DNA of 64,000 bases. Origin: Rebecca billardiae RCC1528 (lineage: Eukaryota; Protista; Haptophyta). Position 1 is the stretch's first letter. The number at the start of each line of letters is the position of its first letter. The stretch is taken from assembly GCA_965240325.2 (NCBI GenBank), contig OZ251230.1:868001-932000 (forward strand). Direction: 5' to 3'. This document shows, one piece after another, positions 1 through 64,000 of this stretch. Under the pieces are notes generated by a model, which did no database searches, was not told the DNA's origin, and saw nothing but the letters and a program-made list of their open reading frames with translations. Made by a program: the position numbers and the translations under genes.

Positions 1-581
1 CCGCGGCGGCGAAGGCGATCGCCTCCGCTGCGTCGGCACGCACGCCGCCGAGCTCGCCCGCCGGGCGCTCGCGCCTCACGGTCAAACGGCACGCGCTCGC
101 GCAGTCGCCCGCCAGCCGCGATCGCTTTCAGCGCAGCTCGCTCTTCGAGGCGGGCCGCGAGGAGGAGCCTCCGCCGGTGGACGACGACCCGGTGACCTCG
201 CCCGTCTGCTCGCCCGCCGCCGCGCACCGCTCGTGCCTTTCGGACATCCCCTCGTCCGCGTGCGCGTCCACGTCGGATCTGGTGGGCGCGCTCAGCCCGC
301 TGAGTCGCTCGAGGGTCATCTGCTCTGGCGCCGCGGACGATTGAGCCTGAGCCAGCAGCTAGCACTTTGACAAGTCCTGATGTTAGGACCGTCTGTGGCC
401 ATGTCCGACCGACGACGGCATGGGGCATCAGCTCGAGGATCGACGACTCTACCCGTGGCAGCTCTCGCAGTCTCACAGACTATGACACTCACTACAGTTT
501 ACTATGATTTAACGTGCACACAGTACACCGGTATACAAGTACCCCCATTAACTAGATAGTACCTGCGTCTTGGCTCGCGCC

Positions 582-1826
582 ATGAGCGTCGTCATCGTCC
601 TCGTCGTCCTTGCGGCGGCGCCGCGCGCGAGAGACCCTCACTTCATAGCACCCGGCCAGGTCACACAGGCCGAGCACGACGCTGGGCTCATCGCGGTGAC
701 GAGCCGTTCGGCGCTTGCTCTGTACCGCGGCTGTGTGGCCGGGCCCAGCCCGCGGCGCGAGGTGTGCAAGCACCACGTGTGCAACATGTTGCCGCATCTG
801 CTGGTCGCCGGCGTGCAGAAGGGCGGCACATCGACGCTGATGCATCGCTTCCGAGTGAACGCCACCGCGCTGCGTACGTGCACGTCCGTGCGCGAAGCCC
901 ACTTCTTCGACCAGCCTCGCTGGCAGCACGCAATGGTCCACGCGGACGCGCTGAGGCAGTACACCCACGCTCGCCTCTCACACTGCCGCAGCGCGCGCGC
1001 GCGCATGCTCGTGCGCATCGAGAAGACGCCGGCGTACCTGGACAACCCGTGGACGCCGCGCCGCGTGTGCGAGGCGTACGCCTCCGCCGGACGGCCGGTG
1101 TTCGTCGTGATCATGCTGCGCGAGCCCGTGGCCAGAGCGTACTCGGCGTACGGGATGTTCCGCGAGTTGATCCTGCCCGAGCTCGGCATGAACGCCTCGG
1201 CGGTGGTGGCCGATGGGTTCGACGTGGTCGCACGCGTCGACATGGCCATCGCGCGCGCGTGCGACGAGCCGCCTGCCGCCTCGTACCACCAGCCGCGCGC
1301 ATCCGCGGCCGCGCAGCGACTCAGGCGGTGCTGCGAGGTGGCCGCGTGCGAAGCGCACCCGCCCCTTTGCGGGCGCACCGGCTGGCGAGGGTGCCGCATG
1401 GAGACGCACATGGCGCTCCAGTTCCTGCCCGTGCGCCGCGGCATGTACGCACGATTCCTCCCGGGCTGGCTGCGCTACCACCGCGCCGCCTCGATCCGGC
1501 TCGTCGACTTCTCGCGCTGCGTGGGGCGTGACGCGCTCGCATGCGCAGAGGCCATCGCCGCGTGGGTGCGGCGCGAGCAGATGGGCGCGAGGGCTGACGG
1601 CGCCGCGATTGCCGATGCGGACGCAAACGTCACGGCGGTCCGCCTCCAACACCAAGCTCCGGAGGCGCCCATGGCCAACCACACGCGCACCGCCCTCCGC
1701 GAGTTTTACGCCCCGCACAACGACGCGCTCTTCGCCCTGCTGGGCGTGGAGCCGCTCGCGGGCTGGAGCACCGTTATTGGGTCGGCTGGGCTGGATGCAA
1801 CTCGGCGCGACGCAGGACCACGGTAG
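582..1826 (+). CDS. PAPS-dependent sulfotransferase (heparan-sulfate 3-O/N-sulfotransferase-like)
   Basis: N-terminal hydrophobic signal/anchor (MSVVIVLVVLAAA), 5'-PSB motif VAGVQKGGTSTL, EAHFFD, EKTPAY, 3'-PB motif MLREPVARAYSAY, C-terminal LREFYAPHN; first ATG at 582. Confidence 0.85.
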   Translation: MSVVIVLVVLAAAPRARDPHFIAPGQVTQAEHDAGLIAVTSRSALALYRGCVAGPSPRREVCKHHVCNMLPHLLVAGVQKGGTSTLMHRFRVNATALRTCTSVREAHFFDQPRWQHAMVHADALRQYTHARLSHCRSARARMLVRIEKTPAYLDNPWTPRRVCEAYASAGRPVFVVIMLREPVARAYSAYGMFRELILPELGMNASAVVADGFDVVARVDMAIARACDEPPAASYHQPRASAAAQRLRRCCEVAACEAHPPLCGRTGWRGCRMETHMALQFLPVRRGMYARFLPGWLRYHRAASIRLVDFSRCVGRDALACAEAIAAWVRREQMGARADGAAIADADANVTAVRLQHQAPEAPMANHTRTALREFYAPHNDALFALLGVEPLAGWSTVIGSAGLDATRRDAGPR

Positions 1827-2789
1827 CACGGTAGACAGTAGCACGCGCGCGCAAGCAGCTCGTCACTCCAGGACCAGGTGGGGTCGTGGCCATGGGCATG
1901 GCCGTCACAACTCCACCGCACCCGCCGTCTGACTGAGTGACAGTCTGACCGTCTGTCTGACAGGCCACCCAACGGACCCAACAGTCTCAAAGTCCTCATC
2001 AAAGACATCATCAAACCACCGTGACGACGTAGACACCTAGTAGTGCCCTGATTACTGCTGTCACTCCACTGTTTTATAGGACAGCTCGCCTCCAGAGGGG
2101 GCGGGACCGTACTGCGGGCGGGGTCATGCCAGTTGCCAACAGCACTACGACAAGCCCGCCTGACTCGGACACTCTTGCAGCGGGGTGGAACCGGCCCCGG
2201 CCTCCCCGGGGGCGGGTCGGTACTCCGAACTACGTAAGCAGCCGCACTGTGAGTACTGTGACATGATGAGTGACGAGTGCACTGCGTCGCGGCAATTCGC
2301 CTGAAGTCACGCAGATCATCATCACATCGCGAGTACTGTATGTGTGAGCAGAGTCGGCAGAATAAGGGGCACCCCATAAGGTGCCCCAGCAGTATGGGCA
2401 GAGGCGGCCAGCCACTAGCCGATCCCTGCGCGGGGAAGGGGACGGAGGCGTAGGGGACGGAGGGGACTGTCAACTAAGGAGCGCCAGACGGACCCGCCGG
2501 ACCGTGACGATGACAGTGGCCAGCGCGGAGCTACTATGGCAGCCTACGACAGGCGGTAGCCTGAGCCGCACCCGAGCGCCACCGGGCCGCCGGACCAACT
2601 GGCCTGGCGGCCCGGCGACGCTCCGGGCCAGGTCTGCTGGCACTCCAGGCATTGTGGCAGTGCATACGGGCCGTTGGCTTCCCGGCGAATCTCGCCGCCT
2701 GCACCATCGCTGGCGCAGACCCGGCGGCCGCGGGGGGCGCCGAGCCATGCCTAAGGCTGTGCCGAGCGGGCGGCACTCGCCGTGCCCCC

Positions 2790-2792
<3 letters not shown>

Positions 2793-2847
<55 letters not shown>
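2793..2847. repeat. poly-C homopolymer (~55 nt)
   Basis: Uninterrupted C run seen directly. Confidence 0.95.
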
Positions 2848-3502
2848 ACGCGTCGGGAGAGCCGAACGAACGCTCTGCGACTTGACACCCGTGAGCCAGC
2901 CTCGGGCTCAGGGCTCCGGGGCCTGCGCTGCGCCGTGAGCGCAGCTGCACCGGCCCTTCACTCACTGATGCACCTGGGCTGTGAAGCCTGGCCTTCTACT
3001 CTCTCTAGATCTCTCTCCACTCAGATCTTCGAGGGCCAAGTCTGCTGATTCTGGCATTACCCGGGCCACGCGGCCGTTCAGTCTCCCGGGTGAGATTGAC
3101 CGTGCATGTACCCGGCCGCAGCAGCTCGAGCCTTGACGCTGGCCTCCGCCGTGGGCGGGCGAGTGCCACTGGCGAGCGGCGATACTGGTCGCCAGCTCGC
3201 CAGGCCGAGCGGCCGGGCGCCGCGCAATGGCGCGCATGCTTCACACCTCGTCCGCTCGTCGTTTACCAGCGGCGGTACAGAGAATGCCGGCCCGGAACTG
3301 TACTGTACGGTATACGTATTGTAGGAATCGGCGATAACGAATCGCCAACTGAAAGATTCGGAGATTCTCCACTAATGAATCGTAATGAATGATTTAGGTT
3401 TGAGTCCATCGTCCTCGTCGACATCAATTCCTGCAGTAACCCGCCGCCTCATCGCGCGACAGACGTACGGTCCTGTTTTTGCTGTCGCGAATCGCGATCC
3501 CC

Positions 3503-4354
3503 ATGGCTCACGTGTCCTCCCCGCATCACGTCAACGCACGTCGAGGGACGCGCACGTTGCGCCTTGCCACAGCATTCGCAACCATCTGCCTCCTGGTTGG
3601 AACACACAGCTTTCGCGCCGTGCGCCCGATCTCGCAGCGCTCGCTGGTGCTGGCGGTGGGTGCGTTTGGCCCTCGCCGAGCACACCACGCCAGCTGTCTC
3701 ACAGCCAGAGTGCACGAGCGGGAAGACACCCGTACGCCACAACATGCTGCCCCAACATCAGCGGATGCGCCGCCGCCAGTCGACGGGCCGCCGTCACACC
3801 GCTCCCGACTTGACGCGATGCTTCTGGGGCACGCGACGAGCGTTGCCATCGCTGTGACCATGCTTATTGCCATCGTTGCCGTGGGGCTGGCGATCGAAAG
3901 CGAGGTTGGCAGCGGATGGGCGCTGTTCGAGCCCATGGCACGCCTCGCACCGCAGAACTGGAGCGCCTTCTCAAAGGTCCTGCAGGAGCAGCCCGCGCTC
4001 AGCAAGCTGATCACGACGGGCGAGGCGGATGCGACCACCGTCGCCAGCCATTTCATCATGCACCAGCTCAAGGAGCAGGTGGATCACGTGCTCGTTCATC
4101 AGCGCGCTCGCAGAAGCCTCGCCGGTAACGGCCAAGCGGACTCTGCCAGCAGCAGGTCTGACGGCGACCGCGACCATCGTGACGGAGTTGCAGCCCGAGA
4201 ATCGCAGACGGAGTCTTATCTCGGCATCGAGGCCAGGGTGCACATCGGCCGCAGCTCAGAAGTTGGGCCTGGTGCATCATCTGCATCATCGGCGGCGGAT
4301 GCTGATGACGTGAACGTCCCTCCCGAAATTCGCCGCCAGTCGTGGCAGCAGTGA
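3503..4354 (+). CDS. Hypothetical membrane protein with the N-terminal part of an Mpv17/PMP22-like domain (apparently truncated)
   Basis: ORF from ATG 3503; TM helix followed by GWALFEPMARLAPQNWSAFSKVLQEQPALSKLITTG, resembling the start of plant/algal Mpv17/PMP22 proteins; the later TM helices are absent. Confidence 0.5.
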   Translation: MAHVSSPHHVNARRGTRTLRLATAFATICLLVGTHSFRAVRPISQRSLVLAVGAFGPRRAHHASCLTARVHEREDTRTPQHAAPTSADAPPPVDGPPSHRSRLDAMLLGHATSVAIAVTMLIAIVAVGLAIESEVGSGWALFEPMARLAPQNWSAFSKVLQEQPALSKLITTGEADATTVASHFIMHQLKEQVDHVLVHQRARRSLAGNGQADSASSRSDGDRDHRDGVAARESQTESYLGIEARVHIGRSSEVGPGASSASSAADADDVNVPPEIRRQSWQQ

Positions 4355-4444
4355 ATGATATTGATGATGCTTTCTGGCAGTGTCGTACACAGTGAGTGAT
4401 ATTCATTATTCGTCGTCCGACAGATCACAGATGTGAGATGAATA

Positions 4445-4949
4445 CAGGCAATCGCGGGCAATAAGAAGTCAGAGATCTCACGGCTAGCCTCGGTTTCTTA
4501 GCCGTTCGGTAGCCCGAGCGCCTACGGAGTCTCAGTTTCTTAGCTAGGTCCGCCCGCCGCGCAGGCGCGGGGGGCGCAGGGGGGCAGAGCCCCCCGCTGA
4601 GTCTTTAGGCCCGGCCGGCGAGGCCGACGAAAATTTTGGGCCTTTTTGGAGCAAATCTGGCATGATGTTGCATGGATGCTGCGGTGCACTGGCCAGGAGT
4701 CAGTCATCAGGAGAAGTCGGGACTTGGCCTGTACTCGTAGTCGGGCCGCGCGCCGCGTCCCCGACGGCCCGACTGCGCCTCGCCCCTCGGCGGACCACTC
4801 CTCAGCCGGGACGACGTAGTCCCGGTTTCTTAGTGTGACTATGCGTATAGCGAACCAGCCAATCGCTAGCCTCAGTTTCTAGGCCAGATCCGCAGATAGC
4901 AAGCCCCAGTTTCTTAACGTGACAGCTCCTTATTGCCCGCGATTGCCTG
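4445..4949. mobile_element. Tc1/mariner-type MITE, copy 1
   Basis: TIR CAGGCAATCGCGGGCAATAAG ... CTTATTGCCCGCGATTGCCTG, TA on both flanks, near-identical copy at 17934-18452, no transposase ORF. Confidence 0.9.
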
Positions 4950-5198
4950 TAATCCGATGACGACGACGACGCGATAATCGTCATCAAATCGGAAAAAAAA
5001 ATCATTATCCTGCTGATGACAGCCCGCCGCACTCACGATCGAAACGTCGTAGAGTCGTCATGTCACTGAGACCTATACAGCAGTAGTCTCATTGATGGAC
5101 GAGCCTCTTCGCGTCGCCTTTGACATGGAATCGTTTGGTTCGTAACGTCGGTTCACGAACGACTCCCATATTCCCACTGGGATCAGCAGTTATTATCG

Positions 5199-6365
5199 TC
5201 AGTCCCCGGCCAGCGCGGGCGTGGTGAGTGCCAGCGCCTCCACGCGGCGCTCGAGCTCGGCGAGCACGGCTGGGGTATCATCGGCAGCCTCGCCAGTGAT
5301 GGCATCGACGAGCGCGCCGGTGAGGCCCCGGGGGCCGTCCGTCTCCGCCGCAGCGGATGCGTGGCCCTGCGCAGCAGCAGCGTGCGGGTGCTCCAGCGCC
5401 GCAGCACTCTCCACGTGCTCGAGCACGGCGCGCACGAACGCATCCATTGCCTCGCGGCACGCGCAGCGCTCGGACGTGAACGGCGCCGCGCTCTGCGCCC
5501 AGCGCGCGCCGACCTCCGCCGCGCACAGAGAGCGCAGGAACGCCCAGTCTCGCGCATCGAGTGCGCCCACGCGCACGTGCGCCGTGCGCGCGAGCAGCAC
5601 GAGGCCGGCGCGGGCCGCGCGCGCGCGCGGCACGTACGTCTCGCGATCGGCCTGGCTCTCGAAGTGCGACCAGTGCGCGCGGTACAGGTTGGGCACGCGC
5701 ACGTCGAGCTCGATGGCGCGCGGCGCGAGCACCGTCGTCGCGAACTCGATGAGCGCACGCGTGCACGACGTGCCGTGCTCCTTGTGCCGGCGGTCGTGGC
5801 CCGAGCTGTGGTGGCACGGCTGGTACGTGAGGAAGAGCGTGAGCGTGCCGCCGTGCGCGCGCGGCTCGTCGAGCGTGGCGCGCAGGGCCGTGTCGCGCAG
5901 CGCGAACTGCTCCGCGTGCACGTTGTCGTGCGTGCTCCCGCGGTAGCAGTTTGTGTACCTTGCCACGTACAGCGGCGGCAGCGCGTCGGCGCCTGTCGAG
6001 GCCACGTCGAGGCGCGCGACGCATGCGACCGACTTGCGCTCGCACTCGTCGCGCGAGCCTTCGCCACGCAGGCAGGCGCAGGCAGTGCCCGCCTCGGGGC
6101 ACGTCTCTACGTGGAAGAAAGCGGCGCAGAAGTCGCCGGCCGAGCCCAGCAGCGCCGGCGTGGCGCCATCCGCGCCTCTGCGCAGCGCCACAGCGTGCGG
6201 CTCGCCGTACCAGAGGCTTCGCGACATGGAGCGCCCGGGCGCCGAGCAGCGACCGTCACACTCGACGGCGGCGCGCGACGGCCGCTCGCTCGCCGCGAGC
6301 TGCGCGAGAGAGCGCGCAGGCCTGTCAGTGTTGGCTTGCCGCCTGTGCGGCGGCACGTACGCCAT
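5199..6365 (-). CDS. AID/APOBEC-like zinc-dependent cytidine deaminase
   Basis: YTNC...NVHAEQF (HxE), TLFLTYQPC-x15-SC (PCxnC), downstream NLYRAHW; motif order matches the AID/APOBEC fold; ATG 6365 (MAYVPPHRR). Confidence 0.75.
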   Translation of the reverse strand: MAYVPPHRRQANTDRPARSLAQLAASERPSRAAVECDGRCSAPGRSMSRSLWYGEPHAVALRRGADGATPALLGSAGDFCAAFFHVETCPEAGTACACLRGEGSRDECERKSVACVARLDVASTGADALPPLYVARYTNCYRGSTHDNVHAEQFALRDTALRATLDEPRAHGGTLTLFLTYQPCHHSSGHDRRHKEHGTSCTRALIEFATTVLAPRAIELDVRVPNLYRAHWSHFESQADRETYVPRARAARAGLVLLARTAHVRVGALDARDWAFLRSLCAAEVGARWAQSAAPFTSERCACREAMDAFVRAVLEHVESAAALEHPHAAAAQGHASAAAETDGPRGLTGALVDAITGEAADDTPAVLAELERRVEALALTTPALAGD

Positions 6366-6526
6366 CGTTCCGCAAGAAGACTGATGAATGATGATCCGGT
6401 TCCAGGATTCGTCCATTCGTCCAAGGAATGTCGACGGAACTCATCACAGCTCTGGGCTCGGTGCCTCCTCACGGTCAGGACTCTCAGCATTCGGCGGCGA
6501 GCGGCTTGCCCCGTGGCTTGGGCGCG

Positions 6527-7818
6527 ATGTCGATGCTGCACGATCTCGCCACGTCGGCAGACTGCGCGGTCGGGCCATCCGGCGTGAACCCGCTCCACGC
6601 CCTCGCTGATGCGGTCGAGCGCTCCACCTTCGGCACCCGCTCGCCCACCGCGGGCGCGGGCGATGCGCGCGAGGCGTCGGGCAGCGCGCGCGCACCGCGC
6701 GAGGCGGTGGAGGCGCGTGTCCAGGCCGAACACGCCGCGTTCGTCGAGGCATTCGAGCGCGCCGGGGCGCACGCGAGCACCGCGCCATTGCCACCATCGG
6801 CGCACCTCGAATCCGCCTGGGCTGGCCCCGGCCCCCGGCTTGGCGGGGCTATGCGCACGCACGGCGCCGGCACGCTCGACTCAGCGTGGGCCGCATCGAG
6901 CAGCCAGCTGCACGTGCAGCCACCGGCGCTGGCCGACTTCCACCCGGCGGTGCAGGCGTGCTTCAAGGCGCTCGCGCAGCCGAACGCGCCCAACAGCTCG
7001 GCGCAGCTGCGCGCCGCCGCCGCCGACGTCGCGCGCACGCTCCCGCCGCCCGCGCTCGCCCAGCTACACGCGCGCGCGAGCCGATTCGCTCGGCACGTGC
7101 ACGGCGGCGCGGAAGGCGACGGCGCCGTCGCGGAGCTGTCGCGCGCGCTGGGCGTCCCGCCGGCCGCGCCGGGCATGCCGCCCGGCGCGTCTGTGCGGCA
7201 CCAGCAGCTCGGCGACGCGACGGCGGCGGAGGTTGCCGAGGCAGACCGGTGGGCGGCTGCGTTCGCGCGCGAACGGCCGCCGCCGCCGCCGCAGGCAGGG
7301 CCGGCCCAGCTGCTGGGCGCGGGCGGGATGGCGCCGTTGCGCAGCGCGTACGGCGCGCCGAGCCTCGGCGCGACGTGGCAGCCGGCAGCGAGTCGTGCAG
7401 CCGCGTCCGCAGACCGAGCCGTGTCGCGGCCCGAGGACGCGGCTCGTGCCGCCGAAGCCGCCGCGTCGGCGCAGGCCACAGATGCGCCGCTGCTCGCGCG
7501 CGGGGGGGATGGTTCGGACGCGCGCGCGGCGCGCGGCTCGCGCGCCGAGGTGCGCGAGATCACCAGGCCGATGATCGACGCGCTTGAGGCTGGCGCCGCA
7601 GCGACCGCCGACCCGCAGCAGTCCGCCAGGCTCGCAGACTCTCAGCTGCTCGCCTTCCTGCGCGGGCTGCACTCGGGAGATCTCGATCTCGAGGGCCTCG
7701 AGGCGGGAGATCTCGATCTCGGGGGCCTCGGGGCGGGGGCCGCCCAGGGCGGAGCGCAGCAGCTGAGCGCGGAGGAGCGCGAGCGCCAGCAGCAGCCGCA
7801 GCAGCCGCCGCCGCCGCC

Positions 7819-7860
<42 letters not shown>

Positions 7861-8971
7861 GCAGCAGCAGCAGCGGCTAGCAGAGGCCCTCTCAGGAGAC
7901 CTGGCGGATCAGTCGCTCTTCGAGGGCCTCTGGAACGAGCTGGCTCGCAGCGGCGCGGCCGAGGACGCGGGGGCGGGGCCGGCGCACGCCGATGGCACCG
8001 AGGCCGCGCTGCAGCGCACGCTGCGCGCCCTGATGGCCGACGGCACCGCGGCCGCCGCGCCGCGCGAGCGCCCCCCGCAGCGCGTGTACGTTTTCGAGTC
8101 CGCCAACCCGTTTGCCTCGGAGGTGGCGCCGCTGGAGCGCGCGCACGCGCTCGCGGCGGAGGGCCGGCTGGCGGAGGCGACGCTTGCGGTGGAGGTCGCC
8201 GTGCAGCGCTCGCCGCAGGACTCGCGCGCGTGGCAGCTCCTCGGCCAGCTCCACGCCGACTCGGACGACGACGCGCGTGCGATCGTTGCGCTCGAGAACG
8301 CCGTGGCCGCGGACGCGCACAACCTGGACGCGCTGCTGCTGCTCGGCGTCTCGTTCACGAACGAGCACGAGCAGGGGGAGGCGCTCGCGCGGCTGCGGCA
8401 CTGGCTGCGCGCGCACCCGAGCTTCCGCACGCTCGCCGGCGCCGCCACCACCGACGCCGCCGCCGCCGCCGACGTCGCACTCAACCCGTTCAGCGCGCAC
8501 GCGCAGCTGACGCAGCTCTTCCAGACGGCGGCGCGCGAGGCGCCGCAGGACGCGGACGTGCGCGCGGTGCTCGGCGTGCTCTTCAACCTCTCGCGCGAGT
8601 ACGAGGCGGCGATCGGCGCGTTCACCGACGCGCTCGCGCTGCGCCCGGACGACTACTCGCTGTGGAACAAGCTGGGCGCGACCTGCGCGAACGCGCTGCA
8701 GCCCGAGCGCGCGCTGCCGCACTACGTGCGCGCGCTCGAGCTCAAGCCCGACTACGTGCGCGCGCTCACCAACCTGGGCATCTCGTACGGCAACCTGGGG
8801 CGGCACATGGAGGGCGCGGCGTGCTACCTGCGCGCGCTCGAGCTCAACCCGCGCGGCGTGCACATCTGGGGGTACCTGCGCATGCTGCTGCTGGGCGCGG
8901 GCCGGGACGACCTCGCGCAGCTCGCAGACACTCGCGACATCGAGGCGTTCAGGGGGGTCGTCGACTTCTGA
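6527..8971 (+). CDS. PEX5: Peroxisomal targeting signal 1 receptor PEX5
   Basis: Conserved N-terminal Cys (LATSADCAVG..NPL), WxxxF motif (WAAAF), YVFESANPF, C-terminal TPR cluster (LWNKLGATCAN, LKPDYVRALTNLGISY); an in-frame upstream ATG at 6428 is an alternative start. Confidence 0.92.
7820..7873 (+). repeat. CAG repeat encoding polyQ within PEX5
   Basis: (CAG)n tract read as QQQQQQQQQQQQQRQQQQ. Confidence 0.9.
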
Positions 8972-9134
8972 CTCTGACTCTGAGACTCGCGGCGTCGTCT
9001 CATCGGACCAGCTGGCATGCTTTCACGGCGTCACTGGCTATGCTCTGCCACCAACGCCGACTTCGTGTCGACGATCGGGCACTGCCGCCGACGAATCAGG
9101 AGACCCGCGTCGTCCGCTACGCCTGCGTCGTTAA

Positions 9135-9137
<3 letters not shown>

Positions 9138-9180
<43 letters not shown>

Positions 9181-9210
9181 ATATGTGTATTCGTCTGCTG
9201 TGACTGTATA

Positions 9211-9262
<52 letters not shown>
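9138..9262. repeat. Two (TA)n microsatellites (9138-9176 and 9216-9262)
   Basis: Seen directly, between the convergent 3' ends of PEX5 and the 2OG oxygenase. Confidence 0.95.
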
Positions 9263-9264
<2 letters not shown>

Positions 9265-9484
9265 CACTTATTTGAAGAGTTTGGCAGAGAAGTGGCGGCG
9301 GGCAGCCGCAGCATTATTGCCGACGATGATATGCTGCTGCCGGTCAATTTTTATTGAGCAGAACGACGACTCAGCATGTTGACACCGTTGATGAGGCGGC
9401 TACTGTACTTGCTGTCGTCATCAGTAACGTCGTCATCAGTGACAGTTCCAAATTTCTTGATTCTGAAAGTTGCGTCGTCACGAC

Positions 9485-10678
9485 TCACGTGTTGCTCTTG
9501 GCGAGCTTGGCGCGCAGGTGCTCGCCCGCACGCACCGGCCCGTGCCGCGCGCTGTCGCCCGCGCCGGCGAGGATGGGCTCGATCAGCGCGTCATCGCGCG
9601 GCCCGGTGAAGAAGACGAGGCTGAGGCGGCGGCGCGCGATGGCATCGTTCGACACGCGATGCATCGCTGAGCGCCAGCGGCCGTTCGCCCAGAGCGCTAT
9701 CAGGTCGCCCGCGTTCACGATGAGGCCGCCGGGAGGGACGCTCACCCACGCGCCCGCAGCGCTCGCGGCGCCCTCGCCGTCGGCGCCTACCGCGCCCGAC
9801 GCCTCGGCCGCGCGGAAGACCTGCAGGCCGGGCACCTCGGGGTCCTGCATGAGCAGGGTGAAGCCCTGGTAGTCCGTGTGCGCAGAGTAGCGCAGTGCGC
9901 GCTCCTCTCCCTGCGGCGGCGCCGCCTGCGCCGGGTAGTGCGCCAGCCGGAGCGCGTTGGAGGTGGTGTCGCGATAGGCGGCGGCAAACACCCCAAGCGG
10001 CACGCCGAGCGCATCGGCCGCGATGCGATGCAGCACCTCGAGCGTCGCCTCCATGCTGGCCCAGTACGCGCGCGCGTGCGGCAGCAGCTCGGGCGGGAAG
10101 TGCGGACGCTGGGCCAGCCCGGAGCTGTCTGCCGGCGGGTCGCGCTTGATCACGATGTTTTCCACCAGGTCAGGCGGCGCTTCTTCCGGCTGGCCGGCGG
10201 CGTCGGGGCTGTCGGGCGATGTCCTGCCGACCGCCTCGACACCCATGGCGGTGTAACCCTCGGGGCCGTACGACCCCGACGAGAGCGCGAGCTTCTCTGC
10301 GAGTGGCCGATCAAAGAAGGCGAGGGCGCCCGCGCGCACGCCCTCTGTCGCCTCGCGTGGCACCGAGTGGCCCACGACGCGCGCAAAGCCCCATGTCCGC
10401 ATCGCGTTGTCCCACTCGCGGGCGACGCGAGCGCGCGCTCTTGCATCCGCCTCCGCGTCCCCACTCGGTGACACATACGCCGAGATGTCGATCTCGGGCA
10501 AACCAGTGTCCGCAGCGGCAGTCGCAGCGCGGGCGAGTGGCTGCGCCCGGCGCGGATAGGGCAGGCACGATCGGCCGTGCGCACTCAGCGACAGCAGTGG
10601 CAGCGCCTTGGCTGACGGGCGAACGAGCAGTGCGCGCATGGGAAGGAAGAGGGCGAGCGACAGCAGCGTGCTGAGCAT
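9485..10678 (-). CDS. 2-oxoglutarate/Fe(II)-dependent dioxygenase (IPNS/DIOX_N family)
   Basis: LPEIDIS, WGFARVVGHSV, LRLAHYP, HTD...H...RLS motifs (AHTDYQGFTLL, SAMHRV, RLSLVFF); signal/transit-like N-terminus. Confidence 0.9.
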   Translation of the reverse strand: MLSTLLSLALFLPMRALLVRPSAKALPLLSLSAHGRSCLPYPRRAQPLARAATAAADTGLPEIDISAYVSPSGDAEADARARARVAREWDNAMRTWGFARVVGHSVPREATEGVRAGALAFFDRPLAEKLALSSGSYGPEGYTAMGVEAVGRTSPDSPDAAGQPEEAPPDLVENIVIKRDPPADSSGLAQRPHFPPELLPHARAYWASMEATLEVLHRIAADALGVPLGVFAAAYRDTTSNALRLAHYPAQAAPPQGEERALRYSAHTDYQGFTLLMQDPEVPGLQVFRAAEASGAVGADGEGAASAAGAWVSVPPGGLIVNAGDLIALWANGRWRSAMHRVSNDAIARRRLSLVFFTGPRDDALIEPILAGAGDSARHGPVRAGEHLRAKLAKSNT

Positions 10679-10875
10679 CGGGTCCGAGCGACAGCCTGTC
10701 CGAGGTCGGTGCAGGCTCTCTGCAAGCCTTGTGAAACGTCATACTGTACTGTAGCTAGCGAACGACAGGACGGTTTCAGGTACGACTGTATTCAGTTTTG
10801 CCGCGAATCGACACTGTCGTGTTGGACGAGCTCACGACCGCACGGCGAGCACGGTGAGCAGGGCCCCTGGCCGAC

Positions 10876-11854
10876 ATGCTCAAGACCGTTCTCGTCACGG
10901 GCTCGACCGATGGGATCGGCCTCGAGACGGCAAAGATGCTCGTGGCGGCCGGACATGCGGTCCTCATGCACGGGCGTAACCCGGCCAAGCTCGAGCGCGC
11001 GGCTGCGACGGTCTCAAGCGTCCCCGCCCGGCGCACGCGCGGGGCCGTGGAGACGTTCCTTGCCGACCTCTCGCGCATGGCCGACGTCGAGGCGCTCGCG
11101 GCGGCGGTGCGCCAGCGGCACAGGACTCTCGATGTTCTGGTCAACAACGCGGGTGTCCTTCAATCCCCTGACCCCGTCACGCCCGATGGGCTGGATGTGC
11201 GCTTTGCCGTCAACACGCTTGCACCGCACCTCCTGACGAGGCGACTGCTGCCGATCATTGGCGGCGACGGGCGTGTGATCCACGTCACCTCAGCGGCGCA
11301 GGCGCCCGTCGATCTGCACGCACTCGCCGGCACCGCGAAGATCGACGAGATGGCCGCCTACCAACAGAGCAAGCTCGCTCTGACCATGTGCGCCCTGCAC
11401 ACAGCGGCGGCGGTCGGGCCACTTGGGCCGGTCGTCGTGGCGGTGAACCCCGGCTCCTTGCTCGCAAGCAACATGGTGCGCGACAAGTTTGGCGTCACCG
11501 CCAGCGGCGTTGGCCCCGGCGGCGCCATCCTCTCACGCGCGGCGCTCTCCGACGACTTTGCGTCGGCGTCTGGCCAGTACTACGACAACGATCTTGGCAG
11601 ATTCGCAGAGCCACACCCCGAGGCGCAGCGGCCGGGCAGAGTATCGACCGTGGTGCGCGCGCGCGGCCGCGCCGCCATCGTGGCCGAGTGTCGCGCGGGG
11701 CTCGCGCGCGGGCATGCCGCGCCAGCCCTCAGCCGCGCCCCCGCCCCCGCCTCCGGGTGGCGCGTGGTACACTCGCGCCTGGCAGGTGCGCGCCGTCGAG
11801 GAGCGCCTGCGCGTCGCAGGATCAGAGGTCGGGCCGCTTCAGGCGGCGACGTAG
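10876..11854 (+). CDS. Short-chain dehydrogenase/reductase; 2 exons (10876-11652, 11786-11854)
   Basis: TGSTDGIG, VNNAG and YQQSK catalytic motifs; the GTGCGC...GGCAG intron 11653-11785 restores a plausible C-terminus (VRAVEERL...*). Confidence 0.85.
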
Positions 11855-12090
11855 TTGGCATATACATGTCTGGCATGGCATCGGTCGTGAGCCGCGGGGC
11901 TCGAGCATGGCTCGGACCTTGCGCATTCGGCCCGGCCCTGAGGCTGGAGAAGACTCCGCCCGGTCGAAGAGGGTGCGACCGCCCACGGCCTGTCGGTTGT
12001 CTGGACTCTGGAGCCCATGCAAAATGACTGCTGGACAGTGCGGTGTCCAGTTTTGTCATCACCAGAGCCATCTCATCAGCAGATCCATCC

Positions 12091-13398
12091 ATGGCGGCTG
12101 GGACGGCCGGGCCGTCGGTGGCTTGGTCTTGGCTGGTTGGGGGACACGCCGCGCATGTACGCGCGGTAAGGTTCGAGCCCACCGCGCATGCGCACCTCCT
12201 CTCAGTGGATGCTGATGGCAAAGCTTGCATGTGGCGGCGCGCCTCGGGCGACCTCGTGTCCTCGGGAAACACGCACGGAGCCGTGCATGCGATGCACTGG
12301 CGCGCAGGCACGATCCTCATGCATGGGCCGGACGGTCGAGTGCGCGTTTGGGATGACGGTCGATTCCCATCCTCGTCACCACTGATCAACGTGGCCACGG
12401 GCACGGGCACGAGATGCTCGCTGGCGCTCAGCACGCCCGAGACGCCGGCGCGCGAGCGTCTGCTCTTTGCCCTGCCCAGCGCGCAGTGCGCGGCGGATGT
12501 GGAGATCTTCTCGCTGCGCAGTGGCACGGGCTCGCCCAGCCCCGTGCTCACGCTGCGCAAGCCCTTCGTTGGCCCGGGCCCAGCGTGCACCGCGCTCGCG
12601 TTCGCAGCGGAGGACGGGCCAGCCAGTGCTGAGGACGCATGCGCCCCCGCCGGGGTTGGCGCGCGCCACCTGCTGGTGGGGCGGGCGGACGGCAGCGTCG
12701 GGCTGTGGGATCTGAGCGCGGGTCGCGAGGTGATTGACGGCGTCGTGCACGCTGCAGCTGACGAGGCGCGCGATGGTCTCGGTGGCGTCACGGCCGTGGC
12801 CACCTCGCCCGCCACGGGCAGCCTGACGCTGAGCGCCGGCTCAGACGGGCAGCTGGTCGCACTCTCCTGGTCTGGCGCTGGCTACGGCTGCAAGCCACCC
12901 GGAGCGCGTGAGCTGCACAGGTGGGATGTGCCAGCGCCGTGCGCGCCGCCCGTGGCGTTCGGCGCCACGCACCCGGCCACGGCCCGCGCGCCCGTCATCG
13001 ACTCGCTCGTCGTGGCCTCGGACGGCCGCATCGCGTGCGCACCAAGCCGCGCGCACAGCGGCTGCCTGAACGTGACGCACGCAGAGGTGCATCTCTACGA
13101 CCTTCACAAGTGGCGCCGGTTGAGGTCGTTGGGCCTCGGGGCGCAGGGTGTGAATGCTGAGCCTGGGCGTGAGCCGGTCTTGCCGCCGACCCCCGCTGAC
13201 TTGTGCGCCCTGGGCGCACCCTCACCGAGTTCGAATGAGTGGGCCAACACCGGCCGCACCCGCACGCAAGACGGTGCTGGCAGTTCACTCGACGGCCGCG
13301 CAGCCTACGCGCTCGCCGCAGCCAGCTGGGACCCGCGGCAGTCGAAGCCCGTCGTGCTTTGCGCCGCGCTCACCCTGGAAGGTCGCCCGCTCGTTTGA
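12091..13398 (+). CDS. WD40-repeat protein
   Basis: GH...LLSVDADGKACMW, GPDGRVRVWD, GRADGSVGLWDL, SAGSDGQL repeats; ATG 12091. Confidence 0.7.
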   Translation: MAAGTAGPSVAWSWLVGGHAAHVRAVRFEPTAHAHLLSVDADGKACMWRRASGDLVSSGNTHGAVHAMHWRAGTILMHGPDGRVRVWDDGRFPSSSPLINVATGTGTRCSLALSTPETPARERLLFALPSAQCAADVEIFSLRSGTGSPSPVLTLRKPFVGPGPACTALAFAAEDGPASAEDACAPAGVGARHLLVGRADGSVGLWDLSAGREVIDGVVHAAADEARDGLGGVTAVATSPATGSLTLSAGSDGQLVALSWSGAGYGCKPPGARELHRWDVPAPCAPPVAFGATHPATARAPVIDSLVVASDGRIACAPSRAHSGCLNVTHAEVHLYDLHKWRRLRSLGLGAQGVNAEPGREPVLPPTPADLCALGAPSPSSNEWANTGRTRTQDGAGSSLDGRAAYALAAASWDPRQSKPVVLCAALTLEGRPLV

Positions 13399-13748
13399 GC
13401 GCGTTGCATTTCATCGCATGCATGGCGATCCGCGTGCGAGGATGCGTGACGAGCGAGTACGGCGAACACGGGCAAACTAGCAGAGTACGGTAGTACTTAG
13501 CTCATCATACATCACTACGCTAGCTTTAGCTGCGCTATTGTCAGCTATTGAGACGACCGTTACCAGCTAGATCGAGTCTAGTAGAGTGATCGGCTGACAG
13601 TCCAGTTACTCAGTCAGCAGCCTGTCAATCACTCGACCGGTATAGTAATAAAGAGTAGTCACGGAGAGTCAGCAGACTCAGCAGTGCGGCATAAGCTAGT
13701 AGTTAGGCTGTAGTTCATCATAATATATATTCTCGTATAACACTGCTA

Positions 13749-13750
<2 letters not shown>

Positions 13751-13821
<71 letters not shown>
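13751..13821. repeat. (TA)n microsatellite
   Basis: ~70 nt TA run. Confidence 0.95.
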
Positions 13822-13825
<4 letters not shown>

Positions 13826-13967
13826 GCTCTGGCTCCGGTTAACTCCCTGCCAGTCCGGTCATAGAAACCGGGCGTACCGAAAATGATCTTCGCATTCCTG
13901 CGGCCGAATGAACGCCCGAAGTGTCCCACAGGGCTCTGACAAGTAGGGTTACTATGGATCATGCAGC

Positions 13968-14102
13968 CAATAAGTGCCCAGGGTGTGAAACTCAGTTTGT
14001 GATGACTACTTCAGACTCTATTTTTTCATAGCTATTTACCCAGTCCGGTGACATATTTCCAATAGCTACGGGTGCATCCGGATCGCTCCCGCGGCTCCCG
14101 GA
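13968..14102 (+). repeat. ~135-bp direct repeat, copy 1 (copy 2 at 17529-17659)
   Basis: CAATAAGTGCCCAGGGTGTGAAACTC...CCGCGGCTCCCGGA is near-identical at both sites. Confidence 0.9.
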
Positions 14103-14205
14103 AGCCTGCCCTCGGTAGTAAACTCGTAACGTCTTTCCGATTCCGGACTGGTCTGCCATGAGCCGGCAGCCCCACGGCCACGGGCCAGCCCGCCGGCAGT
14201 GCTAT

Positions 14206-14383
14206 ATGACAGCCCTACAGTTTACTAAGCGTACTAACTGACTAAGAGACGCACACAGCTCAGGCAGGCGAGATTACCTTACGGTGCCGCCGGGTGCCCT
14301 TGCCGTCCTGACGACGACGCAGCTGTGATGCTGCTGCTCAGGCCCGGCTCCCCCCGGTCACACGCCTGGCCATCACCACGGGT
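14206..14383 (+). repeat. ~170-bp direct repeat, copy 1 (copy 2 at 16184-16347), containing the 3' end of the Cys-repeat gene
   Basis: ATGACAGCCCTACAGTTTACTAAG...CATCACCACGGGT duplicated; both copies encode ...VVMARRVTGGSRA* on the minus strand. Confidence 0.9.
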
Positions 14384-15963
14384 CGTTCACACGACGGCGT
14401 CGAGACGACGCTGGCTGTGACCAGCTGCGGCAGCTGCGATGATCGCGGCCGCCGCGCTGCCACAACGTCCGGAGCAGTGGCTGTGCTGCTGGCGCGCTTC
14501 CGCTGTCGCTTGGCGGCGCTCGTCACTTCGTTGGGGCTCTTCATGTCTTGCTGCAGCCCGCGCGTGTGCCGACCTGAACTCCGATGGCGCTTCATGCCGG
14601 CCAGCTTGTGCGCAGCGCAACGGCTGGCGCGCGCGTCGCCCGGCATGCCGAATGAAGGCCCCGCGGTGCAGCCTGTGTGATCGCACTTGGGGTGCTTCAG
14701 GTCGACCATGCCTGCCAGCTTGTGCGCAGCGCACCGGCTGGCGCGCGCGTCACCCGCCATGCCGTAGGAAGGCCGCGTGGTGCAGCCTGTGTGATCGCAC
14801 TTGGGGCTCTTCAGGTCGACCATGCCGGCCAGCTTGTGCGCAGCGCACCGGCTGGCACGCGCGTCACCCGGCATGCCGAACGCAGGCTGCGTGGTGCAGC
14901 CCGTGTGATCGCACTTGCGGCTCTTCAGGTCGACCATGCCTGCCAGCTTGTGTGCAGCGCACCGGCTGGCACGCGCGTCGCCCGGCATGCCGTAGGAAGG
15001 CTGCGTGGTGCAGCCCGTGTGATCGCACTTGCGGTTCTCCAGGTCGACCATGCCGGCCAGCTTGTGCGCAGCGCACCGGCTGGCGCGCGCGTCACCCGCC
15101 ATGCCGTAGGAAGGCCGCGTGGTGCAGCCCGCGTGTTCACACTTGGGGTTCGTAACGTTGACCATGCCAGCCAGCTTGTGCGCAGCGCACCGGCTGGCGC
15201 GCGCGTCGCCCGGCATGCCGAAGTGAGGCCCCGTGGTGCAGCCCGTGTGATCGCACTTGCGGCTCTTCAGGTCGACCATGCCTGTCAGCTTGTGCGCAGC
15301 ACACCGGCTCGCGCGCGCGTCGCCCGGCATGCCGAATGAAGGCCCCGTGGTGCAGCCCGTGTGATCGCACGTGGGGTGCTTCAGGTCGACCATGCCGGCC
15401 AGCTTGTGCGCAGCGCACCGGCTGGCACGCGCGTCACCCGGCATGCCGAACGCAGGCTGCGTGGTGCAGCCCGTGTGATCGCACTTGCGGCTCTTCAGGT
15501 CGACCATGCCTGCCAGCTTGTGCGCAGCGCACCGGCTGGCGCGCGCGTCGCCCGGCATGCCGAATGAAGACCGCGTGGTGCAGCCCGTGTGATCGCACGT
15601 GGGGTTCTTCAGGTCGACCATGCCGGCCAGCTTGTGCGCAGCGCACCGGCTGGCACGCGCGTCACCCGGCATGCCGAACGCAGGCTGCGTGGTGCAGCCC
15701 GTGTGATCGCACTTGCGGCTCTTCAGGTCGACCATGCCTGCCAGCTTGTGCGCAGCGCACCGGCTGGCACGCGCGTCACCCGGCATGCCGAATGAAGGCC
15801 CCGCGGTGCAGCCCGTGTGATCGCACTTGGGGTGCTTCAGGTCGACCATGCCGGCCAGCTTGTGCGCAGCGCACCGGCTGGCACGCGCGTCACCCGGCAT
15901 GCCGAAGTAAGGCCGCGTGGTGCAGCCCGTGTGATCGCACTTGCGGTGCTTCAGGCCGACCAT
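14338..15963 (-). CDS. EsV-1-7-like cysteine-rich tandem repeat protein (12 x 38 aa; putative Zn-finger array)
   Basis: Repeat MVDLKxxKCDHTGCTTxPxFGMPGDARASRCAAHKLAG (C-x4-C...C-x2-H) matches the EsV-1-7 repeat consensus; C-terminal basic KRQRKR; first ATG 15963, an upstream exon is possible. Confidence 0.8.
   Translation of the reverse strand: MVGLKHRKCDHTGCTTRPYFGMPGDARASRCAAHKLAGMVDLKHPKCDHTGCTAGPSFGMPGDARASRCAAHKLAGMVDLKSRKCDHTGCTTQPAFGMPGDARASRCAAHKLAGMVDLKNPTCDHTGCTTRSSFGMPGDARASRCAAHKLAGMVDLKSRKCDHTGCTTQPAFGMPGDARASRCAAHKLAGMVDLKHPTCDHTGCTTGPSFGMPGDARASRCAAHKLTGMVDLKSRKCDHTGCTTGPHFGMPGDARASRCAAHKLAGMVNVTNPKCEHAGCTTRPSYGMAGDARASRCAAHKLAGMVDLENRKCDHTGCTTQPSYGMPGDARASRCAAHKLAGMVDLKSRKCDHTGCTTQPAFGMPGDARASRCAAHKLAGMVDLKSPKCDHTGCTTRPSYGMAGDARASRCAAHKLAGMVDLKHPKCDHTGCTAGPSFGMPGDARASRCAAHKLAGMKRHRSSGRHTRGLQQDMKSPNEVTSAAKRQRKRASSTATAPDVVAARRPRSSQLPQLVTASVVSTPSCERPVVMARRVTGGSRA
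14596..15963 (-). repeat. 114-bp coding minisatellite, 12 units
   Basis: 1368 bp = 12 x 114 between the first and last ATG anchors. Confidence 0.95.
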
Positions 15964-16410
15964 GCCGGCCAGCTTGGCTGGGAAGGCGACCACGACCCTG
16001 GCCGCGCCCGCCGTCGCGCGCGCCTCGAGTTGACGAGCACCCACGCCGACGCTTTTCAGACTCGAACGTCACTTCCCCTGTACGACGGTATCCTCGATAT
16101 CGCCGCTCCGGCCGCACCACCGTCCGTGAAGTCCTCCGGTGAGAGTCAGAGTCCAGAGACTCAGGGACGGTCACGGTTGACAAATGACAGCCCTACAGTT
16201 TACTAAGACTAAGAGACGCACACAGCTCAGGCAGGCGAGATTACCTTACGGTGCCGGGTGCCCTTGCCGTCCTGACGACGACGCAGCTGTGATGCTGCTG
16301 CTCAGGCCCGGCTCCCCCCGGTCACACGCCTGGCCATCACCACGGGTTTATAACGGGCTCCGGGTAGCACGGCATGTAACCTGGCGGGGCGGATGACGAG
16401 AGTGTGCAAG

Positions 16411-16967
16411 AGACTACCCGCTCGCACCACGCCGACTGGATCAGGCGAAGGCTCCGCACTGCAGATCAGGCTCGGCGAGACGCGGCTGAACCGCGACGTC
16501 CTCGCGACCGCCCGCGCTTGAACATGCCGAGAGTTCAGCTGCGCGGCGTGCGGCGTGGCGTGTGCGGGCCCGCGCTTGAACATGCCGAGAGTTCAGCTGC
16601 GCGGCGTGCGGCGTGGCGCGCGCGGGCGTGCGCATGGATTCACGCGTTAGGATGCCCCGCGGTCTCCTCCTCGTACCGTCGCCGACTGCTCTCCGCGCGC
16701 GAGCGTCGACATCGATTCGTGTCCGCGGTCGTGCTCGGTTGGAAACCGCACTGACTGGGCCGAAGAGGGATCGGCAGGGCGGGGCGCGCGGGGTGGGCGG
16801 GCACGAAAGCGACGCCGACGACCGTCGGGATACCCGCCGCAGCCGCGCGCACCTGCGCTGAGTCCGTCGGATTGAACGATCGTGCGCTGCCGCAGCGGGC
16901 CGCCGCTCGGCCTCCGTTCGCTTTCGTTCGGCTGCTGGTGGCCGAGGCGGCGAGGCGACGACTCCAG
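16411..16967 (+). repeat. Dispersed ~520-550-bp repeat (second copy at 62801-63314)
   Basis: AGACTACCCGCTCGCACCACG...GGCGACGACTCCAG shared; this copy carries an extra ~60-bp internal tandem duplication. Confidence 0.9.
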
Positions 16968-17056
16968 AGCTCAGAAGGCCGTATCCAGTATTCATTCCGC
17001 CGGCGGCACCGGCGCCGGTGGCGCCGCCGCAGGCAGTCGAAGCCGGGAGCCAGCGC

Positions 17057-17451
17057 AATTCCGCACCATCGCCGCGCGATGTGCCCTTGCGATCGAGTTG
17101 CGCCGAGGTTCTCGATGCACTCACGATCTGAGTCCGCCTCGGCGTCCACGAGCGCTCCGACGTGATGCACGGCGCGAGCTGAGTCGCCATCGTAAGCATC
17201 GGTGCGCACGCGGCGCGGAGCGAGCTCCGGAGTCATGGGCGTGTGCGCCGGCACGGCGGCGACCGTCGCGAGCAGCAAGAGGATGGGCGAGGGGTGTGGG
17301 CCGTTTGCCGGTGCTCGGTCAGTGGATCGCTTTGGATTGCTTTCGCGCGCGGACGGCGGTCCGGGCCGGGGCTCGCTCGCGGTCCGTTGTTCCCGATCCA
17401 TTTGGCCCAACTCGATCGCAAGGGCACATCGCACGGCGATGGTGCGGAATT
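17057..17451. repeat. 48-bp inverted repeat pair (17057-17104 / 17404-17451)
   Basis: AATTCCGCACCATCGCCG(C/T)GCGATGTGCCCTTGCGATCGAGTTG(C/G)GCC and its reverse complement, 2 mismatches. Confidence 0.8.
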
Positions 17452-17933
17452 TGTTATTTTATTCGATTTATCGTCTGCAGTCTGCTCGTTTTGGCCCTTT
17501 CAGAGGAAAAGGGTATTGGACAATTTGTCAATAAGTGCCCAGGGTGTGAAACTCAGTTTGTGACTACTTCAGACTCTATTTTTCATAGCTATTTACCCAG
17601 TCCGGTGACATATTTCCAATAGCTACGGGTGCATCCGGATCGCTCCCGCGGCTCCCGGACCGTGTTCTGACCAGAGTCTGAAATGGGTAAATACATAGTA
17701 AAAATAGAGTCTGAACTATAGAGGAAGTGCTTGTTGGCCCACTGATATCGCTCTGAAGTCATCATCTAGGCATCCATTGCCAAGGTCCTCCTGTGCAGTT
17801 TTCACGAGTGACTTCATGAAGGAGCTCACGGTGCCCGTCTCTGGCAGGGGTCAACCGAACACTAGTACTAACAGTGCGATTCAGTATCGTGATCGTCGCG
17901 CCAGTGTATCAGCAGACGACTGCTACGATCATA

Positions 17934-18452
17934 CAGGCAATCGCGGGCAATAAGAAGTCAGAGATCTCACGGCTAGCCTCGGTTTCTTAGCCGTTCGGTA
18001 GCCCGAGCGCCTACGGAGTCTCAGTTTCTTAGCTAGGTCCGCCCGCCGCGCAGGCGCGGGGGGCGCAGGGGGGCAGAGCCCCCCGCTAAGTCTTTAGGCC
18101 CGGCCGGCGAGGCCGACGAAAATTTTGGGCCTTTTTGGAGCAAATCTGGCCTGATGTTGCATGGATGCTGCGGTGCACTGGCCAGGAGTCAGTCATCAGG
18201 AGAAGTCGGGACTTGGCCTGTACTCGTAGTCGGGCCGCGCGCCGCGTCCCCGACGGGCCGACTGCGCCTCGCCCCTCGGCGGACCACTCGTCAGCTGGGA
18301 CGACGTAGTCGGACCGCCGGGACCGGTAGTTCTTAGTGTGACTATGCGTATAGCGAACCAGCCAATCGCTAGCCTCAGTTTCTAGGCCAGATCCGCAGAT
18401 AGCAAGCCCCAGTTTCTTAACGTGACAGCTCCTTATTGCCCGCGATTGCCTG
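17934..18452. mobile_element. Tc1/mariner-type MITE, copy 2
   Basis: Same TIRs and TA flanks as 4445-4949, unrelated flanking DNA. Confidence 0.9.
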
Positions 18453-18671
18453 TATGATATCATCCGCGTGTTGAGCGCTTAAGTCACGCTGGCTTCATCC
18501 ACAGAGTACAGACAAAAGCAGCGCGCCAGCGGCTGGCTGCACAGATGACACCAGACAGACAGCAGACACTGTATTGACATGTATGCTGACATCCCAGGTG
18601 CGCCGCGCGTCAGCACGTGCAGCCGCAGCGGGGCGCCCGCCTCTGCCGTGGCGAGCGCTCGGCGCGCGCGT

Positions 18672-20142
18672 CTACTCGCGCTCGCTCGCGAACTGCGTCT
18701 TGTCCAGCGCGTCGAAGAACGGGTGCTCGAGCGCCTCCCTCGCGGTGATGCGCCGGTCCGGGTCGTACTGCAGCATGCGGCCCAGCAGGTCGAGCCCGGT
18801 GAAGTCGGCGTCGAGGGCGGGGACGACGCCCTCGAGCGGCTGGGGCTGCCACTTGGGGAAGCAGTCCTTCCAGTCGGGCAGCGTGGTCACCCCGGGCCAG
18901 CTCTCCACCCGCGGCGTGCCCATCACCCGGAAGATTTTGAGCAGCTGGTCGATCTCGGAGTCGCCCGGGAACAGCGGCCGGCCGTTGAGCATCTCGGCGA
19001 GCATGCACGCGACCGACCAGATGTCAACCGCCCACGAGTACGACTTGATGCCGAGGAGGATCTCGGGCGCGCGGTACCACAGCGTGACCACCTCGTGAGT
19101 GTAAGGTCGCAGCGGCAGGTTGAACACGCGCGCCAGCCCGAAGTCGGCGAGCTTGAGCGTCCATGCGCGCTCGCCCGCGCCCTCGACCATCCCGGACGGG
19201 TTGTGCGCGCCGCGCTGCATCAGGATGTTGTGCGGCTTGATGTCGCGGTGGAAGACGCGGTTGGCGTGGCAGTGGGAGACGGCGAGGAGCAGCTGGTACA
19301 TGAGTGGACGCACCGTCGCGAGCGGCAGCCCTGCGCGGCGGCGGCGGACCCGAGCGGGCGCGGTGCAGCAAGCCGCGCGCGCGTGAGCGTCGCCTGCCGC
19401 TGGGGGCACGCGTGTTCGCCTCCTGTGCGCACCTCGTCTGGCCGTGCCGCGCGCACCCTGTTGGCTCGCCGCGAGGAAGTGGTGCAGGTCGCACTCGAGG
19501 TGCTCGAAAATCAGCCAGAGCGCGCCGTCCTGCACGATGATGTCCAGCAGTCTGCGCGGCAGGCGCGCGCGCGCGCGCGTTTGCTCACGCCGGCTGGGAC
19601 GCCCGCCTCGCAGAGCGGGCGCGGGCGGGCCCGGCAAGGTGCGGGGATGCGGGCGGCAGGCGGGTGGCGGATCGCGAGGCACGCGCCCGGCGCCATGCCC
19701 GCGCTCACCTCACAATGAACTCGCAGCGCGAGTCCTTCAGGAGAGAGATCTCGCGCATGGCGGTGCATGGCACGCCCTCGTCGTGGTCGAGGAGCACGCG
19801 CTTGATCGCGACGCTCTGCGGGCAGCGCGGGCGGGGGACAGGGCGGTGTGGCTGGTGACGACAGTGGACGCGCGCTGCCAGCCGCTCGGCAGCGCGTCCG
19901 CTATGCGCACCTCGCACGCGCGTTGCGCGCCTGCTCAGGGCGAGGCACGCGCGCGCGCGCGCGGTGAGGGCGCGCATGACTCGCACCTCGTTTGTGCACC
20001 TGTCGACCGCCTTGTAGACGACGCCATACATGCCCTCGCCGATCTTATGCTGCATGTGGTACCGCGTCAGCCCCGCCGGTGCAGTGCTCGGCGGGTACGC
20101 ATCGTAGCCGCCCCCTCGCTCGGGCCGATGAGGCCACGCCAT
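18672..20142 (-). CDS. Cyclin-dependent kinase (CDK1/2-like; PCTAMRE helix); ~4 exons (20142-19987, 19815-19709, 19551-19457, 19330-18672)
   Basis: KIGEGMYGVVYKA, VAIKR, EGVPCTAMREISLL, HRDIKPHN, KLADFGLAR, YTHEVVTLWYRAPE, GDSEIDQ; GT-AG introns restore frame; the third intron donor is ambiguous. Confidence 0.92.
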
Positions 20143-20860
20143 GCTTGCCGCGCAAGCTCCCGCGCCCCGCCCCACCGTTCGCGCGCATTTTACGACCGTC
20201 ACGGCTCGTCGCGCTAAAGCCGGTGTGTTCGTGCCCCCTGCTTCGTCCGGTCCGGGCGAGTTTGGCGCCATTTGTGCCCACCATTTTCATTTTGGCGCCC
20301 AATCCCATGGACAGCAAGTTCGATCAAAGGACGTGCCTGCTACAGTTTACTAAGAATAAAAGACGCACACAGCTTAGCACGACGACGGCCTATGAATCTA
20401 TGATTGCATCATGATTCATGGGCCGGCTGGCTCAGCCCTCGAGTCATTCAGTCTTCGGGGCTGGTCTCGCGCAGTAGCACTGAGCGTCCCGACGATCTGA
20501 GCGCAGCGCCCGTGGTGGCCGACGGTGGGGACCGACGTGACCTGACGGAGCCTCTGACAGTGACAGTCCTGGACCGCGTAGGGCCGTAGCCGTACTCCGT
20601 AGCCGTAGGCATCCAGCCGGATGTAAAGCAGCAACTTGGCGTTGACAGGCCGTGCAATCCTCGGAAGCGCGCCGCCGCGGCGCGCCGTGGCGGGGCTGCG
20701 CCACGCAGGGCGGCATGGAGCCCTTGCGCACCCTGCCTGCCGAGCGAAATGCCCATTCGCCAATCCTCAGCTGGCAGGCTGACTCGCCGCGCTGCAAGTC
20801 CCATTATTATTGAAGCCAACTCTGCAGATGCCAGCACGCGCCAGCCGCGCACACCTCGCA

Positions 20861-21979
20861 TCACTGTGGCGGCAGCAGGTCGGGGCGCACCACGCCCGCC
20901 TCGGGCGCCTCGGTCAGAATGGGCTCGAGCACCGAGGCCTCGCGCACGCGCACGTCGGCGATGAACTCCGACGCCGCCTTCACCGCCGACTTTGTGCCGC
21001 TCTCCACCGCGCGCGACGCGAGGACGCTCGCCTCAGACGCGGCGCGCGAGAAGGCGTCGGCCAGGATCGGCGCGGCGGCCTGGGCCTGCTCGGCGACCGA
21101 GATGGCCAGGATGCTTAGCACGTCGGCGCCTGCTTCGGCGATGGGCCCGAGCGTGCCCAGCACCACGCCCCACTGCGCCTGAAACGACTCCGCCGCCTCC
21201 GGCCCGCGGAGCACGCGCACGCGCGCCTCGAGCGCATCGCCGAGTGAGCTGCCTGAGTTGGCGAGCGCGGCTGCGGAGAGCTTCGCCGCCTGCGCCGACT
21301 CGGTCTCCACCGTGCGCGCGAGCGTCTCGGCGCGGGGCGAGAGCCAGGACGCCGCGGCTCGCCCCGCGTCCTGCGCGCCGGCCCACGCCGCCTTGAGCAC
21401 GTTGCCCAGCACGACGAGTGCCGCGGAGAGAATCGGCCGGAGCACGCGGAGCGACACGACGAGCAGACGCACCGCCACCTTGCCCGCGAAGAGGGCGGCG
21501 CGGCCGACGAGCTCGAGGGCGCGCTGCGCCGGTGGCGCGAGCTCGGACGCCACCTCCGTCACGCGCTGCATCGTCGGGTCGCCGCGCACCGCCTCCTCCA
21601 CGCCTCGTGCAGCCTCCGCCGCGCGCGCGCGCAGCTGCTCGACCCTTGCACGCTTCGTCTCAAGCAGCGTGTCGATGCGGCCCGTCGCCTCGAGGGGGGC
21701 AGGCGCAGCTGGCGCAGCGCCGAACGTGGGTGCGCGCGTATCTGCGACGGCGGCGGCGAGCTCCTGCATCGATGCCGCCGCGACCGCGGGCGCACCCGGC
21801 GCGCCGAGGGCGAGAGCGCGCTCTGCGAGCACGGGCCCATTCAGCGCGAGTGCAAGCGCGAGCGACGCTCCGAGCGTCGCTGCCCACGACGCGGGTGGGC
21901 GCACGCACTGCGCCGCCTCCGCCCAGGGCGCAACGGCCCTCGCCCTGTGAGCCGCGAGCCCGATCCGCGGGGCGCGCAT
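20861..21979 (-). CDS. Hypothetical Ala-rich helical protein, possibly plastid-targeted
   Basis: Long ORF with coding-like composition, transit-like N-terminus and hydrophobic segments; no recognised family. Confidence 0.5.
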   Translation of the reverse strand: MRAPRIGLAAHRARAVAPWAEAAQCVRPPASWAATLGASLALALALNGPVLAERALALGAPGAPAVAAASMQELAAAVADTRAPTFGAAPAAPAPLEATGRIDTLLETKRARVEQLRARAAEAARGVEEAVRGDPTMQRVTEVASELAPPAQRALELVGRAALFAGKVAVRLLVVSLRVLRPILSAALVVLGNVLKAAWAGAQDAGRAAASWLSPRAETLARTVETESAQAAKLSAAALANSGSSLGDALEARVRVLRGPEAAESFQAQWGVVLGTLGPIAEAGADVLSILAISVAEQAQAAAPILADAFSRAASEASVLASRAVESGTKSAVKAASEFIADVRVREASVLEPILTEAPEAGVVRPDLLPPQ

Positions 21980-22090
21980 CGAGTTGGCGAGGCTGCCGAT
22001 ACAGGACCGCTCGGTGACCGCGAGGTGTCGCGAGTGGCAGAGTCGGGGCTCGGGCTGCCTGGCGTGGTCGCTGTGCATCCATGGTCCGGT

Positions 22091-25000
22091 CGGCAGCGCT
22101 AAATCAGCCCGGGCTGATTTAAGCTTATCTCAGCCCGGGCTGATTTAAGCCCTTAAATCAGCCCGGGCTGAGATAAGCTCCGCGCGAGCTTATCTCAGCC
22201 CGGGCTGAGATAAGCGCTTATCTCAGCCCAGCGGCTCGCGACTCGGCCACCGTGGACTCGGAGCGCACGTCGCGCGGTGCGGCCCGCCCGCTCCATGGCT
22301 GCACGCGCTGCTGTGTCTTCGGTGGCCACAGGGTGAAGTGCGCTGAGTATAGTGGCGGGCGCCCAGCTCCACCCACCCCCTTCTCCCTGGCCCGCCCCGC
22401 CTGCCCTCGCCCGCATCGGATGCCTTCCTCGCGCATGCAACGGCCTCAGCCAACGCCATTGTTCCACCATCGATTCCACCATCGACGGTCGCGGGTACTT
22501 GTACGTCGTGTACTGTACATGTGTGTCATGTGTAATCGCACGCATGTGGCCACGGCCCACGTGCACCTGTCTGCCGTGTGCCGTCGCCCTTGTACCGCGT
22601 TGCCCTTGTACCGTTCGCGCGTTGCGGCATGTGCTTGCCCAGCTTGGCATACTTGCCGGTCACGCTCGACGCTGGATCAGCCAGTCATCGCGATCCCGTC
22701 AGATCGAAACGGTCCCTTCGCGCGGCGCACTACTCTGCGCGGCGGCTGCCGGTTCATGACCGAGCTTGGACCATCAGCTGACAGCTGTGGTGTGCGGCTC
22801 GCTGCGTCTCAAGCGTGGCAGGCGCTTCGGCAGAGTAATACACTGTCGACGGTCGTGGCGCCGCAGCTGGTGGGCTCACCGGCGCCGTCGCGCTCGCAGC
22901 TTTCGGCGCGCTTGGCGAGCACGCCAAGGTCGCCGCGCGCACCGTGGTCCGCGTGCACACAACGGCCGCCGCGCGCGCCGCAGCCGTCTTGCGCGCCGCA
23001 GCCGGCGAGCGCGCCGCGGCCGGCGAGCGCGCCGCGGCTGCTGAGCGCGCCCGGCCGGCGAGCGCGCCGCGGCCGGCGAGTGCGCCGCGGCTGCTGCGCG
23101 CGCCCGGCCGGTGAGCGCGCCGCGGCTGCCGCGCGCGCTGCGGCCGGTAAGCGCGCCACGGCGGCAGACAGCGTAACTCGGCCGTCGCGCCCGGCCGGCG
23201 AGCGCGCCGTGGCTGCTGCGCGCGCCGCGGCTGCCGCGCGCGCCGCGGCCGGCGAGCGCGCCGAGGCCGACCAACGCGCCGCGACCGCCCCGCGCACGGC
23301 GACCGAAGGCGAGTCTGTGGCGGATAGCGAGCTTGCCGCTGCGGCTAGTGAGCGCGCCGCAACCGGCGCGGATGGATGGTGCAGCCGGGGCTTGCGCCAC
23401 CGCAACCGGTGAGCAGGCCGCGCCAGCATGCGTAGGTATTGGCGAGCGCGCCACCGCAACCGGCGAGCGCGCACCGCACGGGCCACAGATGCCCATTGGT
23501 CCAACGCCGCAGGTGCCCATCAAGCCTGGCGCCAACACGTGACAGTTGCGCGATGAGGCTGAGCGTGCTCGCCGGCCGCTGCGCGCTCACTGGCCGCGGC
23601 GGCGCGCTCGCTCGCTATCCGCCACAGACTAGCCTTCGGTCGTCGCGCACGGCCGCGGCGCGCTGGTCCGCCGCGGCGCGCGCGGCAGCCACGGCGCGCG
23701 CGGCAACCGCGGCGCGCGCGGCGGCCACCGCGCGCGTGGCGCATGCGGCGGCCGCTGCGTGCGTGCGGACCGCGGCGCACACCGCAACCTTAGCTTGCTG
23801 TCCGTGCGCACCAGCCCCTGAGCCGCGGCACGCGCTGCGAGCTTGGCGTGCTCGCCGTGCGCGCCGACAGCTGCGGGCGTGCCGGCGTCGGCGCGCCCAC
23901 TAGCCGCAGCGCCATGATCGTCCATGGAGCTGCGCCGGTGCCCATGCCTGTGCCGCTGGCACCGGTACGCCCGCGCGCGGCGGCCGCGGTGGCAACGTTC
24001 AGCACATTTTGAACAACGTGCAATGGCAACAGCACACAACCGACTGTAGCGCACGGGCCGTGTTCACCCGCGTGCGACTACGCGCGGACATGGTCAACTG
24101 GCGAACGTCGATGGTGCGTCCATGGTGTTGGCTGCATGCTTCTCATGCGGGCAGCAAGTCCACAAGCCGAGTTGCCGCCGTGGAGTTGCATGCGCGAGGA
24201 AGGCATCCGATGCGGGCGAGGGCAGGCGGGGCGGGCCAGGGAGAAGGGGGTGGGTGGAGCTGGGCGCCCGCCACTATACTCAGCGCACTTCACCCTGTGG
24301 CCACCGAAGACACAGCAGCGCGTGCAGCCATGGAGCGGGCGGGCCGCACCGCGCGACGTGCGCTCCGAGTCCACGGTGGCCGAGTCGCGAGCCGCTGGGC
24401 GGAGATAAGCGCTTATCTCAGCCCGGGCTGAGATAAGCTCGCGCGGAGCTTATCTCAGCCCGGGCTGATTTAAGGGCTTACGGTCAGCCCGGGCTGAGAT
24501 AACTCGAGGAAAAAGATCCGCGGCCCCGGCCGTGCTACGCAAACGATACAGTTTACTAAGAATAAGAGACGCACACAGCTCAGGCAGGCGAGATTACAGT
24601 ATCCGCCTCGATGACCCCTTGCTGGCACTACGGTGGCAAGTGGCAGACTGACTGGCTACCACTCTCACAACTCACTGTCTGAAACCGACACGGTGACGGT
24701 GACCATTTAGACCAACTTAGCCGACCGGGCATCTGTTGAGGAGACTGAGTGACCGGACCAGCCGGGGTCATCGTGCGGCGCTGAAGGCGAGTGAAGCCTG
24801 GCCAGACCTGTGACTGGCAGTGACTGAGTGGTCACTGCACCTGACCACCCGTACGGCCCGCCTCACCAGCACGGCCGATGACGACCAGCCGGGGTCATCG
24901 TGCGGCGCTGAAGCCTGGCCAGACCTGTGACTGAGTGGTCACGGCACCTGACCACCTACGGCCCCCTCACCAGCACGGCCGTAACGGGCGTCTGTACAGA

Positions 25001-26176
25001 GTAGTGCGTCCGACCGGGCCGCCCTCCAGCACGAGCCGCACGCTGGGTGGCGCGCTCCTTCCGCTTCCCTGCCGATTCAGATTTGACACCTGGCATCATT
25101 GGTCCCGTGAGCTGCGGCTGCTGCAGCCGCAACGTGCTGGCGCGGCGAGACAGTGGAGTGAGTGCGGACCAAGACCGTGACACTAAGCACCGTGGCTTAC
25201 TCGTGCAGCATCCGCACCGTGCGCGCACAAAGAGTTCATAGCGTAACGCAGGGCGACGCGCGCGCGCGGCGAGCGAGCCGGACAACCACCGCCCGCCTCC
25301 ACATGCAGCCCCCGCGCGCGCGGCGCGCACCATGACCATCCGCCCCAGAGTGCCGCATAGCGCGCAGCGTGCGCGGTCGCACCTGGGTCGTTGGACGTAT
25401 GCCGTGGCGCGGGCACGGCGCGGCGATGCCGCGCTTGCTTCTCCCGGGGGCCTGAGGCCCCCACGCGCGGCGGACTCCGTGCGCGCGCCCCGCCTGATGA
25501 GCGCGCGGCGCGCGGCCATCGAGCCTCCATGTGCTGGGCCGTTGCGCGTGCCGCCTGGTGCGTATTCGGTCTCGTCAGATGCGTGCTCGGTCTCGTCAAT
25601 CGTTACCCGCGTCGCTTGCGGCAGGCAGCCCCCCTTCTAGCGGTTCTCGAGGCCAAACCATCGACGCTTGGACGCCTACGGCCGCGCGAAGCGACGGCGC
25701 CGAGCGGGCGCGCGCGCCCGGTACGAGAGGTAGACTCCCACATCGTGCCTCCACACCCCGCCCGCGCCAGCGCACCCGCCCCTGGAGCTCTTCCCGCTCG
25801 TCGACGGCGCTCGGCACCCGAGCCGAGCCGAACGTGTGCACGGCGCACGACGCAGCGCGGCGCGACGGGCGCGGCGCGGCGCGCTCGGAATTTTCCTGAA
25901 GAGGGCTCCGAGCGTACGGGCCGACGCGCCCACTCGCGGCGCGCCCCGCGCGCGCCCCGCCAAATGCGCGTGGGGGCGCGAGGCGCGGGTCGAGACGCTC
26001 GGGTGCTCGGCGCGGCCGTCAACAGGCCCCCCCCGCGAGTTGAGGAGCGTCCCCGGATTCCATTTTCCGGACTCTCCTTGATGCTACGCAAAGCCGCGGG
26101 GGCGGCCGTCCGTCGAAACGGACGTGCCCCCCCGCGGAATAAGCTTAAATCAGCCCGGGCTGATTTAGCGCTGTCG
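22091..26176. mobile_element. Non-autonomous foldback/Mutator-like element with 9-bp TSD
   Basis: TGGTCCGGT on both flanks (22082-22090, 26177-26185); terminal IR CAGCGCTAAATCAGCCCGGGCTGATTTAAGCTTAT; inner ~316-bp inverted repeat 22126-22441 / 24185-24502; no transposase recognised. Confidence 0.85.
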
Positions 26177-26243
26177 TGGTCCGGTGTGCTCACTGGAGGC
26201 TGGGCCTTGGCCGTCCGGTGATAAAGTTTAGTTCCATGCAGCC

Positions 26244-27290
26244 ATGGCGGCGCATCTCTTGATCTGGCTGTTCACGCTCGCGCCGCCGCGAGTAACGCTC
26301 GTCTCGATCGGCTTCGGCGCCAAGTTTGAGCGCGCTCTGCGCCCGATGAGCCAGACAGCCGCAGCAGCCGGTTTCGACCGCGTGCAGTTCTGGCGCGACA
26401 AGGCTGCGCTGCTGGCTGACCCATTCGCACGAGAACACGCACGCGAGATGGCTGCGCTGGCAGCGCACCGCGGACGGCCGTGGTGCATGGTGGGAAAGGG
26501 GATCGCACTCCTGCGCGCGATGGCAGACAGTCAAGACGGCGACTATGTCATGTGGGCCGACGCATCGAAGTACCACTCGACCAGCCTCGCCGGCGTGGAT
26601 GTGCGACAGGCCATCGCCTCGCTCAACGAGCCACGGCCACGCCTCGAGCAAAGCGCGCTCCCGGCGACGAGTGCGTGGGCGCAATGGCTGCGCACGCCAT
26701 CGGCACGGACCGATTGGTCCCAGCCCACGCCGCAAGCCCCGCGCAGCGCGTTCGGCCTGCTCGCGTGCCCGTACGACTGCCGCAAGCAGCTGTGCATCAC
26801 CAACAGCGACCGGACAGCCTTTGGCAAGGCGCTCGTGTCGGCGCGCACCGTGACCGCCTATGCCAGACGCATCGGCAACGCGAGCACGTTCCTGGGGCAG
26901 CCGCACGTGCTGAACAGCAACATCCTGCTGCATGTCGATTCGCAAACCCGCAGCATCGTGCGCGAGTGGGTACAGATGGCGTGGGACTCGCCTGAGGGCT
27001 TCTGCGGCTCGCACCCGCAGGATCAGTCGGCGTGGAGCGTGCTCGTGCATAGCCTCGGCCTGCCGCTGATCAACGTGTGCGCGTACACGGATGCGCACGA
27101 TCCCTCGCGCCGCGGATATCGCCACTGCCACTGGATGACCAAGGGCACGTCATTCATGCTGCGCGCGCTCGCTGCGAGGAACTTCTCCATTCTCAAGAGC
27201 GCACAGCCGATGGCGGCGGGCGAAAGTCCGGTGTACCTTCCGAGCTGCACGCCGCGCTTGGACCTCAAGGACGGCATCCGTTTGAGATGA
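26244..27290 (+). CDS. Secreted/Golgi protein, putative glycosyltransferase-like
   Basis: Signal-like N-terminus; DGDYVMWADAS and HPQDQSAWSVL resemble motifs of nucleotide-sugar transferase-like families; family assignment tentative. Confidence 0.55.
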   Translation: MAAHLLIWLFTLAPPRVTLVSIGFGAKFERALRPMSQTAAAAGFDRVQFWRDKAALLADPFAREHAREMAALAAHRGRPWCMVGKGIALLRAMADSQDGDYVMWADASKYHSTSLAGVDVRQAIASLNEPRPRLEQSALPATSAWAQWLRTPSARTDWSQPTPQAPRSAFGLLACPYDCRKQLCITNSDRTAFGKALVSARTVTAYARRIGNASTFLGQPHVLNSNILLHVDSQTRSIVREWVQMAWDSPEGFCGSHPQDQSAWSVLVHSLGLPLINVCAYTDAHDPSRRGYRHCHWMTKGTSFMLRALAARNFSILKSAQPMAAGESPVYLPSCTPRLDLKDGIRLR

Positions 27291-28616
27291 CGATGACAAT
27301 GGGCACGTTGCGCGGTCGGTGCATTTACCGCCGCCACTGCTGCGGCCTGACTCTGAGAGCAGGGCTCACGGCGTGTCGGCGTCGGCCGTCACTCTAGATA
27401 GACTCCAGAGTCGGCCGGCCCGGGCCCGCGGCGGCCGCGGCCCGCGATGGCACGTCGACGACGGCGGAATACCAGCCTGCCACCAGTCCCAGGCCGAGTC
27501 AGTTATGTGAACAGAGTTCAATATACTATGATGATGATACGGCGGCGGTCACTAGCGGTCGTAGTGCGGTGAGTATACTCTGTCTCTGGCGCCATCACTG
27601 CGGCACCATCGAGTGGCTGTGGCTCCTCGGGCCGTCCCAGAGTGCTGCGCTGCGGCTGCGGAACCTGCGCTAACTAAGCACCGTAACTCGTAAGGCGTAA
27701 CTCCGTACAAGTAACTCGAAAGTACGACTCGAACATATCCCAGGATGACGGCCCTGCTCACAGCACTGACGACTACATCAGTGTCAGTACGTTGACGCTG
27801 TCGCGCGCGGTGACGCGCGCCATACTGGGATGACCTTGTGAGGCTTGTGATGACGAGTCCACTACCGTTGGCAGTGTCAGTAGTATATATTACTAATACG
27901 TTGACGTTGTCGCGCCGGGTGACGCGCGCCATACTGGGATGACCATGTGAGGCTTGTCACTTACAAGTGATGACGAGTCCACTACTGGCACTGATGAGAC
28001 TAGTCGGTCCGTCCGTCCCGTGGTACTGGTTACTGGTAACCCGGCGGTCCGCCATGGGCATGATGAGGTACAGACGACGACCGCATGCTGTCCGCCATAT
28101 GATAAGTCCCTGACATGGGCCGGGCTTGTCACACAGCTGTTCTTGGCCCGCATCTTTCAGGGCGCTCGCCTCTGCACGATGGTGCCTTGTGCCTCGCTCT
28201 CGTGCGGCTTGGCGGCTCACGAGCTGCGTCTTAAAGTATTCCGCGCCGGCCAAGCGAAGCTAATAGCTGACGATGATTGTCTCGGTACTAGCAGAGGACG
28301 ACAATAAGCAGAACTAGAACGCCGGGCGCCAGCGCCGCTCAATGCTCATCAGACATCAGCCACATCGCCCTGTACTACCAGAGCATCGTCGCCTCAAAGG
28401 GCTGCTCCCGGACAAACAGTCTGTCCGGGTTCATTGTCTGCCCCGGAGATCGGTTTCCGGCGCCCTCTGGCTGCTTCGCCAGGCGCGGGCGTGAGAAATG
28501 GCTCCAGCCAAGCTCTTGGCCCTGGCGTCGCTGGCAGCGGCGGCCCGGCGGCGCCGGCGCGCACGCGGGTGGCGCGTCGCGTGCACCGACCAACATCTTT
28601 CGGCAAATGTGTCATA

Positions 28617-28655
<39 letters not shown>

Positions 28656-28874
28656 ATGGGGGCTCCCGCAGGCGGCGACTCGAGTCGCACCGTGCGCCTT
28701 TGCGTGCCAGCTCCAAGCAGCACGTCAATAAGCGTCGCGCGGGGTCCGGTGAGTGAGTGACGGTAGACGTAGTGGCGTCGGCATTGTGCCCCGCCCGGCC
28801 CTCGAAAGTCGGTCGTCGGTGCGCACACCACCCCGCCAGATGCGGGATGGCGGCGCGCGCCGGCGCCGCCTCGC

Positions 28875-31510
28875 TCACTGCACCGGCGGCTGCGTCGGCT
28901 CGTGCGTCTCTGCGGCGCGCACGTCAGCACCGGGCGCGGTTGCCGCATCCCTCGCCGCCCCCGCCGCCGCGTCGAGCTCGCCGGGCGCGGCCGTCTTTGT
29001 CCGGTTCACCATCTTCACGCGGTACGGCACGGCGCCCATCTTGGCCCGCAGCTCGGCGCGCTTGATCAGCTTGCGCATGTACTCCTCAGGCAGCAGCACG
29101 CGGAAGCGCGGCCGCGGCGGCAGCGGCTGGCTCGGCCGGTGCTTGAGGAGGAAGTTGCGCGCGAGGCGCCCGCGCACCACGCGCTGCACGCGCGTGACGG
29201 CGAGGACCTCGTCCTCGCTCAGCCCCTCCGCCTCCGTGCCCGCCGACTCCTCCGTGCCGCGCCGCGCGGCCACCTTGGCGGCCTTGGCGCGCACCGACGA
29301 GCGCATCGACGACGGCATGGACGTGCGGCTCATGCGGTCGAGCTCCTGCCGCAGCTCTGTGCGCTCGGCGTGGGTCTGCGCAAAGTGCTGCAGCGCCTCC
29401 CGCGCGTGCTCGTGCTCCTTGTACGCCGGGAACCACTCGCGCAGCTGCACCGCGTACGTCGTCTTGCGCTCGAACAGGTCGGCGAGCAGAATGTCGTCCC
29501 GGACCTCGTCCGGGATGAGCGGCGCGTCGCCGCCCTCCTCCGCCGCCATCTGGCTGCGCGCGCGGGCGGGGGCGCAAGGGAGGGCGGGGGCGCAACGCGG
29601 CCCGGCGCGGGGGGCGCGAGGGCGTGGGCGGGCAGGTGCGCGCGTGGCACGCTCGGGCGGCGCGGCAGGCACGCCAGCCGCCAAGTGCCGCTCCAGTCAC
29701 GACCGGCGGCGCGCGCGGCCAGGCCGGGCGCGGTGCTGCGCGGCGCAGCGGTGCTGCGCAGCGGTGCTGCGCAGCGCGGGTGCGCGAGGCCCCGCGCGCG
29801 CGCGCGCGCGCACTTGAGGACGTGCCTCCAGCGCTCGCCGAGCAGCGTGAGCTGCGCGTTGCGCACGATCGCCATCGACCTGAAGAACATCTGGATCTTG
29901 ACGACCGCGAAGCGGAAGTTGCGGATCACGCGCGACGGGATGCCGGCCGCGCCGGTCGCGGCGAGCCACTTGCGCACGATCCACGTGCTGCGCCGCTTCA
30001 CTCGGACGTGGTGGGCGAGCAGCATGCGCCAGGTGAACTTCTGGATGGTGTTGATCGCGCGCGTGAGCCGGCGCATGTAGCTGCGCCTCGTGAACGAGCG
30101 CAGCTCCCTCTGCAGCACCCGCGCCGCGCGGTGCTTCTCGCGCAGCCGCCGCTCGCGCCGCAGCGTCACGCCCAGCCGGCCGAGCGCTGTGACATACGCG
30201 TACACAGTCATCCAGCGCAGCACGGCGCGCTGCTTCTCGTCCTCGAGCTCGCGCTGGATCCGCCGCTCGCGCAGCTTGCTCAGCCTCGACAGCTCCGCCT
30301 CGAGCCGCTCCCGCTGCTCGTGGTCCACCGCCTCCTTGCGAAGCTTCGCGATGCGAATCTTCTCGTCGCGCCGCTGCGCGAGCTCCTGCAGCCGCAGGTG
30401 CCGCGCGCGCGGGCTGACCGAGCCGTCGCTCACCGCGACGATGTTGTGCTGGATGAAGCTGTCCTGGTCGCCTTGCCGCGCCGCGATCATCTCCGCTGCG
30501 CACGGGGCGGCCAGCCGGGCGGGGCGCGCGGGCGGACGCTCAGTCGCCGCCACCACAACCGTGGCGCGCTCGCCCACTCGCATCGGGCGCGCAGCGTGGG
30601 AGGCGCCAACGCTCGCGCGCGTGCGCGCACAGATTTCCTCGTAGAAGCGCTCGCGGGCCTCAGGGTCTGACCGGAGGGCGGCAAGCTTCTGCCGCACCTC
30701 CTGCCGCACCGCGCTCTGCGAATACCCGCCCCGCGCCTCCGCCACCTCGCCGGCGCTCACGAGCGAGCTGGCGCGACCGCGGTCTGAGCCCGAGGACGCG
30801 AGTCGTCGCTTGGCGGGCCGGCGGTCGGCCCTCCGCGGCTTGCGCGCGGGCGCGGCAGCCTCGATCACCGGGAGGCGCGTCACCTGCGCCGTCTGCGCCT
30901 GCTGCCCGGCGTACACCTCCGACGACGACTTCATCGTGCGCAGCAGCTCGTCGGCGGCGGTGTCGAAAGCCTCCTTGGTGAGCGGGCCGCGCCTGCCGCC
31001 TCCGTCCGCGCCGACGCGGCGGATGGCCGGCAGCGTGCGCGCGTACCTCGACACCTGCACCCGCGTGAGCACGGTGCTCCACCGCGCGTTCGCCTCCCTC
31101 GCCAGCGTCGACGCGCCGCGCGAGGACGCGCGGAAGGCCTCAGGCAGCTTGAGGTCGACCGAGCGCAGTGCGCCCTGCAGATCTGTGTGCACGGCGAGCG
31201 ACGCCGAGGGCTGGCGCTTGATGGCCGTGATCACCACCTTCGCCTCACGCCGCACCTCCTCGACGTCGCCTGACACGGGCGCCGGCGCCGCCGGCAACGG
31301 CGGCAGCTGATCACCCCCGTCATCGGTACCGTCGGGCTCCTCCTCCATCGTGGGGTACAGTAACGGAATTTCTCCTCGTCGTCGAAAATCAATCTCAGGC
31401 CCGTCATCGCGAAGCGCGTGTCGTCGACGTCGGGGGATGGCGGCCCCGGCGCGCGGTGATCCGCCATCCAGCACACAAGGAGGAATATCACTACCGCCGC
31501 CGTCTGACAT
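28875..31510 (-). CDS. IQ-motif/coiled-coil protein (calmodulin-binding), at least one intron (29813-29554)
   Basis: IQ-like motifs ARVLQRELRSF, INTIQKFTWR, VVKIQMFFRS, TRVQRVVRGRLAR; charged coiled coil; start could be ATG 31510 or ~31348. Confidence 0.65.
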
Positions 31511-31577
31511 GACGCAGGGCGGGCCGGCTGATGCCTCCGGCTTTTCGCAGACGAAAGCGCGTCTCGGGCTAGCCGCC

Positions 31578-32414
31578 ATGTCGACGGAGAGCTCGCGGCG
31601 CCAGTTTGCCACATCGCTCATCGCGGGCAGCATCGCGGGCTGGTCGGTCGACGTGGTGCTCTTCCCTCTGGACACGATGAAGACTCGTCTCCAGGCGGTC
31701 GGGGGATTCGCGAATGCAGGGGGTTTCCGCGGCATCTACAAAGGGCTGGCGGCCGCGGCGATCGGCTCCGCCCCCGGGGCCGCAATCTTCTTTGGCACGT
31801 ACACGCTCTCCAACGCGGAGATCCAGCGGATGGTACCGACCGCACCCGACCCGCTCGTGCACATGGCGTCCGCGTCCTTGGGCGAGCTTGTGGCGTGCTT
31901 CGTGCGGGTGCCCACGGAGATCGTGAAGCAGCGCACGCAGGCTGGACACTACCCCACGTCTGCCGCCGCTGTCCGCGACATCCTCTCGACGAATGGCGCG
32001 CACGGCCTCCTTCGCGGCTACTCGACTACGATCGCGCGCGAAATACCGTTCGCACTGGTGCAGTTCCCGTTGTACGAGCACTTTAAGGTGCGCCTTAGGC
32101 GCGCGCTCAACCGGCCGCCCAAGGCCTGGGAGGCAGCGCTCGCAGGCTCGGCCGCCGGAGCCATCGCGGCCACCGTGACCAACCCCATCGACGTTGCGAA
32201 GACGAGGATCATGCTCGCGAGCGACGCGCGCGTGCAGACAAACGCCATCGCGATGATTGCCAAGGTGGCTCGAGAGGAGGGCGTCAGGCAGCTTTTCGCG
32301 GGCGTGCTGCCCCGCGTATGCTGGATCTCGATCGGTGGCTTCGTCTTCTTCGGCTCATTTGAGGCGGCCCAGCCAGTCGTGATGGATCTGCTCTTCGGCG
32401 GCCATGCACCGTAG
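31578..32414 (+). CDS. Mitochondrial carrier, S-adenosylmethionine carrier-like (SLC25A26/PET8 type)
   Basis: Three PxD/ExxKxR signatures (PLDTMKTRLQ, PTEIVKQR, PIDVAKTR), REIPF, RVCWISIGG; ATG 31578. Confidence 0.9.
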   Translation: MSTESSRRQFATSLIAGSIAGWSVDVVLFPLDTMKTRLQAVGGFANAGGFRGIYKGLAAAAIGSAPGAAIFFGTYTLSNAEIQRMVPTAPDPLVHMASASLGELVACFVRVPTEIVKQRTQAGHYPTSAAAVRDILSTNGAHGLLRGYSTTIAREIPFALVQFPLYEHFKVRLRRALNRPPKAWEAALAGSAAGAIAATVTNPIDVAKTRIMLASDARVQTNAIAMIAKVAREEGVRQLFAGVLPRVCWISIGGFVFFGSFEAAQPVVMDLLFGGHAP

Positions 32415-32735
32415 CGCTGTCTTTCGATCTGTCTGAGTCTGACAGGCAGCCTTGATCATCATTATATTGTCAACTACATCACTTTATTGATGATCTGCTG
32501 TCTTTGATTATGATCGCGTAGTTATATATATACTGCGTAGTAGTAGTAATCAATGCGCGCCAGCGCTGATGATGATATCAGTGCTGCCATTAGTGATTAG
32601 ATTCATGAATCATTGACATGAGAGTGATGAGACATGAGTCAGCAGTCAGTCACTAGTCAGTGACAGTCATGACGATCAGTCGATCGACGATATATGATGA
32701 TGATGATGACAGCGCGATCAATTCGGACGACTCAT

Positions 32736-34305
32736 ATGACCGCGTTCCGCGGTCCTTTTCCGTAGAACCAACGCAGTTCGGGGCCCGCGGCGCAGTGGTT
32801 GAGAATGAGACTGACGAGTCAGTCAGTCCGAGTCAGAAAGACAGTTCAGCCACTCTGAGAGGGAGAGTCAGACCCGAGAAGGGCGAGAGGCGCGGACGGG
32901 CCGCGCGGGGAAGCGGGGCGGCGGCGCGCGCAGGGCGAGAGGGCGAGAGGCGCCGCGCGGCGCCGGGCCGGCGCGTGCGCGCGTGCGGGCGCACCTGCTT
33001 CAGCTTGCAAGGTGCTCGCGCTGCGCCATGCGCTCGACGAAGGGCCGCTGGTCGCGAGCCGGCGCGTGCGCGCGAGCGGGCGCACCTGCTTGAGGTACTC
33101 GCCCTGCGCCATGCGCTCGACGACGGGCCGCTGGTCGCTCAGCCGGCACGCCTCGTGCCGGCAGAGCGAGAGCGCGCGCCACCGTGCAGACTGCTGGCCC
33201 GCCGGCCTGCCGGCTGCGCAGCCGCGCACCGAGACCGACCGAGCGGAGCTCGGGGCGGTGGAACGAGGCGAGCGGCGCGTCGCGCCTGCCGCCGCGCGTG
33301 CGCGCCTGCTCCACCGCGCCGCCGTGCTCGCCCGCCGCCTCCTCCGCCGCGTCGGCCTCGAAGACGGCGGCTGCCAGCGGCAGGCTGAGCTGCGCGCGGC
33401 TCACTCACACTGTCTGTGAGTCCTCACGCTGCTGCCGCCGCTGCCGGACCTCCGCGCCGCCGTCGACCGAGTTGAGGAGGAGCTCGGGCTCGGCGTCGAG
33501 GCGCGAGCTCGCGTGCTCGAGCTCGCCCTTCAGCCGCGCGAGCTCCGGGCGCATCCGGCTCATCAGCTCTGCCGCGCCGCTCGCTCGGCGGCGGCGGGCG
33601 GCGCGCTCTGCTCCGGTCGGCGAGCGACGAGCTCGCGTGCTCCGGACTCGGCTCGCCCTTGCGCGCTGCTCCTCGAGTGACGAACGCGCCCGCGGGCAGG
33701 TTGTTGCCCGTCGCCCCCGCCGCGATCTCGCCGCCCCCGCCGCGATCTCGTCGCGCATGTGTCCGTGGCGCGCGCCTGCGAGGTGACAGGCGGGCCGCGA
33801 GCTCAGCCTCGGGGAGAGCGGCTCAGCGAGAGGGCGAGACGCGCGGCCTGCGAGGCGACAGGCGCGCTCGGGGAGAGCATTTTACTATTCACATTTAGAA
33901 GTGATCAAATTTCCCGGCGACAGGCGCGCTCGGGGAGAGCATTTTACTATTCACATTTAGAAGTGATCAAATTTCCCGAGCCCTTGCCTTGCCGTTTTTA
34001 TCGGTTGGCGGTTGGCGGCAATCTCATACTTAAAATCGCGCTCGTAACGAACCGTTACACTAATGTCACGTCCAGCTGACGTCCAGATCGCACTTTACTT
34101 AAGGGAATGAGCTGGGCGCGCTTTTTTTCGGCCTAATAGACCTCTCTATGCGATCTCAAAAACTCGAAACTCGGTCTCCGCCAGCCCTAAAAATCGCCCC
34201 CCGTCGGCCGTCCCTTTTTTCTTGATCAAAGATCTTTTTGAAACGTGGTTCGGGCCCGCTGGTGCGGGCTCCACGCTGCGCGCTCCGCCCTGCACCGCGG
34301 GCCAT
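32736..34305 (-). mobile_element. Helentron/Helitron2-like non-autonomous element, family A copy 1
   Basis: Plus-strand left end ATGACCGCGTTCCGCGGTC hairpin, spacer, GGCCCGCGG; right end ~270-bp conserved block ending CTGCACCGCGGGCCAT. Confidence 0.75.
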
Positions 34306-34749
34306 GACGAGTATTTCGTCACGGCACGGTCGCCAGCTGGCAGGCTGCCGCTGGCAGCATGCATGCACTCGGCAGTGACTCGGCGCGCGCCGAATGATAA
34401 CATGATATGTCGTCGCGTATAGGTCTGCTATATAGCGGGCCGCACGGTGCGCGCCCGGTGCGTTGCGTCATTGCAAGGTGGTGGCACGGCCGGGCCGACG
34501 TTGGTGTCGCCCTCGCGCTCAGCTCTGCCCGAGCGCGTCAGCACGTGCCTCCCTACGCGCCTCACGCTTGCTCCGACGCGGTGCGCCAGCGGCCGCCAGG
34601 GTGCGGAATTGAGCGAACAGGGCCGCGCCCGGGGTGCGGGCTGCGCGGTGCGCCGTGAGCACGGACGCTGCGGCGCCGCGGGCGGCCCGACAAGACCAGC
34701 GGCGCCAAGTGCGCGGTGGACGCGAACGGCCCGTCGCTCTCTCGCAGCC

Positions 34750-36216
34750 TCAGCCCGGCGGGAGCAGCGGGAGCAGCGGGAACTTTTGGATGGGCAGGCG
34801 CAGCTCCCTGAGCAGCTCGCCGTGGCTCCCGGCGAACCGCGCCCACTGCCGCCACGCCGCGCTGAACGGGAAGGCGCGGCTCATTCTGGCGGCGGGCACG
34901 TTGCCGTGGAAGGCGGTGCGCCAGAGCTCCTCGTACGGCAGCGGCATGGGCATGCACTCCTTATCCGAGGGCGAGCTCTGCAGCGGCACGCTGAGCAGCT
35001 CGCTCATCTTCCCGCGCGCCCTGCTGCGCATGCAGTACTTGCCGCGGCGCGCGAGTGTGAGCGTCGTCGCCTCGTACCCCGGCCTCCCGGTCTCGTCGAG
35101 CGCGGTGGCGAGCTTCTCGAGCCTGGCGACGTGCTCGCGGAGCTGCGCCACCCGCCCCTCCACCGCCGGCCCGCCGCCCAGCGCCGCGTGCGCGCGCCGG
35201 CGGTACGCCTCGCCGCCATACCGCGCCCACAGCTCGTGGTCGCGCGGCGCGGCCGCGCGCACGAGCTCGGCGCAGCGCGCGCGGTCGGGGCAGACCATCG
35301 GCGCGCCAAAGCCGACGGGCTCGACCTCGTCCTTCGTCGCGCGCACCTTGGGCGCCTTGCGCACGTACGCCACGTCGGGCAGCCCCGAGAGCCGCTGCAC
35401 GTGCAGCAGGTGCAGGTCGAAGTCCTCGGTGCTGCCGACCACGTCCAGCTGGTCGAGGGCGCTGAACAGCTTCGCCTGCTCGGCCGAGCCGAAGCGCGCG
35501 CCGAACGCGCGCGGGTTGCAGAAGGCGTAGCGGTGGGTCCAGTCGGGGCCCGGGTCCTCGCCGCAGATCGACTCGCTCGCGTTGAACAGCAGGTGCGACT
35601 GCAGGTCCGGGTACGCGCGCACGAAGTCCGAGAAGTTGCGGCCCCAGCGCCAGATCGAGCCCTTCGTCTTGAAGGTGCACGGCCGGCCCGCGGCCTTGTC
35701 CGCCTCGCACTTCATCGCGCGCAGCTGGCGGCCCATCACCGTCCAGTGGTAGAACGAGTGGTAGAAGCTCAGCGGCTCGCGCACGCGCGTGACGAGCGTG
35801 AGCGCGCAGCCGCGCGCGCGCAGCCGCTCGCGCAGCGCCGCGAGCCGAGGCACGTCGTCGATGAAGAAGGGCACGGGGAAGTGGAGCTCGATGCACGCGC
35901 GCAGCAGGGTGGAGCCGCTGGGGGGGTTCTTGTCGAGCTCGTCAAGCAGCCCGTACCACGTGCGCCACGGCATCATGTACCCCCACTCGACGCACCGGCC
36001 GGCCGCGACGTTGTTGAGGAACACCTCGCGCATCGTCGTGCCGCCGTTCTTGTGGTTGTGCCGGTCGATGATGATCGAGCAGTTGGGCTGCGGCGCGTGC
36101 TCCCACGGCGCTAGCGTGGCGACGGACGCGTCTGCGCGTCCGCACGAGCTGCGCCCGAGCAGCGCGAGCGCCGCCGCAAGGGCCGCTGCGCGCCACTGCG
36201 GCGCTGCTCGGCCCAT
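34750..36216 (-). CDS. Sulfotransferase-like (Sulfotransfer_2/Gal-3-O type), secreted/Golgi
   Basis: Signal peptide; RHNHKNGGTTMR (5'-PSB-like), VTRVREPLSFYHSFY (3'-PB-like), VVGSTEDFD. Confidence 0.7.
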   Translation of the reverse strand: MGRAAPQWRAAALAAALALLGRSSCGRADASVATLAPWEHAPQPNCSIIIDRHNHKNGGTTMREVFLNNVAAGRCVEWGYMMPWRTWYGLLDELDKNPPSGSTLLRACIELHFPVPFFIDDVPRLAALRERLRARGCALTLVTRVREPLSFYHSFYHWTVMGRQLRAMKCEADKAAGRPCTFKTKGSIWRWGRNFSDFVRAYPDLQSHLLFNASESICGEDPGPDWTHRYAFCNPRAFGARFGSAEQAKLFSALDQLDVVGSTEDFDLHLLHVQRLSGLPDVAYVRKAPKVRATKDEVEPVGFGAPMVCPDRARCAELVRAAAPRDHELWARYGGEAYRRRAHAALGGGPAVEGRVAQLREHVARLEKLATALDETGRPGYEATTLTLARRGKYCMRSRARGKMSELLSVPLQSSPSDKECMPMPLPYEELWRTAFHGNVPAARMSRAFPFSAAWRQWARFAGSHGELLRELRLPIQKFPLLPLLPPG

Positions 36217-36308
36217 GCCACCAACTCACACGGCTCGATCAAAACCTGGGTCCGGATGACCGACTCCATCGAAGTGCTCGAGCAGACGAGCACGAGCATC
36301 CGCCCAGC

Positions 36309-39300
36309 ATGGCGGCCAGGCGCGAGGGCGCGGCCGTGCTGCACAACTTGGACGGCGTCTTCTACAACGAAGACGGCGTGCTGCAGCGCGATCTCACCGT
36401 GCTCTGCCTGCGCGTGCACGCACGCCGCGCCTCGGCGCTGCGCGTCCTCGACGCGATGAGCGGCAGCGGCGTGCGCGCGATCCGATACGCGCGCGAGGTG
36501 CCGGGCGTGGCCGCCGTGGTCGCCAACGACGCGAGCGCGCTGGCGGTCGACCGCATCCGCACGAACGCGCGCGCCTCGGGCTGTCCGGACGGGCTCATCC
36601 AGCCCGAGCGAGGCGATGCGGCCACGTGCATGTACGCGCGCCCGTGCGCGTTCGATGCCGTCTGCCTCGACCCGTTTGGGTCCTGCGCGCAGCTGCTGCC
36701 GGCGGCCGTGCGGTGCCTGCGGTCGGGAGGGCTGCTGTGCGCGAGCTGCACGGACATGGAGACGCTGAGCGGCGCGCACGCCGACGCGTGTGCCGCGCGC
36801 TACGCCGTGCAGCCCCTCGACGGCGCGCGCTGCGGCCCGGAGCTCGCCCTGCGCACGCTGCTCGCGTGCGCAGCGCGCGCGGCCGGCGAGGCGGGCCGCC
36901 GTGTCGTGCCGCTGCTCGCCGTCGCGGTGGACTTCTACGTGCGCGTGGTCGTGCGCGTCGAGGACGAGGAGGTCGGGGGCGGGTGGGCGGGCCGGGGCGG
37001 AGGCGTCCAGCCCGCGCGCGACGCCGCCGGCTGCAGCACCTCGGCGTGCGACCGCGCGCCGGACGCCGCCGCGTGCGACTCGGCGGACGGGCCGCGCGCG
37101 TCTCGGCCGTTGGCGCCGACGGCTGCGGCGGCGCTGCTGGTCCGGCTCTGCGCCGGCTGCGGCACTCACAGGCTGCAGGCGCTCGGCGCGGAGCTCGGCG
37201 ATGCGTGCGCGCCGTGCAGTGTGTGCGACACGCCGCCGGGCGCCGCGCCGCCTCGCCCAGCCGCGCCGGTCCCGCGGGCTGCAGCGGAGCAGGCGGGCGA
37301 CGCGGCGCCGCAGGGGCTGGCACCGCAGTGGGCAGGCCCGTACTGGGCGGGCGCGCTGAGCTCGCGGCCGTTCGTGGAGGCCATGCTCGAGGAGCTGGAG
37401 GCGGAGGAGCGGCCTCGCGCGCCGCCCGCCGCGCCACGCTCGACCCTGGGCAGCGCGCGCCAGCTGCGCGCCCTGCTGTGCGCGCTGCAAGCTGAGCTGG
37501 GCGGCGGCGGCGGCCATGCTGCGACTGCCGCCGCGAGCGCGCCCGCTGCGGCGGGGTGGGAGGCGGCTGGGCGCGGGGGCGGCGGGGAGGCTGCCGGGCT
37601 CATGCCTGCGCGCGCGGAGGGCGGCGCCGGGCTCGATGGCGCCGCGCTGTACTACAGCCTGCCGAGCATGGCACGGCTCCTGTGGGCCGGGCGGTGCGAG
37701 CACGCCGCCCCGCCCTCCGGCGCACACGCCGTCACCGACACACGCGGCGCGCACGCAGACCGGTGCGCGGCTGTCGTCTGCCCACAGTGGTTGGATGTGC
37801 GCGCCGCGCTCCGGCGCACGGGCGGCGGGGTGCACGACGCGACGCGCTCGCACGCATGCCCGCAGTCGCTCAAGACTGCCGCACCGGCGCTGGCGGTATG
37901 GGCCGCGCTCGCCGCCTGCATGGAGGCGCGCGCGGCCGGCGCGGGCGCTCCACTCGGCCAGCGGCCGCAGCGGCCGCAGCAGCCGCAGCAGCCGCAGCAG
38001 GGGCCGGGCACGCCCCCGCGGCGTCCCCCGCAGCCCACGGGGGCTGAGGCGGCCGCGGGGCAAGCGGAGCCGGGATCGTGGCGCGGAGCGAGCGTGGCGG
38101 CTTTGGGCGCCGCCCCCGCATCCGCGCCCGCATCCGCGCCCGCGGATGCGCCCACGGCCGCGCGCAAACGGCGCAAGGTGGCGGCGCCGCCTGCGTGCTG
38201 GATGGCGGCGGCTCCTGCGTGCTCGTGTGCGCCGCCGCTGCCCTCGTCGCCCGTGCCAGAAGCCCCCGCTCAAGGCGCGGGCGAGCGCCATGCCCCCCCC
38301 TGGGCGGGCACACCCGCGGCCGAGGCGGCGCCCCAGCAGGCCGCCACTGCCGCAGCCGCCGCGAGCGCGGTGCACGCCGCTGGGGGCGAGGCCGGCAGCA
38401 GCCTCGCCGCGCGCGTGTGGGCGCGCGCTCGCGCGCACGACACGCGTGCGCAGACTGGCCTGGGCGGCGAGCTGGTGGTGCCGATCGCGCCGCGCTGTGT
38501 GGAGCACGGAGCGCGGACAGGCCGCGCAGACCCCGCGCACCGCGCGCAGCACTGCGAGGACCCGCGCGCCGCGCGCCGCTGGCTGTGCACGCAGGGCCCG
38601 GGCTGGGACCCCCCCGCCTGCCCGTGCGCGCGCGGAGCGGGGAGCTCGACAAGTGGCGGCGACGACGAGGAGGAGGACGACGACGGCAACGGCGGAGACG
38701 ACGGCGACGGCGGCAACCACGGGGCTGAGGCGGCTGCGCACGCGAGCCGGGCGGCGTCTGTGCCGCGCACGCGCCACCATCGAGCGCCACCGGAGCGGTC
38801 GGAGAGCCCCGCCCTGGGCGGCGAGGGCGGCGCCCTGTGGCTGGTGTGTGCGCGCGGCGCTGGCAGCGGCGCAGCAGCGCAGCAGCCCGCGCCCATGCCT
38901 GCCGCGCTGCCACGCGCGCGGCTGTGCGCGACGCTCGGAGACGCCGTGCGCCGCGCGGCCGCGGCAGACTTGATCCTCGTGTGCTCGGGTGTGTACCACG
39001 AGCAGCTGCACCTGGGCAAGCCTCTCACCATCGCGAGCGTGGAGGCGGCGGAGGCATGCGCGCGCTCGCCTGCGCGCGCGTGGCCGGCCGAGCGAGCCGC
39101 GCGCTGCTCCGGGCGGCAGCTGCTGGCGCGTGCGCTCTCGCCGCTGCCGCCCCTCGCGGACGCGTCGGCTGAGTGCTGGGCGTGCCACGGCGCGGCGCAC
39201 GCCGCACCGTGCACTCCCGGCCCGCCGCACGGGCACCGCGCCCCGCCGGTGCCCCCGTGCGCAGTCACAATCGTCCACCGCGGCCGCGGCGACGCTCTCG

Positions 39301-40316
39301 CGGTCAGCGTGCGCCCGGTCGCGGCGCTGCGGCCTGCGGCGTCCACGCCAGTCGGGATGGCTGGCGCGAGCCCGGCCGCGGAGGCGAGCGGCGCGCGCGT
39401 GCCGCACGACGGGACGCGCGCGGCTGAGCGCGCCCCCGCCGCGGCGCGCGCGCCCGCACGCGCCGGCGCGCTCGGCACCGTGCGGCTGCTCGGGCTGCGC
39501 ATCGTGCGCGCTGCGGCGCGCGGGGCGGAGCGGCGGCGTGGCGGCGGCGGCGCCAGGCCCGAGCCAGGCGCTGGCGGGCACGCCGTCGTGCTGCGCGGCG
39601 GCGCGCTCAGCGTGCGCCAATGCTCGCTGACCTCCGCCGCGGGTGCGGGCCTGCTCGTGTCGTGCGCCGCGCGCGCGCGCGTCTCGCGCACGCGGCTGAG
39701 TGGTAGCGCCTTCCAGGGAGCCTTCGCCTCGGGCAAGGCGCGCGTGCGCCTCTCGCACTGCGCGCTGACAGCGAACGGCGCGGCGGCACTCGAGGCGCGC
39801 GGCGGCGCGCGCGTGCGCGCCCATGGCTGCCTGCTCGCCGACTGCGCCAAGGCTGGCATCTATGTGCACTCCTTTGGCGCCGTCCGCGCGGAGCGGTGCG
39901 AGCTTGCGCGCAACGCGTACGCTGGCGCGGAGGTGGGCGCGCGCGGGAGCCTGCTGCTCGCCGAGAGCCACGTGCACCACGGGCGCAAGGGCGGCGTGCT
40001 CGTGCTGGCCAGCGGCGAGGCGCGCGTGCAGCGCGCGCAGCTCTACTCGAACGCGCTCGCACACGTCGCCGTGCGCGAGTACGGCCACTGCGAGCTCGAT
40101 GAGTGCTACCTTGGCCTCGGCGGGGCCTCGGGCGTGTTCGTGAGCGACGGCGGCCGAGCGCGCGTGCGCGGGTGCTCGATCGTGCGCAACCGCGCGTTCG
40201 GCCTCGAGGCCGTGCGAGGCGGGCGGATCGATGCACGCGAGAACCTCGTCGATGGCAACGGGCATGACGATGATGATGAGTATGACGCTGCAGCTGCGGC
40301 TGATGATGACGCGTAG
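36309..40316 (+). CDS. tRNA (guanine26-N2)-dimethyltransferase TRM1-like, fused to a C-terminal right-handed beta-helix
   Basis: VFYN...RDLTV, LRVLDAMSGSGVRAIRYARE, VVAND, FDAVCLDPFGS, GPYWAGAL; C-terminal CSGVYHEQLHLGKPLTI and G-V/I-x-V beta-helix repeats; may contain unrecognised in-frame introns. Confidence 0.75.
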   Translation: MAARREGAAVLHNLDGVFYNEDGVLQRDLTVLCLRVHARRASALRVLDAMSGSGVRAIRYAREVPGVAAVVANDASALAVDRIRTNARASGCPDGLIQPERGDAATCMYARPCAFDAVCLDPFGSCAQLLPAAVRCLRSGGLLCASCTDMETLSGAHADACAARYAVQPLDGARCGPELALRTLLACAARAAGEAGRRVVPLLAVAVDFYVRVVVRVEDEEVGGGWAGRGGGVQPARDAAGCSTSACDRAPDAAACDSADGPRASRPLAPTAAAALLVRLCAGCGTHRLQALGAELGDACAPCSVCDTPPGAAPPRPAAPVPRAAAEQAGDAAPQGLAPQWAGPYWAGALSSRPFVEAMLEELEAEERPRAPPAAPRSTLGSARQLRALLCALQAELGGGGGHAATAAASAPAAAGWEAAGRGGGGEAAGLMPARAEGGAGLDGAALYYSLPSMARLLWAGRCEHAAPPSGAHAVTDTRGAHADRCAAVVCPQWLDVRAALRRTGGGVHDATRSHACPQSLKTAAPALAVWAALAACMEARAAGAGAPLGQRPQRPQQPQQPQQGPGTPPRRPPQPTGAEAAAGQAEPGSWRGASVAALGAAPASAPASAPADAPTAARKRRKVAAPPACWMAAAPACSCAPPLPSSPVPEAPAQGAGERHAPPWAGTPAAEAAPQQAATAAAAASAVHAAGGEAGSSLAARVWARARAHDTRAQTGLGGELVVPIAPRCVEHGARTGRADPAHRAQHCEDPRAARRWLCTQGPGWDPPACPCARGAGSSTSGGDDEEEDDDGNGGDDGDGGNHGAEAAAHASRAASVPRTRHHRAPPERSESPALGGEGGALWLVCARGAGSGAAAQQPAPMPAALPRARLCATLGDAVRRAAAADLILVCSGVYHEQLHLGKPLTIASVEAAEACARSPARAWPAERAARCSGRQLLARALSPLPPLADASAECWACHGAAHAAPCTPGPPHGHRAPPVPPCAVTIVHRGRGDALAVSVRPVAALRPAASTPVGMAGASPAAEASGARVPHDGTRAAERAPAAARAPARAGALGTVRLLGLRIVRAAARGAERRRGGGGARPEPGAGGHAVVLRGGALSVRQCSLTSAAGAGLLVSCAARARVSRTRLSGSAFQGAFASGKARVRLSHCALTANGAAALEARGGARVRAHGCLLADCAKAGIYVHSFGAVRAERCELARNAYAGAEVGARGSLLLAESHVHHGRKGGVLVLASGEARVQRAQLYSNALAHVAVREYGHCELDECYLGLGGASGVFVSDGGRARVRGCSIVRNRAFGLEAVRGGRIDARENLVDGNGHDDDDEYDAAAAADDDA

Positions 40317-40406
40317 AGTCTATATATACATATATATATACATTGTATATGTATATATACACTGCTAGCTAGTGAATACGCGTACTACAGTCATTTCAAT
40401 AATAAT

Positions 40407-42006
40407 ATGACCGCGTTCCGCGGTCCTTTTCCGTAGAACGAACGTAGTTCAGGGCCCGCGGTGGCGGTGCACCCTCCGTCGCAGTCGTCTATTGACAGAC
40501 CAGTTGCATATGCCCGTACAACTAGACTCCAGCGGCGCGCCGCCGCCCGCCGCGCCGGGCGGGCCCATTGCAGCCGCCGGCGCGGCGCCGATTGTGTACA
40601 GGCGGATGCGACGAGGCGTGATCGACGCATGAGCGCGACTCCACGTGCACACCAGGCCACGCGGAGCTGACAGCCAGGGAGCACGGTGCGGGGCCGCGGA
40701 TTCGTTCGGGCCGCTGCTGCTGACCGCTGTCCCCGGGGTCACCCCCCGCGCCGGCAGCGCCCGGGATGATGCACTGGTCCGAGTAGGGTTCGACCAGCGC
40801 CTGCGCGACGGCCGACAGGCGGGCGCGAGGCGTGATCGACGCATGAGTGCAACTCTACGTGCACGCCAGGCCACGCGGAGCTGACAGCCCGAGGGAGCAC
40901 GGTGCCGAGGTGCGAGGGCACCGGTGATCCGGTTCGCGCACTCGCCGCGCGTGCACGGGCAGCTGACACACCTCGATCAGGCTCGGCACGCGTTGCAGAG
41001 GCACGGCCAGCTCTGGGGACGTCACGCACCACCGTCGCCCGCGCAGCTCGTCCTCCTCGTAGAGTACCGTTCAGTTCCGAGGCGTAGCCCTTGCTCAGAG
41101 TCGACCGACGATGGACTCGGATCGTCGGCGCGCCTGCTCTCTCTCAATCAAGAAGAGTTCTGGGAGACCCCGGAAAGGCATGGCAAGAGCGGCGCGTGGT
41201 GAAGTCGAAGGCTCAGAGATCGATCAGTCCGGCATCAGGCGCCGCTGCCCCCGAGCTTGCGAGAGCCCGAACACAGGGCGGCGGCTGCGGCGCCGGCTCG
41301 CGGACGCGCCGGGGCCGCGCAAGGCCGCGCCGAGGCATCGACAGGGCGGCAGGGGCGGCGGGGGCGCGCGGAGTGAGCGGGGGCACGACGAACGCGATGT
41401 CGACGGCAGTCGGGACCCGCCGCAGCCGCGCGCTCCAGGCGCCATTCGCCGCGCGCACCTGCCCATCGCCGTCCTCACCCGTCGGTCGCTCGTGAGCCTC
41501 GTGCCCGTGGCTCGCCTCCAAACGCGGGCCGCCTCTGGTGGGCCGCCGCCCGGGGCCACGCGCGCGCCCAACCAAGTCCGTTCGCGTCAGATAGTATTGA
41601 GATATACGCCGAGCTTGATGGGCCCTCTGCTACTGACCCTTGCCTTGTCGGCTCCTGATACAGATAGGGCGCGATTGAATGGTTGATCAACTGATTCAAG
41701 GGACGTACATTGTCACATCGGTTCGCGGCAATCTCACTATCAAACTAAATCGCTCGTAACGAACCGTTACGTTAAAGTCACGGCCGCTCACGTCCCGTCC
41801 ATCGATTGAATAGGGGAATGTCGTGGACGCGGTTATTTCTCCGTAATGCATGTGTAGAGAGGGTCTCAAAAATCGAAACTCGGTCACCGCCAGCCCTAAA
41901 AATCGCCCCCCGTCCCTTTTTTCTTGATCAAAGATCTTTTTGAAACGTGGTTAGGGCCCACGGAGCGGGCTCCACGCTGCGCGTTCCGCCCTGCACCGCG
42001 GGCCAT
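40407..42006 (-). mobile_element. Helentron/Helitron2-like element, family A copy 2
   Basis: Same two ends as copy 1, different interior. Confidence 0.75.
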
Positions 42007-42098
42007 AATATATATATATACTGTTAGCTGCTACTAGCTTACCTCTACTTCTGCTAGCGCAGCTATATATACTCTGAGTGGTTACTCTCTTATTGGCC

Positions 42099-42228
42099 GT
42101 GTTAGAGGAGTTGATGAAGACCCGCGAAAGCAGGACTGACGATGCGAGCTATTCGCGCGGTTCGCGCGACGAACCGAATAATAGCTCATCAGTCGTTTTG
42201 ATGCGCGGGTCTTCAACTCCTCTAACAC
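42099..42228. repeat. ~130-bp foldback hairpin (mini-MITE or structured RNA)
   Basis: GTGTTAGAGGAGTTGA(TGA)AGACCCGCG ... CGCGGGTCTTCAACTCCTCTAACAC, with partial inner pairing. Confidence 0.8.
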
Positions 42229-42599
42229 TCTGAATATTGAATATATATATATATTCAATGTTGATCTGCATCTATTGCGCTGCTAGCTGATTAATCATCA
42301 CCGGAGCTTATTATAATATGATCGACGAACTATAATATGACTGCTCAGCTGTCGTCGTGATTGCGCATATATTATAATAATGCATGATGACTGATGATGA
42401 TGGTGAGCTTGTTGAGCAGGCAGCCAGGCTGCTGACAGATGGAATTGGATCGGATGACTCATGGCGGATCGAACCGCCGGGTCAGTCGTCCGCCTCGCCC
42501 CGTGCATATATATCTGCTCTACCGTTCCACGACCACAGCTCAAACCGGCGGGCCAGTCGTCGTCGTCGAATCAGACGAATACAATAAGCCTGCCAGCCT

Positions 42600-42999
42600 G
42601 GCCGTTCTTCAACCCGCCGCGGAAAATTCGGCGAAGTTCGGCGAATAATCGATTCGCGGAGTCGCTCGCCAACGGGCCGTTCTTGAGCCCCCTCGCTCGA
42701 TTCGGATTCAGATTGTGTTTGGATCGCAATCCAGCGCCGCGCCCAAAATCGACGACGGACCATCGACCTCAATAGGATCTCGACCGATCCGACGAAAGTT
42801 GGGACGTGAATGATACGGATTCGTAAACTCAACTTTCGTCGTTGAACCCCTTCTTGTCCCCGGTACCGGTACCTGTTTTGTGGGTTCGGCGAATTTGCAA
42901 ACTGACGTCGCCGAGTCGGCGATTCGACAAATCCATGGCGACCCAATTACAAGAAATTCATTCGCCGAATCGCTCGCGGCGGGACCGTGAAGAACGGCC
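42600..42999. repeat. Imperfect inverted repeat-bounded segment (degenerate MITE?)
   Basis: GGCCGTTCTTCA..CCCGCCGCG..ATTCGGCGAA pairs with TTCGCCGAAT..CGCGGCGGG..TGAAGAACGGCC. Confidence 0.55.
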
Positions 43000-43858
43000 G
43001 GCTAATAAGGCAGCCTACTCGCTGTAGTAGTAATTATTATTGTTCAGAATCCCCCGGGGCCGTCCACGCGGTGCCACTCACCAGCGCCGGCAGCGGCCCT
43101 CACTCCTCAGACCAACCGTGCCGGCCAGACATGAGACAGTGGCCGTCACCGTCCGAACGTCACCGTGGGCGTGGGTACTGGGTGGGACGGCCCGCGCCCG
43201 CGGGGCGTCTGCGGGGCACCTTCGGTCGGGCGTGACCTGGGAGGCCGGCCGCGTCGAGCGCGGGGGCCTCGCGCCTGCGTTCCCTGGCGGCCGCGGTGTA
43301 GTTACTAATAGTTATGGCAGTCGGACCGAGTAAGTGAGTTACAAGTCCGAGTCACTTCACTCCGACAGTCACTAGCTGTTATAAATTTATGAGCAGTATA
43401 CTGTAGGCTCCGTAATCGCGCGCCATCGGGTCAGCCCGCCAGTGTCTGTCGGCCAGTCACTTACTGGTAACTGGAGTCACTGATCTTAGTTAGGACAGAA
43501 GTGATGATGAGAATCTGAGCTGAAGAGACACGGCGCCTGCTCGATCCTCATCATTGCCTCCCCGGTGCCCGGCACTCCTGCCACCGGGGCACCGTCTCAC
43601 TCGGGCGCGGACTAGCGCCGGCGACGACCGTGGCCGTAGTACGACTGCTCATCTTTGCAGGCAGCCGCCGGAAGGAACTCCGTCCGCGGCGCGGGCGCGG
43701 CAGACACTCGGCGGGGCCATTGTCAACTAGCTATGCCGCGCCGTCCCGAATTGTTATTTAATACGACTATTCATATTGAATGCGGGCGGCACCAGGATCA
43801 GACGAATGGGACGATTGGGATTGATCTAATAATAAATGATCGGCTGACGAACAAAATG

Positions 43859-43889
<31 letters not shown>

Positions 43890-43987
43890 AAAGTATAGCT
43901 ATGAGTCAGGGGTACAGGAGTCACGACTCTCGGTGACGCGCAGTCAGGTGTCAGATAAATATGATTGGATGCTCGACCTCATGCTGG

Positions 43988-44440
43988 CTACGCACTGCCA
44001 CCGTGGGCTCCTTGTGCCTGCTCATTGAGGTGTGCAATGGTCGCGTTGTAGTAGTCGACCAGCTTGTGCAGCTGCGCGGGCGTGTTCTGCCACATGTTGA
44101 GCTTGCGATCACGTGCCATGCGCTCGCAGTCGTTCCCGTACTTCTTCACGAGAGGCCTCACCTCAGCCATCTTGTCCTCGGGCATCGGAAGGAATTTCTT
44201 CGGCTTCAGCTCCGGTACTTCCTTCTCAATGATGCTTGGGCCCTTGCTCGCCGCGCGTGAGCTGTGATTTGCGTCAGTCGCGATCCCCAGCGAGCCATAG
44301 TTCTGCTGCAATGTCTGCCGCCGGTTCCATCTCGCCACCCTCGTGCTGGCGAAGAAGCCTGGGGAGACATGCTTGGTCGCTGGCTTCGCTTTCACCCTCA
44401 CCTTCGCGCTCGCAGCCCGGCGAGCCTTTTTCTTCGCCAT
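43988..44440 (-). CDS. NOP16: Nucleolar protein 16 (ribosome biogenesis)
   Basis: Basic N-terminus, WNRRQTLQQNYGSLGI, LVKKYGNDCERMARDRKLNMWQNTPAQL; ATG 44440. Confidence 0.85.
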   Translation of the reverse strand: MAKKKARRAASAKVRVKAKPATKHVSPGFFASTRVARWNRRQTLQQNYGSLGIATDANHSSRAASKGPSIIEKEVPELKPKKFLPMPEDKMAEVRPLVKKYGNDCERMARDRKLNMWQNTPAQLHKLVDYYNATIAHLNEQAQGAHGGSA

Positions 44441-44555
44441 CGTGGACGACGCGTCGAGCCACACGGACAGGCGAAAGCGGCGCCCCCGTGACGACGAATC
44501 CTGCTGCGAGCGCGGGAGCCCGGGACGCGGGGACGTCCTGGGTGGCCGGAGATTG

Positions 44556-45422
44556 ATGCCGTCGTCGATGTGGGCACCGCTGCTCGATGCACTCTGGCCG
44601 ACTCGGCACGTGGCGGCCCTTGCCTTCGCAATACAGTGGGTCGTCTTCGCGCTGCACGCGGGGCCACGGCAAAGTGAGCACTACTACGACCTCACGGGCG
44701 CGGTCACCTTCCACGCGTGCACGCTGGTGAGCTTCTTCACACACCCGGAGCAGAATCTCGGTGCGCGTGGCGCGAGGCAGCAGCTCGTGTCGCTGTGCAT
44801 CCTCATCTGGAGCGGCCGCCTCGGCGCCTTCCTCTTTGCTCGGATCAAGCGTGATGGTGCGGACCGCAGGTTCGCCCGCATCAAGAAGGTTCCACTGCTC
44901 TTCCTAGCGGCGTGGAACATGCAGGGCTCGTGGGTGTACTGTGTCGGCTTGCCCGCGTATCTGCTCAACACATGCGGCAGCCCTGCAGCACCGCTGGGCT
45001 GGGTAGACACTGTCGGGTTCGCTGTCTGGGCCATCGGCCTTGCGCTTGAGGCCATCGCCGACGCTCAGAAGGCGAAATTTCGTTCCGAGCCAAGGAACCG
45101 GGACACGTTCATTTGCACTGGCTTGTGGGCCATTTCGCGGCATCCCAACTACCTGTTTGACATTGTGCTGCACCTGGGCCTGGCGCTTGTCGCCTTCAAC
45201 GGCCTCCCTCCATCGCAGCGCATGTTCGCAGCCGTGGCGCCAGCCTTCACAGTCACGTTCCTCACGTGCATCTCTGGCATCCCTCCGCTTGAGAAGAGCG
45301 CTGCGAAGCGATGGGGTCACCTCGACGAGTACAAGATGTACGTGCGTGACACAGGTGTGCTCCTTCCACGCTTGAGCTCGCTCGTGGGTGTGCTGCACAA
45401 GCCGCATGCCCGGCGCATCTGA
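44556..45422 (+). CDS. DUF1295 / steroid 5-alpha-reductase-like membrane protein
   Basis: EHYYDLTG, WSGRLGAFLFARI..G.DRRF, EAIADAQK, GLWAISRHPNY, SGIPPLE. Confidence 0.85.
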   Translation: MPSSMWAPLLDALWPTRHVAALAFAIQWVVFALHAGPRQSEHYYDLTGAVTFHACTLVSFFTHPEQNLGARGARQQLVSLCILIWSGRLGAFLFARIKRDGADRRFARIKKVPLLFLAAWNMQGSWVYCVGLPAYLLNTCGSPAAPLGWVDTVGFAVWAIGLALEAIADAQKAKFRSEPRNRDTFICTGLWAISRHPNYLFDIVLHLGLALVAFNGLPPSQRMFAAVAPAFTVTFLTCISGIPPLEKSAAKRWGHLDEYKMYVRDTGVLLPRLSSLVGVLHKPHARRI

Positions 45423-45666
45423 ACGCGCGGTTCTTCGATCTAGCTGATGACACGAGTACGACTCGTGCCGATGCGCGCACGACTCGAGACGGTTTTTTTC
45501 TTGCCGGCCTGCGTCTTGTCCGAAATACTCGACGCCGGGCAACTCGACCAGCTCGGCTCGGCCTGATGGCTCACGCCTCCGCCTCGGGCCGGAGTTCGGT
45601 CAGCGACCTCGGCGTGAGTAGCCGCGCGGCTGCCAAGACTAATTGAGCGCTTATTATAGCTATAGT

Positions 45667-46963
45667 ATGACCGCGTTCCGCGGTCCTTTTCTGCATAGAA
45701 TCAACGCAGTTGGGGGCCCGCGGTGGCCGTGCAATCGCGGCTCTCCGCCGTAGTGGCAGTTCGCCAGTTGAAGTCGGTTCTGAGATGACTGAAGCTATAT
45801 TACTTATTAGTCCGACCGTCGCCCTGCCTGCGCGACCGCGAGACTCATTCACACTTCACACAATCACAGCAGCGGACCTGAGACCGCACCCGGCACCGGT
45901 CGTCAAATCGGACGTCCGTCTGACAACTAGCTGCCAAATGTCCAACTGGCTGATCAGCTCGGATCCGACCCGTCCGCGATCGTGCCATCGGCATCGGAAT
46001 TACTACTAGTAGCTGCCAAACTGTGTCCAACTCCAAGATGGCTGATCAGCTCGGATCCGACCCGTCCGCGATCGTGCCGAGTGAGTCGTGCCGCGGAGCT
46101 CGGAGTACTGAAGGAGTCGGGTGTGACAGCAGGGTGCTTTAGCGCTGCGGCCCGTGCCAGCCAACGACCAGACGTACTCTGGCCACTTGACCCGTTGCAC
46201 GGGTGAGTGACCGTACGCCCTGCCTAGTGCCTACCGCGCGCGCCGCGCGACCGGCGACTCGGGGTGATGGAGAGCGGATGGCGACAGCAGCAGCAGTCCT
46301 CATGAAGACGATGAAACTGGCGGCACGGGTGCACGAGGTGGCAGGCGAAAGCGCGCCGACGAGACCGCATTTGACACACCTGAGCCGCACGCGCGTGCCG
46401 TCGCCGAGCCGGGCGAGCGCTGCAAACGCGCAACCGTACCGCGCGCGCCACGACGGCGCGGCACTAGCTGATGCAGGCCGTACTGCCGGCACTGCTTCTG
46501 CGATCATGCGCCACGGTCGCAGCTGACTGCGTGAGCAGCAAGCGGGAGGCGGGTCCGGAGGCACGTGCAGGCGCCGTCCCGCATATCCGCCATCGCCCAT
46601 CGTGCCGGGGCACGTCACCTCCGACGATCCGGATGTGGCCCAGTCCGGACGTCACGCAATCCGGGAAGACGAGTACGATTCGCTCGTAACGAACCGTTAC
46701 ACTAATGTCACGTCCAGCTGACGTCCAGATCGCACTTTACTTAAGGGAATCAGCTGGGCGCGGTTTTTTTGGCCTGATAGACCTCTCAATGCGATCTCAA
46801 AAACTCGAAACTCGGTCTCCGCCAGCCCTAAAAATCGCCCCCCGTACCTTTTTTTCCGCCGCCCCCCGTCCCTTTTTTCTTGATCAAAGATCTTTTTGAA
46901 ACGTGGTTCGGGCCCGCTGGTGCGGGCTCCACGCTGCGCGCTCCGCCCTGCACCGCGGGCCAT
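45667..46963 (-). mobile_element. Helentron/Helitron2-like element, family A copy 3
   Basis: Same two ends, third distinct interior. Confidence 0.75.
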
Positions 46964-47518
46964 TATTAAGCGGCACTGCCAGCACGGATTCACGGGGCAC
47001 CGGACCGCCGGCGCAGGCGTGAGGCGACGCGATGAGTAAATAGTAATCATCATCGGCATGGCAGGCCATGGCTGACTACTAATTCCTGCGGAGCAGGCGC
47101 ATATCATATCATGCAGCAGCATGACGACTGTCGATCGACACGGCCATATCACTCATTCACTGCCGCCCGGGCGAGAGTGTGCCTCCGACGGCGCCGCGGA
47201 CACGAGTCCCGTCAGCCGGCTGCCGGGCCGAGTAACTAAGGCTTCAGTCTGTAACGTCGGTCACCGTCGACGGTCCGGGTCGTCCGGGTATTATTGTATA
47301 ATAATATCGCGCGCCTACTAATACTTGTCGGCCGGCGATGATGAATCTGATGACGATTCGCGGACTAACTGATGAGCTCGTACACCGGCTCGGAGTCTAC
47401 TCGCGCACTGCTGTCTGCGCCGAGCCGCCCGTTGCCGTTGGCTGATACTGATGATCGATGACGTAGCGGGCGGTAGCAGTTATAATACAATTTTAGTCGT
47501 AATTTTAATACATCGATT

Positions 47519-49414
47519 ATGGCGCACGCCCCCCCCCCGAAAGGTCTGAGCGTGAGCGAAAGCCGGGGGGGCGGCGCACGTGCTCCGCAAAATCAAAAAA
47601 GAGGATGCGCGCAGGATTTGGGGGATTTTTGTAGGTGGATTTAGGTGTGAGACCGCAGCATAGAGACCCCATATCGCTGCTCGTGATTGCGTTTGTACTG
47701 CTGCTCCTTAATCCTTGGATAGTAAGTAATAGAAGAAATCGGAATCAAATAGTAGGACGAAGTCATCTCTGATACCATTCTGATAGTCAAGATTCGTGTG
47801 TTGAACTGACCATAAAAAAGGTGAGATATCGAACTAATTCTCTGGATAGCTGTTCACTCCTCAGATTCATCAAAGCGACGCGATATGGTATTGCGCGGGT
47901 AGCTTGAATCGACGTTCCCGCGCGCCCTGGCCTTCTTGGCCTAATGTGGGTGGCATTCGACGTACCTCTATCTGCGAGGATTAACAGCTCTCTGAAAACG
48001 AGTGTGTCCTGGACAGCTTGAAAGGGGAAATCCAAATTTTGCGGTTTTAACCCAAGATTCTCATGCCCATATTCAGCATGAGTAGTCATAGGACAATTCA
48101 TCGGTGAACAGAATCAAGAAGCCTGGCTTCTTGATATCGAGATCCGATTCACAAAGCCAATCAGCGTGGTCTCCAACTGGCTTGTTAATCACCTGTAAAT
48201 TGTAAAGGTGATTAGTGATCACCCGCGTGATGTGATTATTGTGAGCAGCCTGAAACCATAATAATAAGCGCGAGTTGCGAGTCGTGAACCGTCACTTTTA
48301 AAATCGGACCCCCGTGCGAGGCGTCACGTGCCGCGCCACACCACGCGCCGCACGCCGACGCGCCGACGCTGCGCGCGTACGAGGTGGCGCAGCTGCTGCT
48401 CGAGGTGATTGCGCACTGCGCGCTCGACCCCGCCGAGCCCGCCGCGTGCGCCACCGCACCGCGCCCTCGTGGCGGACGGCGGCGCCCGGCGTGAGTGACG
48501 GCGTCCGCCGGGCCGCCGTGGGCGATGGCGCGCGGCGCGTGACCCGACGTACGCGGCGGCGCTCGGCCGTGCGGGCGCGCTCGCGCGGCTATGGACTCGC
48601 TCGAGGGAGCGCTGTGCGCGCTCGCCAAGCCGCCGCTGCCCGCCGCCGCCGCAAGCCGCAGGCCGCTCGCGCGCCGCGGCCGCGGCGAGGCGCGCCGGCG
48701 GCGGCGGCGTGGCGCGCTGCGGAGGCGCCGCTGCTGCCGCCGCGCGCGGCGCAGCGGCTTCTCGCGCAGTGGTCGGGCGCGGCGCTGTGGCTCGCACCAC
48801 TGCACCGCGCCCTCGTGGCGGACGGCGGCGCACGCGGCCGCGGCCGTGTGGGCGATGGCGCGCGGCGCGCGACCCGCGGCGCTCGGCCGTGCGGGCGCGC
48901 TCGCGCGGCTATGGACTCGCTCGAGGGAGCGCTGTGCGCGCTCGCCGAGCCGCCGCTGCCCGCCGCCGCCGCAAGCCGCAAGCCGCTCGCGCGCCGTGGT
49001 CCTGGCTGAGGCGGGCGGCGGCGGCGCGGCGCGCGCCGCGGAGGCGCCGCTGCTCGGCCGCCGCGCGCGGCGCCGAGCGGCTTCTGCCTTCTCGCGAAGT
49101 GGTCGGGCGCGGCGCTGTGGCTGCTCTGCGCGCAGCGCGGCTGCGCACACAACGCGCGTGCGAGCTCGCGTGCACCCCCGGCGCCGCCGCCCGGCTGTCG
49201 GATCTTAGTTGCGCGCCGCTCTGCCTCAGCTGCGTCGCCGTTCACACTGAGCCGAGCACTTGGCAGTCGGCTGACTCGCCAGTCAGTGTGACTCGGCTGC
49301 ACGGCGCATGCACCGTCCGACCCGTCCGACCGTGTCGTCACAAGCCGGCTGCTAGGGCCGTGCGCCCTCAACTTCGTTGTTCACTACCCGAAGATATCGG
49401 CGTAGCCCGATCAT
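47519..49414 (+). mobile_element. Helentron/Helitron2-like element, family B (full-length)
   Basis: 5' ATGGCGCACGCCCC; 3' GGGCCGTGCGCC, spacer CTCAACTTCGTTGTTCACTACCCGAA, imperfect hairpin GATATCGGCGTAGCCCGATC, then ATA; the first ~780 bp are homologous to 54715-55499 (inverted). Confidence 0.65.
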
Positions 49415-49639
49415 ATTACTCATCAGCTTGACGAGCGCGCTAGTATTGTACGACGTAAGCCTAGTGCTCGGACCGTGACTTCGCTCACTTATTATCAGTC
49501 CGAGACATCGTCGGATCGTCGTCGTCATTACATGCGCTGGCTGACTAATTATTATATATATTTTTCTTTGCAGGCGCATCATCAGCATCAATCAATCAGC
49601 GCATCATCATCAGCACACGTCGGACTCTGACATTGAAGT

Positions 49640-51556
49640 TCACGATCCAGAGACAGGGTCTGTCGGCGTCGCTGCTGTCGACGTGCTGCTCTGAGTGCAT
49701 TGGGGCGTGACATCTGGCGCCACTCTCGTTCTGCTCACACGGCCGTCGTTGCGCCCATGGATGACGACCGACGGCACGAGCGCTCCTCCGAGCTGGCCGT
49801 GCAGATTCGTAGCAACAGCGCCCGGGCGAGCAGCCAGCGTGCGCTGGCGGGACGACACGAGGCGGCCGAGCGAATTGGACGCCTCCGTCCCGGAATCGTC
49901 GTCGCCCAGCCACGCCGGGCCCCTGCAGATCTGGTGGAGCTCGTCATCGAAGCCGCTGATGCCGCCGGGATACGCCTCGATCACCGCGAGCAGCAGTTGC
50001 CTGTCCATGTCAAAGGCGCACTCGGCGGCGCGCGCGCTGAAGACGGGCGCGTCCGCGACGTGCACGCCGCTCTCGCCCGGGGTGCTCTCGGCCTGGGATG
50101 GCTCCGCCGCGGGCCGTGCGGAGCCCGCCGCGCCGCCCACGTGCACGACGCTCACCGCGGCCGGGCAGCCGCCCATCGTGAGGAACGAGAAGATCTCGAC
50201 GAGGCACCACAGCCGCTGTAGCGTGGTCGGCCCACGCAGCACGAGAAGCTGCGTGCAGCCGGCAACAAACACGGGCAGGTACGGGAGCACGTCGTCAGGC
50301 CTTCTGGTGTCCAGGCAGAACGAGTCGATCCAGAGCAGCGGCTCCCGCTCGTGCTCGCGCCGAAACGCGTCGCACCAGCTGGCGAGCGCACCCCACTTCT
50401 CGTGCGGGTCGTCGTGGTGCGAGTGGCACACAAAGCAGTCGACGCCGCCGAAGTGTGCGGGCTGCGACAGCGCGAAGCGGACATGGAGCGGGGCCTCCAC
50501 CTCCGCAGGCGCGACGGCCGCGGGCGCGTCGGAGGCTGCGCTGTGCTCGTCTCGCAGCATGAGAGTGAGCGCTCGCCGGGCCTGCACGCAGCGGAAGCAG
50601 CCCGCGGCCGCGTGCACGATGTCGTCGACCGGCCGGCCGTTGAAGATCGCCGCGAGCACTGCAGCCGACGAGGCGCCCTCGCCGCGCTTGGCCAGCCACG
50701 CCTGCACACGCTCTCGCACGTTCGGGCGCAGCACGATGAAGCCGATCACGACCTGCAAGATGTTGACGAAGGAGCGCTCAGAGCGCTCCTGCGTCCAGTG
50801 CCCGCTCAGCAGGAGCACGATGGCGAAGCCAAGCGACGACATCCCGACGAACAGCGTGCGCATGCCAAACAGCCGCCAGATCAGGTTGATGCGCGTGCGC
50901 GGGGTGATGCTCGAGCGCACGAGATAGACGAAAGCAGCGCCAGACGCGAGCAGCGCCACTGAGACATGGAGCAGGTTCTCGCCGAGATGCGCGCGATACA
51001 CCCAGCACGGCGGATTCGAAGCATGCTGCAAAGCTCGGCAGCGGAGAGCGCTCGTCAGCACGCCGTCCACGATGAAGGTGATGTGAGCGAGGGTGTACGC
51101 GAGGAGCGCGGCGCGCACGCAGTACACCATGTTGGCGAATCGCACGACGCGCGGCTGCGTCGGCAGCACGGCGGCGAGGAGCAAGAGATTGGATAGCTCT
51201 GCCAACAACGCCGTGGCGGGGCGCGAAATCGTTGGTACAGCGATGAGGACCAGGATTGGGACGATGAAGAGCACGAGGCCGACGCTGAGCGTCGGGCGCT
51301 GAATCAGCGCTGACCGCCGGCGCCCGGCAGCGCGCGCCTCAGACAGTCGGAACTGGAGGTGCGCAGAGGGCGACTCGATGGCGAACGCCAGGGTAGACGG
51401 TGCCTCGACGTCGTCTGACCCCTGATCCAAGCAGCGGGGGCTCGCCGCATCAGCCGCCGACGCGGGACGGAGCGCGATAGTTTGCTGCGTCGCAGGAGCG
51501 TCCGGCCGGACGGGCGACCGCCCACCGGCCGGCTCTCCGACGCCCTCCTGCTCCAT
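49640..51556 (-). CDS. Multi-pass membrane protein with a C-terminal TIR-like domain
   Basis: About 5-6 hydrophobic helices, then DCFVCHSHHD, LWIDSFCLD, VAGCTQLLVLRGPTTLQRLWCLVEIF (TIR-like with conserved Glu); ATG 51556. Confidence 0.7.
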   Translation of the reverse strand: MEQEGVGEPAGGRSPVRPDAPATQQTIALRPASAADAASPRCLDQGSDDVEAPSTLAFAIESPSAHLQFRLSEARAAGRRRSALIQRPTLSVGLVLFIVPILVLIAVPTISRPATALLAELSNLLLLAAVLPTQPRVVRFANMVYCVRAALLAYTLAHITFIVDGVLTSALRCRALQHASNPPCWVYRAHLGENLLHVSVALLASGAAFVYLVRSSITPRTRINLIWRLFGMRTLFVGMSSLGFAIVLLLSGHWTQERSERSFVNILQVVIGFIVLRPNVRERVQAWLAKRGEGASSAAVLAAIFNGRPVDDIVHAAAGCFRCVQARRALTLMLRDEHSAASDAPAAVAPAEVEAPLHVRFALSQPAHFGGVDCFVCHSHHDDPHEKWGALASWCDAFRREHEREPLLWIDSFCLDTRRPDDVLPYLPVFVAGCTQLLVLRGPTTLQRLWCLVEIFSFLTMGGCPAAVSVVHVGGAAGSARPAAEPSQAESTPGESGVHVADAPVFSARAAECAFDMDRQLLLAVIEAYPGGISGFDDELHQICRGPAWLGDDDSGTEASNSLGRLVSSRQRTLAARPGAVATNLHGQLGGALVPSVVIHGRNDGRVSRTRVAPDVTPQCTQSSTSTAATPTDPVSGS

Positions 51557-52008
51557 GTGGCGCCCCGCGGCCGGGCTGGAACGAGCTCGGCGGACGCGGT
51601 GGCAAGGGCCGTGGCAGTGGTAAATCTTACCTGGCAAAGGCGAACTCCCTGCTGCGCACCCCTTGGGCTGCGCACCCCTGCACCCACGATCTCAGCTGCC
51701 AGTCTGAGTACCCTCACTCACCAGGGTTGCGTGACGAGATCTCAGATCTAGATCTCCGCGCTTGGAGGGGCTTCCGGATTGGTTAAAAGTGGAGTCGCCA
51801 TCGTTCATGGTGCCAAAGGAATAGATGGTGCCAAGCCGGCCGCCCGGGCCGGGCTGAAAAAACCCGGCCTTCAATCTGAAATGGAAAAAGGCTTTTGATT
51901 TCAGATTGATGGCCGGTTTTTTTGTTTTTCCGGGCAGTAGCCAAGCGGCCGACCACGTGTTGCACGCGCCCGCCATCGTCGCTCGGGCCGCGTGTGCTCA
52001 CACCCGAA

Positions 52009-54558
52009 ATGCCGGAGGAGCCGATGGACGAGGTGCTCGCCGACGAGGAGGAGGAGCCCTTCCTCCCGGAGGATGATGACAGCGATGGTGAGCTCGAGCG
52101 GCAGTTCCCCATGCCCACCTTCAACAACACGCTCGACAAGGCCATCGTCGTCGATGGCCTGCCGCAGGTGCCTCCCGAGAAGACGGAGAAGCTGCTCAAG
52201 CTGCTGGAGAAGATCTTCACGCAGATGGGCCCGATCGCGGAGGACGGGATCATGATGCCGACTGATGCCAGCACCGGCCTGAGCAAGGGGTGCGGCGCGC
52301 CCTGATTGCCGCGCGCGCGCGCGCTCCCGCACGCGCGCGCGGGGCGGCGCGCCACGCGGCTCCGTGCGCGCCTGGCTCACACCACGCTGGCGGCGTGGGC
52401 GCGGGCGTGCGCGCGCGCGCGCAGCTTCGCGTTCGTGGAGTACGCGACGAAGGAGGGCGTCGAGGAGGCGCTCAAGAAGGCGCAGGGCTACAAGCTCGAC
52501 AAGAACCACACCTTTGTCGTCACGACCTTCCAGCAGGTGTCAGACTACCTCTCCACGCCCGAGGTCGCGCCCGAGATCGTGCCCCCCGAGTACGTGCCGA
52601 CGGAGAACCTGGACTGGTGGCTCTCGGACGACAAGGCGCGGGACCAGTACCTGATCCGCTGGGCGGACAACACCGACATCTACTGGAACGACCCCACCGT
52701 CGACAAGATCGAGCCGCTGTACGGCAAGAAGGGCTGGACGGACTCGTACGCCATCTTCTCGCCGCACGGCCGCTACCTCGCGTGCTTCCACCGGCTGGGG
52801 ATCATCATGTACGGCGGGCCGTCGTGGAAGAAGCTGAACAAGTACGGGCACGAGGGCGTCAAGCTCATCGACTTCTCGCCGTGCGAGGGCTACCTCGTCA
52901 CGTGGAGCCCCATGTCCCCACAGGCGCAGGTGCGGCGGCGCGCGTGTCGGCGGCGCGCGGCGGTCGGCGGTCGGAGCGTCCGCGCGCTGCGCGGCGCACC
53001 GCTCTGCGCGCTCAGCGCCGGCCGTCCGCGCGTCCCGCCGCGCCCCGTGCGCCGCGCAGAGCGTGATCGTGTGGAGCGTGGCGACGGCCACCAGCCTGCG
53101 CGTCTTCCCCGGCCCGAAGGAGATCACGCAGATGGCGTGGCCGCTCTTCCGCTGGTCGCACGACGACAAGTACCTTGCGCGGCTGGGCGACGACTGCATC
53201 CACGTGTACGAGGCCGAGTCGATGAAGCTGCTCAAGGACCGGCAGGACAAGCGCACGTCGCTCAAGGTGGACGGCGTCGTCGACTTCGCCTGGAGCCCGG
53301 CGACGAACCTGATCTGCTACTGGGTGCCCGAGGCGGAGAACTTGGCGGTGCGCGCGCGCGGTTGGAGCGGCCGCGCGCGCTCGGCGCGCGCTCGTCCGCC
53401 CGCGCTCACGCGCGCGACCCGGCGCCCCGCCCGGCGCGACCGCGCGCTCCGCGCCGCGGCCCGGCGTGCGCAGGCGCGCGTGACCGTCCTCGAGCTGCCG
53501 TCGCGCGTGGAGCAGCGCCAGAAGAACCTCTTCAACCTGCAGGAGTGCAAGCTGCACTGGCACCCGCAGGGCGACTTTCTCGCCGTCAAGGTCGACCGGC
53601 ACACCAAGACCAAGAAGACCATCTACACCACCTTCGAGCTCTTCCGCATGCGCGACCGGAACGTGGCGATGGAGGTGCTCGAGCTCGAGCCGAAGGAGAC
53701 GCGGATCCGCGCGTTCGCGTGGGAGCCGAAGGGCGTCAAGTTCGCCCTGATCTCGGGCGACGGCCCCAAGTTCGACGTGCACATCTACACGATGGAGTCG
53801 GTCAAGGGCACGTCCAAGCTGCGCCCGCTCGTCAAGCTGGACAAGCGCGCGGTCAACTCGCTGCACTGGTCGCCGCTGGGCTCGACGCTGCTGATGGCGG
53901 GGATGACGCCGCTCTCGGGCGACCTCGAGTGGTACGACACCAACGCGCTGCAGGTGATGGGCGCCGACGAGCACTTCATGCTCACCGACGTCGCGTGGGA
54001 CCCGACCGGCCGCTTTGTGACGACCGGCGTGTCGCACTGGCGGCACCAGTCGGACAACGGGTACAACGTGTGGTCGTCGCAGGGCAAGCTGCTCGGCAGG
54101 CATCTGAAGGACAAGTTCTACCAGCTCACGTGGCGCCCGCGCCCGCCGATCCTGCTCTCCGACGAGCAGGAGAAGGAGGTCCGCAAGAACATCCGCGAGT
54201 ACTCCAAGTGCGTGGCGCGCGCGCGAGCGCCTGCGCGCGCGCACCGCCGCCGCGCGCCCAGCCGCGCGCACACTGACGCCGCGGCGCGCGCCCCGCCGCC
54301 GCCGCGCGCGCGCGCAGGCGCTTCGAGGCGGAGGACCTCAAGATCAAGTACGCCGAGGAGATCGCCAAGCTCGAGCAGCGCAAGGAGATGAAGCGCCAGT
54401 TCTACGAGCTCGTGCAGGAGCGGCTCGACGAGCTCAAGTCGCTCAAGGCGGAGAAGACGGCGCTGCTCGGCGGGTACGACTCGGACGCAGACGAGCACTT
54501 CACGCTGGCCGAGGAGGTGGAGGAGACAGTCATCTCGACCGTCGAGGCGCTGGCATAG
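52009..54558 (+). CDS. EIF3B: Translation initiation factor eIF3 subunit B; 5 exons (52009-52289, 52425-52929, 53060-53347, 53474-54207, 54318-54558)
   Basis: RRM (IVVDGLPQV, KGFAFVEY, GYKLDKNH), beta-propeller (WPLFRWSHDDKY, KNLFN, FAWEP, WDPTGRF, WRPRP); GT-AG introns give a continuous frame. Confidence 0.95.
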
Positions 54559-54714
54559 TTGTCATCATGCGACGCCGCCCGGTCGGACACTGACTTCCGT
54601 GTGAGCCGAGTCGTCTACTACTCTAATAGTAATACTACCGGAGTCCGGAGTGGCCGGACTGACAGACGTCAGACACTCATGATCACCTGGTGAACACACA
54701 TTGTACGAGATGCC

Positions 54715-55499
54715 AAAAGCGACGGTTCGTGACTCACAACCCGCGCTCGTATTATTATTAGAGTTTCAGGCTGCTCAGATCGAATAATCGTCACGTCACG
54801 CGGCGGGTAATTGAGTATTGACACGGCGGGGCACTGCGCAATGACAGTGAATATGATTGGCGCGGTGATTTATTTACAGGCGCGGTGATTTTCAAGAGAC
54901 CACAGCATCACTGATTGGCTTTGAATCGGATCTCGCCTATCAAGAAGCCGCCAGGCTTCTCAATCTTCTTGATATTCTGTTCACCGATGAATTGTCCTAT
55001 ATGACTACCCATGCTACTTTATATGCCATATGGGCATGAGCATCTTGAGTCACAACGTACTACCGCAATCATTGATGTATTCCGCCTTTCAAGTTGTCCC
55101 CTTTCAAGTTGTCCAGGACACACTCGTTTTCAGAGAGCTACTAATAGAGGTGTCGAATGCCGCACCCGCATCCGGGGCCAAGAAGGCCAAGGCCTTTGTT
55201 GCTCGATTCAGCGAGGCGGACGAATTGTCCTATTATAGTATCGCGGAATAGTGTAATATGCTGCAAATAAAAGAGATTAATACGAGCAGGGGAATCGGAT
55301 AGCACGAACGCAATCGATCATGAGCTAAGCGATATCGTCTCATCAAATGCGTTGTTCACATGCACCTAAATCCACCTACAAAATATCGATCCCCAAAATC
55401 CTGCGCGCCTCGTCTTGTTTGATTTTCGGCGGAGCACGTTAGCGCCGCCCCCCCCGGCTTTCGCTCACGCTCAGACCTTTCGGGGGGGGCGTGCGCCAT
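54715..55499 (-). mobile_element. Family B element, 5' portion only (apparently truncated)
   Basis: Reverse-complement homology to 47519-48299 including the terminal ATGGCGCACGCCCC; no matching 3' end found before eIF3b. Confidence 0.7.
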
Positions 55500-55560
55500 G
55501 ATGCGCCATCGTCATCCGACGATGGCTGGCGGCACACGTCATCGCCGATAGCCGGTGGGG

Positions 55561-57225
55561 CTACAGCTCCTGTCTGGTGCTGCGGGCCCCACCCGCCGGC
55601 CTCTGGCGAATAAGATCTGACACAGGAAGCCTCAGGCTCAGGAGTAGCGCTGTCGTCAGCAGCAGCCCGACGAGTAGCGCAAGGCGCAGGCCGCGCAGAC
55701 GCCACACGCTGATCACCAGGCGCTCGAGCACGGCAAATGGGTGCGCGTCGCGCGCGCCTGCGCGCTTGCGCCGCCGCTTGGCGAACGGCGAGCGCCAGCC
55801 GCCGCGCAGCATCTCTCCGCGCGCGCCCTTGTGCGCGCTCGCTGGCGCGCGCATCATGACCTTTGGCGGCGCGCGCACCTTCTCGACCGTGGGGCCCGCG
55901 GCAGCACCGGGATGAAGCCTCGAGCGCGGAGGCCACGCGTCGTCGCCGCCGCTCGTCTCACCGGCGGCCATGTGCGCGCAGCTGTGCCGCACCGCCTCGG
56001 AGCTGCCCTCGAGCGCGCGCGCCGTGTGGTTGGCGAGCTCAGAGAGCCGGAGGGTGAGCCGGAGGATGCGCGAGGCCGTGGGGGCGCGCGCGTCGTGCCA
56101 GCTCGTGGTGAGCCCGCCCACGTCGACGTGCACGTACGCGTGCACCATCTCGCCCTCGACGACCAGCCCGTCGACGGGCTGGTCGGCGGTGCGCCCGCCG
56201 CTCGCGCACGGCGACGCGCCCAGCCGGTGCAGCCTGGAGAAGGCGACGCCGTCGCACGACAGCGCGAGGCCGATGAAGCACTCGGGCTGGGCGGCGGGCG
56301 CGGAGGGCGCGAGCCAGGTGGGGAACAGGCCGAGCAGCGTGCGCCCGCCGTCCGCGGGGTTCGCGTTCACCGCGCCAAAGTAGACGTTGTGCGCCTCGGC
56401 GCTGTGGCCGTCGATCGCCAGCGGCACGAACTCCCCCCAGCGCTCCGCGGCCGTGCCGAGCGCGCGCACGCGAGCCACCTGCACGTGCCGCCCGTGCTCG
56501 GGCACGGGCGAGACGTTGGCGCGCGCGTACATGAGCGTGCCGCCCCCGAACTCGGCGCTGCGCCTCGCGAACGAGAGCAGCCCGTCGAACTCGCACACCA
56601 GCCGGCTGCGGCGCGCGTCGAAGAGGTGGAGCTTGCGCCGCGCCTCGATGCAGCCCGGGGCGTCGCCGCGCACGCGCGTCACCCACGCCCACTCGTCGAA
56701 GTCGGCGCGCAGCACCTGGTCTCGGCGCGTGGCGCGCCGGACGATGACACCGCGCGGCCGGCCGAGAGCGCTCTCGTTCAGCGAGGGCTCCGCCTTGGCC
56801 CAGTACTCGCCACCCGCGCCGACGAGCGCGCGGCCGCCCGCAGCAAAGACAGCAGCAAAGTTGTGCGCGACGCTGTGGTCTGTCACGAGCGTGCGCGCCG
56901 GCGCGGCCGACGGGCCCCCACCGAGAAGCGATCCGGCGCTCGCGTGCGTCCACACCACCGTCGTCGCCTCGAGCACCGGCGGGCGCAAGCATCGGCGGGC
57001 GAACACAAAGTGCTCGCCCGCAAACGCCGGCTGGAACGCCGGCGGGACGCGCACCAGCCCAAAGTAGCGCGCGGTGTCGCCCGGTGGCAGCCGATCGACG
57101 ACGTCGACGGATCGCACGAGGGGGTGGTACCGCCGCCACGCCGCGGCCTCGGCCTCGCTCCGTGGACCGTGTGTCACCGGCGTTCCCGTGTGGAGGACGA
57201 GCCCGAGCCACAGGCTGGCCGCCAT
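55561..57225 (-). CDS. Hypothetical secreted/membrane-anchored protein, possibly a beta-propeller glycoside-hydrolase-like fold
   Basis: Signal peptide, beta-rich core (EFDGLLSF, MYARAN, GLALSCDG), C-terminal TM helix; function tentative. Confidence 0.55.
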   Translation of the reverse strand: MAASLWLGLVLHTGTPVTHGPRSEAEAAAWRRYHPLVRSVDVVDRLPPGDTARYFGLVRVPPAFQPAFAGEHFVFARRCLRPPVLEATTVVWTHASAGSLLGGGPSAAPARTLVTDHSVAHNFAAVFAAGGRALVGAGGEYWAKAEPSLNESALGRPRGVIVRRATRRDQVLRADFDEWAWVTRVRGDAPGCIEARRKLHLFDARRSRLVCEFDGLLSFARRSAEFGGGTLMYARANVSPVPEHGRHVQVARVRALGTAAERWGEFVPLAIDGHSAEAHNVYFGAVNANPADGGRTLLGLFPTWLAPSAPAAQPECFIGLALSCDGVAFSRLHRLGASPCASGGRTADQPVDGLVVEGEMVHAYVHVDVGGLTTSWHDARAPTASRILRLTLRLSELANHTARALEGSSEAVRHSCAHMAAGETSGGDDAWPPRSRLHPGAAAGPTVEKVRAPPKVMMRAPASAHKGARGEMLRGGWRSPFAKRRRKRAGARDAHPFAVLERLVISVWRLRGLRLALLVGLLLTTALLLSLRLPVSDLIRQRPAGGARSTRQEL

Positions 57226-57412
57226 TCTCTCATGATCTCAGATCGCGCCCGGTCCGGGGGCGCGCTTCCAGCGAGGAGCAACAGTCCGGGCGCTCGGCTG
57301 GACGCCTGGAGTCCTGGACCGGTCCTCTTGCCTCTGACAAGCCGTCCATCGCGCGACCCCACACCGCGTCCACACCTTCCAAACTCAACCGAACCCCGCC
57401 CGCAGCACCACG

Positions 57413-60400
57413 ATGAGCATCCCGCTGATCACCTTTGGGGACGAGACGTCCTTGCCGATCACCGTGCACGGCCTGCACGTGCGCTGCCTCGCCGCGTCGG
57501 ACGTCCCCCGGGCCGCGGTCGAGCTCACGCTCACGGTCTCGAACGAGGCCGCCGACGGCGACGTGACGACCAAGCTCCGCTTCCCGCTCGCCGAAGGCGC
57601 GGCGGTGTGCGGCTTCGCGTACGAGCGCACCGAGGGCACTCTCTTCCCAGCGTCGTCCCTCCCCAAGAAGACCGCGCGCGAGGTCTCGTACGCCGAGCAG
57701 GAGAAGGGCCGCACGGTCGCGCGCGCGAGCGCCGTCCAGGGCCGCGCGTTCGAGATCGAGATCTCCCCGCTGCCGAGGGGGCAGCCGCGGCGCTGCGTGC
57801 TCACGCTGGTTGTGCCCGCCGATCCGGCCAGGGGCACGCTCGCGCTCCCCTTCCGCCTGCCCAAGCCAGTCGACGTGACGACCGAGTGCGCGCTCAGCGC
57901 CGCCGACGGGAGCGGCGTGCGCGAGCTGCCGACGCAGCGCGCGCGCACGGACCTCGCAGAGGGCGGGCTGTGCGTCGCGCTCTCGAGCACGAGCTCGACG
58001 GGCGCCGATGTGCACGCGCGCGCGTCCCCTGCGCTCATCTCCGCGGAGTGCTTCGGCGCACTGCACGCGGTGGTCTTCCTCCCGCGCGCGTGCGTCGATG
58101 GCGCGCTGCAGGCCGCGGCCGAGGGCGCTCCGGCCGAGGGCGCCGCCGGTGCGGCTGCGCGCGCGGAGGGCGCGCGCGAGCACTACGCCATCGCGCTCGA
58201 CACGTCGGCGTCGTGCGCGCCGAGCTCGCCCGCCGCGCTCGACGAGGCGTGCGCCCTCGTGCGCGCGCTCAACCGCTCCGCCCCGGGCGGAGAGGGCTGC
58301 TGCTGCTTCTCTGTGTTCGGATTTGCGCTCGGTGCCGCCGCGCTGAGCGGTGCGCGCGTGAGCGCCGCGGAGGCGGAGGCCGCGATGCGCGGCGCGGCGT
58401 ACGACGGCGGCACCGACCTCAAATCGAGCCTCGACCAGCTCGAGGCCGAGCTCTGCGCCGAGCCCGACCTGAGCGCCGTGCTGCTGCTCTCAGATGGCGC
58501 AGACGCGCTAGGCAGGGTGCCTGCCCTCACGGCGCGCGAGCCGCGGCTGCGCGTGCCCGTGCACGTGCTCGAGGTGGGCGGCGGCGAGGACGGCGCGTGC
58601 GCGGACAGCGCGATGCTCCGCGCGATCGCGCGCAGCATGGGCGGGGTCGCGCTGCTGCGCGGCGCGCCGCGCGACGCGGTGGCCGACGCGGCGCGCCTCC
58701 GCGCGGGCGCGGCAGACTCTGCGCCTGCGGTCGTTGCCGTGCGCACCGACCAGAGCGCAGAGGCGTTCATCGGCGCCGAGTTGGACGACGGCTTCACGTG
58801 CGTGCCGGACCATCGGCTTGCGCGCACCAGCTGGCCCGTGGACCACGAGGGCGTCTTCGTGTGCGTGCGCATGCCCGCCGCCGCCGCGCCTGACGGCGCG
58901 CGCGCCGACGCAGCGGCATCGGCCGGCGCGCCGCCTACTGTCCGCTCGCTGACTGTCGAGCTGCAGCAGGGGGCGCGGCGCGCGCGCATCCCGGTGGCGC
59001 TGGGCGCCGCGGTGGCGCTCGATGCGCACCCGCTCGGTCGGCAGCTCCCGGCCCTGCTCTTTTGCCTCCGCGCGATCGACGAGCTCTCGCTGCCCTCCGC
59101 GGACGCGAATATCTCGCGCGCCGAGATCGAGCGCCTCGGCGGTCGGTACGGCTGCACGACACCGGCGACGGACTTGCTGGTCCTCACCGAGTCGGCGCAG
59201 TTCGTGGAGCACGGGCTGCGCTGCCCGGAGGCCCACCCGGCGTACGCAGCGTGGCGCCGCGCCTTCGACGCCGCCGCCGCGCAGCTCGGCCGCGGGCACG
59301 ACGAGCGTGCCGTCCTTGCGCGCCTCGCCGGCACGGACGGCGCCGAGGCCGGCAGCGCGCGCTCACAGCTCGTCGGCCAGCCCAAGTCGTGCGCTGAGCT
59401 GCAGACGGTGGCGGCGCTGGGTGAGCGGCTCGAGACGACGGTGCGTCGCCCCGTCCAGAGGGCCAGCCAGGCGAGCCGCGCGCGCGCCAGCGTGGCGGGC
59501 TTCGTCGGCGGCGTGCTCGGGCGGCACAGCACGTGGAGCGCCCGCAACCTGCGCGCGCGCTCCGCGGCCGCGCGGCACGCGGACGAGTGCGCGGAGGAGG
59601 ACCTGGCTGGGATGGGCTCGGGGGCCGCCGCGGACGACGACGACGCTGCCCCTGTGTACCGCCGCGCGCTATCGGGCGCGGAGGGGCTGCCCGACGTGGT
59701 CGACGCGGCCAGGGCGATGGAGGAGGACGCGGAAGCCGAGGCGGAGGCCGAGGCGGAGGCGGAGGCGGAGGAGGAGGCCGAGGAGGCGGAGGAGGAGGCA
59801 GAGGAAGCGGACGGCTGCGCGAGCGGCAGCAGCGACGAGGAGCGTGCCGATCTGCAGAGCGACGAGTGGGAAGGCTCGTCGCCCACACGCGCGCCGCCCA
59901 CGCCGCTCGAGGCCCCGGCCGTGCTGCCGCCGCCAAAGGAGGCTGAGCTCGGCGCACTGGGCATCATGGCACTGCAGCCGAAGCAGTGGCACGCGGCGCC
60001 TCGGCCCGATCTGAAGCGCAAGGCAAAGGCATCGGCCGCATCGCCCACGCCGCTGGGCGCACCGCCCCCTGCGCCAGCGCCGCCGCCTCCGGGTGGCATG
60101 GCGCCGCCAGCGCCACCACCGGCCGCGCCCGTGCCTACGACCGCCGCGCCGCCGCCGCCGCCGAGCGCGCAGGCGCCGCCCCCAAACGCCGGCCGGCCGC
60201 GCGGCCGGCCTGCCGCCGCCGAGCTGATCACGCCCGCGCGCCAGAGCCAGCTGCAATCTCGCCGCCTCTTCGGGCTGGGGCTGCCCAGCGGACGGGCGTC
60301 GCGCTCGGCGATGGCGCAGGCCGCGGACACGGCTGAGCCCTTCAGCGCCGCCGCTGACTCGGACGACGTCGACGACGTGGACGACGAGATGGCCGCCGCC

Positions 60401-60426
60401 GAGCCCAACGGCGGCGACGGCGACGG

Positions 60427-60460
<34 letters not shown>

Positions 60461-61594
60461 GCCGCCGCCATCTCGGTCGATCGGTCCGGGTACGTCCAGG
60501 GCGCAGAGAAGAAGTACCTGCCCGCGCTCAGCGCCGCGGCGGCCAAGGGCGTGGAGGCGTGGGAGGCTGCGTACATGGAGCAGCGCGCGGCGCACGGCCA
60601 CTCGCCGTCGTTCTTCGCCTTCGCCGCGTCGGCGCTGCGCGCGGCCGCGGAGGCGGCCGAGGGCTCGGCGCGCACCGTGGCGCGCGCGCCCGCGCTGCGC
60701 GCGCTCTCCGCGCGCGTGCTGAGCAACTGCCTCGAGCTGCGGCTGGCGGACGTGCAGCTGCTGCGCACCGTGGCATACGGGCTGCTCGCCGCGGCCGACC
60801 GCGCGCGCGCCCTCGCAGTCTTCACGCGCGTGCTCGAGCTCGCCCCCTCTGAGCCGCAGTCGTGGCTGGACCTGGCCCTGCTCCACGCAGACCTCGCACT
60901 CCGGGCCCAGCAGGCCGGCGAGGAGGGCAAGGAGGGCGGCGCCGTCGTGCCCGCGGGGCAGGCCGCGCTCGACGCGGCGTGCGCCCACGCCAAGGCAGTG
61001 CTCGTCACGCGCTGGGCGCAGCGCTTCGACGAGGTCGAGTTTGCAGCCCTCGCGCTGCTGCGCTGCGTGCGCGAGCACGCGGCTCGCGCGGCGCTGCGCG
61101 ACCCGCTGCGCGAGGCCGGCGGCGTGGTGCTGCCGGCGCAGCTGCTCCCGGCGTGCGCGCCGCCGCCCGCCGCGCTCGCCGCCGCGCCGCTCGGCCTCCT
61201 CATCTGGATGGGCTGGGACACGGACAAGACGGACGTCGACCTGCACGTGCTCGAGCCGTCGGGCAACGAGGTCTACTACTCGAGCCCGGCGTCCGAGATT
61301 GGGGGCCACCTCTCGCGCGACTTCACGCAGGGGTACGGCCCCGAGCTGTACACGCTGCCCAGCCCGCCCAAGGGCGAGTACCGCGTGCGCGCCAAGTACT
61401 TCGCCAGCCACCAGCCGAGCGCCAGCACGGGCACCACCTCTGTCGTGCTCTGGACGCTCGCGCCGCGCGGCGGGCCGGGCGGCGCTCCGCTGCTCGACTT
61501 CCGCAGCGTGCGGCTGGACGCGCACAAGCACATGCTCGAGGTGCTGCGCGTGCGCGTGGCGGCCGACGGCTCGGTGGCCGTGCGCGGGGCGTGA
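57413..61594 (+). CDS. VIT - vWA - TPR - DUF2135 (YfaP-like) multidomain protein
   Basis: VIT-like N-terminus (LRFPLAEGAAVCGFAY...AREVSYAE), vWA (LDTSAS, YDGGT, LLLSDG), TPR-like helices, DUF2135-like WDTDKTDVDLHVLEPSG...SRDFTQGYGPE. Confidence 0.8.
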
Positions 61595-62149
61595 TCGCAC
61601 GCGGGGTATCAGTATGGCCCCGACCCCGTCGTAAGCGTAGCAGTACATATTCTGCTGATGAGTGCTGCGTGCGCTGCTGATGATGCTGCTGACGATGTAA
61701 TGCCTGCTGACGCGACGAGATACCCTCATCGGCATGTCGTCGTGCGCATCATGCACGACTGACGTGAGTAGATGACGTACGGATGTATAGCAGCAGTCGT
61801 TCTTAGTTATTGCATCATGACGACTACTACTAGTACTGACTACATCGTCAGCATATCGTCGTCGTGCATGCCGAGCATGCTCCAACGCGCGAGTGACGAA
61901 CGATCCAACATCATATGTACGACGACATCATGCACTGCTGACGATATGAATAATGTACGCGCTTAGCAGCGGACGCGCGGGTCACTACTAAGCTACCAGC
62001 AGACAGCCAGCAGTCCAGGATGACTATGACAGTAGCTAGTGACGATATGATGCTGCGCTGCTGAGTCTGTCGTCTATACTACGACGCGCGGATGCGCATA
62101 AATGCGCACGACATCAAACATGTTGTCATCCGATGTTGTCGCGTCTGAT

Positions 62150-63709
62150 ATGACCGCGTTCCGCGGTCCTCTTCCGTCAGAACCAACGTAGTTGGGGGCC
62201 CGCGGTGCAGAGTCTGTCTGTGCCGGCCGTCTGACAGTCTGTGCGGTGTGCCACCCGCTCCGTCCGACCACCACGGACACTCACACAGCCGGCGGCGTCG
62301 CCCCGGAGTCGCATATCGGCCACTAACCTCGCCATCGTCGCGCGGACTCGCCGCTCGCAGATCAGCCTGTGGCTCTCGTGTCAGGCAGTCAGGCATCCGT
62401 CGTGCCCATCAGCGCCAGAGCTGGCTCTCAGTCACTGAGTGAGTGAGAGCCGCCGCTCACGGTCAGCGCGCAGTCCGAGCTCCGAGCTCGCGCGCGAAAC
62501 GCCCGCCCATGCGCCAGTCAAGCCGTCGAGACTCGAGACAGCTCGGATGCGGCGGACGAGAGCAAAAAGGATGTGCGCGTGGTCCAGCTCGTGCTGCGAC
62601 TCGGACTCGCCCAGTCTCGTCGCCCGCAGATCTGCGCGCGCTGCTTGCCGCGCCGCTGCATCATGTCCAGCCAGAGGCTCCAGTCAGTCAGCACGCCGCA
62701 CGCGGATGAGCCATCACAGCTCGGCCATGGACGGCGCGAGCGAGGGCTTGGGCGAGCGAGATGGCCGTGGTGGCTGCTCCACATCCCGACAAAACGTCCA
62801 AGACTACCCGCTCGCACCACGCCGACTGGATCAGGCGAAGGCTCCGCACTGCAGATCAGGCTCGGCGAGACTGACGCGGCTGAACCGCGACGTCCTCGCG
62901 ACCGCCCGCGCTTGAACATGCCGAGAGTTCAGCTGCGCGGCGTGCGGCGTGGCGCGCGCGGGCGCGCGCATGGATTCACGCGTTAGGATGCCCCGCGGTC
63001 TCCTCCTCGTACCGTCGCCGACTGCTCTCCGCGCGCGAGCGTCGACATCGATTCGTGTCCGCGGTCCGGTGCTCGGTTGGAAACCGCACTGACTGGGCCG
63101 AAGAGGGATCGGCAGGGCGGGGCGCGCGGGGTGAGCGGGCACGAAAGCGACGCTGACGACCGTCGGGATACCCGCCGCAGCAGCGCGCACCTGCGCTGAG
63201 TCCGTCGGATTGAACGATCGTGCGCTGCCGCAGCGGGCCGCCCCTCGGCCTCCGTTCGCTTTCGTTCGGCTGTGCTGGCAGTCCTTGGCCGAGGCGGCGA
63301 GGCGACGACTCCAGCGGATAGCTGCGGCGGGTATTTTCAATCTCTCGCACTATTGGAGTTGGTTGGACGATTATGTCAACGGTCGTTCTTGGCATCTTGC
63401 AGCGGCGAGGCCATATTATTTTACTATGGTCACACTACATTAAGGAGAGTCTACCCACAATTACCCTGCCTCGCACACTTGGGCGCGGGTTTCGTTGATT
63501 CCTCTGTTCACTATTCAAGACGGCGGACGCGCCCTTTTTCGACGAGGATGCACCTGTAAGGGAGTCTCAAAATTCGAAACTCGGTCTCCTCCAGCCCTGA
63601 AAATCGTCCCCCGTCCCTTTTTTCTTTGATCAAAGATCTTTTTGAAACGTGGTTCGGGCCCGCTGGTGCGGGCTCCACGCTGCGCGCTCCGCCCTGCACC
63701 GCGGGCCAT
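62150..63709 (-). mobile_element. Helentron/Helitron2-like element, family A copy 4
   Basis: Same two ends (conserved block shortened to ~150 bp); the interior contains the repeat shared with 16411-16967. Confidence 0.75.
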
Positions 63710-63860
63710 CAGCATCAGCAGCGCAGACGGCGATGACCGTATATATCGATATATATACGTACTGATGTAGTGAGCTATATATACGACGCATGCGACGCAC
63801 GACTGCTGCTAGATGATGACGCGACATGAAGTAGTCATCCGACGCACGGCGGGCAGCGCC

Positions 63861-64000
63861 TCAGCACGCAGTGCGCGTGCTACTGCCGCTGCTGCTCGGA
63901 GGCCGTGCACAGCAGCGCGCGAGCTGCTCGAGAGCGCGCAGCTCTGCGCCCAGGCCGGGCGCATGCTGCGAGTCCTCCCGCTCGAGGAGGTCGGCCACCA
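63861..64000 (-). CDS. Possible 3' end of a gene extending beyond the window
   Basis: Open frame ...VADLLEREDSQHAPGLGAELRALEQLARC...* with coding-like composition. Confidence 0.35.
   Translation of the reverse strand, partial: VADLLEREDSQHAPGLGAELRALEQLARCCARPPSSSGSSTRTAC

Follow-up and report, generated by a model that had tools for sequence, protein, structure and literature searches.

The closest described relatives of the deaminase considered here were set out by Iyer et al. (2011), who listed a 'novel AID/APOBEC-like, ZK287.1-like' group with members in nematodes, in Nematostella and Micromonas, and in the haptophyte Emiliania (PMC3239186, Table 1). The parts of that paper drawn on here characterise the group by a CxxC insert, an extended loop that joins strand 4 to helix 4, and a 'D-aromatic' motif together with a tryptophan in two extra C-terminal helices (PMC3239186). 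Krishnan et al. (2018) name the same group the cnidaria-algae-APOBEC4 clade, one of the classical AID/APOBEC-like deaminases, and the corresponding sections of their paper ascribe to it an insert in loop 1 that binds metal, as well as inserts separating the two cysteines of loop 5 (PMC5889660). An HxEE motif in helix 2 and, at the N terminus of the domain, a Zn-chelating insert are further traits given for the clade in these excerpts (PMC3239186; PMC5889660). A literature search for algal APOBEC work gave nothing specific, and the literature searched yielded no biochemically characterised protein from the algal AID/APOBEC-like branch. The second described system that bears on this locus is a short linear motif of the helicases Ded1 and DDX3. 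In DDX3X, 38-YIPPHLR-44 maps an eIF4E-binding site (PMC9642913), and residues 21-27 of Ded1 help to bind eIF4A, R27 being critical (PMC7343385). The pattern YxPPx[ILMVA][KR] is found convergently in the translation-linked proteins eIF2A, eIF3g, NOM1 and TDRD3 (PMC3510515). Association of eIF2A with eIF4E does not depend on its YxPPxLR motif (PMC3510515), so that the partner of the motif is uncertain even in animals.

The window, by which we mean the whole stretch of 64,000 nucleotides of Rebecca billardiae RCC1528 that was analysed (contig OZ251230.1, positions 868,001 to 932,000), holds near its beginning an open reading frame whose product is, as the best explanation of the evidence as a whole, probably a deaminase of the AID/APOBEC superfamily that depends on zinc and is not secreted. 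An earlier note on this DNA had pointed to an HAE motif, a PC...C motif, a cysteine cluster and an N-terminal YVPPHRR, and translation finds all of them at the places it gave. The features, in window positions, are as follows.

5199..6365, minus strand: coding sequence of the AID/APOBEC-like deaminase, complete and intronless, 388 aa plus stop; an open frame that aligns end to end with its homologues.
6339..6365, minus strand: MAYVPPHRR, a Ded1/DDX3-type YxPPHxR short linear motif, within a stretch predicted to be disordered (residues 1-56, pLDDT below 50).
6195..6260, minus strand: C36-x3-C40 ... H57 element upstream, a candidate additional set of metal ligands.
6042..6128, minus strand: Cys/His cluster CAAFFHVETCPEAGTACACLRGEGSRDEC (FFHVETC..CAC..C), verified by translation; the loop-1 insert with C80, H85, C98 and C108 (C-H-C-C), with helix 1 (76-82) on one side and strand 1 (113-120) on the other.
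5910..5918, minus strand: catalytic H150-A-E152 (HAE), with the Zn ligand and the proton-shuttle Glu, where helix 2 begins.
5763..5819, minus strand: P183-C184 ... C201, PCHHSSGHDRRHKEHGTSC; the two catalytic Zn cysteines, PC-x16-C, around a 16-residue loop-5 insert.
5670..5690, minus strand: loop 7, Y228-R-A-H-W232, linking strand 4 to helix 4.
5394..5555, minus strand: AAD-type C-terminal helices that follow strand 5, with D273-W274, W289, R304 and D308.
5202..5393, minus strand: Ala-rich C-terminal tail, poorly conserved and mostly disordered, with one short predicted helix (364-379).

How far these elements are shared was read from the family to which the protein belongs. A word-index protein search gave six homologues with 36-56% identity to the window deaminase, one of them Diacronema lutheri KFE25_003586, whose UniRef name is 'APOBEC-like N-terminal domain-containing'; this kinship puts the window in or near the pavlovophyte haptophytes. 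A profile made from the first eight sequences and searched against 1.84 billion proteins retrieved 450 cluster representatives at E<=1e-3, or 326 with the limit at E<=1e-10, and residue conservation was counted in an alignment of 79 family members. In this alignment H150, E152, P183, C184 and C201 are invariant (79/79). The cysteine cluster noticed earlier stands for C80 (78/79), H85 (75/79), C98 (77/79) and C108 (78/79), but C89 is a cysteine in only 39/79 members and C96 is not conserved. Likewise, the long His-rich insert between the PC and the second cysteine is present, with 16 residues, but its richness in histidine is not conserved in the family: within it only H185 (77/79), S187 (76/79), G189 (73/79) and S200 (77/79) are kept, and the PC..C spacer varies from about 9 to 34 residues among members. 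Among members that have the region upstream of helix 1, C36 is a cysteine in 49/49, C40 in 44/46 and H57 a histidine in 49/51; this region is not confidently placed in the AlphaFold2 model. From these residues we infer that the extra Cys/His clusters bind zinc. Loop 7 keeps Y228 in 75/79, R229 in 70/79 and W232 in 74/79 members, and the C-terminal helices keep W274 (76/79), R304 (79/79) and D308 (73/79). The residue that follows the HxE is Q in the window deaminase (HAEQ), as in 14/79 members, with E in 21/79 and D in 18/79.

Several relatives known from metagenomes or transcriptomes carry the deaminase domain in fusions, with CCCH zinc fingers in P0035 and P0129, with an AlkB-like 2OG-Fe(II) dioxygenase in P0048 and with a calcineurin-like phosphoesterase in P0145, and these partners are consistent with a predicted action on single-stranded nucleic acids. 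By inspection, no hydrophobic signal-like stretch was seen at the N terminus of the window deaminase, and the protein is therefore probably neither secreted nor plastid-targeted, in contrast to the SNADs. A viral origin, or viral homologues, can be ruled out within what was searched: no relatives were found in the viral contigs of IMG/VR, and the predicted viral structures of BFVD have no significant match to the deaminase model.

The N-terminal motif deserves separate consideration. The earlier note was right that YxPPHxR occurs at the N terminus of Ded1/DDX3 (PMC9642913, PMC7343385, PMC3510515), and in the deaminases it proves to be a conserved trait of the family. With the strict pattern Y-x-[PA]-P-x-x-[RK] within the first 60 residues, 30/134 family representatives have it, 25 of these 30 at residue 2-6, and so do 26/56 of the representatives with an initial Met and a long N terminus. 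A quick FastTree phylogeny distributes the carriers among several deep subclades: 5/6 members of the window deaminase's own clade, 7/9 of the clade of its paralogue and 11/23 of a 23-member clade have the motif. A 51-member clade of short proteins is nearly devoid of it (1/51). Some of the apparent absences are truncated gene calls, for example proteins that start MPPHRR, and the true N terminus of the D. lutheri orthologue, MAAYVAPHVRR, is absent from the deposited model. Judged by this distribution, the motif is a real, conserved module of the deaminase family, located in a disordered N terminus.

A pattern scan of the R. billardiae genome for the motif gave 8 matches, against 7 for a reversed control, and this count alone is no more than chance. 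Four of the 8 matches come directly after the start Met: the deaminase, an exon that begins MAYVPPHLRN, and two further ORFs. The exon has Ded1 (6.5e-69) and DDX3X (9e-65) as its best PDB matches and is listed as follows.

G000:C7:1185203.. (L013:104-1360), plus strand: first exon of the Ded1/DDX3 orthologue of this genome, starting MAYVPPHLRN at residue 1.

In this helicase the motif thus comes earlier than in the yeast (residue 21) or human (residue 38) protein. As to the two further ORFs, the one at G000:C16:726636 (L011:137-2896, plus strand) begins MALYVPPHKRGGGG, and the one at G000:C17:58277 (L012:78-1868, plus strand) begins MAYVPPHRRGK and is RGG-rich. A Pfam search of both was without a match; they may be further carriers of a Ded1-type N-terminal motif, or first-exon read-through.

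What might such an enzyme do? The deaminase would act on single-stranded RNA or DNA, converting cytosine to uracil. The loop-1 C-H-C-C cluster and the loop-5 insert sit where APOBECs contact the substrate strand, and these two extra structured loops would set target preference. The contacts that the motif makes with eIF4A or eIF4E in yeast and human suggest that it might recruit the deaminase to mRNPs or the cap complex. Perhaps it is through the disordered YxPPHxR N terminus that the enzyme reaches capped mRNPs or initiation complexes, where it could edit or restrict transcripts, viral or transposon ones among them, or could simply travel along with them. A part in editing or defence, a location in RNP granules and a use as base-editor scaffold, which the earlier note had proposed, are hypotheses. 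That a large algal APOBEC-like branch is wired into the cap-dependent translation machinery through an N-terminal Ded1/DDX3-type YxPPHxR peptide is a tentative proposal, which we regard as possible but on balance unlikely. If it holds, these enzymes would be translation-coupled mRNA editors, or restriction factors riding on (viral or transposon) mRNPs, by a mode of recruitment not yet known from any AID/APOBEC enzyme.

The main rival to a catalytic deaminase is a protein that has the APOBEC fold but neither mutator nor editor activity, that is, a nucleic-acid- or protein-binding regulator like APOBEC2 or APOBEC4. It could, for example, use the N-terminal motif that it shares with Ded1/DDX3 to compete with them for eIF4A or eIF4E and thereby modulate translation. 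We know of no robust demonstration of deaminase activity for its closest named relatives, APOBEC4 and APOBEC2, and APOBEC4 is among the closest Pfam and Atlas affinities of the window deaminase. Moreover, the N-terminal peptide of the deaminase is nearly identical to that of the Ded1/DDX3 of its own genome, and with only two copies in that genome the family is without the lineage-specific expansion typical of arms-race deaminases. However, the invariance of H150, E152, C184 and C201 across 79 diverse members argues for retained catalysis, and the joining of the domain to an AlkB-like dioxygenase or to CCCH fingers points to base chemistry on nucleic acids. We consider a purely regulatory protein quite unlikely, and keep to the reading of a zinc-dependent deaminase that would act on polynucleotides.

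A second alternative concerns the class of enzyme. An AlphaFold2 model made from an eight-sequence alignment, which is shallow, has a mean pLDDT of 63.5; its core (about 58-325) lies mostly at pLDDT 70-95 with dips in loop 1 and in the loop-5 insert, of which residues 186-194 are of low confidence, and residues 1-56 and 326-388 fall below 50 and appear disordered. In the model, strand 4 spans 219-224, helix 4 spans 238-260 and strand 5 spans 264-268, followed by C-terminal helices at 271-279, 283-290 and 298-324, so that the features of the helix-4 division are present: strands 4 and 5 are separated by a helix, and there are additional C-terminal helices. Foldseek against the PDB ranked APOBEC and AID structures at all positions from 1 to 50 among the matches listed, the best being APOBEC3H (E 1.3e-6), with TM values up to 0.70. 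In a structural comparison of the model with 48,161 PDB representatives by VIA-align, APOBEC and AID structures reached Z scores of 10.7-16.8 (APOBEC3H 16.8, A3G 15.8, AID 15.7, APOBEC1 14.4, APOBEC2 12.6), and after a clear gap came CDADC1 (6.4), dCMP deaminase (6.2), ADAT2 (5.4), TadA (5.2) and ADAR (4.3-4.6). The structural alignment covers APOBEC3H in its entirety and runs to residue 324 of the deaminase. Thus the predicted fold clearly groups with AID/APOBEC and not with nucleotide, tRNA or ADAR deaminases. The AID/APOBEC-like identity proposed in the earlier note is upheld by these scores, and the grouping with free-nucleotide or tRNA deaminases that it had named as the result that would speak against it was not what the structural comparison gave.

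A sequence-only search of the PDB gave nothing significant with the protein or with the 79-sequence profile (profile E 0.29). All Pfam matches of the window deaminase itself are sub-threshold, namely dCMP_cyt_deam_1 (E 8e-4), APOBEC4 (E 5e-3; 17.5 bits against a cut-off of 27.2) and NAD1 (E 0.027; 15 against 27). Among the 79 members, at E<=0.01, APOBEC4 is the most frequent match of all Pfam families (34), followed by APOBEC_N (33), NAD1 (33) and SNAD4 (26); dCMP_cyt_deam_1 matches only 4/79 and PF18774 APOBEC4_like only 1/79. The relatives P0100, P0145 and P0048 lie above the gathering cut-offs of APOBEC_N, NAD1, SNAD4 or APOBEC4, P0100 reaching 49 bits for APOBEC_N against a cut-off of 25. 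In the language-model Atlas, which we use as a lead only, the nearest neighbours are haptophyte proteins and then APOBEC4 and APOBEC4_like clusters. It is conceivable that the protein is instead a free-nucleotide (CDA/dCMP) or tRNA (TadA/ADAT) deaminase with decorative inserts, given that its lowest Pfam E-value, sub-threshold as it is, belongs to dCMP_cyt_deam_1. In ADAR and ADAT1, too, the second and third Zn ligands stand far apart. The structural scores of 6.4 or less for dCMP, CDA, TadA, ADAT and ADAR enzymes against 10.7-16.8 for APOBEC/AID, the 4/79 members that match dCMP_cyt_deam_1 against 33-34/79 for the APOBEC families, and the AAD-type C-terminal helices of the model make such an enzyme highly improbable. 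An ADAR/ADAT1-like reading of the long cysteine spacing is rejected on the predicted structure (ADAR Z 4.3-4.6).

There remains the gene itself. The open frame extends over 5199..6416 on the minus strand (405 codons), with the stop codon at 5199-5201. We take the conserved ATG at 6365 as the true start because the homologues begin M-A-Y-V-P-P-H; for the same reason the in-frame ATG upstream, at 6416, is ruled out. The automatic call (P0001, 342 aa) begins at Met47, too far downstream. The codon-position GC of the frame is 0.74/0.59/0.89, which marks it as a true coding frame in a genome of about 70% GC, and the ORF is the top match for its family within its own genome. It has a neighbour in common with its D. 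lutheri orthologue, each deaminase gene standing head-to-head with a PEX5-like TPR gene.

6527-8971 of the window, plus strand: PEX5-like TPR gene, about 162 bp from the deaminase, ATG to ATG.
L010:3527-5992 of D. lutheri, minus strand: PEX5-like TPR gene, head-to-head with the deaminase orthologue.

By this shared arrangement the deaminase genes of the window and of D. lutheri are positional orthologues. The window ORF is a real, conserved gene: long ORFs do run through all six frames of this window of about 70% GC, but with GC3 at 0.89 against GC2 at 0.59 in the deaminase frame, hundreds of homologues that have kept the catalytic residues and a syntenic orthologue in D. lutheri, the probability of a chance ORF in GC-rich DNA, or of a pseudogene, is practically nil.

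Some further observations on the locus and its counterparts may be added. The PEX5-like TPR protein carries an N-terminal Cys...NPL motif and a poly-Q tract, and its TPRs are C-terminal. In D. lutheri the deaminase ORF is single and continuous (L010:5991-7121, plus strand; GCA_019448385.1, JAGTXO010000028.1), and the gene model KFE25_003586 (P0004) has a spurious exon 1 and leaves out MAAYVAPHVRR and the CDGRC element. The start codons of the D. lutheri pair overlap (CATG), which means that each 5' UTR overlaps the coding region of its partner, or that the true starts differ. In the window, GC dips to 0.42-0.43 at 9001-9500 and at 13501-14000, against a background of 0.65-0.8, and these low-GC stretches may be intergenic or repeat islands. 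The R. billardiae genome (72 Mb, 41 contigs) has this deaminase and one paralogue, 30% identical, on contig 32 (G000:C32:785747-786580, minus strand; L016:1099-2127, minus strand). The paralogue has a PC..C spacer of 10 residues and a Gly/Arg-rich insert preceding helix 4, and is without the N-terminal YVPPH; its nearest relatives P0072, P0080, P0090, P0140 and P0146 have the YxPPHxR motif.

As the gene class is already known, the find mainly extends the catalogue. Nevertheless, a compact, intronless haptophyte gene present in two copies in a complete genome offers a convenient entry to the APOBEC-like enzymes of protists. It could serve the questions whether these enzymes mutate DNA or edit RNA, what the extra, putatively zinc-stabilised loops recognise, and whether the enzymes take part in antiviral defence. 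The N-terminal peptide shared with Ded1/DDX3 suggests, in a concrete form that can be tested, how such an enzyme might find RNA.

In comparison with known systems, the window deaminase appears largely ordinary, as a member of the already described algal/cnidarian APOBEC4-related clade rather than a new kind of enzyme. Like the cnidaria-algae-APOBEC4 clade, as far as the excerpts of PMC3239186 and PMC5889660 describe it, it has the catalytic HxE and PC..C, an insert between the catalytic cysteines, a Cys/His insert in loop 1 at the N terminus of the domain, an extended loop that leads from strand 4 to helix 4, and a D-aromatic motif and a tryptophan in extra C-terminal helices, and it occurs in a haptophyte. 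The assignment is made from these shared features and from the Pfam and Atlas affinities, the published Emiliania, Micromonas and Nematostella members being compared by description only. Since the long PC..C spacer and the cysteine cluster match the description of the clade, they would be known synapomorphies of it and not new oddities; the earlier note, which took both as unusual, has to be corrected on this point by the published traits in those excerpts. The window deaminase differs from the clade so described in its HAEQ, where the published motif is HxEE (E or D stands there in 39/79 relatives), and in the additional conserved CxnC...H element upstream of helix 1. PF18774 APOBEC4_like barely detects the family, and in the same excerpts no mention was found of a YxPPHxR at the extreme N terminus.

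With the vertebrate enzymes APOBEC3H, APOBEC3G, AID and APOBEC1 the window deaminase shares its overall predicted fold (Z 14-17 over about 170-190 aligned residues), the Zn centre, the loop-7 aromatic motif and the C-terminal helices, yet it is only 14-17% identical to them in sequence. The vertebrate proteins have a short PCxxC and are without the loop-1 C-H-C-C cluster, without a disordered N-terminal translation-factor motif and without a long Ala-rich tail. With the motif of Ded1/DDX3X (of the ELM LIG_eIF4E_2 type, found also in eIF2A, eIF3g, NOM1, TDRD3 and CDV3) the deaminase family has in common the heptad Y-[VI]-P-P-H-x-R, its location in a disordered N-terminal region and, often, an N or G that comes next. 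In contrast to Ded1/DDX3X, the motif is here carried by a deaminase and not by a helicase or an initiation factor, it lies at residue 3 in the window deaminase rather than at 21 (Ded1) or 38 (DDX3X), and an R takes the place of the hydrophobic (phi) residue that precedes the final R in the motif of the helicases.
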